DNA from: Squalus acanthias | Taxonomy: Eukaryota | Assembly (NCBI GenBank): GCA_030390025.1 | Contig: CM059436.1 | Span: forward strand, 38,130,001-38,194,000 | Length of the DNA stretch: 64,000 nt | Direction of reading: 5' to 3' | Part shown: positions 1-64,000 of the stretch, in pieces | Position numbering within the stretch: the stretch's first letter is position 1 | How the letters are laid out: each line of letters starts with the position of its first letter | Translations under genes and position numbers: made by a program | The notes under the pieces: generated by a model | Database searches by the model: none | Seen by the model: the letters and a program-made list of their open reading frames with translations, nothing else | What the model was told of the DNA's origin: nothing

Positions 1-601
1 ACTGGTATATCCCCATTGTCACACCATCACTGTTGAATGATACCATTTCATTGGTAATATAGTTTCTTTCCCCACTATCTCCATTCTAATACTTTCCTGT
101 AGATCACAATCTCAGAGATAACACAGTTGTTAATTTTCTCTTGTGTTCTATCACACAAAGAAATCCACCACTGCAAAGCTAGATGCAGTAACTGTGTATC
201 TCAAAATCATATAGGTGTTTCTTGGTCATAATCAGGTCCAAATCAAAGTAGTATTATTATTGAAATGTATTATTACGTGCTAGTTGAAACATATCCAGCT
301 ACTTTCAAAAAGGAATGAGACATGAACCTACGAATTGTAGATCAGTTAGCCTAATATCAGTAGTGGAAATAAAAGCTCTCTTGGCATTTTACAGGATCAT
401 ATCAATGTTCATCTAACTAGGCAGAATTCACAAGGCATAAGCAGCATTGATTTCGAAGTTACTAGTGAGGTAAATCTACTGGATTTTTTTGAGGCTGCTG
501 CTGCTCATCATTAAAGGGGAGGCGATTTTTGTCGTGGCAAATCAGTTTGTTCAAACAACAATTACTGCTTGATTGGTCAAAATTTTATTTCACTTTATAT
601 A

Positions 602-811
602 ATGAATGGAAGGAGAGATGTGGGGCAGACCCCTCCTTTTGCTGATGGTTTTTTGAAAGTCCTGGTGCAGGAGATGCAGCAAAGGAGGGCGCTCATCTTG
701 TGACCAGAAGACCATCCTCTTATTAAAACAAGCTGCCTGGTTGGAGGCAGCAGAAAGACGAAACGCTGTCTCCCAGGCCAAGAAGTTTTCACATATGAAG
801 ATAAGTGTCAA
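602..811 (+). pseudogene. Degraded Harbinger Myb/SANT-like exon 1
   Basis: Reads PPFADGFLKVLVQEMQQRRALIL..AAWLEAAE..KKFSHMKISVK with a stop and frameshift, then AAG|GTAAGT donor; same layout as the intact exon at 19135-19374. Confidence 0.55.
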
Positions 812-2842
812 GGTAAGTGTACCCACATTTGGGCAGTCTATTACTATTAGTGCACAGCATGCATGGCACAAACATAACTTGTAACCTGGTGCACCCTCAG
901 AGAGGCAGTGTGCATTGCATGAAGACAACCTTTCAACACGTGCTTACATGGCAAGAAAGCAGGGTACAATTTGTGTGTGCCTATAACAGAAAAATGTTGT
1001 AATGCGTGACCCGATCCAACAATCCAGAAAGTACATGAATTTTTAAAATAATCGTTCTGCCGATATTTGTATCCCTGACAAGGCTAGCAGTTATTGCCCA
1101 TCCCTAGTTGCCAAGGATTTTCAGCCCCAAAATCACTTTTCCTTCTTCCATTAGAGTAAGTGGGGCTGACAGTCCTCGGCCCTGCTCCACTGGCAGAGCA
1201 GGCACTGGTGACCTCTGCTCCTCACCCTTGCCCTGGATCAGGGCATGGTCATATAATTGTAATACCAATAGCAGGTGCCCAAAATGCAATGGACGCATCT
1301 AGGGTGCTAGCCAGAGGAGGGAAAGATGGGAAAACCAGAACAGGCTAGTTGGTGCCACTGGCTGAGGTTTTTTTTAATCCAGTTCAATTGGCCCCATTTT
1401 TAGGGGGCCAATATCAATAAACGAGCTGTGTGAATTGGATCGAGGTGGGATTTTGAACAGAGAGTTTCTGCTCAAAATCCAACCACTGTCAGGCCTTTTG
1501 AACCTGATTTATGTCACAGGAGCATTGTTAGGGTTGAGGGAATTCAGCTCCACTATTGGTAAATCCATAGAAATGCACCTAGGAACAGGAGGTACAAAAC
1601 ATATATTTAATGAAAGGTTGTGCATTAGTAAGGGTAGGAAAAGAAAAGAGCTAGGTATGATTATTAATCATTCAGTATTCAGTCAATGTGAAGCTGTCAG
1701 CAAGGGTAATCTTGTTTGGGAGTGCATTGCTAGGTCTTCTGATCATATTTTTCTCCTAAGTTAGCCCTAACAAGGTAAGAAGGAGAAATGAAGAGGAATC
1801 TAGTGATAGTTTGTCCTGAACTGGAGAGGCTCAGAATAATTCAGCAGTGGATGTCATGAACAGCAGAGATTAGGAAAGCTTCACCAGGAACTGACAGCGA
1901 TGTGGCAATGAGCTGGTAAGAAAAGAGGTGGAAACAGAGTTAGGGAATGGATGTGATTGAGTAAACTAAACTAACTTTAATAAAGGGACAATTAATTTCC
2001 AAATACAGGACCGGGTCTAAGAAAGTTCAAAAAAGGAGTTTCGACAGCTGATAATTTAACAGTTGGAGCTGAGTTTGCAACAAAAATAAAGAGCAAAGGA
2101 GATTCTCAATTGCAGTAAAACACGTCGATTGTTAATATTAGTTCTGACTGGTTACCAAATGCCAAGGAATAACAAAAATTCATTGTATTTTACTTGTTTG
2201 TGAGCGTCAGATGCCCAGAAGTCAAAATCGATCCCATAATTTCTTAAAGAAACAGGTCACCCAAAAACAAAAATAGTTCATATTGGCCAACATTTGAGTA
2301 CAGTGCCAGAAAATAGCTTTAATTTTACAATAGCAAGTTTTCAGTTGTTTTGCAAAAATATGTTTAGTGTCAACATACAGAATGAATTGATTCAATAGAA
2401 GTTTAAAGTAAAAGAAACTTCACATGCAGATACCAAATTTGCAGTCAGTTGTAGTTTGGCTTCAGGCTAGTTGAACATCTAATGCAAATCCTTCGTAGAT
2501 ATTTACACTGAAGTAAACCTCAGCACCTATCTCTCTGCTGGCCAATTATTTCCAGTGTGCCCTAGTGTTCCAACCTTGGCATCCTCACCTATAAGTTACC
2601 TCTGAGCGACATTATCCATAAGTATGGGTCATCTTTCATATTTGTCCCAATAATACTCAGCTTTACTTCTCTACTACCATCCTGGATTCTATGACTGTGT
2701 CTGTGCTGTTTCATTGCCTGTTCAGCAACAAGTCATGGTTTAGCCAGAACTTTTCGATCTCAATATTGGCAAGATGGAAGCCATTGTGTTCAACCACCAC
2801 CTTAGCCTCGCTCTAAATCCTTCCACCTTCCTACATAAAAAG

Positions 2843-3300
2843 TGTCAACCTTGATTTGTGGTAGCACTCGCAGCTCTGAGTCAGAAGATTGTGGTTTCAA
2901 GCCACACTCCAGAGACCTGAACACAAAGCTGATATTTCAGTGCAGTACTGAGGGAGTGCTGTACCATCAAAGGTGCTGTCTTTTGGTTGAGACTTTAAAC
3001 CAAGGTCCCTTCTGCCCTCTCAGGTGGACATAAAAGATCCCATGGCACAAGTCAAAGACGAGCAGGAGAGTTCATCTGGCATCCTGGCCAACATTTATCC
3101 CTCAACCAACATCACTAAAACTGATTATCTAGTCATTTATCTCATTGCTGTTGATGGGCACCTGCTCTGCACAATTAGCTGTCGCGTTTCCCTACACTAC
3201 AACAGTGACTACACTTCAACAGTACTTCATTAGCTATGAAGTGTTTTGGGACATCTTGAGGATGTGAAAAGCACTGTACAAATGCAAGTTCTTTCTTCTT
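2843..3300 (+). mobile_element. tRNA-derived Deu-domain SINE (SacSINE1-like)
   Basis: tRNA-like head (tggtagcactc..tttcaagcc), Deu-type core cagtgcagtactgagggagtgctg..taaaagatcccatggcac, tail aaatgcaagttctttc; similar copies elsewhere in window. Confidence 0.75.
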
Positions 3301-3929
3301 TCTTTACATCTGTCCCACCTTCAATAGCCTCCTTAAAACCTCTCTTCCACACAGCCTTCAGCCACCTGCCCTAACATTACTCCTGCTCAGCTCTGAGCCT
3401 CAACGATAATATACTTTCCCATATTTTGCTGGTTTAAAAGTGCTTGGTTAATGTAAGCTGTCATAATGTAGAACAATTCAAAATGATCATGTGCATCTCT
3501 GACGAGCTTTAAAGTGGTTCTGGGGCAAACAATCCCTCTCTTATACTTTCCTACAATTAGAATATTTAACTTCCAATCTGACCTATCCCTGTTTCATGCA
3601 CATTACTTTGTAATAGAAACATGCACCAGAAATCTTGTCCCCTAATATATTTAGAAGTGTTTTGTGAACCTTATTGTGAGGGAGACCACCTTATGTGGAC
3701 ATGTAGCTAAAGGATCATTTCCAGCACCCTTTACAAAAAAAATCATGGAATCAAGATAGGTTGATTAAAAAGTGTTACAGAGTTTCTTTAGGTTGTCCTG
3801 CCCTTCCAGCTGAGGATGGTAGATAGACCAATGGTTCTCAAACTGGCGTCTGTAGAGACTTTCCAGGGGGTCCGCGAACTAAACCGCCTCCGTCACAAGT
3901 TTCATATGAAACATATTGAAATAAAATCA

Positions 3930-4365
3930 CATTACAGGAAAGATGTGATTTCACTAGAGAGGGTACAAAGGAGATTTACGAGGATGTTGCCAGGACTGGA
4001 AAATTGTAGCTATGAGGAAAGATTGGATAGACTGGGTTTGTTTTCTTTGGAACAGAGGAGGCTGAGGGGAGATCTAATTGAGGTGTATAAAATTATGAGG
4101 GGCTTAGATAGAGTGGATTGGAAGGACCTATTTCCCCTTGCAGAGAGGCCAATAACCAGGGGGCATAGATTTAAAGTAATTGGTAGAAACCCTCATCACA
4201 TTTAAAAAGTACTTGGATATGCACTTGAAGCGCTGTAACCTACAGGGCTACGGACCAAGAGCTGGAAAGTGGGATTAGGTTGGATAGCCTTTTTATGGCT
4301 GGCATAGACACGATGGGCCAAATGGCCTCCTTCTGTGCAGTAAACTTCTATGATTTTATGTTTCT
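3930..4365 (+). mobile_element. CR1 LINE 3' fragment with internal deletion
   Basis: ORF 3816-4205 contains LERVQRRFTRMLPGLENCSYEERLDRLGLFSLEQRRLRGDLIEVYKI; CR1 3' UTR and ttctatga-type tail. Confidence 0.9.
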
Positions 4366-4389
4366 ATAAAGATTTCTAATTGGAGACCA

Positions 4390-6143
4390 CTTCAATGATG
4401 GCAGAGCCCAGCACGTGAGTGCAAAAGACAAGGCTGAAGCGTTTGCAACCATCTTCAACCAGAAGTGCCGAGTGGATGATCCATATCGGCCTACTCCCGA
4501 GGTCCCCACCATCACAGAAGCCAGTCTTCAGCCAATTCGATTCACACCACGTGATATCAAGAAACGGCTGAGCGCACTGGATACAGCAAAGGCTATGGGC
4601 CCTGACAACATCCCGGCTATCGTGCTGAAGACATGTGCTCCAGAACTAGCCGCACCTCTAGCCAAGCTGTTCCAGTACAGCTACAACACTGGCATCTATC
4701 CGACAATGTGGAAAACTGCCCAGGTATGTCCTGTCCACAAAAAGCTGGACAAATCCAACCCGGCCAATTACCACCCCATCAATCTACTCTCAATCATCAG
4801 CAAAGTGATGGAAGGTGTCATCGACAGTGCTATCATGCGGCACTTACTCACCAATAACCTGCTCACTGATGCCCAGTTTGGGTTCTGCCAAGACCACTCA
4901 GCTCCCGACCTCATTACAGCCTTGGTCCAAACATGGACAAAGGAGCTGAATTCCAGAGGTGAGGTGAGAGTGACTGCCCTTGACATCAAGGCAGTATTTG
5001 ACCGAGTGTGGCATCAAGGAGCCCTAGTAAAACTGAAGTCAATGGGAATCAGGGGGAAAACGCTCCACTGGCTGGAGTCATACCTAGCACAAAGGAAGAT
5101 GGTTGTGGTGGTTGAAGGTCAATCATCACAGCCCCAGGACATCGCTGCAGGAGTTCCTCAGGGCAGTGTCCTAGGCCCAACCATCTTCAGCTGCTTCATC
5201 AATGACCTTCCCTCCACATAAGGTCAGAAATGGGGATGTTCGCTGATGACTGCACAGTGTTCAGCGCCATTCACAACTCCTCAGATAATGAAGCAGTCCA
5301 TGCCCGCATGCAACAAGACCTGGATGACATTTAGGCTTGGGCTGATAAGTGGCAGGTAACATTCGCGCCACAGAAGTGCCAGGCAATGACAATCTCCAAC
5401 AAGCGAGAGTCTAACCACCTGCCCTTGACATTCAACGGCATTACCATCGCCGAATCCCCCACCATCAACATCCTGGGGGTCACCATTGACCAGAAACTTA
5501 ACTGGACCAGCCACATAAATACTGTAGCAACAAGAGCAAGTCAGAGGCTAGGTATTCTGCGACGACTGTCTCACCTCTTGACTCCCCAAAGCCTTTCCAC
5601 CATCTACAAGGCACAAGTAAGGAGTGTGATGGAATACTCTCCACTTGTCTGGATGAGTGCAGCTCCAACAACACTCAAGAAGCTCGACACCATCCAGGAC
5701 AAAGCAGCCCATTTGATTGGCACCCCATCCACCACCTTAACCATTCACTCCCTCCACCATCGGCGTACCGTGGCTGCAGTGTGTACCATCTACAAGATGC
5801 ACTGCAGCAACTCGCCAAGGCTTCTTCGGCAGCACCTCCCAAACCCACAATCTCTACACCTAGAAGGACAAGGGCAGCAGGCGCATGGGAACGCCACCAC
5901 CTCCAAGTTCCCCTCCAAGTCACACACCATCCTGACTTAGAAGTATATCGCCGTTCCTTCATCGTCGCTGGGTCAAAATCCTGGAACTCCCTCCCTAACA
6001 GCACTGTGGGAGTACCTTCACCACACAGACTGCAGCGGTTCAAGAAGGTGGCTCACCACCACCTTCTCAAGGGCAACTAGGGATGGGCAATAAATGCTGG
6101 CCTTGCCAGCAACGCCCAGATCCCTTAAGCGAATAAAAAAAAA
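4390..6143 (+). mobile_element. 5'-truncated non-LTR retrotransposon RT (CR1/L2 group, distinct from the other CR1 copies)
   Basis: ORFs 4415-5221 and 5386-5940: [37 protein letters not shown]; disrupted near 5220; AATAAA and A-rich tail at 6132-6143. Confidence 0.88.
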
Positions 6144-6403
6144 TGATAAATTAAATGTTATAATCACTAATAATAACCTTCTTCCACCCCCCAGCAACTT
6201 TGACTGCCCACTGATTGGTTCAAAAGCTCCAGACAAAAACAGAGATTCACCATTTATTGGTTCTTTGATCTGTCATATGGCACGCTAACATCCAGTTTGT
6301 GGAGAGGAATAGATAGAATCGTACTTTTAAAACTAGGCTTAGGTTTTAACCAATGGAAACAACTCTGGAGTGCATCTATCTATAATTATTTTTTATTATT
6401 GTA

Positions 6404-6404
6404 A

Positions 6405-6440
<36 letters not shown>
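6404..6440. repeat. (CA)n(TA)n microsatellite
   Basis: acacacacacatatatatatat... seen directly. Confidence 0.9.
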
Positions 6441-6442
<2 letters not shown>

Positions 6443-9400
6443 ATTATTAATATATGTCTTTAAAAAGCCATAAAGTGATCCCACCTCTTTTTCTGATTGG
6501 TGAGAGTCCAATCGTTGGAGAGCGTTGACTGGATAAAGTAGTCGTCAATCATTTACGAGTGTCAGTGTCAAACATCACACCACGGATAGACAGGCTCCGC
6601 AGTGAGAAGGAGACACACCTATCTCATTGATATCTCTAAGTAAATACTTGTTTTCTTAAAAGCATTATTAAAACACACTTTACATGCAACACTTTCATAT
6701 TATGAGTATTATATAGTATTATAATTTGGATGGGGGGTCCGTGATTACTAATCCCTTTGAAAAGGGGTCCTTCAACCAAAAAAAATTTGAGAACCACTGG
6801 CATAGACAAGGAGGCCACCAGAAAGGAAAAAAAATCAGGAGAGAAATATCACAGAGTAAAGTTAGGCTAGATTTTCTACCTATTGACTACCTGAAAGAAT
6901 ACATAAAAGGGCTGATTGTCTAATTGGATGCTCTTGGTGCAGAGCTGCACTCACAGGGATTACTGGTCTGGAAATCAGGGGCCTGCAGCCCCTAAAGTTT
7001 CATCCAGTGATTGAATTAGATGGAGAATCAGGGGCTGTGAGCCTTAAATTTCCCAACCAGCACTACCTGCCAACGTTGGTCTGGGCTGGAAACACCCAGT
7101 CAGCCCTCAAATAAAAGGTTAAAATAAGAAATGACATTAAAAGCATACAGCATTTTAAAAATATGAACGGAAGGAAATTTGAAATAATTACATAAACATG
7201 CAAAAAGCAACTTTAAAACAAAAACGCATTTAAAGTTTATTCCTTTAACGAAAACACAGAATTGGATGAATAATGATGAAATGAGTAACAAATGTAAAAT
7301 AGTTAAGCAGTATTCACTCCCTAGATTTAAAAAGCATTGACTCTCCTGCCACCCTCTAGATCTTACAATCAACGGTCTCATTACTATCCCTATGCAGTTT
7401 AAAGTTCAGTTCAGAAGCTGTTACTGTCTTTGTGAGATTGATGCTCCATGTGGAGCTGAGAGGGGAGTCTGACAGCACTTCTACATGGTGTGCTTGAGGA
7501 GGCGCAGAGAGTGAGTGCAAAAGGAGATGAGAGGATTTATGTTTTACAGCTGCAGTGATTCCCTGATACACTTTCTCACTGTGCTGTGCTCACAAGAGGA
7601 GAATAGCATTTTCATGCTCAGTTTTGCCCGTAAGTCTGAATAGAAGTAAACGTGGCTCAGTGAGCATAAACGACATCTTGAACCGGACGATAGCGACTTT
7701 GTACACCATTGGCTCCGATTTCCCCCAAAAGTTTTTCAGTCGTGTCTTTTCTAGAAAGAAAAAAAAACATGCCGAGAGAAATGCAAAACGAATGGAAATT
7801 CGACAAAAGAAGATTTGTTTTACCGGCCAGTAATAGAATCACTGCAGACTTTTACAGCTGTATCTCTAACATTCAACACACTGGTGGTATTTGTGTGTAG
7901 AATATTGGTCTTTTCTTTAAATGGGTGTATTTTCCCAGTCTAGAATAATTAAAATTAACATTTAAAATGTGCTTATTTAGTAAAAGCGATCCACTCCCGA
8001 ATGGGAATGGAAATTCTGTAATGCATCGGCTGAGTGTATTGCTGTCTACCTGCCAAGTGTAATGTTATACAAATATCCAATGGAGCTATTGTCCAAAAAC
8101 TGGTAGGCATCAACATTTTCCCCTTGTAAATTGAGCGTTATTATAAATTGAGTAATATGGTAACTGTTATTTGTGGTAGCAAGGGAATAATAACTTAAAC
8201 GCACTAAATTATTGCAACCGGTGAAAAGAAGCCAAAAACCTGATCATGCTTTTGGTTTTCCACATAAAACTGTAATTTTCGACCAGAATCTTTTTAAAGA
8301 CTGTAATAGAAGCTTGTTGGAGGTCTTCAGTGAGATTGCCTAATTAAGTGTAATTTAAAGCTAAAGTTATATTGGCAAATCTTAAGCTAACCATAAGTCT
8401 GTAGCAGGAATGCACAGTAATCTATTAACAACACACAAGGAAAAGAGCAGAAACGAATGCCCCCGATTTTAACGGGAGGGTGGGAACAATGCGCCCGCCC
8501 TGAAGCGGGCATTGCACACGGAAGTGAGAGTGATGTCGAAGCCTGGCCGATTGTAACCGCGGGGCTTCATTTCGGCGGGGTGGCCGGCCCGTGCCTTGGC
8601 TGCAGGTCACCCACCCACACAACACAATTTCCAGTGGGAGTCACGCCAGCATTTAAAAACTGAATGCGTCTCTTAAAGGGAGGCTGCATTCACTGAAGGG
8701 AAATACCAGTGAAAGTTGCTACAGGGAAGCTGCAAAAGTTTCAGGATGGATGGCAAGGGAAGGTAGGTGGCCCCCAGGTTCTCTGACACCTCCCTGGAGG
8801 TGCTGCTGTCAGCCGTGAGGGCCAGGAGGAATGTTCTATTCCCCAGAAGTGAAAAGATCATGTCCAGCACTCTCACCATGAAAGCATGACTGGAAGTCAC
8901 GCGGGAAGTGAGCAGCAGGAGCATCACCCAGAGGACCTGGATCCAATGCTGGAAAAGATTCAATGACCTCACTAGATCAGAAAAGGTGAATACAGCTCCT
9001 CTTTCAACCAACTCTTGCAGTGCACCTGCTTACAGACCCTCTCCTCCCTCCTCTACCATTCACGTCAATCCCACCCCTGTATCATTTCTCACACCATCAA
9101 TCCCATTTATACACAGTCTAATCTTCACTCCTAATGCACACTCACCTCCTGCTTCCTCCTTTCACTGCTGCCACTCACACCATCCTCTTCTGATCTGCTC
9201 TCAATTGCTCAATCTCCACCTCCTCTCATCACTGCTTCTCAATTCACACTGAAGCCACTTACTGCACAATCACGATGTCCCCATACCAGCTTCCTTCTTT
9301 CCCCTTTGACCTTATGCACTACACCCAGAAGCATCACACATCTTGGAGCGCCCAAACCTGTCAAGGCACCTAAATCTTAGCTTGAGGATCCCAATGGCCA

Positions 9401-9673
9401 GCTCAGTAACTCACCTTCTGGTGGCATGGATTTTGCTATATCTGTTCTGCTCAGGAGTGGTGGGGTTTCGAAGGGGTGTCATCAGCCATGGTAGAAGGGG
9501 ATAACCCTTATCCTCAAGGAGCCATCCTCTAAGATTACCCCCAGGTTGGAACAGTGGGAGGATATTGGAGTGCCTTAAACTGAAAGAACCATGGCAGCTT
9601 CCAGGATGGCAGGCACAGACTTGCAAGAAGTTCTCCTTGTCATCACATACATTTATTGACTGATAAAAGCTCC

Positions 9674-9827
9674 TGGCTGGCCGTGAGATGCCCTGATGGC
9701 TACATATGTCCAGTCAATCATGCCCTACACTTGGGGAAAGTCAATCATAGCAGCGTAGCCCAAGGCTCTCTCATTCTGACTGTGTTCATCTCTCCCGAAA
9801 GAAATGTATTGAATGGCCCTGGTAAAT
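9674..9827 (+). repeat. 154-bp target-site duplication, copy 1 (copy 2 at 11462-11615)
   Basis: tggctggccgtgagatg...ggccctggtaaat occurs on both sides of the RTE with one mismatch (atctctccc vs atctgtccc). Confidence 0.93.
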
Positions 9828-11461
9828 TCTTCCTTCTTCTTCTTAGGCAGTCCCTCGGAACCGAGGATGACTTGCTTCCACATTAAAAATGAGATCTCAG
9901 GTGACTGATGAGTCCAATGCGGGACCTACAGTCTCTGTCACAGGTGGGGCAGACGGTGGTTGAAGGGGCGGGTGGGTGGGGTGCTTGGGTTGACGTGCGC
10001 TCCTTCCGTTGTTTGCGCTTGGCTTCCGCTTGCTCCCGGTGAAGAGACTCGAGGTATTTGGCGCCTTCCCGGATGCTTCTCCTCCACTTTGTGCGGTCTT
10101 GGGCCAGGGATTCCCAGGTGTCGGTGGGGATGTTGCACTTTTTCAAGGAGGCTTTGAGGGTGTCCTTGAAGCGTTTCCTCTGCCCACCTGGGGCTCTGTT
10201 GCCGTGTCGGAGCTCCGAGTAGAGCGCTTGTTTTGGGAGTCTCGTATCGGGCAAGCGGACGATGTGACCCGTCCATCGGAGCTGATCGAGCGTGGTCAAA
10301 GCTTTGATGCTGGGGATGTTGGCCTGAGCGAGAACACTGACGTTGGTGCGCCTATCCTGCCAATGGATTTGCAGGACCTTGCGGAGGCAGCGTTGGTGGT
10401 ACCTCTCCAGTGCTTTGAGGTGCCTGCTGTACATGGTCCATGTCTCCAAGGCATACAGGAGGGCGGGTATTACTACTGCTCTGTAGACCATGAGCTTGGT
10501 GCCGGGTTTGAGGTCCTGTTCTTCAAACACTTTCTTCCTCAGGCGACCGAAGGCTACCCTTGTTGACAGTAGGTTCCCGAGGTATGGAAAGTGGTCCACG
10601 TTGTCCAAGGCCGTGTCATGGATTTTGATAATCGGGGGGCAGTACTGTGTGGCGGGGGCAGGTTGGTAGAGGACCTTTGTCTTACGGATGTTTAGTGTAA
10701 GGCCCATGGTCTCGTACGCTTCGGTGAAGGTGTTAATGATGGTTTGGAGTTCGACCTCTGAGTGAGCGCAGACGCAAGCATCGTCTGCATACTGTAATTC
10801 GACGACAGAGGAAGGGACGACCTTGGATCTGGACTGGAGGCGATGGAGGTTGAACAGTTTCCTGTTTGTTCTGTAAATTAGCTCCACTCCAGCGGGGAGC
10901 TTACTGAGGGTGAGATGGAGCATTGCCGCAAGGAAGATCGAGAAGAGCGTTGGTGCGATGACACAGCCTTGCTTGACCCCGGTCCGTACATGAATTGGGT
11001 CTGTGGTGGAACCGTTGGTCAGGATCACGGCTTGCATGTCGTCGTGAAGCAGGCGGAGGATGGTGACAAACTTTTGAGGGCAGCCGAATTTGAGGAGGAC
11101 ACTCCATAATCCCTCACGGTTAACAGTGTCAAAGGCCTTTGTGAGGTCAAAGAAGGCCATGTACAGCGGTTGGTGCTGTTCCCTGCATTTCTCTTGTAAT
11201 TGGCACGCGGTGAAGATCATGTCCATTGTGCCCCTTAGTAGGCAGAATCCGCATTGCAACACTGGGAGGAGCTCTTCAGCCACTGGGAGAAGGCGATTGA
11301 GGAGGATTCTTGCGATGACTTTCCCTGTGGCAGACAGCAGGGAAACTCCTCTGTAATTACCGCAATCAGACTTGTCACCTTTCTTGAAGATGGTCACAAT
11401 TACGGCGTCTCTGAGATCCCCTGGCATGCTCTCCTTCTTCCAGATAAGAGAAATGAGTTCA
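9828..11461 (-). mobile_element. 5'-truncated RTE-clade LINE
   Basis: RT ORF with GVKQGCVIAPTLF and LQYADD; short 3' UTR ending in (GAA)n; flanked by a 154-bp direct repeat. Confidence 0.92.
9883..11427 (-). CDS. RTE reverse transcriptase with C-terminal CCHH zinc finger (partial ORF, 514 aa)
   Basis: NYRGVSLLS, FFDLTKAFD, YADD, FPYLG, CPTCDRDCRSRIGLISHLRSH; uninterrupted frame with an apparent small in-frame deletion after LLSTR. Confidence 0.85.
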   Translation of the reverse strand: MPGDLRDAVIVTIFKKGDKSDCGNYRGVSLLSATGKVIARILLNRLLPVAEELLPVLQCGFCLLRGTMDMIFTACQLQEKCREQHQPLYMAFFDLTKAFDTVNREGLWSVLLKFGCPQKFVTILRLLHDDMQAVILTNGSTTDPIHVRTGVKQGCVIAPTLFSIFLAAMLHLTLSKLPAGVELIYRTNRKLFNLHRLQSRSKVVPSSVVELQYADDACVCAHSEVELQTIINTFTEAYETMGLTLNIRKTKVLYQPAPATQYCPPIIKIHDTALDNVDHFPYLGNLLSTRVAFGRLRKKVFEEQDLKPGTKLMVYRAVVIPALLYALETWTMYSRHLKALERYHQRCLRKVLQIHWQDRRTNVSVLAQANIPSIKALTTLDQLRWTGHIVRLPDTRLPKQALYSELRHGNRAPGGQRKRFKDTLKASLKKCNIPTDTWESLAQDRTKWRRSIREGAKYLESLHREQAEAKRKQRKERTSTQAPHPPAPSTTVCPTCDRDCRSRIGLISHLRSHF

Positions 11462-13539
11462 TGGCTGGCCGTGAGATGCCCTGATGGCTACATATGTCCA
11501 GTCAATCATGCCCTACACTTGGGGAAAGTCAATCATAGCAGCGTAGCCCAAGGCTCTCTCATTCTGACTGTGTTCATCTGTCCCGAAAGAAATGTATTGA
11601 ATGGCCCTGGTAAATAGTACCTCTGTGACCTGCCTGATGCATTGGTGGGTGCCTGACTGTGATATTCTTGAGATGTCCTCCCCCTGCCAGCCTGGAAGGA
11701 TTCAGGGGCATAAAAGTTGAGGGCGGTTGTTACTTTTACTGCCACTGGCATGGCATGGCCGTCTAGTCCAGCAGGCAGCAAGTCTTCTTCCAGGAGGCTG
11801 AAGAGGTCAGTGTTGACCTGCCCGGACAATCTCAGCCTCCTGAGGCACTGCTCCTCAGACAGGTCCAGGAGGGTAAACCTTGGCCTGTATACCTTGAGAG
11901 GTGGGTAAGGCCTACTGCGAGCAGACCCCCCTCACCTGCTGTCTTTTCTAAGGCCTTGCTGCAGCTCCTGCTTCTTCTTGAGTTCTCTGTTCCTGCTGCA
12001 CTTGCTGCTGCTCTTCTTCTTCCTCCTGCTCCATCCAGTACAGGCCAGCTAAAGCAGCATCCATGCTTAGTTTTTCTGGCTGCAGTTGAGTAGGGATGCG
12101 GAAAAAATTGCAGAAATCCAACAAAAAACATAATAAAAACAAGCTCACAGCCAGGTTTACTCGAGCAAGCAATTTCATCTCCTTCCCCATGGACAACTAA
12201 CAGCAGCATGGAACCAGCAGAGTAATTATTGATTCAGGTGCCTGCATCAATCCGGGCTGTCCTGCAATAAGCCCACCTAAGTTGTCAAGGACTGTGGGAA
12301 TTTGCTGCGATTGGCACAACTTGCCATGCAAGTGGCATCATCATGGTGGCCCCAGGCATGGCAAACAGACCAGTAGGAGAAGCAGGAGTAGCCTAAATAC
12401 ACTTCAGAAGAAAACCCACTGCCAGCTGTGAATGCTATCATGAAATTCTCAAATAAGAGAGCTTCTCTTAACTTGGAAAATTGTCCACTGCATTAACAGT
12501 CCTGTTTATACCCTCTTCATGCCATCCATAACTATGTCTTCATCTGTAGTGTCGCACCTTTTCCACACATCTCACAAATCTCTCATTCATGCTACCTAAT
12601 AAAAACAGCCACTAAATCTTTGCAATAATATTCCCTGCATACACAACTTTAGTACGGACAATTTTTTAATAACCAATCGTAGCCTACTGTTGAATACCAC
12701 AGTGCATCCCCTTGAGGAGGCAGCTATGTCTACATAGCAGCCTCTTGGGATTGAGGTGGCCTTCACCTCCTGGCAGCTGGGGTCTGAGATATACCAGTTG
12801 CACACTATGGCACTTCCACTACTGCATGGGCCTGTATGCTTTTTGGCAGATGGTTAGAGGCTCCGGATGTGTTGGTGCCCTGGGACACAGCAGCATCACC
12901 CTTGCCATATCCAGCCATGCCACTCCTACCGGGCGCAGCAAGTGGCTGCTGGGATGCATCCATTGTCATGCGGCTGCCCGCAGCCCCTGTGCAAGTCAGG
13001 TGCCTTCCCACGGATCCTGCTAACTCCAGCAGAATCAGCTCTTAAAGGGCATTGGCGTGTGTGATCTCGGCATAACTGCTGGGATCACAACCTGCAGTAC
13101 TTTGGGCCCTCACTGTCTAAGTTCACAGTTGAAGAATGGCCACTTGGAAGAGTCATGGCGGGCAACCAGGACCCATGTAACTATACCCAACACAAGACAC
13201 AACTTTCAGAAGAGGAAGGGAATGAAAAATGAGGAAATAGATATTGTTCACCACACTGTACACTCTTGAAACTATGGGCTAGATCTTCTGCTGATTTTAT
13301 TTTGTGTAATTCAAATTGGCGGGGGTAGGAAATGTCTCGAGGATGTGCTCCACTCTGTCTCTCCCCATTTTTAAATAGTTTTGATATTTTGCTAGACGTG
13401 ATGTCGGGTACAGGAAGTGCCCCCCCCTACCCCCCACCAACCTGCCAATGGAAATCTTTAAATTAATGCACAATGGAACAGTGAGATTGTGCGTCATATT
13501 TTCCATCATTGCACATTCATTTACAAGTGTCATAAGGGA

Positions 13540-13720
13540 TACCTGAATAAAACAGACAGACCCCATGACCATGCATAGAGGTCAAATGGAAGGGATTTCT
13601 AACATGTACAATGCATTGATTTGAGAAAATGCTGGAAAATCTCTGCTGAACAATTGTTTAATTTGTTGGCACTTGCCCACTGACTTCTCCACCTCCTCGG
13701 AGGCCTCAGGAAGGTTGATT
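13540..13720 (-). pseudogene. HARBI1-like transposase fragment
   Basis: Degraded FPAFSQINALYM and GYPL-type (aagggatacc on +) segments resembling other Harbinger copies. Confidence 0.4.
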
Positions 13721-13972
13721 CCCCTAACTGCAGTCTGTCCCAGACCTGTATTATGCAGGAAATGCACATGAGCAGACAGAGCATGAAAGGGTGATGACAA
13801 ATGCTGCAAACAAACTGAAACATCTTCGATATGCCTTTGAAGGTGGGGTGGGGGGGGTGGCATGCAGGTACGGTCGGAAGGGAAAATTCATTTGCAGGTG
13901 ACAGGTGGGAGGACAAAGTTGTTAGTGGATACTGACCCACATCCTTGTGCTCTGTTGAAGCCATGAAACACA

Positions 13973-15530
13973 GGGGCTGATTTTAACTCCCCGAAATCGA
14001 CGTTAGCGGATGTAACAGCCTCGGTAATGCTGATGTTCTGGCTGCCACCATTTTGAAAGGGGCTTGCCCATGGGCAGCCGAAGTGCCCGCCTGTTTCGGG
14101 CGATAGGCCTCCTTACTGTGCAAACTGGGGTAATATAATGTAGTCGGGACCCCGCTAGCAAATTTATGGGACAGGTGTGCCGCGCATGCTGCGTCCATGT
14201 GTCCTGGCGTTGAGTGGCCTAAGCAACAATCCGTAAAGGGATAGCTGCTGGCTGCTCCAAAAACAGCCCCAAAACATTCTCCACGTTATATTTTGTGTAG
14301 CCAGAAAGAGCAGCAGTGTTCCTTCTGGCTCCACAAAGATACTGCAGGCCCGCTGCCTTCCCAGCTCACCACCCCTCCCCCGCTTCACCACCCGCCACGA
14401 TTTAGCTGTGGGCTGGCTCAGCGTCAGGGCCGGCTGGAATTCCTAAGGCCCCAAACAAGTGAGCTGCATCGCGATGTCCCGTTAGTGCCCTCAGCTTGCT
14501 CATTCTATTTCAATTAGGCCTAGGCCTCAAAATGGTTTTGGCCTCTTCACTCCTAGAACTGGCAAGCAGCTGGCATGCTCCACCGGTCAGCTGGCACGCT
14601 CCACCGGTCAGCTGTAAAGCTCCACCAGTCAGCTGGCACGCTCCACCGGTCAGCTGGCACGCTCCACCGGTCAGCTGGCACGCTCCACCGGTCAGCTGGC
14701 ACGCTCCACCGATCAGCTGGCACGCTCCATCGGTCAGCTGGCACGCTCCATCGGTCAGCTGGCACGCTCCACCGGTCAGCTGGCACGCTCCATCGGTCAG
14801 CTGGCACGCTCCACCGGTCAGCTGGCACGCTCCATCGGTCAGCTGGCATGCTTCACCGGTCAGCTGTAAAGCTCCACCGGTCAGCTGGCACGCTCCACCG
14901 GTCAGCTGGCACGCTCCACTGGTCAGCTGGCACGCTCCATCGGTCAGCTGGCATGCTTCACCGGTCAGCTGTAAAGCTCCACCGGTCAGCTGGCACGCTC
15001 CATCGGTCAGCTGGCCTGCTTCACCGGTCAGCTGTAAAGCTCCACCGGTCAGCTGGCATGCTCCATCGGTCAGCTGGCACGCTCCACCGGTCAGCTGGCA
15101 CGCTCCACCGGTCAGCTGGCACGCTCCATCGGTCAGCTGGCACGCTCCACCGGTCAGCTGCCCAAAAATTAAAATCTACCTGACAGTAAGGAAATGACAC
15201 AAATATCTGGACAGAGTATTTTTGCAGCATGTAGCGGAATGTGGGCCCTTTTACCTTACCTAGCTTTGTGAGGTCATTAAACTTCTTCTGGCATTGCACA
15301 GCTGTTCAAGGTGGTGTGGGGGTGCTTACCGCTTGTGTCCCTGTTACTATATTATCTTTCAGCCTTTTGGTTTGTGCTGCCTGCTCCCTTAAGGTGCTGC
15401 AAGAATTTAAATCCTGCAGTGTACCAGTCTTTCCATGTCCACAGCACAAGACACCAATCCTGACAGAAGTCCGGTCATCGTTATTAAAATTAGCAGGCTC
15501 CGAGAGTGCGTAGGATGTCGGAATCCACTA
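13973..15530. mobile_element. Degraded Harbinger-type element containing the 21-bp minisatellite
   Basis: Terminus ggggctgattttaac with subterminal sequence shared with the 40260 copy (ccattttgaaaggggc); minus-strand Myb exon QCQKKFNDLTKLGK|GT at ~15254-15436. Confidence 0.55.
14567..15160. repeat. 21-bp minisatellite, ~28 copies (cagctggcacgctccaccggt)
   Basis: Head-to-tail units with recurring variants cagctgtaaagctcc and ctccatcggt; no spacers. Confidence 0.97.
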
Positions 15531-15869
15531 GCCATATGTGTGCAATCTTACATAACAGTTTTGCAGTTCACCATGAAGCATTTAACAATTGTGGAGATTC
15601 TTCTATAGATGCTCAGACTACAGCCGTAGAGACTCAGCACAACAGAGTCGAATAGGCTCTCTCTTCCAGCTTTGATGTTCTTGGGGATCACCTAGTGTGA
15701 ATCGTGAGGCAGGGCTTTACTGATCTCATTGGTGCCATCAGATTTGCTGTCACGTTGACCATTGATCGTGGTAAAGAAGTGCCCAGCAGCAGAGGCATGG
15801 CTGCAACGAGTACTGTCTCTCAGGATGGCCACACCTAGATCCTTCTGCCAGCCCTTCTGATGAGGGACA

Positions 15870-16354
15870 GTGGCAGCATGGATACGAAATTGGCTAAGTG
15901 ACAGGAAACAGAGAGTGGTGGTGAACAGTTGTTTTTCGGACTGGAGGAAAGTATACAGTGGTGTTCCCCAGGGGTCAGTACTAGGACCACTGCTTTTCTT
16001 GATATAATTTAATGACTTGGATGTGGCACAATTTCAAAATTTGCAGATGACATAAAACTTGAAAGTATAGTGAACAATGAGGAGGATAGTGATAGACTTC
16101 AAGAGGACATAGACAGGCTGGTGGAATGGGCGGACATGTGGCAGATGAAATTTAACGCAGAAAAGTGCGAAGTGATACATTTTGGTAGGAAGAACAAGGA
16201 GATGCAATATAAACTAAAGGGTACAATCCTAAAGGGGGTGCATGAACAGAGAGACCTGGGGGTATATGTGCACAAATCGTTGAAGGTGGCAGGGCATGTT
16301 GAGAAAGCAGTTAAAAAAGCATATGGGATACGGGGCTTCATAAATAGAGACATA
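15870..16354 (+). mobile_element. CR1 LINE ORF2 fragment, 5' part (split by Harbinger insertion)
   Basis: [31 protein letters not shown]; ends at ..aaatagagacata and resumes at 19655. Confidence 0.9.
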
Positions 16355-16884
16355 GGGCTCGATTTTGCCAAGCACGAGGAGGCGGGTTTGGAGGCGTGCG
16401 AGGTGGTAAAATCACTAAAAATGGCGGGCGGGCCCGATCCCGCCTCCATCCCGCCTCCGAGCAATTTTCCCAAATGCGTGTTTTCTGACCCCCTTTCCAT
16501 CCCGCCTCCAAGAGGTGGGATAGGCCCTTAAGGCCCTTAACAACCACTTAATTGCCTCTATTATCCCATTTTGAGAGGCCTTTCCGATTTTTAGACATTT
16601 CCCCCATCCTCCACGCCTCCTCTGGAACACGCCAGGTAATCCTGGCGGCTTCACAATTGGATTGCTTACTAACAGTTGCAGCTCCACCATTACAAAGGAG
16701 TTTTCACCGATGATCATTTGCAGGTGGCAGAACTTTGTTGTCTCAGGTCTGGGCGAACTTTTAGCAGGTCTACTCATTGTTGTGGAAGTTTGGAGCCTGA
16801 CACCCATCTCCAGTGTGACCTCCTGGGAAACCCCTCTCCCCACCTTGTCTGAGCGCTTCCTCAACTGAGGCATATACCAGAAGC

Positions 16885-17110
16885 ATGGCGACCATTTCAT
16901 TCCTTTCCTCCTGGACATCAGATTCGGATGCAGACCAGCCGCGGCAGCAGCAGAACCATGAACAACAGCAGCACCACCAGCAGGAGTATCAACAGGAGCG
17001 CCAAGCTGCTAGTCACCCACCTGAAGCTGCACAGGCCAGAAGGCGCCAGCATGCGACAACATTGCTGCCCGGGATGCAAGGGACGCACTCATCTTGACCA
17101 GATTTGGTGA
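16885..17110 (+). pseudogene. Harbinger transposase remnant (Q-rich N-terminus joined to extreme C-terminus; DDE core deleted)
   Basis: MATISFLSSW..QQQNHEQQQHHQQ followed, in a shifted frame, by AARDARDALILTRF; convergent with the Myb gene. Confidence 0.6.
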
Positions 17111-17369
17111 GCCTGCACAATCAAACACTTTTATCTTGCACCTTCTTACCAGAGCATCGACAATGGACAAGAACCTACGGATTCCTATCACTCTGACCGC
17201 CATACTGACGATTGCAAGGCGCCCTAAGCCCTCAATGTGAAAGTCCCATGTGCAAAATGACACAGGCCACAACTTCAACAGTTTGCCATCAAATCTGTTT
17301 ATAATACAATGACAATGATGGCTGGTCCAAATACAAAACATCACAGCATCCAAGTGACTACCCTTGTGA

Positions 17370-19374
17370 CTACTTGTGCTTTATCTTCCTCTTACGCGTG
17401 CTCCTACGTGGTGCTACCCCTGTGGCTACAGCAGATGTGGAGGCCCCTTGCTCACTTTCTAGCTGCTCCTGTCTCGACGCCTTTGGCGGCCGTCCTCTGG
17501 GGTTTCGAGCCTGTGAGGGCTCGGCAACAGTCTGTTGCTCCTGCGGCTGTGCAGGGGATGAGACGCCCATCTCAGTTGGGTGAGGACTCTGGTGGGGCTC
17601 TGACCGAGGGCTCTGCAGTGGCATGGTCGTGTGAGCGCTTGGAGAGGAGCCTCCACTTCCTTGTTCTCTGCCACCAACATCCCTCTCATGGGTCAGCCCC
17701 ACTTCAGAACTAGCAAGTGGCTTGACCGCACCTTGTTGCACTTCAGGGGGGCCATGAGGATCCGTTTCTGCACTGGAAGTCCTACTCCAGAGGACTTCCA
17801 TGAAGGTCTGGTTTGTATGCTCAATAGCTGACCATCGCTCCTCAAGAGATGTCATTCTATCCTGAACAATTACCATGTTTTCCATACCCTGGCGACTAAG
17901 CTCCTCCATGGCCGTAGCTAACCTCTCCTCTACCGTAGCCATCCTCTCCTCTACGGTAGCCAGCCTTACCACAGAGTTAGCCATCCTTTCCAAGGAGGTT
18001 GCCATCCTTTCCAAGGAGGTTGCCATCCTTTCTGCGGTGATGCGTTCATGCGCCAATGCCTCCACAAAGGCTCTGCTCATGTTTGCGATGGACTCTTCCA
18101 TTCGTTCCACACTCGTAGCGACCCTGGAGACAAAACCTGCCAGAGACTCCTGCACCTGTTCCTGGAGTTCCAGCACCGCTCTCCTTCTGGATGGACACGG
18201 AGGCACAGGGTCGACATGCAGCTGAGCCAAGCTGGCAGAGTCCTGCGCCCCCCAACGAGGACTCTCCACTGCTGATCCTGTCTCCACCATCTGCTGATGC
18301 TCACTTGTGAGCTGTGATACACCAGGTGCCAACACTACTCTATCTCGCGAAGGTCCCACCGAGGTGTGAGTGTCTGCACTGGTGCTGGGTGTGCTGAATT
18401 CTGCTGACGCTGCACCCTCAGAGGTTGTAGCTTCCTCTGAGGAGTCTGGAAGCTCAGGCTCTTCCTCCTGGACAGTAGGGATGGGAGCTTTCGATGGTCC
18501 TGTGGGGGAGTAAAGGAAAGAGTTAGAGATGTGAGGTCAAGGTTACATGCACATTGAATTGTGCAGATAAGTCAATCTGTTAGAGCATCAGAGTCATTAT
18601 CAGTGACTCATGCAATGTCAATGAGAGAGATGCCAAACTATTCTGTCACCAGCTTGCTGTGATGCGCCTGTCTGTCCGTCCCCCACTTGGGTATCGTCCT
18701 CGATCCCAGCGATTTCCAGGGCCGCCTCCTCCCAGGGGGTGAGCTGGGCTACTGAGGGTGGCCCTCCTCCTGTCATGGCTCTTTCCCTCTTATTGTGGGC
18801 TCTCTTTTCCTGCAATGAGGGACACAAGTGGAGTTTGAGTGAGAATGATGGAGTGAGTGTAGAGAATCCATAGCATAGATGCTTAGAAGGAGACAAAGGA
18901 CCCTCCCTGTGTGTTGTAAGTTGTTGTTGTTGATATTGCATCACAGTGACAGGGAGTGTGAGGGCTGCATGGTCGAATAGTTAAGTGAATATGACCATAG
19001 AGAGAGAGGGAATGGGTACGGGTGCAGGGATGTAAGTGTCAAGTGGGATGTGGAGCAAGAGGTTGGCAAAGCAGAGTGCTGGTGAGGAGAGGCCATGGGG
19101 ATCAGATTGAGGGTGATGGGAAAGTCATACTCACTTTTTCTGTGCGGAGAAGGTCATGAAACCTCTTCCTGCATTGCAGCCAGGTTCTGCGGCTCATTGA
19201 AATGGAGTTCACCTCCTCGGCCAGTTGCAGCCACACAACTTTTGTCTGCTGGGGTGGCTTTTTTCTCCCTGAGGAAGGGAACAGCACCTCCTTATTACAT
19301 CTGGCTCCGTGCACCAGAGCTTGGAGGGAGGGCTTATCAAACCGAGGTGCAGACTTTTGCTTGATCGTGGACAT
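17370..19374 (-). CDS. Intact three-exon Harbinger Myb/SANT-like DNA-binding protein with heptad coiled coil (509 aa predicted)
   Basis: Exons 19374-19135 (APRFDKPSLQALV..WLQCRKRFHDL), 18809-18650 (KRAHNKRERAMTGGGPP) and 18499-17370; GT-AG sites with matching phases 0 and 1; 1530 nt, no internal stop. Confidence 0.82.
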
Positions 19375-19654
19375 TGTTGGGAAATCAACTCCTTCATACA
19401 ATTTGCAAAGCGTTTGCAGTCTCCAGAAGAAGCAAGGCTGCTTACAGGCCTTAAATCCAGCAGCATTGATGACGTCATCGGAGGTGACTTTCTGTATGAA
19501 AAGACTCAATGGGCCAGGGGTTCCCACACACAGGAAATCAATTGCCCAATTAGGGGAAAATCCCACTTTTTCAACACTTCACTTAGGAGTCGGGGTCCTT
19601 ACACGATTTCCACCTGACACGCCCCAGCCCGCCCACACTGGCAAAATCCAGCCC

Positions 19655-20260
19655 ATAGAGTACAAAAGCAAGGAAGTTATGATGAACCTTTATAAAACAC
19701 TGGTTCGGCCTCAACTGGAGTATTGTGTCCAATTCTGGGCACTGCACTTTAGGAAGGATGTGAAGGCCTTAGAGAGGGTGCAGAAAAGATTTACGAGAAT
19801 GATTTCAGGGATGAGGGACTTCAGTTACTTGGATAGACTGGAGAAGCTGGGGTTGTTCTCCTTAGAGCAGAGAAGATTGAGAGGAGATTTGATAGAGGTG
19901 TTCAAAATCATGAGGGGTCTAGACAGAGTAGCTAGAGAGAAACTGTTCCCATTGTCGGAAGGGCCGAGAACCAGAGGACACAGATTTAAGGTGATTGGCA
20001 AAAGAACCAAAGGCGACATGAGGAAAAACTTTTTTACGCAGCGAGTGGTTAGGATCTGGAATTCACTGCCTGAAAGGGTGGTGGAGGCAGACTCAATCGT
20101 GACTTTCAAAAGGGAATTGGATAAGTACCTGAAGGAAAAAAAATTTGCAGGGCTACGGGGAAAGGGCGGGGGAGTGAGACTAGCTGAAGTGCTCTTGCAG
20201 AGAGCCGGCATGGGCTCGATGGGCTGAATGGCTTCCTGCTGTGCTGTAACGATTCTATGA
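19655..20260 (+). mobile_element. CR1 LINE 3' part (continuation of 15870-16354)
   Basis: IEYKSKEVMMNLYKTLVRPQLEYCVQFW..FFTQRVVRIWNSLP; CR1 tail ending attctatga. Confidence 0.92.
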
Positions 20261-20459
20261 TGTCAGGACATGTGGCAACAAGTGTGCAGGGCCAGGCCAC
20301 CCTGATAGTTGTGGCGAAGGTTACAGTGGAGCTATCTCAGGCTCCAGCTACCAGGATGAAAGTCACATCAACTCCAAGAGGCTCTTGTGGACACACAGCA
20401 ACCAGCCACCTCAGACAATCCTGCCCTTGAATTAGATTTTGTCATCAAATGGCTCTTGC

Positions 20460-20820
20460 AGCAGCGAGTGGACTGTCTTTTGCAGTTTCTTCAGGCCCTT
20501 CTGCTCTTCTTGCTGGTTATCTTGTTGCAGCTAAATGTCTTTTTCCTTTAGGGCCTCCATGATGATGCCTTTTTGCAGGACAAACTTGTGCAGCATGCAA
20601 AAGATCCTTGACCCCTTAGCCGGACGATACTGCAGGCTTGCTCCAGGCCTATGCAAGTACCTGAAGCATTGCTTCAACATACCAATAGTGTGCTCTACTG
20701 TCTCTCTGATGTATAGCTGCACCGTATTATACCTGTTTTAAGCCGCGTCTTTGCATTTAATAAAAGTAACAGGAGCCGTAGCTGCAGAGAATAACCTGGA
20801 TTGTCCAGGAGCCCCTTGCC
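20460..20820 (-). pseudogene. HARBI1-like transposase C-terminal fragment
   Basis: RETVEHTIGMLKQCFRYLHRPGASLQYRPAKGSRIFCMLHKF (E-x-x-IG-x-LK-x-RF motif). Confidence 0.7.
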
Positions 20821-20841
20821 TTTGTGGATGAGTCAAATCAG

Positions 20842-22052
20842 AGAAGTTTACAGCACAGAAGGAGGCCATTCGGCCCATCGTGTCTGTGCCAGCCAAAAAA
20901 GAGCTTTCCAGCCAAATCCCACTTTCTAGCTCTTGGTCCGTAGCCTTGTAGGTTATGACACTTCAAGTGCATATCCAAGTACTTTTTAAATGTGTTGAGG
21001 ATTTCTGCCTCTACCACCCTTTCAGGCAGTGAGTTTCAGACCACCACCACCCTCTGGGTGAAAGAATTTCTCCTCAACTCCCCTCTAATCCTTCTACCAA
21101 TTACTTTAATTCTATGCCTCTCTGGTTATTGACCTCTCTGCTAAGGGAAATAGGTCCTTCCTATCCACTCTATCTAGGCCCCTCATAATTTTATACACCT
21201 CAATTATATCCCCTCTTAGCCTCCTCTGTTCCAAAGAAAACAACCCCAGCCTATCCAATCTTTCCTCATTACTAAAATTCTCCAGTCCTAGCAACATCCT
21301 CGTAAATCTCCTCTGTACCCTCTCTCGTGCAATCACATCTTTCTGTAATGTGGTAACCAGAACTGTACGCAGTACTCTAGCTGTAGCCTAACTAGTATTT
21401 TATACAGTTCTAGCATAACCTTCCTGCTCTTATATTGTATGCCTCAGCTAATAAAGGAAAGTATCCCGTATGCTTTCTTAACCACTTTATCTACCTGTCC
21501 TGCTACCTTTAGGGATTTGTGGACATGCACTCCAAGGTCCCTCTGTTCCTCTACACCTCTCAGTATCCCACCTTTTATTGTGTATTCCCTTGTCTTGTTA
21601 GCCCTCCCCAAAATGCATTACCTCACACTTCTCCAGATTGAATTCCATTTGCCACTTTTCTGCCCACCTGACCAGTCCATTGATATCTTCCTGCAGTCTA
21701 CAGCTTTCTTCCTCACTATCAACCACACAGCCAATTTTTGTATCATCTGCAAACTTCTTAATCATGCCCCCAACATTGAAGTCTAAATCATTGATATATA
21801 TCACAAAAAGCAAGGGACTTAGTACTGAGCCCTGTGGAACCCCACTGGAAACAGCCTTTCAGTCACAAAAACACCCATCGACCATTACCCTTTTCTTCCT
21901 GCCACTGAGCCAATTTTGGATCCGACATGCCACTTTCCTTTGGATCCCATGGGCTTTTACTTATCTGACCAGTCTGCCATGTGGGACCTTGTCAAAAGTC
22001 TTGCTAAAATCCATGTAGACTACATCAAATGCGCTACCCTCATCGACCCTCC
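20842..22052 (-). mobile_element. CR1 LINE 3' fragment
   Basis: YINDLD..KFADD..WQMEFN (21598-21813); ERVQRRFTRM..RRLRGD (21112-21336); CR1 3' UTR. Confidence 0.92.
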
Positions 22053-22794
22053 TTTTTAGTGGAATTATTAGTGGAACAGTGAAATGTAGAGCACATTAAA
22101 TACAGTAATACAGGCTGAGAGATCAACGATTTGTGTAAAGGACTTGGGATAGATAAATAACTTTTAGTTTAATGCCTTGAAATAGAATATATACCAATGA
22201 AGGTTGGGCTTTCGTTATTTATAATTACTCGGTACTATGTACATGCAGCCCAGCAAAACCAAAACCATCCCTAAATATTTTCAGATTTGTATCTTAATAT
22301 AATTTTTAATCCTATAAAAAAGGAGAAAATTCATTATAAATAAAAGGATCTGTGATCTCACAGCTACAGAATCAAGTTTCCCATTGCACTATGTATGAAA
22401 CTACTGTAACTAGGAGATGAAAAGTGAATGGAGTTGTTCAAGCACTGACTTCATTAATGACATCACTCTCATTTGAAAAAAAACTATAATATGACCACCT
22501 GCTGCGATTAAATCTGAGTCAAAATGGAATAAATACTAGTTTGCTTTCAGCAAGTGCAGAATTAATTTTTCATGATGCTTAGGTCACTATATTAAATGTC
22601 ACAGTATTTTTTCTTCTTTAAAGTGTTGAAATAATGTGCATTTATCACTGAGGTTCTGTGCTTCAAAAATTATGCAAAAAACTGGTTAATGTTTTTTAAC
22701 TAAAGAAGTCTTACGTTCCAAGATTTCAATATTGTATTTTTTTTAATTAAGTCTTTTATTGCATTTACAAGGTAAACCAATAGATATTGATTTA

Positions 22795-23075
22795 ATAAGA
22801 ACAACAATTTGCATTTATATAGCACCTTTTAAAGTGGTGAGGTGTAAAGATAAAAATGGGCCCCAAGCCAAAAGAAGGAGAGATTAGGAGGGGTGACCAA
22901 AAGCTTGGTCAAAGAGGTTTTAAGGAGGGGTTTAGAGATGGAATTCCAGAAAGTGGGATGTATGCGGTTGAAGGCACGACCACCAATAGTGGGGCAAAGG
23001 GAGGGCGGCGCACAGAAAGCCAGAGTCAGAGAATTTGGTGGGAAGGTTGGGTTGTCACGCTGGAGAAGGTTACAA
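22795..23075 (-). mobile_element. Old LINE (L2-like) 3' fragment
   Basis: TIGGRAF..P..WNS..P motif in ORF 22829-23182; tail shared with the SINE 3' ends (ttgcatttatatagcac on +). Confidence 0.5.
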
Positions 23076-23295
23076 AGGGTAGTAGTAATCTGGAATTCTC
23101 TCCCCCAAAAAGCTGTGGATACTGGGACAATCGAAGCTTTCAAGACTGAGCTCAATAGATTTTTGTTAGGTAAGGGTATCACAGGATATGGAGCTAAGGT
23201 GGGTCAACGGAGTAAAGGTGCAGATCAGCCATGATCTAATTGAATGACGGAGCAGGCTCGAGAGGCTGAATGGCCTACTCCTGTTCCTATGTTCC
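23075..23295 (+). mobile_element. Short CR1 3' end
   Basis: QRVVVIWNSLPQKAVD; gagcaggctcgagaggctgaatggcctactcctgttcctatg stem-loop tail. Confidence 0.85.
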
Positions 23296-23529
23296 AGAGA
23301 TAGGGAGGGGCGAGGCAATGGACTGATTTAACAATAAGAAGTACAGTAAAGTTTCCAGGCCCAAGTACAGCGGGCCTATCAACTAGTAAGAATATGGAGA
23401 TGGGACTGTTTATCCCTTTTTTAGGCTTAAGCACCTCTGTTTACATTCGGTTAGGTGTTTCTAGAGGCAGGCTGCTGAGTGGGGATTTTGCATGGGTGGA
23501 ATAATGCCTAGTTTCAGAACTTCTGAGAC

Positions 23530-23665
23530 CTTGCTGTGTGCAAATTGGCTGCCATGTTTCCCTGCATTACAACAATGAATACACTTTAAAAATACTTCAT
23601 TGGCTGTGAAGTGCTTTGGGATATCTTGAGGTCATGAAAGGTGCTATATAAATGCAAATTGTTTT
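23530..23665 (+). mobile_element. Deu-SINE 3' fragment
   Basis: Matches the 3' part of the 2843-3300 SINE (caaattggctgcc..tacttcattggctgtgaag..aaatgcaa). Confidence 0.65.
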
Positions 23666-26504
23666 TTTACTTACATCCCAAATAAAGCTCTGATCATGAA
23701 ATGCAGTTTCTGTGACTGGGTTCGTGGCTCTTATGTCATATTGACACCCACTCGATAAACTGGGATATTTTTGAAAGCAGTCACCACAATGTTTTGATTT
23801 CTATTTACTTTTATTTCTTCAAAATTTAGCAAGTAATGTTGCAGCAGAAAACATAAATATCATAGACTACTCAGCCAAAGAATTGTCTCCTGCACAAACA
23901 TAAATATCTTTGCCTGTGACCTCAGTGTTCAGTGTGCAAGGTTTCAATGTTTATCACTCAGTTGTACATCCAAAATGCAACCTATAATGACAAGAGAATC
24001 TGGAGTGCTGAGAAACGGCACATTGTCCAGGGCATCATAAAATAGAACATGCATTTAGATTCCAATTGTTTTCCTTGGGGAAAGAATTCTAAGCAGTTCA
24101 CCCCCTCCATCCCATCTGACTTATATAAAAACATGATTTTCAATTTTCAAGATTCATAGAATGCTTTATGAAACAAGTTATATTGGCAATGATTTGCTCT
24201 CTCCCAGAACCTCAGTACTATGGAATTTATTACCTCCCTCAGTCTTTCCCTCCGACAATCTTCATGTTTTTTAAAACTGAAGCTTCCCATTACCTAATCA
24301 TTACCCCCTGATTTACCACATCTTTCCTCCTGCTCTTTTAAACCTTGGCTCTTCACTTTGGTTTTCTTAAAATAAAAAGTTATTTGATGAAGGTGAAAAG
24401 TACTCTAGGAATTTAAAAAAAGATTTCCGACCAGTGAGTGGATATTTGATATTTAATGTTATAAAATGCAGCATCCTGGAGATCTGCCATGTCAGGTCTC
24501 TCAACTCTATGCTTTTATACGCTGTGTAGAAATACTGCTACCATTTTTTGAATGATGAGTATATTATATAGTAAAGAACAAATGATAATGTTCTACGTGT
24601 TTCATGCTTTGAAGAATAAAAACGCAAATTAGACCTGCTGTTCCGCTTTGTAGATATTCTTGGTTTAGCCTAGTGGAGGGTCACTACAAAGCCCGCAGTT
24701 ATATATCATTACAGTCTGGGCAGCTCATCTTACTACCCATAATCAATTAGGAATAGCTGGACCTCCTCTGTTTGAAGCAGGTATTTCCCTGAGACAGCAC
24801 TCTGTCAGCCTACACACAATTTGAATATTTATTTATACTGCACTTAAGAACAGCTGAATAATCATTTTTTTAAATTTAAAATGAATCAATCACGGGTGAA
24901 GAATGTTATTCTTTTGCCCTCAAACTAAACTTACTGTCAACACTCATATTTTATTGTGCTATTAGAATATTTGAATGGTTGAAACAACCTGGAGATTATT
25001 GCCTTTTCTACAGACAACTGTAAAGAGAGTGGTTCTGAGTGCTGTATTTTAGTGCGGCTGTCAGAGTACTTTATGTGTATTTTTACAGAAGTGAACTTTC
25101 TCAAATAACTGAAGACATTGATAATGTTTGAAGTGAAACAAACACAACACATATAAAAATATAGATCATATTATGCTATGTTGGGGAACATCACTTCATC
25201 CTTTTTTCTTGTGGGCTCTAAGATTCTGTGCAAATTCACTGAACTAGAGTGGGGGTGGGGAGAGGGGGGTTAGGGACAACCTCGGAACCTCGCCCAGTCT
25301 TCTGGCATCACTTTTCCTCTGAGGTAGTTGAAGAGAAAATAGATTTTTTGATGCTTTCTCATACATGCCTACTGTCAGTGTTTCTGAAGGCTTGTCAGTG
25401 TGTCAGCAGCAGACCCTCGAAAGTTTTATTGCCCGAGGTGTTGGTGGTTGAAATTGTGCCAGATTTTGTTTTGCGCATGCAATAATTCATGAAGTTCCAC
25501 ACATGTGCAGATGCCGACAACTTGTGCACATACATGTAATTCTGCCTGTACACAAGTTGACGGTATTCACACATGCACAAAATTAGTGACGTTGCGTGAC
25601 TAGGAAGGACACATGGGTCTCGCGTTGACTTGGCAGCAGATAGGAAATTTATATTTTAAGGTGGAAATGGGTAACTTCTTTCTGTACAACAGCTGGGGTT
25701 TGTAATGTTGTAGCATAGAAAAAATAATCATCATAATGTTGTTACCATTAAGATCCACCAAGTAGCTGAGAGGTATGAGTTCGCCCATTTCGATTCTAGG
25801 AAATAGGTAAACATATGTTCAATGTGACTAAAAGTCTAACAAAGCAAATTACCTTGAAACATGGAATATTTTATTTTTCTCTTTTTCACCTCTAACTCTG
25901 TATATATTAGTACTGATATGATCTTAGTCCATATAGAAAACCAGATGAGCAAGTCACATATAGGGAGGATTGTCTATTCCAGACCATACAAGGAATATTT
26001 ACACAGCAGAGTAAAATCAGGATTTAAATGGCGTTAAGGAACACTCCAAAATGCAAATATCCCAATGATGCCAATCCTGAATTCAGTTCACGGTGCAATC
26101 TCACATCAATACAAGTTGGTTCATCTGCACTAAAGAACCTGGATAAGAACTCAAATTTTAAATCCTTTGTTGATAAGTCTGATTTTCAAATCTAAATGAG
26201 CATGAACCCTTGTCCATAGTTACCTTTAGAGCAGACTGCTCAGCTAATGTGTGGGGTAATCCATCAGTAAGCAGTTCTCATTCTGGTAACACAAGTTAAT
26301 GTCGCAACCTTCAAGATCCTAGAGCCAATCTTGTTGCTATTAGCATTTTGAAGATCATCTGATCCTTCTTGGGAGTATGATATCATTACAACAGAAATGA
26401 TACATGGCTGTTCTTCCTCAGTATCCAGGACAATCCCTTTTGAGAAAAAAATGCTTCTTTTTTGTTACAAAGCCATTCGAGCCATCAAAGCGAATCAAAG
26501 GGAC

Positions 26505-26935
26505 GTAGGAGACAGAGAGTAGGGATAAAGGGAACATTCTCTGATTGGCAGAATGTGACAAGTTATGTTCCCCAGTGATCTGTACAGGAGCCTCAGCGTT
26601 TCACTATATATTAATGACTTGGATTACGGAATAGACCAGTGTATATCCAAGTTTTCAGATGACACTAAGTTAGGGGGCAGAGTAAGTAGTGTAGATGGGA
26701 GCAGGAATTTACAAAGGGACACTATGTGAATGGGCAAAACTATGGCAGATGGAGCTCATTGTGAGGTCGTCCATTTTGGATCAAAGAAAGACAAATCAGA
26801 ATATTTTCTTAATGTTGAGAGACTAAGAGCTGTGGAAGAGCAAAGGCATTTGGGTGTCTAGTGCACAGGTACAAAAAGTAATCACAAAGTCTAATGGAAT
26901 GTTGGCCTTTATCTCAAGGGGGTTGGAATACAAAA
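26505..26935 (+). mobile_element. Degraded CR1 RT fragment
   Basis: attaatgacttggat, tccaagttttcagatgacactaag (KFSDD), tggcagatggag, aatggaatgttggcctttat. Confidence 0.75.
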
Positions 26936-28195
26936 TGGGCTCCAGGTGGGCCCCACTTCTGTATGGCCGCTACACTTGGTGTAGCTTCACCGATTGTACA
27001 CCAGGTCTCGACTGAGGGCCGGAGCGTGGGAAGTTTGGCCCTCTGGAGTCCAGGTTCCTGGCCTCAGTCCCTCTGTGTCATTGGTTTAGTAAGGGGCAGG
27101 CAGAGGTGCTGTCTTTACAAGTACTAGCAGGAATTCCCTCGCAAGGCTGCGACCTGGCGTATCTGGGTTCCAGTTTAATTTGTGTTTGTTCCGGTGGACT
27201 CCCACCAGAGTTCCAATGTAAATTTGCCAGAACACTCGTGGATTTTTGGGGCCTACTTCTTTTTAATGTCAGAAAGTGAGGCCTTTGGGTTTTAGTTTTC
27301 ACATAGAATTGTGATCGCATAGCACGAATACAACTTCCAAAATCCAACGTAATGAAAAGGAACTTCAACTTATTCCATCACCTTAAAGCAGTTGCCTTGA
27401 CCACAGGCCTTTATTCAGAGATGATTTTCACCTTCAGTGTTGTTTTTTGATTTATCAGCTTTTTTGGGTTATGTACGATTGTTGAAGCTCTTTGTCAACT
27501 ATTGTGAGTTTTGTAGCTTGACATGTATGCATTCTGTATGGAGCGTGATTTCTAGCAGGTTCACGTCAAATGATTTAAAAAGAAATTCATCAGAAGTCGG
27601 GCTGATAGTTTTGAATGGCAGTCATGGAAAGCAAGTATCATTTTACAATTTGAGCTGGTTGTTTGTGAGGAGATTGAGGATGGTTGAGGAAGGATAAGAG
27701 AAGCAGAGACAAATTAAAAAGTACTGTGGAATCTGTTTGGTTCTACGTAAGGAACAAGAAAAGAACATTAGTGAGCATGACGAACTGGGAGTGGAAGAGA
27801 GGGAAAATGTTCTTCCTCCATGGAGGGTAGAGAAATGATTGCTTTTGGTTGATGAGCCCAGGAACCCAGATCTTAGGATTTCAGACTTCAAAAGAGTTAT
27901 GACTAGGATTCTCCTCTGAATGACCATCCATTTTAGGGCAAATTTGGGGTGATAAAAAGAGTAAAATGGGATTTTGTTCCATACATCTATGACCCTGTGG
28001 AGGAAAAAAATCTTATCTCTAGTCTTATTTGAGATTTGTTAATTTTATACTGGTGTCCTCTAGTTCTGTTGTCACAGTCCAAGTTTAATAACTTGCATTG
28101 CAATGGCACTCAGCATTTAAAGAGTTGGATCATGTCCACTCTCAATCTGTTTTCTACATTAAAAACAAGTACAACTCTGCGTTTCCCCACATAAA

Positions 28196-28605
28196 ATAAG
28201 AACTTGCATTTATATAGCATCCTTTACATCCTCATGATGTCTCGAACTGCTTTAACAATGAATTTACTTTTGCAATGTAGTTACTATTGTTAGGTAGGCA
28301 AAGGCAGCAGAAACATCCCACAAACAGCAAATAAATGATTTGATAATCTGGTTTTGGTGGTTAACTAATGTTGGCTAGATGACCTCCCTGCTCTTTAAGC
28401 AATATTGTTTACATTCTCTTGACCAGACAGACTGGACCTTGGTTTAACATCTCATCGAAAAGATGGCACCTCCAACAATGCCGCACTCCTCAGTACTATA
28501 CTGGAGTGTCAGCCGAGATAATGTGCTCAAAGCCTGGAAGGAGGCTTGAACCCAAATCCTTCTAAGTTCAAAGATGAGAGTGTTACTAACTGAGGCAAGC
28601 TGACC
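28196..28605 (-). mobile_element. Deu-SINE copy, degraded
   Basis: Reverse complement of the SINE core (cactcctcagtact, ggtttaacatctcatcgaaaagatggcacctcc) and tail. Confidence 0.7.
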
Positions 28606-29569
28606 CAACAGGACCCATCTCCTGGAATCATCTGTTGCTCTTCCTTAAACCAACTCATTGTATGAACGCTGACTGCTGGGATGAGAGGACCAAAAAACGG
28701 AGCCAGCCAAACAGTTAGTTTACTCAGACTACACCTACCCCAGAATATTGGATTCAAACATTGACTCTGGCTTTCTTCATTGACATTTTGAGAGATTTTT
28801 GGTTTATCTTATAAGATTAACTTGATGACAATATCACATTGCTGCTGTAATCCTACCACTTGAAAAAACTGCTTGCTAAGCTACAAAAACTGAAGCTTGT
28901 GTCTGGACATCTGTGGCTTTTGTAGCTGTACTTTAAACATCCTTTGAACTGTTTACTCTGGTGCCTGGTGCTTCTACAGCATGACCTAGAATCTTTAGAG
29001 GTTGGATTCCTGTACCTGATCCTGCAAAGGCAATAAGTGAAACTAAATCTAATACCACACACTGGTATATAAGCCTTTCTGGGCCACCAGGGAACATGGA
29101 TATATATTGTGCTGTTAATTCATAAGGGAACCCAAACACCCAGGCCTAGATTTTCGGGAATTGATGTCGAGACAGTCTGGCAAGTAAAAAGGAATGGAAA
29201 AGTCCTCCACTCAATCCCTATCCCTAAAAAAACACCCCATTGTTTCCCTGATCCACACGCTGAAACCGCGCTCCACCACATTTAAAAGAAGCGGGGGAGA
29301 CACAAGTGCCCCCTGAGATTTCCCTTAATTTCTGTCCACTTATCACCCCTGAAATCACTGCCGCTCTAAAGATAGCCGACATAGTGGCCTACAGGCAGGA
29401 GGGGAAAAGATCACATAGGAGTGCGATTCTGTAACACTGTTTCGGCTGGGAGTCACACCTGTTACTTTAAAGCTGCAATTTCTGATCATTTAATGGTATT
29501 TTCTGAAACTTGCTGAGAATTTAAAAGGATCTCTGCAAAGTGAGATCATGGATTTCCCTCTGGGGTGTC

Positions 29570-30070
29570 CATTGTTCCAGTGCTTAACAAGAATCTATCG
29601 CACTTGGTCTTGAAAATTTCAATTGACCCAGCATCCATAGCCTTTTGGGGGAACGAGTTCCAGATTTCCAGTACTCTTTGTGTAAAAAAGTGCCTCCTGA
29701 TTTCACTGTGAAATAGCCTAGCTTTAATTTTAAGATTATTGCCCCTTGTTCTGGGTTTCCCCATCAGAGGAAACATTTTCTCTGTATCTACCTTATAGAA
29801 TCCCTTCAGCATTTTAAACACCTCAATTAGATCACCCCTCAATCTTCTGAACTCAAAGGAATACAACCTAAGTTTTTGCAACCTGTCCTCATAACTTGAT
29901 TCTTTAAGCCCTGGTATTATTCTGGGGAATCTGTGCTGTACCCCCTCCAAGGCCAATATATCTTTCCTGAGATTTGGTGCACAAAACTGAATGCAGAACT
30001 CCAGAAGGGGTCTGACCAAGACTCTGTACAACTGAAGCATCACTTCCTCACTTTTATATTCCAACCCTCT
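29570..30070 (-). mobile_element. CR1 LINE 3' fragment
   Basis: ORF 29546-30097: LYRVLVRPLLEFCIQF..RRLRGDLIEVFK..FFTQRVLEIWNSFP. Confidence 0.9.
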
Positions 30071-30258
30071 GAAACATGACTTGCAGCTTCTTTCCACCAG
30101 GGATGCTGCCTTGTCTGTGGCTGTGAAGATGATAACAGTATTTCACTTTTATGCATCTGCATGCTTCCAGATGGGCTCTGGTGACATTAATCACATCAGT
30201 CAGTCAGCTGTGCATCACTGCATTAGGTGCATCATGGATGCTCTATTCTGGCATGCCT
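30071..30258 (+). pseudogene. HARBI1-like transposase, 5' part
   Basis: ALSVAVKMITVFHFYASACFQMGSGDINHISQSAVHHCIRCIMDALFWHA (HTH region). Confidence 0.85.
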
Positions 30259-30596
30259 TGAAGGGATAATTACAAGTCCTAGCCCTTTTGAACTACCCCA
30301 GATCAGGCGTATTCCCCAGATGTCTACCTTCAACTAAAGTTTACAGTAGCCGGATCCTATAAGACGCTTAATCGGGTCTAAAGGTCAGACTACCTCTCCC
30401 TAAAGGAAAGAAACGGTCTGAAGATGTTACCGTCCTCCGGATAGTACTTTTAATAAGTTTAACTAGACTGTAACCTTCCGCATATTATGAGGGTCCGGAA
30501 TACCCCCAGAATTCTGCAACTCCTTTGAGTGTACAGAAATTGAGTTCACAAGATGATACAGAAATACTCTTTGAGATTATTCTAAAAATATATAGA

Positions 30597-30631
30597 TTTA
30601 TTACAGAACCGACATTTAGATAACATTTATT
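30597..30631 (-). terminator. LTR polyadenylation signals (two AATAAA)
   Basis: tttatt on + at 30597-30602 and 30626-30631, ~250-290 nt downstream of the TATA box. Confidence 0.55.
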
Positions 30632-30881
30632 ATGGCAATCACAACTTTAATCATTCAAAATACAAATAGCTTACATTTCTTATTCTCAGAGATCCTTATT
30701 CTTAAATCTTAACTTCGTTACATTTCCACACTTCTACTTATTTCTTAATCCAGAATATCCACCAAAATCAAATACCTTGATTACCCGAGACTCAAAAGTT
30801 GTAAACTTACAGAGAATGTCTGTAAAGTTAAGAAACGCTTGTCTTCCCAGCGACTTCTGACTTTCTGTTTGAAAAGGTCTA

Positions 30882-30889
30882 TTTTTATA
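30882..30889 (-). promoter_or_regulatory. LTR TATA box
   Basis: GATATAAAAATAG on the minus strand, ~1050 nt into the LTR (long U3). Confidence 0.6.
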
Positions 30890-31943
30890 TCTTTTTTGGG
30901 TGGTTTATCCTTTGAAGTTTTCCTGATGATGTAAGCTTAATTGTATCAAATCATTCTTTGCTGACTCTGTTCTGTTCTTTATTGATATCTCTGTTGAATG
31001 CTTTCTGTCTTTACTGTCAATTTAGCCATTGCATGCATAATTATGTCTCTACCTTAGATGTTTCAAAAACCATCATAAACACAATGACAGCAATGGTTTC
31101 TGTTTGATGCAATTCTTAGGAAGTCTTTCTATTGAATTTCTAATACTACTTTAACTGGTTATTATCAGACGTTGTGTCTCCGTGGTATTCCAAGTTCAAT
31201 TCAAGAACAATGTAATTGCTTGGTGCATCCATTGAAGTAATATTTTCAAAGTCGTCTTGTTTGTGTACCTTTTACAACTTGTAAATACTTCATCTAGGGT
31301 GTTCCATACATTTCTTATTTACTTCAATTGGTTTTTATCAGACCTCAGGACTCCATATTTCAAGCTTAACATTAAAACTATTTGTTCAGCAGGCGTTTCT
31401 TTTACTTGATGTCATTTCTTCAAAGGCTTCTGTAGGTATCATACTTATAATATGTAAATTGAAAACACTTTAACTCAGTGTTTACTTGTTTTCCAGCTAT
31501 CTCAATTGGTTGCATATTTAATCGTGTTTCCTGTCTTTAAGTTTAACATAAAACTATTTTACAACAGGTATTTCTTACTTGATGTCATTTTTTCAAAGGC
31601 ACTTGTTTTTTTTTAATGTTCTGTGCATCTGTTCGACGTGTTAGATTATAATACTTTACTTGGGTCATTCCATTGTTTTTTTTCCCAAACTCTAGACATA
31701 GAGGAACCTCCCAATGGTTTGCTTCAATAGGGCATTGTCTTTGTCAATATCCCATTCCCATATCAAAGCTTGTGTTCACAGCTTTGTGTTAACAAACCAT
31801 CTTATCTCATAAGCCTGTATTCTGTTTGCAGCCTGTGTCTGCTAAGGCTTATGTCTTTTAAACCCAGTATGTCATTTATTAATAATTTCAGAAATCTGTT
31901 TTTAGTATCGTGTTTTTTTCTGAATCCTGACTATTCATTCACA

Positions 31944-31953
31944 CCCCCGCCTT
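31944..31953 (-). other. Polypurine tract (plus-strand primer)
   Basis: AAGGCGGGGG immediately before the TGTG LTR start. Confidence 0.7.
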
Positions 31954-32584
31954 GACCAAAAGATGAGTTTAAAACTTCAGGGCAGAGTTTGGTCAATATT
32001 GCTCATGAGGTTACAATAGCATATTAATTTTACGAGATGCACAATCATGTGCTACATGAAAATTCCTTTTAAATCATCCTAGGACAATGTTTTGCCTTAT
32101 TTTAAATTGTACACAATTTAAAAGGATGATAATACATAGTCATGTATGAGCGAAACAACATGTACTTAGAATGTCCAATCAGCAGATGTACGTTCCGTAG
32201 AGGTGAGTTCTTCATACGAGTCAAGGAGACGTCAGTTGAAACTAGTTGAAGCTTGACACGCTGTTCCTTTGATCTGGCGTGTGTACCGATGCTTGTATCT
32301 GTATAGGCCTTACGAGGCATTCAGTTGATTCCTTCTTTATCCGCAATGTCTTCCTCCTTCGTTAAAGTAACTCATTGATCTTTCCTTGTTTCGGTTGTTG
32401 CTTTTCGCAAATCCAACTCCTGATGCGTTGCCAAGCAACGTGTAGAAGAGCCGACGACACCTTCTGACTTCCCATCATCAGTAATTCGATCGCATCCATT
32501 TCCTGTGTCGTGCTCCAAGCTGGGTCTTAAAAGACAGTGTACAACTGCACCTTGTATTGTTCCTCCTTTTCGGTATCCAGCAGG

Positions 32585-33805
32585 ACATCTCTTGATATTG
32601 TCTATGGAGACAGTTTTAAAAATATTCTTGCCATTCGGCTGGTTAACATGTATTTGAACTGTTCTTTCGTTAATAACAGATTGCATTTGAACAGGTTTTT
32701 TCCACTTCGTTCTTAAACCAGGTTTTTGCTCGAACTTCTTTTCCTGTACCCATTCTCCTACTATGGGTTGCCATGCTTTATTTATCAATTTTTCTGCCTA
32801 TTTGCTTCCCTTATCCTCTGATCAATTCGATGAATCTCCTTTGTTACTTTTTTTAAAACTTTTTTTTTTAACTGTCGCTGTTGGGTCAAGGACTCAAAGT
32901 GTGTAGAGGCAATAAAAGAACCATGAGTAAGCAGTGTATGCATTTCAACCCCATACATCAGATAATATGGAGTTTTAGGGGACACTGTCCCTGATGCAGA
33001 TGTGGGCACGTTATTGAGTGATAGCTGTACTTCCGGAATTATGGCGGTCCACTTGTTTCTCTGATTCTCAACAGTTTGACCAATAGCTGTATTACTCCCC
33101 GATTTTTTACATTCCCCCAGCCCCGCTGATTGTGGATGACGTGGCGTGCTGTGCTCTAACCCAATCCCCCTTTGTTCACAGTAGTCTTTGAAGACCTTGG
33201 ATACAAAGGCTCCGCCTTTAATGGAGTGTAAGACTTTGGGTGCAGCAGCTACAGTAATTATATCAGAAATAGCCCTGGCGAGTGCGTTTTCCGAAACAGT
33301 TTTTGTGGGGACCAGCCAGCAAAAGGAATTGCATCCATCCACACAAACAAGAACATGTCTATATCCCAAAGATGGGGAAAGTGGTCCAATAAAATCAATA
33401 AAGAATTTTCCCATTTGCTCATCAGCTTTCACAGGAGCCAATGGTGGTGGCTTAATTTAGTGATGACTTACTAGTCGAATAGCATGGCTCACAATTTGCC
33501 ACGTATGTTTTACAGGCTCTAAGCATGCCTGGCCACCAATATAAGAGGGTCAATTTGCAGAATGTTGTTCTGGCACCACAATGTACTTAACTTATGCCCT
33601 TGTGAGCTTCTTTTACAAGCTGTTTCATTTGTGGCTCGGGGGTACTTCTCGGTTTCCCTTGGGCAACTTAACTAGTACAATACCCGTAGGGGTTTCCAAG
33701 TAAGAGTACTTTGGTGGATATTCTGGTGGATTCTCTGTTATTGGGTCTAATAGCTGAATCAGTTCGTCATCCTGATTAGCTGCCCGTTCTGCCCTAGTGA
33801 TTACA
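32585..33805 (-). pseudogene. pol: Foamy-type integrase, frameshifted and catalytically mutated
   Basis: N-terminal extension DELIQLL..YPPKYSY..EVPP; HHCC EAH..HCG..YWWPGM..CEPC; core KFFIDFIGPLSPSLGYRHVLVCVDG, LHSIKGGAF (second D lost), HSTPRHPQSAGLGE; CTD WQPIVGEWVQE..LRTKWKKP..INERTV..TVSIDNIK. Confidence 0.92.
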
Positions 33806-33849
33806 CTAACATTGGCAGGCCCCTCTCGAGGGGGTGTCATGCAGACCGA

Positions 33850-34200
33850 ACATTTCGCTTGTTCGTCAGCAAGGCTGTTTCCTTTTGAGTGTACTTATTC
33901 CAGTGGTATGCCCGTTTACATTAATCACCTGACAATTCTGTTTCTCCATCCTCGAATGGAGAATTTCTCCCCACAGTGTGGGTTTAATAAGGTCTGCTTT
34001 CTCTAAAGCATATCGTAATGCTGCGGCTTTAGCATATTGCGCTGTCTCGTGGCCAAGGGGTTTAGACAGAAATTCTTCTGTTATAAATTTTTTAAAAAAT
34101 AGGAATCTCGAAAAGTCCCTACTGCTCTCCCCATCCCAGCTGAGGATTGTTGGGATGTCTCTTTTTTAATCGTCATTGACGTTCCATCACGGTAAATAAC
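33850..34200 (-). pseudogene. pol: Foamy-type RNase H remnant with internal deletion
   Basis: VIYRDGTS..SSAGMG..KPLGHETAQYAKAAALRYALEKA..LWGEI..NGH..VHSKGNSLADEQA; resembles foamy FYTDGS/AGMG/PLGNHTAQMAE/GNALAD. Confidence 0.85.
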
Positions 34201-34388
34201 TTGATGGTATTCTATAAGCGGTCTCATAAGTATTTGTTTTGTGTGAATCCCCCTAATGATTTTTTACAAATTGGGCTTTCACTTGTGTATTTGTGGGCAT
34301 TTTTGCCAAGGCATAGGGGAATTCAGGAGGCCCTGGCTGTGTGCCAGGCCTTCAATCCTGGGATTGTTCATCCTCAGAATTCTGAGCT

Positions 34389-35009
34389 TTATTTGTTGCG
34401 TTGTCTTTTAATTATTTTAACTGATTTTTGTTCCTCCCTCTTGGGGGTTTCATGTTTTCCAGATCCCTGAGGGGTTTTGTCGGACCGTTTATTATCTTGA
34501 CGATCCTCCTGTTGAGGTGGACGTTGGTTCTGCCGGGAATCTTTTTGATCCCCATATCGGTTTTCCCGATATCCTCCCATGGCTCTTTGATAACTTTGGC
34601 CAGTGTAAAAGCTGTCCCCATAGGGAGTCCACTGTCATTCGCTTTCCTTTCGAGGTCTAGCCCCTCGTCTATCCCATCTTTCTGAGGAGAAATCTGTCTC
34701 GTATTGTGGGCGAGTTGGGGGTGTAAACCTTCTGGAATACCCTCTTGGGGGTCCCGAGCCACGAGTTTGTGTCTGGGCAGGATGGACTTGAGACTTGGGT
34801 CTATACAGTCCTTCTTTCTGAGTACTTTCTCCGTTTTTTTATCCCTAGTTTCTGATCTCATTATAGGTTTAGTTTGGGGTAGACCTAAGAGGTCATGATT
34901 TAATTGGATAATGCGATTGACATTATCCCATTTTTGTTGGTTATCTCGATAATCGTTTAGAGCACCCTCACAAGCAAGTTTGAGGGCTGTATTTTGGTAT
35001 TCCTTCACA
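34389..35009 (-). pseudogene. gag: Foamy-type Gag C-terminal remnant
   Basis: ALKLACEGALND..RIIQLNHDLLGL resembles the end of the foamy capsid CTD (..VYEILGL); followed after a frameshift by a G/R/Y/Q-rich region (RGSGPPRGYSRRF..RWDRRGARPR..GGYRENRYG); no Cys-His box. Confidence 0.7.
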
Positions 35010-35720
35010 GCCTCTAAGTCCATTCATTTCAACATAGACCCAACAAAGCAGAGAGAGAGAGAGAAAACCATCAACTTCTTCTGAGTGGCTGTATTCTCAC
35101 AAATGCAGGGTAGCCTTGATGCCACCCACATGGCTATAAAGGGCCCATCTGTTTACTAACTTCATAAACAGGAAGGCATTTAATTTCCTGAACATCCAGA
35201 CAGTGAGTGATACTAACCACTTAATTATGCATGTCAATGCATGTTACCCAAGGAGTATCCATGATTACTTTGTCTCAGACAATCCTTGATTCCTCAACTG
35301 CTCAGCCAGAGCGATGTGACAGGTTGGCTGATAGGAGACCAGGGAAAGCCACTTCAGCCTTGACTGATGATATCTCTTTGCACTCCAAGGACTGAGACTA
35401 AAAACAGGCTCAATGAATGGGTGTTATCAGATTAATGTGGAACAAACCATTGGAAGTGACTGGACAGGTCCAGGAGAGCCCTGCAGTATAGTCCAGCAAG
35501 AGTTTCTAGAATTGTAGTTTGCTGCATCCTCCATAATTTGGCCATTAGCAAGGGTTTCTGTCTTCTAAGCACAGAATGTGAAGAGGAAGATAGTGGTGGA
35601 GATGAATCCTTTGCTCATGATGAAGAAGTCCAGAAGAGAGAGAGAAAGTGAGTCCAGGCACCCAACTGCAAGCAACACAAATCATTAGGCAAATGATCAT
35701 CATCAGCTTCGACCAATAAA
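35010..35720 (+). pseudogene. HARBI1-like transposase, 3' part
   Basis: SKSIHFNID..QMQGSLDATHMAIKGP..INRKAF..HVNACYPRSIHD..GWLIGDQG..LQYSPARVSRIV..CILHNLA; joins 30258 in frame once the provirus is removed. Confidence 0.85.
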
Positions 35721-38700
35721 GCTCTTCACTATCCTCTGTCTTGCTCTTAGACAACCATTCAGCCAATCTATAATACCTTTAATAGCCTCTTTGCATTAGA
35801 GCATTAATTACCATATAAGAGAAATAACAGGAGGCCTCCCTGGAAAAAATAAGCAAATACACCAAATTTCTAGAAATATACATGTTTACTAACATCTTGT
35901 CCCTTCATTCTACTCCTACATCTTATCACTATGATTAACTCTTGTGCGGAAAACTCTTTGCACGCATGATCCTAAATTCTTACCCCTACGTGGAGCTACC
36001 TCAATGTCAGGAGGTTCTGAGATTTGTGGCTGGGACTATACTGATGGAGCCCTCAAGGACTGAGATAGCACTCATCTCAGTGAAGATGATGCCCTTGAAA
36101 GACTCTGCTCTGGTGTCATGTCGCTTGTGCATCCAATGCCTACTAGGTGCAGTAGACATTGATGCAGGTGCATTGCCACTGCTATGAGAATTAGCTAGAT
36201 CTACTTCCACTCCTTATAGCCCACTGGTGCTGGGCACAGGCTCAGTTGGACTAATGATCTGCATGAGAGCAGGTTGAACAGTCCTTAAAGACTTGAGCTA
36301 GAGTGCTCTTCAGGCCATCTATGGAAGCAGTCATTGTTACCACTCAGGAAGGAACACCTGCCCTTAAAGCCTCTTTCTAACATTTTGAAATTTAATTCAT
36401 CCCTTGGACTGCCACAATCACCAGGGTGTTCCTCACATCATAGCAAACCTGCTGCATTATATTGTAGATGTGGGTTATGGTCTCTTTCAATTTTTTCACC
36501 ATCTGCATCAAATGAGAGGAGACTGATTCCGCTGTCAGCACATGAGATCTATGCTCTCAAATTTTTTATAGACTGGGTCCCTGAGATCTTGGTCTTCAGG
36601 CCCCTCTGCTGAGGGCAGCCATTTCTGCCCCCTCAAGAGAGAGACAGCTGTTTCCTCATCATTTCCTCCTCGTTCCTCCTGTTCACTGGTGCTCTGTAAT
36701 GTATCCAGTGATGTCGCAGTAATGCCCTCTACCTGAGTGGGTTTATTTGGCCTGATGCTTGAGTAAGTAAGGTGACATGATGGAGTGGGTGAATCAGGTG
36801 GAGGAAGGATTCCTTCGGAGCTGTCAGGCCACTCGTCAGATAATTTTTTCTGCAATTGTTCAGCCTCTATGAGAGACACAAGTGACATTTATATCAGGAA
36901 TCTTTTTCTCTCTGTGCTCCAAAGGAAGCCATGCCAGGACCCACTATATCTAGACCTCATGGGGCCTATATTTAGAAGAATTATGGATTCTGAACATTGA
37001 GCATTAGCTGATTCATTGGGGACAGTATCAAGCAAAATGCTACAGTGGGTTGCTTAGGAGTCCACAAGCTGCATGTGTGCAGCTTTGCATGACAATTTTG
37101 CAAAACTGCAATCCACCATGGACATATGCAGCAAATCGCCCATATCACTTGCACATGGCTCTCCTATTGATGTAGAGGCTTGTGGTTCCAAAATGGAATG
37201 AACTTTTTCTTTAAGCCTTGATAGGCTTGGTGATTGATTGGAGAGAACCATCAGCCAGAGCTTTACTGATGTCATTGGTGCCATTAGGTATGTGGTCATG
37301 CCAGTCAATAGCCATAGTGAGGGAATGGCTGCAATAGGCACGAATGATGGCTCTGTTTCGCAGAATGGCAACACATCTGGATCCTCTGCCAAACCTCCTC
37401 TGATGCCAGAAAGTGCACAGGACGAGGCTGATCATGCAGTTGCGGAACTGGTGACGTCTGCAGCTGGCCCAGCTCAGGGCAGAGTGGTAAACGGCCACCC
37501 CGATCTCAAGAGTCTTTGTGAGCACACGGCCACCAGCAATTTTGCATTCCCGTGCCCCTGAGATAGCACCTAGATGAAGCAGCAGATTAGGTTTAAAAGG
37601 ACCTTTGCCATGCACTGTCATCAAGGAGAAGCACCAGAGAACCAAATAGTAGGCACTCACACGCATCACATGTAGGATTATTAACAAAGTTGGTTACACT
37701 GTCTATAATCCCCTGGACTGTTGAAAATCCTGCTCCCTCTATAAAATCTCACAGCCCTCTCATACTACTGCCAGTTGTCCATCGGGTGAAAAATAGAAAG
37801 AAAAAGAAACTGCAGACTTCAGGCAGGGCTCCTTAAAAGCACTTTAGTCATCAGCTCAGGCCCTAGTAATGTCCATTTAAATCAGCGGCTAAATGAGTCA
37901 GCGATAACCCGATGGGAACACCAGGAAATTGCATGAAAGATGTTAATATGTCATTCGGGGGTCATTAACATATCGAAACATCAAGCTGGAAGGTGCCAGA
38001 AGGAAATGCCACCAGAGGATGTGTATTTGCAAATAGACATGTCTCCACCTAGTTTCTAATCTATTTTGTCCAATTTATGTCCATTTTTCAGGCAACTGAT
38101 TAGGGAATCTAGGTTTGCGTGTCAACAGACTGCTTCACTCTGGGGACATCACAGCTGAGCCTGAACTCATTCTCAGCCAATTACTGCACATGTATAGTTT
38201 CCGGCATCAGTTATTGGCTGGAGATCAGAAGCAGCAATTGAGGCTGAATTCTTTTCACCTCCTTAGCCCAGAAGTATAAGGCCAATTTTAGAGCTCATAC
38301 CACTGCCTAAACTGACTGAAGGATAGGGGGGTTAATTGCCAGTTTTTCTTCAGGCATTCAGCGAGTTAATTCAAACGGAGTTCTGTTTGTAGTTTAGCTC
38401 GTAGCTCATTCCTTCTCTTTGATCCCAATGTAGATCGGCTAAGATATCCCAAGTTACAATTCAATATTCTATAGATTCAACTGTACATTTCAAAAACGGC
38501 AAATGGAAGAAGCGGGAGCATGACCTAAAAACCACATACAAAAAAACAAAGGGAGAAGCTACATTTTCTTCATCAAGAGCTGGAACGTTTAGAATATGAA
38601 GCAGCACAATGGGGCCCACCGTCAGTTGGTGTATTTTATTACTGTCTGCATTTAGTAAAAATTAAATATCCTGAGAGAGATGGACACAGTCGCTTGTTAT

Positions 38701-38964
38701 TGTGGCAAGGACTAATTGAATCACACCTGGTAAGGTGCATTAGAAACTTCTAAACTTCAAACACTGATTTTGGAACAGATCGTTTTCACCTGCTCCACCT
38801 GCTGGAGCTTGATTTTTCTATTATCTTTGATGTCTGGCGCTTTAATAAGAGTCAGATCTGTTGCTTTTCTTTTCTTGTAAATTATAATGTCTAAAATTGT
38901 ACTTTGCACTATCAAGGTTTCTGTTAGCATCTTGAAGAAAGAACTTGTATTGATAGAGTCCCTT

Positions 38965-39200
38965 ATCACATCTCTCTGAAAGAGCCCAGATCACTTCAAA
39001 TACAATGAATTACAGTCACTTTTGCTATGTAGGTGAGTGTGGCAGCCATTTTGTACAAAGTAATATCCCAAAAATAGTCATGAAATGAAGGACCGGTTAA
39101 TCTGTTTTTGTGATGCTGGTTGAGGAAAGAATGTTGGACAAGATGCTGGGAAAACTCCCTGTTTTTTTTTTAAATAGTGCCATGGGAACTTCAGAACAGG
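38965..39200 (-). mobile_element. Deu-SINE partial copy
   Basis: ggttgaggaaagaatgttgg..aatagtgccatggga is the reverse complement of the SINE core. Confidence 0.55.
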
Positions 39201-39499
39201 ATTTTTGACTTGAATTACACCGACCTCCCAGAATTTTCCTCCAATGAAATGTGCTGGAAAATTCTCCAGGAGCTGCTCCACCAGTTCCCTGTTTCCCTTT
39301 TGGAATCCCTCTGTTCATATCGCATGTGCACCAGGGCTACTTCAGTATTAGACCACTAATTGGGTTATTAGCATAATTTCAATAATCCTCTCTGCATAGT
39401 TTTCGTGAGCACCGTGAGCATTGCTACATCTGTTGCGAGTGCAGCACCTACTAAAGGCTGCTGTACTCTTAAAGCCAGCCTGATTTCAAGACCAAAACT

Positions 39500-39715
39500 A
39501 TTCTCTTCAGTAAGGAGTGCCTGGAGGTCTTATTAGAGCAGGAGAGCCCTGAGAAAAGTGGCACTATTTGGGGCAGAGGGAAATCCTTCAAATAGAGCCA
39601 GGATACAAGCAAGCAAGGCAAGAGGTGGCCAATCATGTCAACGCTTTCTCCTCAGTGCATCAGTCATGGGACCAAATGAGAAAAAAGTTCTCAGCGCTGA
39701 GGAAGAGTGCCAAGG
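39500..39715 (+). pseudogene. Harbinger Myb/SANT exon remnant
   Basis: QEVANHVNAFSSVHQSWDQMRKKFSALRKSAK. Confidence 0.6.
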
Positions 39716-40259
39716 CGGGGAACATTAATGGGGCCCACTTAAAAGAAGGGGAGGCCTGCAAGATGCACACACCAAATACTCAGCCCACAATATGCTGCCA
39801 CATCTGCAATGCAGTCTGCAAATCACTGGCCCTGCCTCACACTTCTTAAACCTAAATATTTGCAGAAGCACTTCCAACTGGATAGCTGCCAAAGGCATAA
39901 GTTTTCTTTCACTCACACAACTCTGACATATTGTCTCACAACTCGCTACATGGTTGCTAGAATCACTTGCATGCTCTCTGCTCATCCTTTCACACCAGGT
40001 GTAATGCAGTCTGCTTATTCGGTTGCTCCTCCTGTTACCTCCTAAAGGGTCTTTGTTTCTCTTTTGAAAGTAGAACGCTGTGCATAACCATCAACAGCCA
40101 GTCTGCGACACCTCATCTGGTACAAGGAGCAGGCCCTCCAAATAATTGCTGTGTAGGCCATTGAGGGAATGAGCGAAGGTGAGATTGATGGCTTTGTGTC
40201 TGTCAACAGGGTAAGGGTTTGCTTTAAATTCCTCCTCTTGTTAGCACCTAGAACTCACT

Positions 40260-41270
40260 GGGGTCGATTTTGACTGCCTTTGCCTGGCGTTACCGTTAAT
40301 GGCCTCAAAATAGAGTCAGTAGTCTTACCATCTCATTGACATTGGCAACGCGGCTGGCTCCATTTTGAAAGGGGCCTACCACCAGGTGTCCAAAGCGCCC
40401 ATCTGTTTCAGGTGAAAGGCCCATTTTAATATGGAAATCGGGATCCTATGACATAAATAGGACCTTGATTGCCATTTTAGGTCGGAACTGGTGCAGTCTC
40501 CGACCAATTCCACAGGCGCTGGAACCGTAAAGGCCCACCAAAGGTAAGTGTTGAATTATTTTTGTGGACCACAGAGGATCAGAATTACACAAGCACATAA
40601 GAATGTGTACTGCATGAATTTTGGGAATGTTCTGCTCCATTAGGTACATACTCATTTTTAAGGCAACCATAGAGAAGCAGTTCAAGATGTCATGACATCC
40701 CGCAGGTCAAGAGTCCCAAGAGCTTAAGCAAAACCAATGTTAGGAACAGAACCTAAGTGCAGAGGCTCCAGTTTTTCAGATGGAAGTGTTGCTGCATGAG
40801 ATGAGGGCGTTGAAAGAATGATTCTTGGGTGGTTATAGAAGAAATCCAGGGAAGCGAGTGGGCATGAGTCATGTAGAGAGGTCACAGTGGCTGCGAGTGG
40901 CACCTCAGCTACCCCCAGGATGGCTATCCACTGCCGTAACAAGTTCAATGATCTGTCAAGGGGGGGAAAGTAAGACGACTGCCCCTGCCTTTATTCACTG
41001 TGGCACCATGGATCACTGTCCACTCCTCACCTTCACATTTTTAATGGACTGCAACATAGTGATGCAGCAAGCAGCTTGTTTCTCTTGCATTCTCACTCTT
41101 CCACCTGGTATCTGTGCATGGATCTCACTTTACAAACCTCAACTTTGAATTTGACACTTTGACTAACGCAATCAATCATTCTGAACTGGGTAAAGCAACC
41201 ATTTAAAAGATAAAGCTGCCCATGACAATGCTGGATGCCAGGGATGCTTTGATATTATTTGTGTTCAGTT
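40260..41270 (+). mobile_element. Degraded Harbinger fragment
   Basis: Terminus ggggtcgattttgac, similarity to the 13973 copy, Myb remnant ..HCRNKFNDLSR followed by a gtaag donor near 40970. Confidence 0.5.
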
Positions 41271-41299
41271 TTAGTAAGGCACAAATGATGAGAAATATA

Positions 41300-42020
41300 T
41301 TGGGCATCATGGTACATCAGTCACTGAAGGTGGGAATGCAAGTGCAGCAGGCAGTCAAGAAAGCAAACGGAATGATGGCCTTCATAGTAAGGGGATTTGA
41401 GTACAGGAGTAGGGAGGTGATGCTGCAGTTGTACAGGGCCTTGGTGAGGCCACACCTGGAGTATTGTGCGCAGTTTTGGTCTCCTAACTTAAGGAAGGAC
41501 ATTCTTGCTATTGAGGGAGTGCAGCGAAGGTTCACTAGATTGATTCCTGGGATGGCCGGTCTGACATATCAAGAAAGATTGGGTCAACTGAACTTGTATC
41601 CTCTGGAGTTCAGAAGAATGAGGGGGGATCTTATAGAGACATTTAAAATCCTGACTGGTTTAGACAAATTAGATGCGGGCAGAATGTTCCCAATGTTAGG
41701 GAAAACTAGAACCAGGGGTCACAGTCTAAGGATTAAGGGGAAGCCATTTAAGACTGAGCTGAGGAGGAACTTCTTCACCCAGAGAGTGGTGAATCTATGG
41801 AATTCTCTTCCACAGAAGGTTGTTGAGGCCAGTTCGCTAAATATATTCAAAAGGGAGTTAGATATAACACTCACAACTAGGGGGATCAAGGGGTATGGCG
41901 AGAAAGCAGGAATGGGGTACTGAGGTAGCATGTTCAGCCATGAACGCATTGAATGGTGGTGCAGGCTCGAAGGACCAAATGGTCTACTCCTGTACCTATT
42001 TTCTATGTTTCTATGTTTCT
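41300..42020 (+). mobile_element. CR1 LINE 3' fragment
   Basis: ORF 41222-41923 VHQSLKVGMQVQQAVKKANG..LEYCAQFWSP..; (ttctatgt)n tail. Confidence 0.93.
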
Positions 42021-45000
42021 ATATTCTTGTCATTTGCATCTTCTTGAAGTATGCTGGGCATTGTTTGGGCAGACATCGATATGCCGGATGTCACTTTTTG
42101 ATGGAAAACCCCAGAAGTGCCATCAGGTGGCATGGAGCTGGCAGAACATCTCCCATCCAATCTTCCTCCCAAACCTATCCAGGTTACAACAACACAATTG
42201 ATAGCAAAGTGATTGATTTAGTCAAAGTGGTTTACTTGTGTAAACAAAAAGAAATTTGGCCTTATGTTTTTTATCTGCTGTCAAGGGTTCGCATGGAGAG
42301 GCATTCTCTGAATAACACACTGCTATCATGTTTATTAGGTCACTTCAATTTGTCTTTCACTTATGGGGTTAAAATAATGTTGGAAGAGTCACATCCAAGC
42401 GGAGCAGTTCCATTGGTATTCTTGACCTATTAAAAGCTAATCTAAAATAAACCTTTCTCAAATTTTCTGGTGAATTTATTAATTTCCCAGTCGCAGTAAT
42501 TTTTATCAGCAGTAGCCAGCTAATGAGCAATTACAGAACATGAAAAGGAACCTTAGGAGCTGAACATAAGTTTTTTTTTAAAGTAATAAATTTGAAAAGA
42601 TATAACTCGTTAAATAAAATGAAAGTCAGCAGGAAAATATATTTTTGGAGCCAATATAATTGCATACTAAAAATGAGCATTTAACTGTTGCGGTTTTGAA
42701 TTAAGCACCAAATGTCCAAACTGTTAAGACAAGCATCTAAACTTCAAAATAGTCACGCCTACATCTTAAATCAAAGATTTGGTAAATATTTCAAAGCCCA
42801 CAGCAGAAAAAAAGCCTTTAGAAGCACAATGATAAAAGGAAGAGACAATTTGCAAATAAAGATTGGCCAATGTAATTAGCACATTTTCCATTTGAAGTCC
42901 ACAGTGGGTATGGGGCAAGGATTGGAATGCAATATGAAACATCTCTTCCATTTTTTTCAAATATAAATGAATTATTTTTGTCTTAAGAACCCAACATTAA
43001 CAAAAAGCTAGTCACAGCCTTCTAACTCCTCAGTCTGTAAGCTATATGATGTGGAAGGCAAAATAGCATCTGCCTGGTAGATTCATCACTAGAACACAGT
43101 AATCACAAAGACATAAAAAGTGACAGGCATACAGGATATACATGGGTTCTGATCTGATATCCAATTGAAACAATGAGTAGATCTGACTACATAACACACA
43201 GTCCAAGATTTTGACACCATTTAAGCATAGAAACATAGAAGAAAGGAGCAGGAGTAGGCCATTCGGCCCCTCGAGCCTACTCCGCCATTCAATGCGATCA
43301 TGGCTGATCATCCAAATTCAGTACCCTGTCCCTGCTTTCTCCCCATATCCCTTGATCCCCTTAGCCTTAAGAAATATATCTAACTCCTTCTTGAATATAT
43401 TTAATGAATTGGCCTCAACTGCCTTCTGTGGTAGAGAATTCCACAGGTTCACCACTCTCTGGGTGAAGAAATTCCTCCTTATCTCAGTCCTAAATGGCTT
43501 ACCCCTCTATCCTTAGACTGTGACCCCTGATTCTGGACTCCCCCGCCATCGGGAACAGCCTTCCTGCATCTAATCTGTCTAGTCCTGTTAGAATTTTATA
43601 AGTTTCAATGAGATCCCCTCTCATTCTTCTAAACTCTAGCGAATATAAGCCTAATCGACCCAATCTCTCTTCATACGTCATTCCTGACATCCCAGGTATC
43701 AGTCTGGTGAATCTTGGCTGCACTCCCTCCATGGCAAGAACATCCTTCCTCAGATAAGGTGACTAAAACTGCACACAATACTCAAGGCCCTGTACAACTG
43801 CAGCAAGACATCCTTGCTCCTGTACTCGAATCCTCTCGCTATGAAAGCCAACATACCATTTGCCTTCTTAACCGCCTGCTGCACCTGCATGCTTACCTTC
43901 AGTGACTGGTGCACAAGGACACCCAGGTCTCGTTGCACTTCCCCTTTTCCCAATCTATTGCCGCTCAGATAATAATCTGCCTTCCTGTTTTTGCCACCAA
44001 AGTGCATAACCTCGCATTTATCCACATTATACTGCATCTGCCATGCATCTGCCCAATCACCCAACCTGTCCAAATCATCCTGGAGTTTCTCTGCATCCTC
44101 CTCACAGCACACACGCCCACCCAGCTTTGTGTCGTCTGCAAACTTGGAGATATTACATCTAGTTCCCTCGTCTAGATCATTAATATATATTGTGAATAGC
44201 TGGGGTCCTAGCACCGATTCCTGCGGTACCCCACTAGTCACTGCCTGCCACTCGGAAAAAGACCCATTTATTCCAACTCCTTGCTTCCTGTCTGCCAACC
44301 AGTTTTCTATCCAAGTCAGTACCTTACCCCCAATCCCATGTGCTTTAACTTTGCACGCTAATCTCTTATGCGGAACCTTATCGAAAGCCTTCTGAAAGTC
44401 CAAATACACCACATCCACTGGTTCTCCCTTATCTATTCTACCAGTTACATCCTCAAAAAATTCCAGTAGATTAGTCAAGCATGATTTACCTTTTGTAAAT
44501 CCATGTTGACTTTGTCCGATCCTGTCACTGTTTTCCAAGTGATCTGCTATTACATCTTTTATAATGGACTCTAGCATATTCCCCACTACCGATGTCAGGC
44601 TTACCGGTCTATAATTCCCCGTTTTCTCTCTACCACCTTTTTTAAATAGTGGGGTTACATTAGCTACCCTCCAATCCATGGGAACTGTTCCAGAGTCCAT
44701 AGAATTTTGGAAGATGACCAGCAATGCATCTACTATTTCTAGGGCCACTTCCTTAAGTACCCTAGGATGTAGATTATCAGGCCCTGGGGATTTATCGGCC
44801 TTCAGTCCCTTTAATTTCCCTAACACCATTTCCCTACAAATACTGATTTCATTCAGTTCCTCTCTCTCATTAGACCCTATGTTCTCCGACATCTCTGGGA
44901 GGTTATTTGTGTCCTCCTTTGTGAAGACAGAACCAAAGTATGTATTTAATTGGTCTGCCATTTCTTTGTTCCCCATTATAAATTCCCCTGATTCTGACTG

Positions 45001-45103
45001 CAAGGGACCTATGCTTGACTTCACCAATTTTTTCTCTTCACATATCTATAGAATCTTTTACAGTCAGTTTTTATGTTCCCTGCAAGCTTACTCTCATACT
45101 CTA

Positions 45104-45330
45104 TGATGTAAGAAAACTACTAGGCACTTGGTCTAAGCATTAAACAAAGCTTTAATCAACTGTTTTACAACATGGAGGTCTAGTTGTGTCCTTCACTTGT
45201 TCCTGTTAAGAATGTCCTGCGCAAGCTGGGCCCGTGCCCGAGTATTTATACTCTCCCTGGACAGCGCCACCCGCAGGCCACTCAGTATTATTTCATAAGT
45301 CTTTCTTTCATGAATGACAGATTCATGTCA
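45104..45330 (-). mobile_element. Solo LTR, 227 bp
   Basis: TGATGT...ATGTCA ends; 5-bp TSD ctcta/ctcga; minus-strand TATAAA (~45245-45250) and ATTAAA (45151-45156); removal restores the CR1 sequence. Confidence 0.78.
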
Positions 45331-46565
45331 CTCGATTTTCCCCCTCTTAATTAATCCCTTTGTCCTCCTTTGCTGAATCCTAAACTGCTCCCAATCCTCA
45401 GGTTTGCTGCTTTTTCTGGCCAATTTATATGTCCTCTCCTTGGATCTTATGCTATCTCTAATTTCCCTTGTTAGCCACGGTTGAGTCACCTTTTTTGTTT
45501 TATTTTTATGCCAAACAGGGATGAACAAATTCTGTAGTTCATCCATGCGATCTTTAAATGTTTGCTATTGCCTATCCACTGTCAACCCTTTAAGTAACAT
45601 TTCCCAATCCATCCTAGCCAACTCGCGCCTCATACCATCGTAGTTTCCTTTATTTAAATTCAGTACCCTACTCTCTGAGTCAACTACTACTTCACTCTCC
45701 ATCTTAATGAAGAATTCTATCATATTATGATCGCTCCTCCCCAAGGGGGCTCGCACAACAAGATTGCTAATTAATCCTTTCTCATTACATAATACCCAGT
45801 CTAAGATGGCCTGATCTCTAGTTGGTTCCTTGACATATTGGTCCAGGAAACCATCCCGTATACACTCTAGGAATTCCTTTTCCACAGAATTGTTTCTAAT
45901 TTGATTAGCCCAATCTATATGTAGATTAAAGTCACCCATGATAACTGCTGTGCCCTTATTGCACGCATCTCTAATTTCCCATTTAATGCCATCCCCAACC
46001 TCAGCATTACTGTTTGGGGGTCTGTATACAACTCCCACTAACGTTTTCTGCCCCTTGGTATTTCTCAGCTCTACCCATACAGATTCCACATCATCAGAGC
46101 TAATATCCTTCCTTACTATTGTGTTAATCTCCTCTTTAACCAGCAATGCTACCCCACCTCCTTTTCCTTTTTGCCTGTCCTTCCTGAATATTGAATACCC
46201 CTGGATGTTGAATTCCCAGCCTTGATCACCCTGGAGCCATGTCTCCGTAATCCCAATTATATCATATCCATTTACATTTATTTGTGCAGCTAATTCATCC
46301 ACCTTATTACAAATGCTCCTCGCATTAAGACACAAAGCCTTCAGGCTTGTTTTTTTAACACTCTTAGACTTTTTAGAATTATTGTTTACTGTGGTCATGT
46401 TTGATTTACACCCTTGATTTCTCTGACTTCCACTTTTGCTTTTCTCATTCCTGTCTTTTGCTTCTATCCTTGCTTCCCTTTCCTCTGTCTCCCTGCACAG
46501 GTTCCCAACCCCCTGCCATTTTAGTTTAAACCCTCCCCAACAGCACTAGCAAACACTCCCCCGAG

Positions 46566-49015
46566 TAAAGGATCCCCTTGGAATGAGTGACCATAACATG
46601 GTTGAGTTCCATATTCAATTAGAGGGTGAGAAGGTTGGATCTCAAACAAGCGTGCTAAGCTTGAATAAAGGAGACGATGAAGGTATGCGAGCGGAATTGA
46701 GTAGAGTGGATTGGGAAAATAGATTAAAGGGTAAGACGACACATGATCAGTGGTGTACATTCAAGGAGTTATTTTACAACTTCCAAAAAAAATATATTCC
46801 ACTGAAAAGAAAAGGGTGTAAAAGAAAGGACAGTCATCCGTAGCTAAGTAAAGAAATTAAGGATAGTATTCGACTAAAAACAAGTGCATATAAGGTAGCG
46901 AAATCTAGTGGGAGGACAGAGGATTGGGAAAACTTTAAAAGGCAGCAAAAAATAACAAAAAGATTGATTAAGAAAGGGAAGATAGATTATGAAAGTAAAT
47001 TAGCAAAAAATATAAAAACAGATAGTAAGAGTTTTTATAGTTATATAAAAAGAAAAAGGGTGGCTAAAGTAAATGTTGGTCCCTTAGAGGATGAGATAGG
47101 GAAATTAATGGTGGGAAATATGGAGATGGCAAAAACACTGAATGAATATTTTGTATCAGTCTTTACAGTAGAGGACACTAAGAATATCCCAACACTGGAC
47201 AAACAGGGGGCTATAGGGGGAGAGGAGCTAAACACGATCAAAATCACTAAGGAAGTGGTACTCGGTAAAATAATGGGACTCAAGGCGGATAAATCACCTG
47301 GACCTGATGGCTTACATCCTAGAGTCTTGAAGGAAGTGGCGGTAGGGATTGTAGATGCATTGGTAATAATTTTTCAAAACTCCCTGGATTCCGCTAAGGT
47401 CCCGGCAGACTGGAAAACTGCTAATGTAACACCCTTATTTAAAAAGGGCAGTAGACAGAAGGCTGGTAACTATAGACCGGTTAGCCTAACATCTGTGGTA
47501 GGTAAAATTTCGGAGTCCATTATTAAGGAAACAGTAACAGGACATTTGGATAATCATAATTTAATAGGACAAAGTCAGCATGGTTTTACAAAGGGGAAGT
47601 CATGTTTGACAAATTTGCTGGAGTTCTTTGAAGAAGTAACATATAGAGTGGATAAAGGGGAACCAGTGGACGTAGTGTATTTAGACTTCCAAAAGGCATT
47701 TGACAAGGTGCCACATAAAAGATTATTGCTTAAGGTAAAAAATCACGGGATTGGGGGTAATATTCTGGCATGGATAGAGGATTGGCTATCTAACAGAAAG
47801 CAAAGAGTTGGGATAAATGGTTCATTCTCAGACTGGCAATCAGTAACTAGTGGTGTTCCACAGGGGTCAGTGCTGGGTCCCCAACTCTTTACAATCTATA
47901 TTAACGATTTGGAGGAAGGGACCAAGTGTAACATATCAAAATTTGCAGATGATACAAAGATGGGAGGGAAAGTAGTGAGTGAGGAGGACATAAAAAACCT
48001 GCAAGGGGACATAGACAGGCTAAGTAAGTGGGCAGAGATTTGGCAGATGGAATACAACACTGGAAAGTGTGAGGTGATGCACTTTGGCAGGAAAAATCCT
48101 AGAGCAATTTATTATCTTAATGGCAAGAAACTGGAGAGTACTGAAGTGCAAAGGGATCTGGGGGTCCTGGTGCACGAAACTCAAAAGGTTAGTATGCAGG
48201 TGCAGCAAGTGATTAAGAAGGCAAATGGAATGTTGGCTTTCATTGCTAGGGGGATAGAATATAAAAATAGGGAGGTATTGCTTCAGTTGTATAAGGTATT
48301 GGTGAGACCGCACCTGGAATATTGCATACAGTTTTGGTGTCCTTACTTAAGGAAAGACATCCTTGCTCTCGAGGCAGTGCAAAAAAGGTTCACTCGGTTA
48401 ATCCCGGGGATGAGGGGGTGGTCATATGAGGAGAGGTTGGGTAGATTGGGACTCTACTCATTGGAGTTCAGAAGAATGAGAGGCGATCTTATTGAAACAT
48501 ATAAGATTGTGAAGGGGTTGGATCGGGTGGATGCGGGGAGGATGTTCCCGATGACGGGTGAGACGAGAACTAGGGGACATAGTCTTAGAATAAGGGGCTG
48601 CTCTTTCAAAACTGAGATGAGGAGGAACTACTTCACTCAGAGGGTGGTAGGTCCATGGAATATGCTGCCACAAAAAGCTGTAGAAGCTACATCATTAAAT
48701 AAATTTAAAACAGAAATAGACAGTTTCCTAGAAGTAAAGGGCATTAAGGGTTACGGGGAGCGGGCAGGAATTTGGACATGAGTCTAGGTTCGGATCGGTC
48801 ATGGCCCTGTGGGTAGTGGAGCGGGCCCAGGGACCGTGTAGCCTGATTCTGCTCCTATTTCGTGTGTGCAATTCTGTTAGATGCAGGAGATGGTTCTGTG
48901 ATAGTAGATTGGCGGTTAGGATCAGATCAGCCATGATCTTATTGAATGGCGGAGCAGGCTCGAGGGGCCGATTGGCCTACTCCTGCTCCTATTTCTTATG
49001 TTCTTATGTTCTTAT
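46566..49015 (+). mobile_element. Young 5'-truncated CR1 LINE inserted antisense into ORF1 of the older CR1
   Basis: Host ORF1 splits at ccccgag|gacatcgg; (ttcttatg)n tail; long open RT frame. Confidence 0.93.
46964..48781 (+). CDS. CR1 ORF2 reverse transcriptase (605-aa open segment)
   Basis: [43 protein letters not shown]; in-frame stop upstream at 46841-46843, endonuclease mostly truncated. Confidence 0.85.
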   Translation: MIKKGKIDYESKLAKNIKTDSKSFYSYIKRKRVAKVNVGPLEDEIGKLMVGNMEMAKTLNEYFVSVFTVEDTKNIPTLDKQGAIGGEELNTIKITKEVVLGKIMGLKADKSPGPDGLHPRVLKEVAVGIVDALVIIFQNSLDSAKVPADWKTANVTPLFKKGSRQKAGNYRPVSLTSVVGKISESIIKETVTGHLDNHNLIGQSQHGFTKGKSCLTNLLEFFEEVTYRVDKGEPVDVVYLDFQKAFDKVPHKRLLLKVKNHGIGGNILAWIEDWLSNRKQRVGINGSFSDWQSVTSGVPQGSVLGPQLFTIYINDLEEGTKCNISKFADDTKMGGKVVSEEDIKNLQGDIDRLSKWAEIWQMEYNTGKCEVMHFGRKNPRAIYYLNGKKLESTEVQRDLGVLVHETQKVSMQVQQVIKKANGMLAFIARGIEYKNREVLLQLYKVLVRPHLEYCIQFWCPYLRKDILALEAVQKRFTRLIPGMRGWSYEERLGRLGLYSLEFRRMRGDLIETYKIVKGLDRVDAGRMFPMTGETRTRGHSLRIRGCSFKTEMRRNYFTQRVVGPWNMLPQKAVEATSLNKFKTEIDSFLEVKGIKGYGERAGIWT

Positions 49016-50289
49016 GACATCGGTCCCGGTCCTGCCCAGGTGCAAACCATCCAGTTTGTACTGGTCCCACCTCCCCCAGAACCAGTTCCAATGTCCCAGG
49101 AATTTGAATCCATCCCCCTTGCACCATTCTTCTAGCCACGTATTCATCTGAAATAGCCTTCTATTTCTACTCTGACCAGTACGTGGCACGGGTAGCAATC
49201 CTGAAATTACTACCTTTGAGGTCCTATTTTTTAATTTGCCTCCTAACTCCCTATATTCAGCTTTTAGGACCTCATCCCGTTTTTTACCTATATCGTTGGT
49301 ACCTATATGCACCACGACAACTGGCTGTTCACCCTCCCCCTCCACAAGCCATGGAAAGATTGTCAGCAGATTTGCAATATTTTTTTCCCTATGAACTGAT
49401 TGTATTTTCCAATAAGATTTTACCCTTGTTATACTTCAGCAGTAAGAATTAAGATAAACCTTCATCACCCGTGTGTTTTTGGAAAGGTCAGATTTTAGGC
49501 TAGCTGTGTGAAGTATGTATTTAGTGCTAAATCTGTATTTTATACAAAATACATCAATAAAGACAAAAATAACTATTATAACCTGCTGCACTGCTTAATT
49601 TTACAATACTGTTTCCCTATTTTAAACCCAAGTTTTATTAAATCTAAAATACAAATGTGGTGGCACAATGACACTGCACAGCTGAGTGCCAATGCACAGT
49701 GTCTGGGAATGGGAAGATGCAGGTTCAATGCTCATCTTCTGACTTGAGTGGCACTGTACCGGGCAGCATTGAACATAGGCAAGAGGGCTGATGTTCCTGA
49801 CCCTAACGCCCCAGGAGCACCTGTAGGTGAGCAGGAGTAAATCGGAAAATTGGGCAGAGACCGATAACACCAGGAATGCTTCCCACAAACCTCCTGTCCT
49901 CTTTCAAGAGGACTCCATAGTTCTGTATAAGAGGTAGGCACAGCAATACAAATATAAACTGTTCATTGCCTTTGTGATGTTAGCACAACCTGCGATCCGA
50001 TTTCCTGCTCAACTGCCCAATCACGGGTCGTGCGCAAGCCGTCCACATTAAAAGAGGTGCCATGGTTCTTTTTGAGCATTATATGGCTTGAGACATTGAT
50101 TGAAAAGGTATAAGGATTGATACTTTAGTTTTTTTGTATACCTCATAGGGTTTGTTTAAAAATCAAACTTGGATACTCTATTGAGAGGGTTTTAGCTGCT
50201 GGGATGAGACCCTATTGTATTGTATTATGAGGGTCCCTTTTGGAATCCCCCTGTTCATATATTATTTGGAGGGGGAAGAGGAGGATGAG

Positions 50290-52960
50290 GTAACATAAAA
50301 TGGAACCCAAAAGTCTTTTATAAACATATAAATAGTAAAAGGACAGTCAAAGGAAGGGTGGGGCCGATTAGGGACCAAAAAGGAGGCAGTGGGCATGGCT
50401 GAGGTACTAAATGAGTACTTTGCATCTGTCTTCACGAGAGTAGAGGATGCTGCCAATGTCACATTAAGGAAGAGGTAGTAGAGAAATTGAATAGGAAAAA
50501 ATAGATAAAGAGGAGGTATTTAAAAGGCTGGCAGTACTCAAAGTACAAAAGTCACCCGGTCCAGATGGGATGCATTCTAGGTTGCTGGAGGTAAGTAAGA
50601 ATGGAAATTATGAAGGCTCTGGTTACCATCTTCCAATCCTCCTTAGATATGAGAATGGAGGATTGCAAATGTTACACTCCCCGTTCAAAAAAAGGGAAAA
50701 AAGCAGAGAGGGATAAACCCGGCAACTAAAGAGAGACATTGGGCTGGATTTTGTCAATGGGGAGCTTTTGAAGGCGGGACTCCCACTTGACGGGTTTTAG
50801 TCCCACCTCCAACGACTTGTGGCCAACCCAAGCTATTTTCCCTTGATTGACCTTGTTAAGCCCACCCAGCGGGGTTAGCAGGCCAATTAAGGGAAAGCCG
50901 ATTACAGGTGACGTCAGCGAGTGACGTTTCATCTGTCAAAAGCTTTTGACAGATGAAATGTCAGCGTTTGACAGCTCTGTGAAGTTGTCAAACACTGGCA
51001 ATCTGTCTTCTAAGTTGAGTCTTTGCTCAAGACTCAATTAGAAAGCCTTCCTGAGCAGAAAGCAGAGGCTGCAGCTTTTGACAGTTCAGCGGCCATTCTG
51101 CTTTCTGTGCCGGTGAGCTGAGGGACTCCCGAGACCTGAAGGGAGGAAGCCTGCAGGAAGAAGTAAAGGTAAGTAAAACATATTAAAACACTTTACAAAC
51201 ACCTCACACACTTACCTCTGCACACATGCACCCATCACTCACCTGCACACCGGACATCTCGGCCCCTCCGACCCCTGCAGACCAACAGCCTGCCTCGCTG
51301 ACCCTGGCGAGGTTCGGAGCCATCGGGAAGCCTACACTTCAGGGCTCAAAATGGGGATTAGCCAAAAAACTGCCTGTTACCTACCTGTTAACAGGCAGTT
51401 AATTGGCACTAATCCCCTTCCCGCCTCGAGGAGACGGGACCCGGCGCGGGTTGGGTACCCGCCTCCTGGGAAGATGGCACGGAGGCGGGTTGGGGGCGGG
51501 ATGGGTACCCGCCCCCAGATTCTGCCATTTTCCCGGCAGTCCCGCCTCCAAACCTGCCTCCCCAAGCCTGGCAAGATCGTCCCCATTAATCCGGGTCAAA
51601 ATTAATTGGCACTTGGAAAAATATGGGTTGATAAATGAAAGCCTGAATGGATTGGTTAAAGGCAAATTATAGTGTTTAATTAACTTGATTGGGTTCATTG
51701 ATGAAGTAATGGAAAGGGTTGATGAGGGTAATGCAGTTGATGTTGTGTATCGGGACTTTCAAAAGGCGTTTGATAAACTACCACATAATAGACTTGTTAG
51801 CAAAATTGAAGTCCAAAGTATTAAAGTGGCAGTGGCTGCATGGCTACAAAATTGGCTAAAAGACAGAAAGCAGAGAATAGTGGTGAGCGGTTGTGTTTCT
51901 AAACTGGAGGGAAGTATGCAGTGTTGCCGGCACCAACTCCCTGCCCCCCCACCCCAGCCACCGGCCCCCCAGCGGTCGGTGTTGGGGCCACTGCTCGTTT
52001 TGATATGTATTAATGACCTGGACTTGGATATACAGGGCATAATTTCGAAGTTTGCAGACGACACGAAACTCGGAAATGTAGTAACCAGTGAGGAGAATAG
52101 TAACAGACTTCAGGAGGACATTGATGGACTGGTGAAATCGGCAGACACATGGCAGATGAAATTTAATGCCGAGAAGTGTGAAGTGATGCATTTTGGTAGG
52201 AAGAATGAGGAGAGGCAGTATAAACTAAATTGTAAAATTTTAAAGGGGGTGCAGGAACAGAGAGACCCGGCGGGTGTACGTACACAAGTCTTTGAAGGTG
52301 GCAGTTGAGAAGATTGTTAAAAGGGCATATGGAATCCTTGGCTTTAGAAATAGAGGCATAGAGTACAAAAGCAAGGAAGTCATGCTAAACCTTTATAAAA
52401 CACTGGTTAGGCCCCAGCTGGAGTATTGTGTCCCATTCTGGGCACCACACTTTAGGAAGGATGTCAAGGCCTTAGAGAAGGTGCAGAGGAGATTTACTAC
52501 AATGGTGCCAGGGATGAAAGGCTTCTGTTATGTGGAGAGACTAGAGAATCTGGAGTTGTTCTCCTTAGAGCAGAGAAGGTTAAGGGGAGATTAGATAGAG
52601 GTGTTCAAAATAATGAAGTGTTTTGATAGAGTAAATAAGGAGAAACTGTTTCTAGTGGTAGATGGGTCGGTAACCAGAGGACACAGATTTAAGGTAATTG
52701 GCAAAAGAACCAGAGGCAACATGAGGAAAAAATTTATACAGCGAGCTGTTATGATCTGAAATGCACTGCCTGAAAGGATGGTGGAAGCACGTTCAATAAT
52801 AACTTTCAAAATGGAATTGGATAAATACTTGAACTGGAAAAAGTTGCAGGGCTATGGGGAAAGAGGAGGGGATTGGGACTATTGGATAGCTCATTTAAAG
52901 AGCCAGCACAGGCACGATGGGCTGAATGGACTCCTTCTGTGCTGTATCATTCTATGATTC
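50290..52960 (+). mobile_element. Degraded CR1 LINE split by a Harbinger MITE
   Basis: ORFs 51685-52308 and 52274-52594 (DFQKAFD, KFADD, LEYCVPFW); CR1 tail. Confidence 0.88.
50741..51584. mobile_element. Harbinger-derived non-autonomous element (844 bp)
   Basis: Imperfect TIRs GGGCTGGATTTTGTCA / TGGCAAGATCGTCCCC, similar to the 16355 element; TSD ATT (50738-50740, 51585-51587); GC-rich cccgcc subterminal motifs. Confidence 0.78.
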
Positions 52961-52989
52961 TTTGATGTGGGGTTTATGTTCTCACAGAG

Positions 52990-53450
52990 AGGAGTGCCCC
53001 TTTCATGAATAGAAAGGGGTACAACTCCATAAATGTGCAACTTGTGTGTGACCACTGGCATAAAATTATGCAGGTTAGTGTCAGGTTTCTTGGCAGCTTA
53101 CATAACTCTTTCATACTCAGGCAATCTACCATCCTACAATTGTTTGAGGAAGTAGGAGAATCGAAAGGGTGGCTGCTAAGGGACCTTGGATACTTAACTT
53201 GGCTATGGCTAATGAAACTCATGCATCAACCAACAGAAGTTCAGGTGCTTGGACTGGTCCAGCAATATCCTTCAGTATAATCCAGAGAAGCTCATTGCAG
53301 CATGTTATGTCTTGCATAACATTGCAAATGATAGAGGGATCCAACCAACTGATGAGAAGATCTGGTCTGAAAAGGAGCAGAAAGTTATGCTGGAGGAAGA
53401 GGAGGAGCTTCCAGGAAGGCCCAAGGAACTCAACCACCAACAGGAAGAAC
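52990..53450 (+). pseudogene. HARBI1-like transposase fragment
   Basis: MNRKGYNSINVQLVCDHWHKIMQVSVRFLGSLHNSFILRQS..GWLLRDLGY..LQYNPEKLIAACYVLHNIA. Confidence 0.85.
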
Positions 53451-54418
53451 CATCTACAGAAACATCAGTCTGGATACTTTCTTCTAAAATTGTCATAATA
53501 GGAAACAACTTCATTCACCCCCCCCCCCCCCCCCGCGCCCCCCCATCACCCCCATCACCACCATCACCACCACCACAGCAGTAAACGATCCCATATCCAT
53601 CTGGAAAACCACCATCACCACTTCCAACCACAACCATTCCACTACCTTCAAAGCCACAAAATGGAACTTACACTGCCATATACTAGTGCCACCAAATTTA
53701 TAGTACGGATCTTTCCATCATGTCAGTGTTTAACTAATTCTCTCTACAGTGCTTCCCCTTCCTAACAGTGTTAATCTTTTGTACATGACTAATTAAACTA
53801 GTGCTTCTCTGGAATGATGCCTCAAAGGCAGGAACAGGACTGGATGATGGCAGCTGATTGCTGTTGTCAGTCTCTGGGACTGAATTTGGCTTTCGATTAG
53901 ATCAAGCTGTAGATCTTCCTTGAACATCCTTCTTTTCAGGCAAGTACTGCTGAGTTCTGGGTCCCACAAGCCATAATAGCTTTCTCCTCAACATCTACTG
54001 GGAAGATGGCACTTCTTTACCCAGTCCCCACTCCTCCGGCTGCCTCATGCTCTGTGAATCACCCATTGGCTCGTCTTCGCTAACACTATCTAATTGCTCC
54101 CAGGTGAAGTATCTGAGCAGTTGTTGTGGTTGATCTGCATGAAAGCAGGGCAGAAGCTCAAAATGGGTGAAGGTGGGGGTAGGTTGTATATGTGTGGAGC
54201 TTCACAGGGATGCCGGGATGACAGTACAGGTGCTCAGTCACTAACTGGCACTGGTAATATGCCACTGACCTCGCCATCTCTGACTAGCACTTTTAAAATG
54301 TAAAAAAGGAGATGGAGAACCATTAAAATATACAAACAGCTCTCTTTACCAACATTTATCATTAAGGGGTAATTCAGATGTATAGAATTACCTTTAAAAT
54401 GATATTAATTAACATAGT

Positions 54419-54619
54419 GGAGTAAATTTTGTAACGCTCCACTCCTGGCACAGAGGCCAACATGCCTGATTCATCCGATTTTTCTGGTGATTAATTAAAA
54501 TCATCGTAAAATTGTGAGTACCGTGAATCAGGCGCACTTAACTCTGTGGCTGATTCCTTGATTCACACGCCCATCAGTGAGGCTCCTCTTTGGGAGCAGA
54601 GCGTCACAAAATTTACTCC
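54419..54619. mobile_element. MITE with 27-bp TIRs
   Basis: ggagtaaattttgtaacgctccactcc / ggagcagagcgtcacaaaatttactcc (24/27); internal inverted gcctgattca / tgaatcaggc; no clean TSD. Confidence 0.65.
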
Positions 54620-56937
54620 GTTATCCTAACTGTTATATTGTCTGCATGCACATAACAGTGAAGGCCACTGGTTTGTGGTTTTCACAGAATATAGCTGGAA
54701 TTATGGAATTTGATTCCTAAAATGCTGGTAAAAATCCCAGAAAATCCCGTATAGCTAATAAGTTGCAACTGCCTAGGAATCAACTTCCCCCCCGCCCCCC
54801 CCCTCTAATTCCTCTGGTTTTTGAGTGCAACAGCAGTATGTGAATGAGTGGGCCTGGCAAAACCCTCAGAGGCCACGTCTGTGTGAAAATGCGCTTGCAC
54901 CAATGATGCATCCAAAGCAGAATGTCAGCCCCATAGTGATTGGAGGAATTCTTCCCCTGAGCTTAATTCAAGCATATCACTTTCTGCTGCATGCTTCTTT
55001 GCAAAGGAGAGAATTATTTTGGTACTTTTGCCAGCGTAAAACATGCTCAAGTACTGTTTATTTTGATTATGGTCTTAAGCTGCCACATGGAACATATACA
55101 CATCTGCCCCTGTGGGTGAAGTGCTGACAGCCACTGTTGTGAGCACATTGATGGGCATTATTCCTAAACCTGTGATTTCATACATGGCAATGTCTTTCAT
55201 ACTGTGATATCATTCGCTTAAGATTGTTGTTTCTGGAATTTACTGCTATTGGCAGCCAATTATTTTGTCATTTAGCAACATTTCAGGTCAGTTGCAAGAC
55301 TTAGCCAATGTATGTAATAAAAAATCATTAAAGCATTTTATTGCATGGAGTTCTATGGAGCTGCAAAAGAATTTCATTTCAGTTGCAACAAATTTTCATT
55401 GGTCAGAGTCAAATATTTGAATGATTTGTAATTCTTTCTTTTTTTTAACAGGCCAAAGTAACGTGTAATTCCAGTGCATGTACACTGAAGTAAATTCCTT
55501 TAACCAATTTTTAACCTTCTACATAAGCATATGAATGTGCTTATGATAAGCAAGCTGCGTAGCAAATGTAGCCAACGACATGAATCAGAGAAACACAAAA
55601 GGACAGAATTTCGTCTTATTGCACTTAGGTGTAAAGAATTTCCCTGGTGCAATGCCTTGAGGAAGATCGGTCAGGATTCTTTACAAGAACGCAATCCTTC
55701 CCAGCAAATTTTCCTCTGTGCTCCATGCCCAGTCCAACTCGTTATACTCAAGCTCAATACTCGGAAAATCAGCCCTCACCGTGGCTTTTCTTTCATTCAT
55801 GTGTTAAGCACATGTCTGAAATACTAAATGTTTTAAAAAATAAACTATTATATTTTAACAGACAGAAAATTATTTAAAGAAGAGACGAGCCTTGTTCTGC
55901 TAAACTATGCAGTTGATTTTACAAGTATAGTAAATCTGTAGACTTGGAGTAAGTAGGAAATAAAATAAATAGGACACAGAAAGCATTTTTAACTTTTTTT
56001 TACATTTGCTAAATATATTTGTACAATTAAAAATATTGTCTATAGTGTGTCACACATTAAATGCACCACCCTTTTCTGATTGGTACAAATGCACAACTTA
56101 ACCATCCTAATTTGCTGAAATGTAGATCAGCAAAGAAACCCACAGAAAAGCAAATACTTGAAGGATTGCAATTTCAACAAATGACATCACTGAATTTATT
56201 GAATTTATTGGCCGTTTTCCCCGTGTCGTTCGTGCAAAATTGGGACAAGCACTTTCTATGGCCAGCAAATTGGGGCAGAAGTTGTGTCCACCAGTTTTCA
56301 CCCCAAAACACATTTCTGTCAAATTTCCACATTTTGATCCTTCCCGCAAACCCCACGCTGAGTCCCCAGCCATCTCATCTCCTGGTTTTACGCTTGCAAT
56401 GCACTAGGGGTAAATTAGAATGAGAAATATAAGACACAGCTGTTGGCAGGATCAGTGGAGACAGGCGTAAGTAAGGAGATTCTGAGCCGAAAGATTGCTG
56501 AAAGTTTGAGTAATGATTACGGCAGCTGGGAATGACTTTTTAGAGCTACTTTTTTTTTCATTCATGCTAGACAGCCTTGGAAGTGCTTCTAACTGCCTGT
56601 GGAAGCACAAGATCACTCGAAGATTTTGACCACCCACCCAAATTGAGGGCTTCTCAGGAGCAGGTACTGCATTCCCTATGGGTATATCTTTGTATGTCAT
56701 TATCATGAAGGAGGAGTAGCAGTCAAAGAAAGGAGAGTGAGACAGCATTTAAGGAGGGTGCACCCCACCAGATCTTATCCCCCCCCCTCAAAGAATATAC
56801 AGGCAACGCAGGTCCTATGAAGACCTTAGTGAATAGATATGTATTAGAAGAAGGCGCTTCACCAAAGAGACAATAGGAGAGCTCTGCCACTTACTGCTTG
56901 AGGACCTATATCCATGGACATCTGATTGCCCATGGTG

Positions 56938-57255
56938 CCAGCCTTGGCTCAGTGGTAGCACTCTCCCTCTGAGTCAGCAGGTTGTGGATTCAAGTCCCAC
57001 TCCAGAGATTTGAGCACAAAATAAAATTTAGTCTGGCACTCCAATGCAGTACTGAGGGAGTGCTGCACTGTTGGAGGTGCCGTCTTTTGGATGAGACGTT
57101 AAACCGAGGCCCCGTCTGCTCTCTCAGTTGGATGTAAAAGATCCCATGGCACTATTTTGAAGAAGAGCAGGAGAGTTTTCCCCAGTGTCCAGGCCAATAT
57201 TTATCCCTCAATCAACATCACTAAAACAGATTATCTGGTCATTATCACATTGCTG
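56938..57255 (+). mobile_element. Deu-domain SINE (SacSINE1-like), 3'-truncated
   Basis: A box tggctcagtggt, B-box-like gattcaagtcc, core tgcagtactgagggagtgctgcactg..gatgagacgttaaaccgaggcccc. Confidence 0.8.
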
Positions 57256-58373
57256 ATGTGGGTCCTTGGGCCATTTCAGGCAGGCATGGGGAATCTCTAT
57301 AATAACAGCCAGGGTGGAGTATGGACATGTATTTGCTAGATGACTGCTCTTCAAGGAAAATGATCATTTCAACAGCAGGTTTGTAAGTCACAAGATGTAT
57401 CCCTTGCTCCCATGCCAGACAGTGATCCAAACCCTTTCCTACTTACCTATGGCTCCCCCAGTCTGCTACTACAATCTTCAGCCAGAGCTTAGTTTGTAAA
57501 GGCTATGTTCTAATTTCCAAGCACCCCCAACATGTGACTCCCATGTTTACATGGGATTTGTGCTGCAGATCCTCTAATGGATATACAAGTGAGCTGACAC
57601 ACAAAATCCTGGAGGATTCAGCACTGTGGAGCATCCAGATGCATTGACACAAATCTGGTGCAACTCACTGTGTGGAATTTTGGGGGCATTCTGTCAAATT
57701 GGTTGTAACCACCACTTTTTTTGACACAACTGAGTAAATAGTCATATAAATAACATAATAAAAATACATAGAAACACTAAACTTGCCCATACATTTCTCT
57801 GTAATGCACTCCACATTCCTACAATACCATTTCTTTCCAGAGGTCTATCTGTTTCTTGGGGGGCTGGGACTATCTCTTGTCCTTCTCTGCAGTTCTATTT
57901 CTTCACCTGGACTTTGTTGCACACATGCATGACCTGGCACCTTATTCTCCGCACGTCCACACGGTTTTGGCTCACTTTCACTTTCAATTCCTGCCGCTTA
58001 CTCTCCACAAGGATGACAAGTTGGTCTCAGGCTCAAAACTGCCCATCACCTCTCAAAGTCCGCCAGAAAGAAGTGGAGAAGCCCTGCTCCTCTACCTTTG
58101 ACATGCAATAAGAAAACAAAATCAACCACTTATTTCCTGCCTGCCACCATTAAATAAAAACCTAAATACTGGGCTAGAAGACACTGCCAACTGTAAGACC
58201 GAGTCCACACCGTAAAAGAGGCTCCCATTCTCCAGCTGCCCTTGCTCTTCCCTCCCTTGTAATTTACAAAATAAATTGTCAAACCGTGGCGGTTGCCAGA
58301 TCACTTGATTGATCAATTTCAAAGGCTGTGTGTTCCAGTCCTTTTGATGTTTCAGCTGCTCCAGGTGTGTGCC

Positions 58374-58808
58374 ATAGAAACATAGAAACATAGAATCTAG
58401 GAGCAGGAGTATGCCATTCGGCCCGTCGAGCCTGCTCCGCCATTCAATACGATCATGGCTGATCATCCAAATCCAGTACCCTGTCCCTGCTTTAATCCCC
58501 ACAGTACACATATCCCACCCTACCCCCGTAACCCCACGTATTTAATTACCCCTAACATATCCCATCCTATCCCCATAACCCCACATATTTAATCCCCCCT
58601 AACACTAAGGGTCAATTTATCATAGCCAAATCAACCTAACCCACACATTTTTGGACTGTGGGAGGAAACCGGAGCACCCGGAGGAAACCCACGCAGACAC
58701 GGGGAGAATGTGCAAACTCCACACAGACAGTCACCCGAGGTCAGATTCGAACCCGGGTCTCTGGCGCTGTGAGGCACCAGTGCTAACCACTATGCCACCG
58801 TGTTGCCC
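58374..58808 (-). mobile_element. HE1-type V-SINE with CR1-derived tail
   Basis: tRNA head (rc GGGCAACACGGTGGCATAGTGGTTAGCAC..GGTTCGAATC), V-domain (gtgggaggaaaccggagcacccggaggaaacccacgcagacacggggagaatgtgcaaactccacacagac on +), CR1-like 3' end. Confidence 0.88.
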
Positions 58809-59276
58809 CTTACAGGACTGCCATCATGGCACTCTCTTGTGAATTCGTGCTGAACTTGCTTATGTTGCTGTCACTGTCTTTGTTGTTTATCAGAAGATGA
58901 AAAAGCCATCTTTGACATCAACAAAAAAAAACCAAGCAGGTGTTCAAACAAGTGGAAAAAGAGAAGGACGAAAGAACTCAAATGCCTACTGCTCGGTAAG
59001 TGAAGAAAGGTGTGCTCAAAGTGTTGGTGCACTCTCTCTAATACAACTTGACAGGCAGCTTTAGGCCTGAGACCAACTTGTCATCCATGTGGAGATTAAA
59101 CAGCAGCAAGGATTTTTTAGTGCAAGCAGCCCACAGTGCTGTGGATGTGCAACAACCTGGAGGATTCAGCTCTGTAGAGCATCAAGATGAATTGGCACAA
59201 ATCTGGTGCGCCAGGAGTTTGAGTGTCAGCTCATTTGCAATGGTAAAGCAAATAAATAGTCAAATTAATTAAAAAA

Positions 59277-59395
59277 AGCAAAATACTGCGGATGCTGGAA
59301 AGCTGAACTAAAAACAGAAATACTCAGCAGGTCAGGCAGCATCTGTAGAGAGAGAAACAGAGTTAACGTTTCAGGTCGATGACCCTTTGTCAGAA
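59277..59395 (-). mobile_element. Penelope-like terminal fragment with minimal hammerhead motif
   Basis: rc TTCTGACAAAGGGTCATCGACCTGAAACGTTAACTCTGTTTCTCTC..GATGCTGCCTGACCTGCTGAGTATTT..CCAGCATCCGCAGTATTTTGCTT. Confidence 0.7.
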
Positions 59396-62300
59396 TTTTT
59401 TACAATCTGTTTTTCAATTTCCTCCACAGCGTAGTGTCCCCAACTCACCACAGGCCTCCACCCACTAACCTTTCTTTCTCATGAAGATTTTAAAGATATT
59501 TTAGATAGCAAGGTTCACTTTCCCCTAATCAGTTTATATGCTATACACCTGCACAAATGTGAGAAGGTAACAGTTAAGGACACTACACAAAATATATTGT
59601 TTACTGAAGGGTCCAATCCAATAAATGATTTAAGGTACTTACCCTCTAGTTCCGCACTAAAGGCAGCTGAAAAAGTTAGGGCTAGTGAATTCAGGAGTGA
59701 GTTATAAGTGATAATTACTTCTGAACAACTTCCCTGGCCCTGAATAATGAATTTTACAAATGTGGAGTCTCATTCCCTCAGAAGAAAATTAATGTGTCAG
59801 ATTTTTTTTTTAAAGTATTTTTTTACTTTTTCTGTTTGCCTCTTTTATGTCTCTCTCTCTTAATTCCATCTGTATTTTCCAATCTTTATTTTGCTTCCTG
59901 TACATGATTTAAATGTAATTTATGTTTCCTGTTTTTTACTTCCTAGTTTGCAGTCTGCGTGGCTCAGTGAGGATACTTCAATCTGATTGGTTGAAGAGCC
60001 TCACTGTTGCTTGTTCTACTCACAGACACCACAGATTCCCTGCAGAGGGTGCCTCGTTGAAACAGATGCTGGATTAGTGGAAATCCCTGCTGACAAGCCC
60101 TCACAAAGTCTGTGGGCAACTGTATGCAAGGTGAACAGCGAAAGCCGAAAGCCGAAAGCCGAAAGCCATTCCTTCGCCACTGAGAGCAAAATCCGGGCCA
60201 TTGTCTTTTCATCAAGCTATACTGCTTTATGAAATGAGGATCTAATTAAAGGCCACTAATTAAGCTGTCCTGGCATCTTGATTTGATGAAGAGTCAGTGT
60301 TAGTGTTGACTTTGTTCCAGTTTTTCCAGACATTGTTATTTTGTAATAGTGTAATGTGTCAGTTTTAATTCATGTGGAAATGAAATTATCCCATTTATAA
60401 AATCACAGCCATTAAATAAATTGCATCTGGATTGATTTAAATATATCTGAAATTCAGTGATGCCTGAGAAAATGATCAATGCGAGTGGTAACTATAGCTT
60501 TGAGTGCACTCTGGAAAAAGGCAAATAAATTTAATTTAACACCAATAAACCAAATATTTTAGCTCACCTGCTGAATCATTGCGACCTTACTGTCTGCTAA
60601 GTTAACTGTAGTATCCAACTAATTTTATCATACATTTTTTATAATTTTATCATACATTTTTAACTTCATATCAACTACTGTAACTGCAATAAATGCTGGC
60701 CTTGCCAGCGTCACCCACATCCCAGGCACAAATAAAAAATATTTAAAAAGTGTCAATCAGAATTGAAACATAACTTTACAAAAGCAATATTCTGACCAAA
60801 AAGCTGACCCTATTTGATTTCACTTCTATCATTGCCTTAGGCTTTGTGTTTACAACCAAACAGTAAAGTATAATTTAGCTGTTTAGAACGTTCCTATTAA
60901 TTTGTTTTAAAGACTAATATCCTTTACTCTAACAGGAACGTTTCGGAGCTGCATTCTCCTCTTCAGGGTGGAGTTCTAGCAGAATGAGACTTCCGCTGGC
61001 CCCTCTGAAGCTGATTCAACCCCAAGTGAGGCACAGCAGATTCCAACAGCCAAGGGAGAGTCCGCCTTTACCTGGCCACAAAATCCTGGTGGTGTTGCAG
61101 CAGGAAAAACAGGTCATGGCCGTGGTAGGCCCACCGCTGGAATTTCCTGCCCATTCCCTGCTGCTATAACAAAAGAAGAAAAAGGCAAGAGAGAACTGGG
61201 GGACAAAAGAGAGAAGCAAAGAGTTAAAGGGAGAAGAGAAGCAGAAGAGCTGAGAGAGACAGAAACAGAAAAGGAGAGAAAGAGAGAATAGCAACACGAA
61301 GACAGCAGAGACAGGTAACAGAGTGACTATATTTTCGAACCTACACTGTGCAATGCCACAGGAGATGAGAATATTATAGAACCACCTGAGGCCTAGTATG
61401 GGAAGAGGTGGTTGGCTGCTGCTCGGGTACAAAATGGCATGAATGGCTCTCATCTCATTCCAGCTAAGTCCTGGGATGGACTCACTATGGCCTGCATGTC
61501 TTGTATGATTGCCTGGGCAGTCTGGCCCTGCCCTACGTGCTATTTTGTTGGGCCACCATGGGGCTAAGCCAGAGGCCTGTCATGTGTTGCTCTCCTGAGA
61601 AACCAGCTGAACCACTGGTACTGTGCCCAGTTTCTGCCTGGCCACTGATCAGCTGGATGGCAGATCACATGCCTTCCAACAAATGGTGGGCACATTGCAC
61701 AGTCGGAGTTCCCAGTACGTTGTGGTTGCCATCTATTGGTAACCATTGGATCTGCCATCTTGCTCATCAGTGACCACCCAGAACCTGGGCACAGTACCAG
61801 TGGTGCAGCTGAAACCCCTGAAAAAATGACTTCTGGAACCCAATCCCATGTGTCTGAAGGCCAAAATGCAGGGCTCTCTAAGCCTCTGCCTTAGGGCTTC
61901 CAGAGCGGCATTCTGTGCTTCCAATGTGGAGGAAGCACCAACTTATCCTCGAGCACTGCTGTGAGGGGGGATGGTTGCAGTCTACAATGAAGCTGCCCAT
62001 GCTCCATTGAGCTCTACAGCAAGGAAAAGGTTTCCCTGATATTGCTGCATATGGGGTCAGTGGACTGAATCAAGACTCCTGCCACATGCTGCATAACCTG
62101 GAAGAGCGACTGTAGTCCTGCACCTAGGTATGATGTTCATCAAGCAACCTTCTTTTCAAAGCAGAACCTATGAGAGCTGAGTATGCAGCCTCCACCATCA
62201 CCATCACAGGCTTTCACTGCCGCGTACCTCCCAAAGCTCGATAGCCTGGTCCTCAAAGTCTGTCATCTCTCATGTCTGCCTTTCCTGGGCATTGTGTGCC

Positions 62301-62638
62301 AATTTTCCTGGAACAATATTGACAGCAGTAGGTGATGGTAAGCATCAAAAGGGAACCTCCCAGGTTGAATATTCTGCCCAAATCTGGAGAAAGCGCAACA
62401 CAACACATATCATTTGTGTGGTTATCATGCCCAGGGCTAGGATCTGTAATATTTGTTTTCACTTTTGTCACCTAGTTTCAGCATCAGGCACCTCCAGGTC
62501 AGATGTAGCAAGAATTAGATGCAACATCAAGCTCCCTCTACTCTGTCTTACTCCTAACCACAATAGAACACTCCTACTGCACTGGTGCGGCCTTTTCCTT
62601 TAGTCACACACGGTACCTATCCTTAAAAGTTTATCTTA

Positions 62639-62741
62639 GGGGATGTATTTATGCCATTTCAGCCATTTTTACAGGGTTTCCACAGCCCTTCCCCGAAGTT
62701 ATGGAGGACGAGCAGGAGAACCCTCACGGAAATTTATCCCC
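62639..62741. mobile_element. 103-bp Tourist/Harbinger-like MITE
   Basis: TIRs GGGGATGTATTT / AAATTTATCCCC (10/12); TTA TSD at 62636-62638 and 62742-62744. Confidence 0.6.
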
Positions 62742-64000
62742 TTAGTCTTAGATTCTGCCCTCCCATTTCTTAAACATTTTCAAAGCTCCCAGTTGCTGCT
62801 TGATTAGAGCTTGTGAAGATGATTGAATTCTTAAGGAGCTGCTGTTGCTCATTTTTGTCCCCCCTTAAAATCCTGAAGTCATTGTGCACAATTAAACCCT
62901 TCAATTAGGGAGGGGGTCTTATCTGCACACAGTTTTCCCATTCTTTTGTAGACTTTCAAAATGTGAGGATAACGTGGCAACAGGTTTAGCCTTGGCCTCG
63001 GCCTCCAGAGACCCCCTCCCCCGAGCTCAGATGCAACTTCACTTCTGCTTGAAGGTAAAATCTCAATCTGGATACAAATCCATTTCTGTGCTTTAATATT
63101 GCTAAGTATGTGCGTGTGCAGCAATTGTGCTAGCCAATGGAAGTCTGACCCGTAAAGGGACATCACTTTACTGAGGACCTGTGGTATAGCCTCAGTACCT
63201 GGCAGACACCAGGAACAGAACACTCTGAAAATTCTACAGTCTCGTTGGCAGAAGCGACAAGTTTACTCTGCAACAGTTGCTGCAACATTGTTGTGACGCT
63301 GAATTTCTTTGCAACACAATCCTGGGAGTTCCACAAGGATCATGCCTACCAGTGCACTCCAGTGCTGACCTGTCAGAGTATGCAAGGTCAGTGGGAGCCA
63401 CCTAATTTGCATGGGGCAGGTGGGTGCAAGCGCCACCATGGGCACATCTTTGGCAACCACCCACTCCATGGAGCTGTAAACTCTGGTTCCCGCCAGCTAG
63501 TCGTGGGGGTGGTGGTTTGCATACCTATCCCCCACCAGTGGGGCCCAACTTTGCCCATCTGGAGGTTGCTGTACCTCAACTCACTAGATGTACTGGCTTC
63601 TAGAAAAATCTCAGGTCCTGACTCAGCCAATGGAGCAGGAAATCCCATGGTAGGGAATCCCCGCCCTAGACTCTGTCCCCGCTTAGGGTTGACCAGAAGT
63701 TCTGCACTTGATAAGACATGTCGTAAACTCTTGGGACTAGCAGAGACCCGGCGAAACTGGGTCTCCACTATTTTCTGGGGGATTCCATTAGCCTCATCCT
63801 GCAAGATCCGCTGGGGTCAGTGCTCACTCAGATAAAGAATAAGTATTTTTTTTGGAAAGGGGTAAACTGTATGAAGTTTACGTTGCTTCCTCCAGGAAGG
63901 TGGCTCAGTGACTATCAGACAGTACAAGCCATAACCTGCAAAAACTCTCTGGGTGGTAAAACAGTGGCAGATGCAGATGGCCCTTCCCATTAGTATTTTC

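What the first reader, a model, noticed from the sequence alone, without database searches (positions are those of the whole stretch)
34998..35013. Provirus with no 5' LTR but an intact TSD: its end is an att-site look-alike inside gag
Seen: the right boundary TATTCCTTCACA|GCCT matches the U3 terminus of the 3' LTR (TATTCATTCACA, 31932-31943) at 11/12 nt, yet runs straight into the gag frame (VKEYQNTAL). Removing 30259-35013 restores the host transposase in frame (..DALFWHA-SKS-IHFNID..), with the same spacing as the copy near 11600 (LFTRA-IQY-ISFGTD). Inference: either integrase used a cryptic internal att-like site, or a microhomology deletion fused the 5' LTR tip to gag.
Basis: partly seen in the sequence, partly recalled or inferred. 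Interest (0 to 1): 0.72.

Follow-up and report, generated by a model that had tools for sequence, protein, structure and literature searches.

The report
Proviruses with tip-only end repeats
This ancient foamy-like virus copy has lost its whole front end except the last 12 letters, several sister copies are clipped the same way at one end or the other, and the likely cause is a slip of the viral copying enzyme just after it starts, before the virus inserted.

Summary
A foamy-like endogenous retrovirus (30259-35009, minus strand) sits in a Harbinger-like transposon with an exact 4-bp target duplication and no 5' LTR. The boundary is not a look-alike inside gag. None of 29 other gag copies has it, and it is identical to the U3 tip of 28 of 30 LTRs. 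So the true 8-12-nt tip is joined to gag through a 4-nt microhomology, and about 2.9 kb are missing. Contigs from two samples span the junction.

The pattern recurs. In 160 fetched stretches, four more proviruses keep only 12-32 nt of the 5' LTR, two keep 25-39 nt before a deletion inside the 5' LTR, and two keep only 14-18 nt of the 3' LTR. All eight have exact duplications and different junctions. Breakpoints crowd the outer tips (6 of 17 within 40 nt, p about 1e-5).

Best reading (0.55, inferred): short nascent strands jump just after priming in reverse transcription, and integrase selects products that keep an att tip. Host repair at integration is the main rival. Similar defects are known in HTLV-1 and HIV-1. 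Three look-ups of the scan's notes showed no such report.

The parts
34998..35009 (-). Retained outer tip of the 5' LTR (U3 att end), 8-12 nt
   Evidence: Identical to the tip of 28 of 30 LTRs; absent from gag in 29 of 29 other copies
34998..35001 (-). 4-nt microhomology (AATA) shared by LTR tip and gag; the deletion junction
   Evidence: chance of 4 or more shared letters at a random junction 0.025
35010..35013 (+). Target site duplication, right copy (GCCT)
30255..30258 (+). Target site duplication, left copy (GCCT)
30259..31943 (-). Complete 3' LTR, 1685 nt, TG...CA
   Evidence: 96.3% identical to the 5' LTR of a relative
31944..31953 (-). Polypurine tract (plus-strand primer site); this variant marks a subfamily
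   Evidence: 12 other exact matches of tract plus tip in the genome
34412..35001 (-). 3' part of gag; roughly the first 300 codons, the leader, the primer binding site and the rest of the 5' LTR are missing (about 2.9 kb)
   Evidence: the gag frame of a relative hits Pfam Gag_FV_central, E 2e-14
32375..34230 (-). Decayed 3' part of pol (RNase H region remnant and integrase); protease and reverse transcriptase are absent, a loss shared with two-LTR relatives; no env
   Evidence: Pfam rve and SH3_11; best PDB matches are foamy virus integrase, E 5e-40; shared internal deletions. Left boundary of the RNase H part is approximate.
30060..30258 (+). Left part of the interrupted Harbinger-like transposase remnant (outer limit approximate)
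   Evidence: Matches paralogues at 71-85%
35010..35400 (+). Right part of the interrupted Harbinger-like transposase remnant (extends further; limit not mapped)
   Evidence: Matches paralogues at 70-79%; weak Pfam DDE_Tnp_4 hit, E 0.008, below the curated cut-off

Best explanation
This foamy-like provirus carries the true 12-letter outer tip of its 5' LTR joined to the middle of gag, and the join likely arose during reverse transcription, before integration. Shown: the tip is the family's U3 end; the join has a 4-nt microhomology; about 2.9 kb are gone; the 4-bp duplication is exact; the same kind of join recurs at other loci and its breakpoints crowd the outer tips. Inferred: plus-strand synthesis primed at the purine tract stopped after about 12 nt. 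The short strand paired through AATA with the minus strand in gag instead of running on to the primer binding site, and both strands were then completed. The product had a normal U5 end and a U3 end just long enough for integrase, which inserted both ends together. Inferred for the mirror cases (whole 5' LTR, 14-18 nt of 3' LTR): the tRNA-primed minus strand jumped early to an internal site, and the 5' LTR came from the second packaged genome. Both outer tips are the two places where reverse transcription starts, and the lower limit of about 12 nt would be set by what integrase needs. The copy has no promoter, primer binding site or enzyme genes, so it is predicted to be a dead end.
For: Tip identity and junction. 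Recurrence among 160 stretches of the own genome (analyses 31, 32, 34, 41, 42, 44, 45, 61, 80). U3-tip-only ends joined to internal sequence: L090 (12 nt), L087, L240, L225. Tip followed by a deletion confined to the 5' LTR: L160, L239. U5-tip-only ends: L117 (about 14), L135 (about 18). All 8 have exact 4-bp duplications and different junctions. Clustering: leaving out the window, 4 of 11 LTR-to-internal fusions break within 40 nt of the U3 tip (binomial p 2.7e-4 against a uniform 40/1270) and 2 of 6 internal-to-LTR fusions within 40 nt of the U5 tip (p 0.014); together 6 of 17, p 9e-6. Same sequence at the inner tips: 8 of 161 outer tips against 1 to 3 of 207 inner tips, by how doubtful cases are counted (one-sided Fisher p 0.007 to 0.049). 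Microhomology of 2-4 nt at four of five U3 joins (null 0.18, 0.066, 0.025 for 2, 3, 4 nt). L087 joins next to a 9/12 match to the tip, the top score in its internal region, as annealing of a nascent strand predicts. The window's junction occurs once in the genome. HIV-1 RT pauses after adding 12 nt to the purine-tract primer (PMC3185654, figure legends read). An RT route to an intact 5' LTR with a deleted 3' LTR is proposed in PMC9278108 (passages). 5'-LTR loss before integration with intact repeats is reported for HTLV-1 (PMC6950816, passage).
Against: No step of the mechanism was observed; a fossil cannot date the deletion relative to integration. Microhomology fits host end joining equally well (PMC13427564, passages), and LTR-linked deletions arise without RT or integrase (bioRxiv 10.64898/2026.10.12.758617, first fifth read). 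The two U5-tip joins show 1-2 extra letters rather than clean homology, and the L240 join is ambiguous (1 to 7 nt by reading). The inner-tip control is not empty: L089 breaks to host DNA 16 nt into its 3' LTR, L236 inverts at 33 nt, and L117 has a deletion 31-45 nt from its inner U5 tip. With these counted, U3 alone gives p 0.09 and U5 alone p 0.38. Two to four paired bases are little to hold two 3' ends. The pause at 12 nt is for HIV-1 RT and was not shown for foamy RT. Counts are small and the 40-nt cut-off was chosen after seeing the data.
Confidence: 0.55

Rival explanations
1. Host repair at the moment of integration: full-length DNA was inserted by both ends, then a break or an over-running gap fill next to the integrase-bound end was repaired by microhomology-mediated end joining, sparing only the protected tip.
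For: Explains the symmetry of U3 and U5 cases directly, the exact duplications, the preference for outer over inner tips, and both microhomology and 1-2 extra letters. Integration leaves a gap and overhang for cellular repair (PMC6784120, passage). A footprint of roughly 16-20 bp for the foamy intasome is recalled, not from a call.
Against: Retained lengths tail off to about 100, 132, 225, 479 and more instead of piling at one footprint length. No deletion confined to the 3' LTR ended within 45 nt of the outer U5 tip among 72 visible ends (nearest about 70 nt, L161), whereas two such deletions start at the outer U3 tip among 89; numbers are too small to decide.
Confidence: 0.25
2. An ordinary later deletion in the germ line removed 2.9 kb from an intact provirus, and the breakpoint happened to fall 12 nt inside the end.
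For: Copies of this family are full of later insertions, deletions and inversions; about 40 internal hits start late without a family hit just before them. For one locus picked because it looks odd, chance is enough. Inner tips also break at times.
Against: Breakpoints crowd the first 40 nt at loci that were not picked for this trait (6 of 17, p 9e-6) and favour outer tips. No alternative allele was listed in contigs of two samples (contigs drop rare variants and 3 loose ends were not shown).
Confidence: 0.16
3. Integrase used a cryptic att-like site that is native to gag.
For: Proposed for HTLV-1 proviruses whose short repeat abuts pol or env (PMC6950816, passage). A 9/12 look-alike exists in the leader-gag region and L087 joins beside it.
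Against: Native gag at this site is 7/12 and does not start with TG; 29 of 29 copies lack the motif. No internal 12-mer scores above 9/12 in 4 of 4 two-LTR copies scanned. Among 10 tip-less truncated copies with a visible 3' end, 1 had a duplication-like 4-mer near the edge, against 0.7 expected by chance.
Confidence: 0.02
4. Assembly collapse or chimera at the junction.
For: The element belongs to a high-copy family (2525 first-look candidates for the LTR start).
Against: Independent short-read contigs from two samples and two studies span the junction; the duplication and the host-element register are exact.
Confidence: 0.02

Closest known systems
HTLV-1 type 2 defective proviruses (5' LTR lost; Tamiya 1996, Miyazaki 2007, as summarised in PMC6950816 and PMC7877780)
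   Same: No 5' LTR, intact 3' LTR, intact target duplication, read as loss before integration.
   Different: The review describes the repeat as joined to internal pol or env sequence and invokes integrase recognising an internal site; here a true U3 tip is kept. These are somatic and selected in leukaemia; here germ-line and with no evident selection. I recall that the 2007 paper also found short LTR remnants in some cases, but it was not held, so this is unverified.
HIV-1 proviruses with asymmetric LTRs (Joseph et al. 2022, PMC9278108)
   Same: One whole LTR and one LTR deleted together with internal sequence; an RT misalignment with transfer between the two packaged genomes is proposed.
   Different: There 24 of 26 asymmetric cases are 3' deletions, ending mostly in U3, and 5' deletions are under 100 nt; the method needs U5 and gag-leader primer sites, so tip-only ends would be missed.
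Strand-transfer deletions in retroviral vectors (Pulsinelli and Temin 1991)
   Same: Large deletions from errors in strand transfer in one round of replication (title seen in the reference list of PMC9278108).
   Different: Text not held; whether it includes joins 12-40 nt from the purine tract was not checked.
[quoted passage not shown]
   Same: Foamy-type Gag, RT and integrase, tRNA-Lys-type primer site, long LTRs, presence in cartilaginous fish.
   Different: The copies examined hold about 6 kb or less between primer site and purine tract and no env or accessory region was seen; no tree was built, so the lineage within FLERVs is not fixed.

Membership tests
Foamy-like endogenous retrovirus (Spumaretrovirinae-related, FLERV) | RT closest to foamy virus RT | tested here: met
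   An open RT stretch of a relative matches foamy Pol in PDB at E 5e-95, against Ty3 7e-33 and gammaretroviral RT 6e-29; a YVDD-type motif in 39 of the 160 stretches. PDB holds few retroviral genera, so this is not a phylogeny.
Foamy-like endogenous retrovirus (Spumaretrovirinae-related, FLERV) | Foamy-type Gag | tested here: met
   Pfam Gag_FV_central, E 2e-14, above the curated cut-off, in a relative whose internal region is 96.3% identical to the window's; the window's own gag remnant had no Pfam hit
Foamy-like endogenous retrovirus (Spumaretrovirinae-related, FLERV) | Integrase closest to foamy integrase; 4-bp target duplication | tested here: met
   PFV integrase E 5e-40 against HIV 8e-4; exact 4-bp duplication in 20 of 25 LTR loci with both ends and 38 of 42 proviruses with both ends. 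That 4 bp is the foamy value is recalled.
Foamy-like endogenous retrovirus (Spumaretrovirinae-related, FLERV) | tRNA-Lys-type primer binding site | tested here: inconclusive
   A conserved site follows the 5' LTR in relatives; its likeness to the foamy tRNA-Lys site is recalled, it was not paired with a tRNA here. It is deleted in the window copy.
Foamy-like endogenous retrovirus (Spumaretrovirinae-related, FLERV) | env and accessory genes between pol and the 3' LTR | tested here: not met
   The purine tract follows the integrase end within about 0.4-0.7 kb in the window and in the copies mapped. Longer env-bearing members may exist but were not seen in stretches of 10 kb.
Foamy-like endogenous retrovirus (Spumaretrovirinae-related, FLERV) | Placement inside the foamy clade in a Pol tree | not tested
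   No reference set was fetched; one homologue search returned nothing at E 1e-20
Type 2-like defective provirus (5' LTR lost before integration) | 5' LTR absent, 3' LTR intact | tested here: met
Type 2-like defective provirus (5' LTR lost before integration) | Exact integrase-type duplication at both ends | tested here: met
Type 2-like defective provirus (5' LTR lost before integration) | Duplication joined directly to native internal sequence (cryptic att) | tested here: not met
   A true U3 tip lies between duplication and gag
Type 2-like defective provirus (5' LTR lost before integration) | Loss shown to precede integration | not testable with these tools
   Only inferred from clustering of breakpoints at outer tips
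PIF/Harbinger transposase (host element) | DDE_Tnp_4 transposase domain | tested here: inconclusive
   E 0.008, 16 bits against a cut-off of 24.8, in 1 of 7 frames scanned; termini were not mapped

The most novel reading that the evidence does not exclude
Tip-only proviruses are a recurring by-product of retroviral replication at both ends. In this long-LTR foamy-like family about 1 in 20 visible outer ends is a 12-40-nt tip joined to distant viral sequence, because nascent strands jump just after priming at the purine tract and at the tRNA. The shortest survivors (12 nt at U3, about 14 nt at U5) then record, in a germ-line fossil series, the smallest end that integrase can use in vivo. The same class would be invisible to standard proviral PCR assays.
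Probability: 0.4. Interest if true: 0.65.

Novelty: new variant of a known kind. Interest (0 to 1): 0.46.

Why it matters
Whether large proviral deletions arise during reverse transcription or later by host repair is an open question for HIV-1 and HTLV-1 (PMC13427564 and the bioRxiv preprint, passages read). This family gives a natural series with built-in controls: hundreds of copies, exact duplications, and the same tip sequence present at an outer and an inner position. If the clustering holds in a full survey, it ties one class of deletions to the priming or integration step and gives an in vivo lower bound for att length. It also explains 'one-LTR proviruses with intact duplication' without cryptic integrase sites, and such copies are missed by LTR-pair annotators. 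The single locus is a dead, non-autonomous copy with no function implied.

Tried and rejected
Native att look-alike in gag: rejected. Amplified subfamily with this junction: 1 match in the genome with up to 1 mismatch, the window itself; the backwards control also gave 1. Cryptic-att class among tip-less copies: 1 of 10, chance level, and that one uses viral letters. Two further U5-tip candidates (L098, L163) were dropped as chance look-alikes because they had no matching duplication. Tip-like hits at an internal pol site in about 20 loci were dropped as native sequence inside continuous matches. L185 (44 nt, then a deletion of about 20 nt) was not counted. L082, L095, L118 and L231 were not counted as fusions because foreign DNA lies between LTR and internal part. 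The joint microhomology probability printed is not used, since it assumed 3 nt for L240. A permuted one-LTR circle was rejected because the tip is present twice and gene order is normal. Run X16 (another species) holds the family and part of the flank but no piece across the junction; nothing is concluded from that. The orthologous empty site in related species was not seen. A homologue search with the integrase fragment among longer proteins found nothing at E 1e-20. Literature searches showed no listing that describes tip-only ends in endogenous or foamy retroviruses; two key older papers were not held, subscription journals are mostly missing, and no supplements were read.

Full report
1. 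What is in the sequence. The window lies at G000:C12:38130001-38194000 in a 3.7-Gb genome. An LTR element occupies 30259-35009 on the minus strand between two copies of GCCT (30255-30258, 35010-35013). It has a complete 3' LTR of 1685 nt (30259-31943), a purine tract beside it, a decayed integrase (Pfam rve and SH3_11) and the 3' part of gag. It has no 5' LTR. The 12 letters at its 5' end match the start of the 3' LTR at 11 of 12, the only 1-mismatch copy in the window.

2. The duplication and the junction are real. The flanks belong to a Harbinger-like transposase remnant (weak DDE_Tnp_4 hit). Compared separately with 10 paralogues, the two flanks overlap by exactly 4 nt in 6, four of them with a single GCCT; the other 4 gave no usable left-flank register. 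One contig in each of three public runs (two samples, two studies) runs from gag through the tip into the host flank, and no alternative allele was listed. Contigs drop rare variants, so this shows presence only.

3. The boundary is the real LTR tip. All 29 other gag copies fetched diverge from the window exactly before AATA; native gag scores 7 of 12 against the tip and lacks the terminal TG. The boundary 12-mer is identical to the start of 28 of 30 LTRs, so the odd letter is in the window's own 3' LTR. The structure is thus an 8-12-nt U3 tip joined to gag through AATA. Measured on six two-LTR relatives the missing piece is 2.4-3.1 kb, 2894 nt in the one whose LTR has the window's length. It covers the rest of the 5' LTR, the primer binding site, the leader and about 300 codons of gag. 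The loss of protease, RT and env is older and shared with two-LTR relatives (96.3% identity). The exact junction occurs once in the genome.

4. The family. RT and integrase match foamy virus proteins far better than other solved structures (E 5e-95 and 5e-40), Gag hits the spumavirus central domain, and duplications are 4 bp. I did not check whether it is the same family, and I built no tree. No env was seen in the copies mapped here. Paired LTRs differ by a median 4.8% over their last 400 nt (34 loci, range 1.5-19.8%). At the rate assumed in PMC10699275 (0.5e-9 per site per year; passages read) that is some tens of millions of years, a rough figure.

5. The pattern recurs. I fetched 160 stretches of about 10 kb around gag and purine-tract motifs (for places; 24, 27-30, 36-38 for DNA; three short extensions). 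Three pairs overlap. None was chosen for the state of its outer ends. Four proviruses have a U3 tip joined directly to internal sequence: L090 (12 nt, shared TA), L087 (16 nt, shared CCA), L240 (26-30 nt, ambiguous join) and L225 (32 nt, shared AGA). The landing sites range from gag to the end of integrase. Two have a tip followed by a deletion confined to the 5' LTR: L160 (25 nt) and L239 (39 nt). Two are mirror images, with a whole or nearly whole 5' LTR and only about 14 nt (L117) or 18 nt (L135) of the 3' LTR. All eight have exact 4-bp duplications. Longer remnants also occur: about 100, 132, 225, 479, 740, 896 and 1157 nt on the 5' side, and about 120, 170, 540 and 625 nt on the 3' side.

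6. Is it more than chance? If breakpoints were uniform along the LTR, 40/1270 would fall in the outer 40 nt. Leaving out the window, 4 of 11 do on the 5' side (p 2.7e-4), 2 of 6 on the 3' side (p 0.014), 6 of 17 together (p 9e-6). The cut-off was chosen after seeing the data. The same tip sequences also occur at inner positions. Outer tips show 8 deletion joins among 161 (6 of 89 U3, 2 of 72 U5). Inner tips show 1 to 3 among 207, depending on whether L089 (break to host DNA at 16 nt) and L236 (inversion at 33 nt) are counted beside L117; the other five of seven interrupted inner U3 tips are insertions or foreign DNA. One-sided Fisher p is 0.007 to 0.049 for both ends, 0.008 to 0.09 for U3 alone and 0.38 for U5 alone. 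The clustering is solid; the outer-versus-inner contrast is suggestive only.

7. Mechanism. Shown: true tips, exact duplications, short homology at most U3 joins, unique junctions, clustering at the ends. Inferred: the ends had to be intact when integrase acted, and the deletions are tied to that stage, not to later decay. My preferred route (0.55) is a premature strand jump in reverse transcription. The two outer tips are where the two DNA strands are primed. HIV-1 RT adds 12 nt to the purine-tract primer, pauses and removes the primer (PMC3185654, figure legends), and two of five U3 remnants here are at most 12 nt. A short plus strand that pairs with the minus strand by a few bases would replace the normal transfer at the primer binding site. 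L087 joins beside a 9/12 match to the tip, the top score in its internal region, which fits annealing. For the mirror cases, an early jump of the tRNA-primed strand plus a 5' LTR from the second packaged genome follows the scheme proposed for HIV-1 in PMC9278108 (abstract and passages). The main rival (0.25) is host end joining at the gapped, integrase-bound intermediate, which explains the symmetry and the extra letters at the U5 joins at least as well. Microhomology does not separate the two (PMC13427564, passages; bioRxiv 10.64898/2026.10.12.758617, first of five parts). Ordinary later deletion (0.16) cannot be excluded for this one locus. Cryptic att use (0.02) and artefact (0.02) are refuted.

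8. Relation to what is known. HTLV-1 type 2 defective proviruses lack the 5' LTR yet keep the 6-bp repeat, read as loss before integration (PMC6950816, passage; PMC7877780, passages). HIV-1 proviruses often have asymmetric LTRs (PMC9278108). So the kind of defect is known. What I did not find listed in searches is a description of tip-only ends as a recurring class at both termini, or in an endogenous or foamy-like virus. Miyazaki 2007 and Pulsinelli and Temin 1991 were not held, and I recall, unverified, that the first mentions short LTR remnants, so the novelty may be smaller. Other papers seen as passages only: PMC5512871, PMC13132914, PMC6784120, PMC12789967. Three look-ups of the scan's own notes (8 of 178 LTR notes shown in the last) showed no report of this pattern; one note (e1-8036428) describes another one-LTR asymmetry in this genome, not tested here.

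9. Verdict. Observation confirmed; interpretation half right. The locus is a dead copy whose 5' LTR was reduced to its att tip. Its value is as one of at least nine such ends in one family, which together suggest a slip at the priming or integration step. New variant of a known kind, interest 0.46.

Noticed in passing
L089:6604-7512 (G000:C10): Only the last 900 nt of the internal region, the purine tract and 16 nt of the 3' LTR remain, ending in CA; the flanking 4-mers differ by one letter that could be CpG decay. Either a double deletion or an insertion with two abnormal ends.
   Followed up: partly
L117:1248-4569: U5-tip-only 3' end together with a deletion near the inner U5 tip and an inverted piece of LTR placed behind the primer binding site; exact duplication. 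Looks like several template switches in one event.
   Followed up: partly
L235 and L236 (G000:C7:76.16-76.18 Mb); L233 and L234: Head-to-head inverted arrangements of family copies that share one 3' LTR region.
   Followed up: no
L102, L103/L104, L113/L114, L156/L157: Tandem proviruses sharing LTRs; L102 starts with a 100-nt LTR remnant joined to integrase and has one duplication around the whole array.
   Followed up: partly
L082-L241: The family consists of many deletion classes shared by 10-28 copies each, some with almost no gag or RT; no env was seen, which suggests spread inside cells by helper copies.
   Followed up: partly
window 14441-15280: Tandem array of a 21-nt unit, about 27 or more copies, open in several frames.
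   Followed up: no
window 11500-11900, minus strand: Second Harbinger-like transposase remnant, adjoining a LINE with a 534-aa RT frame (9883-11487) and a 167-nt direct repeat (9668-9834, 11456-11622, 96%).
   Followed up: partly
window 43783-48301: Two CR1-type LINE copies in inverted orientation, 1095 nt at 72%, one with a 645-aa open frame.
   Followed up: no
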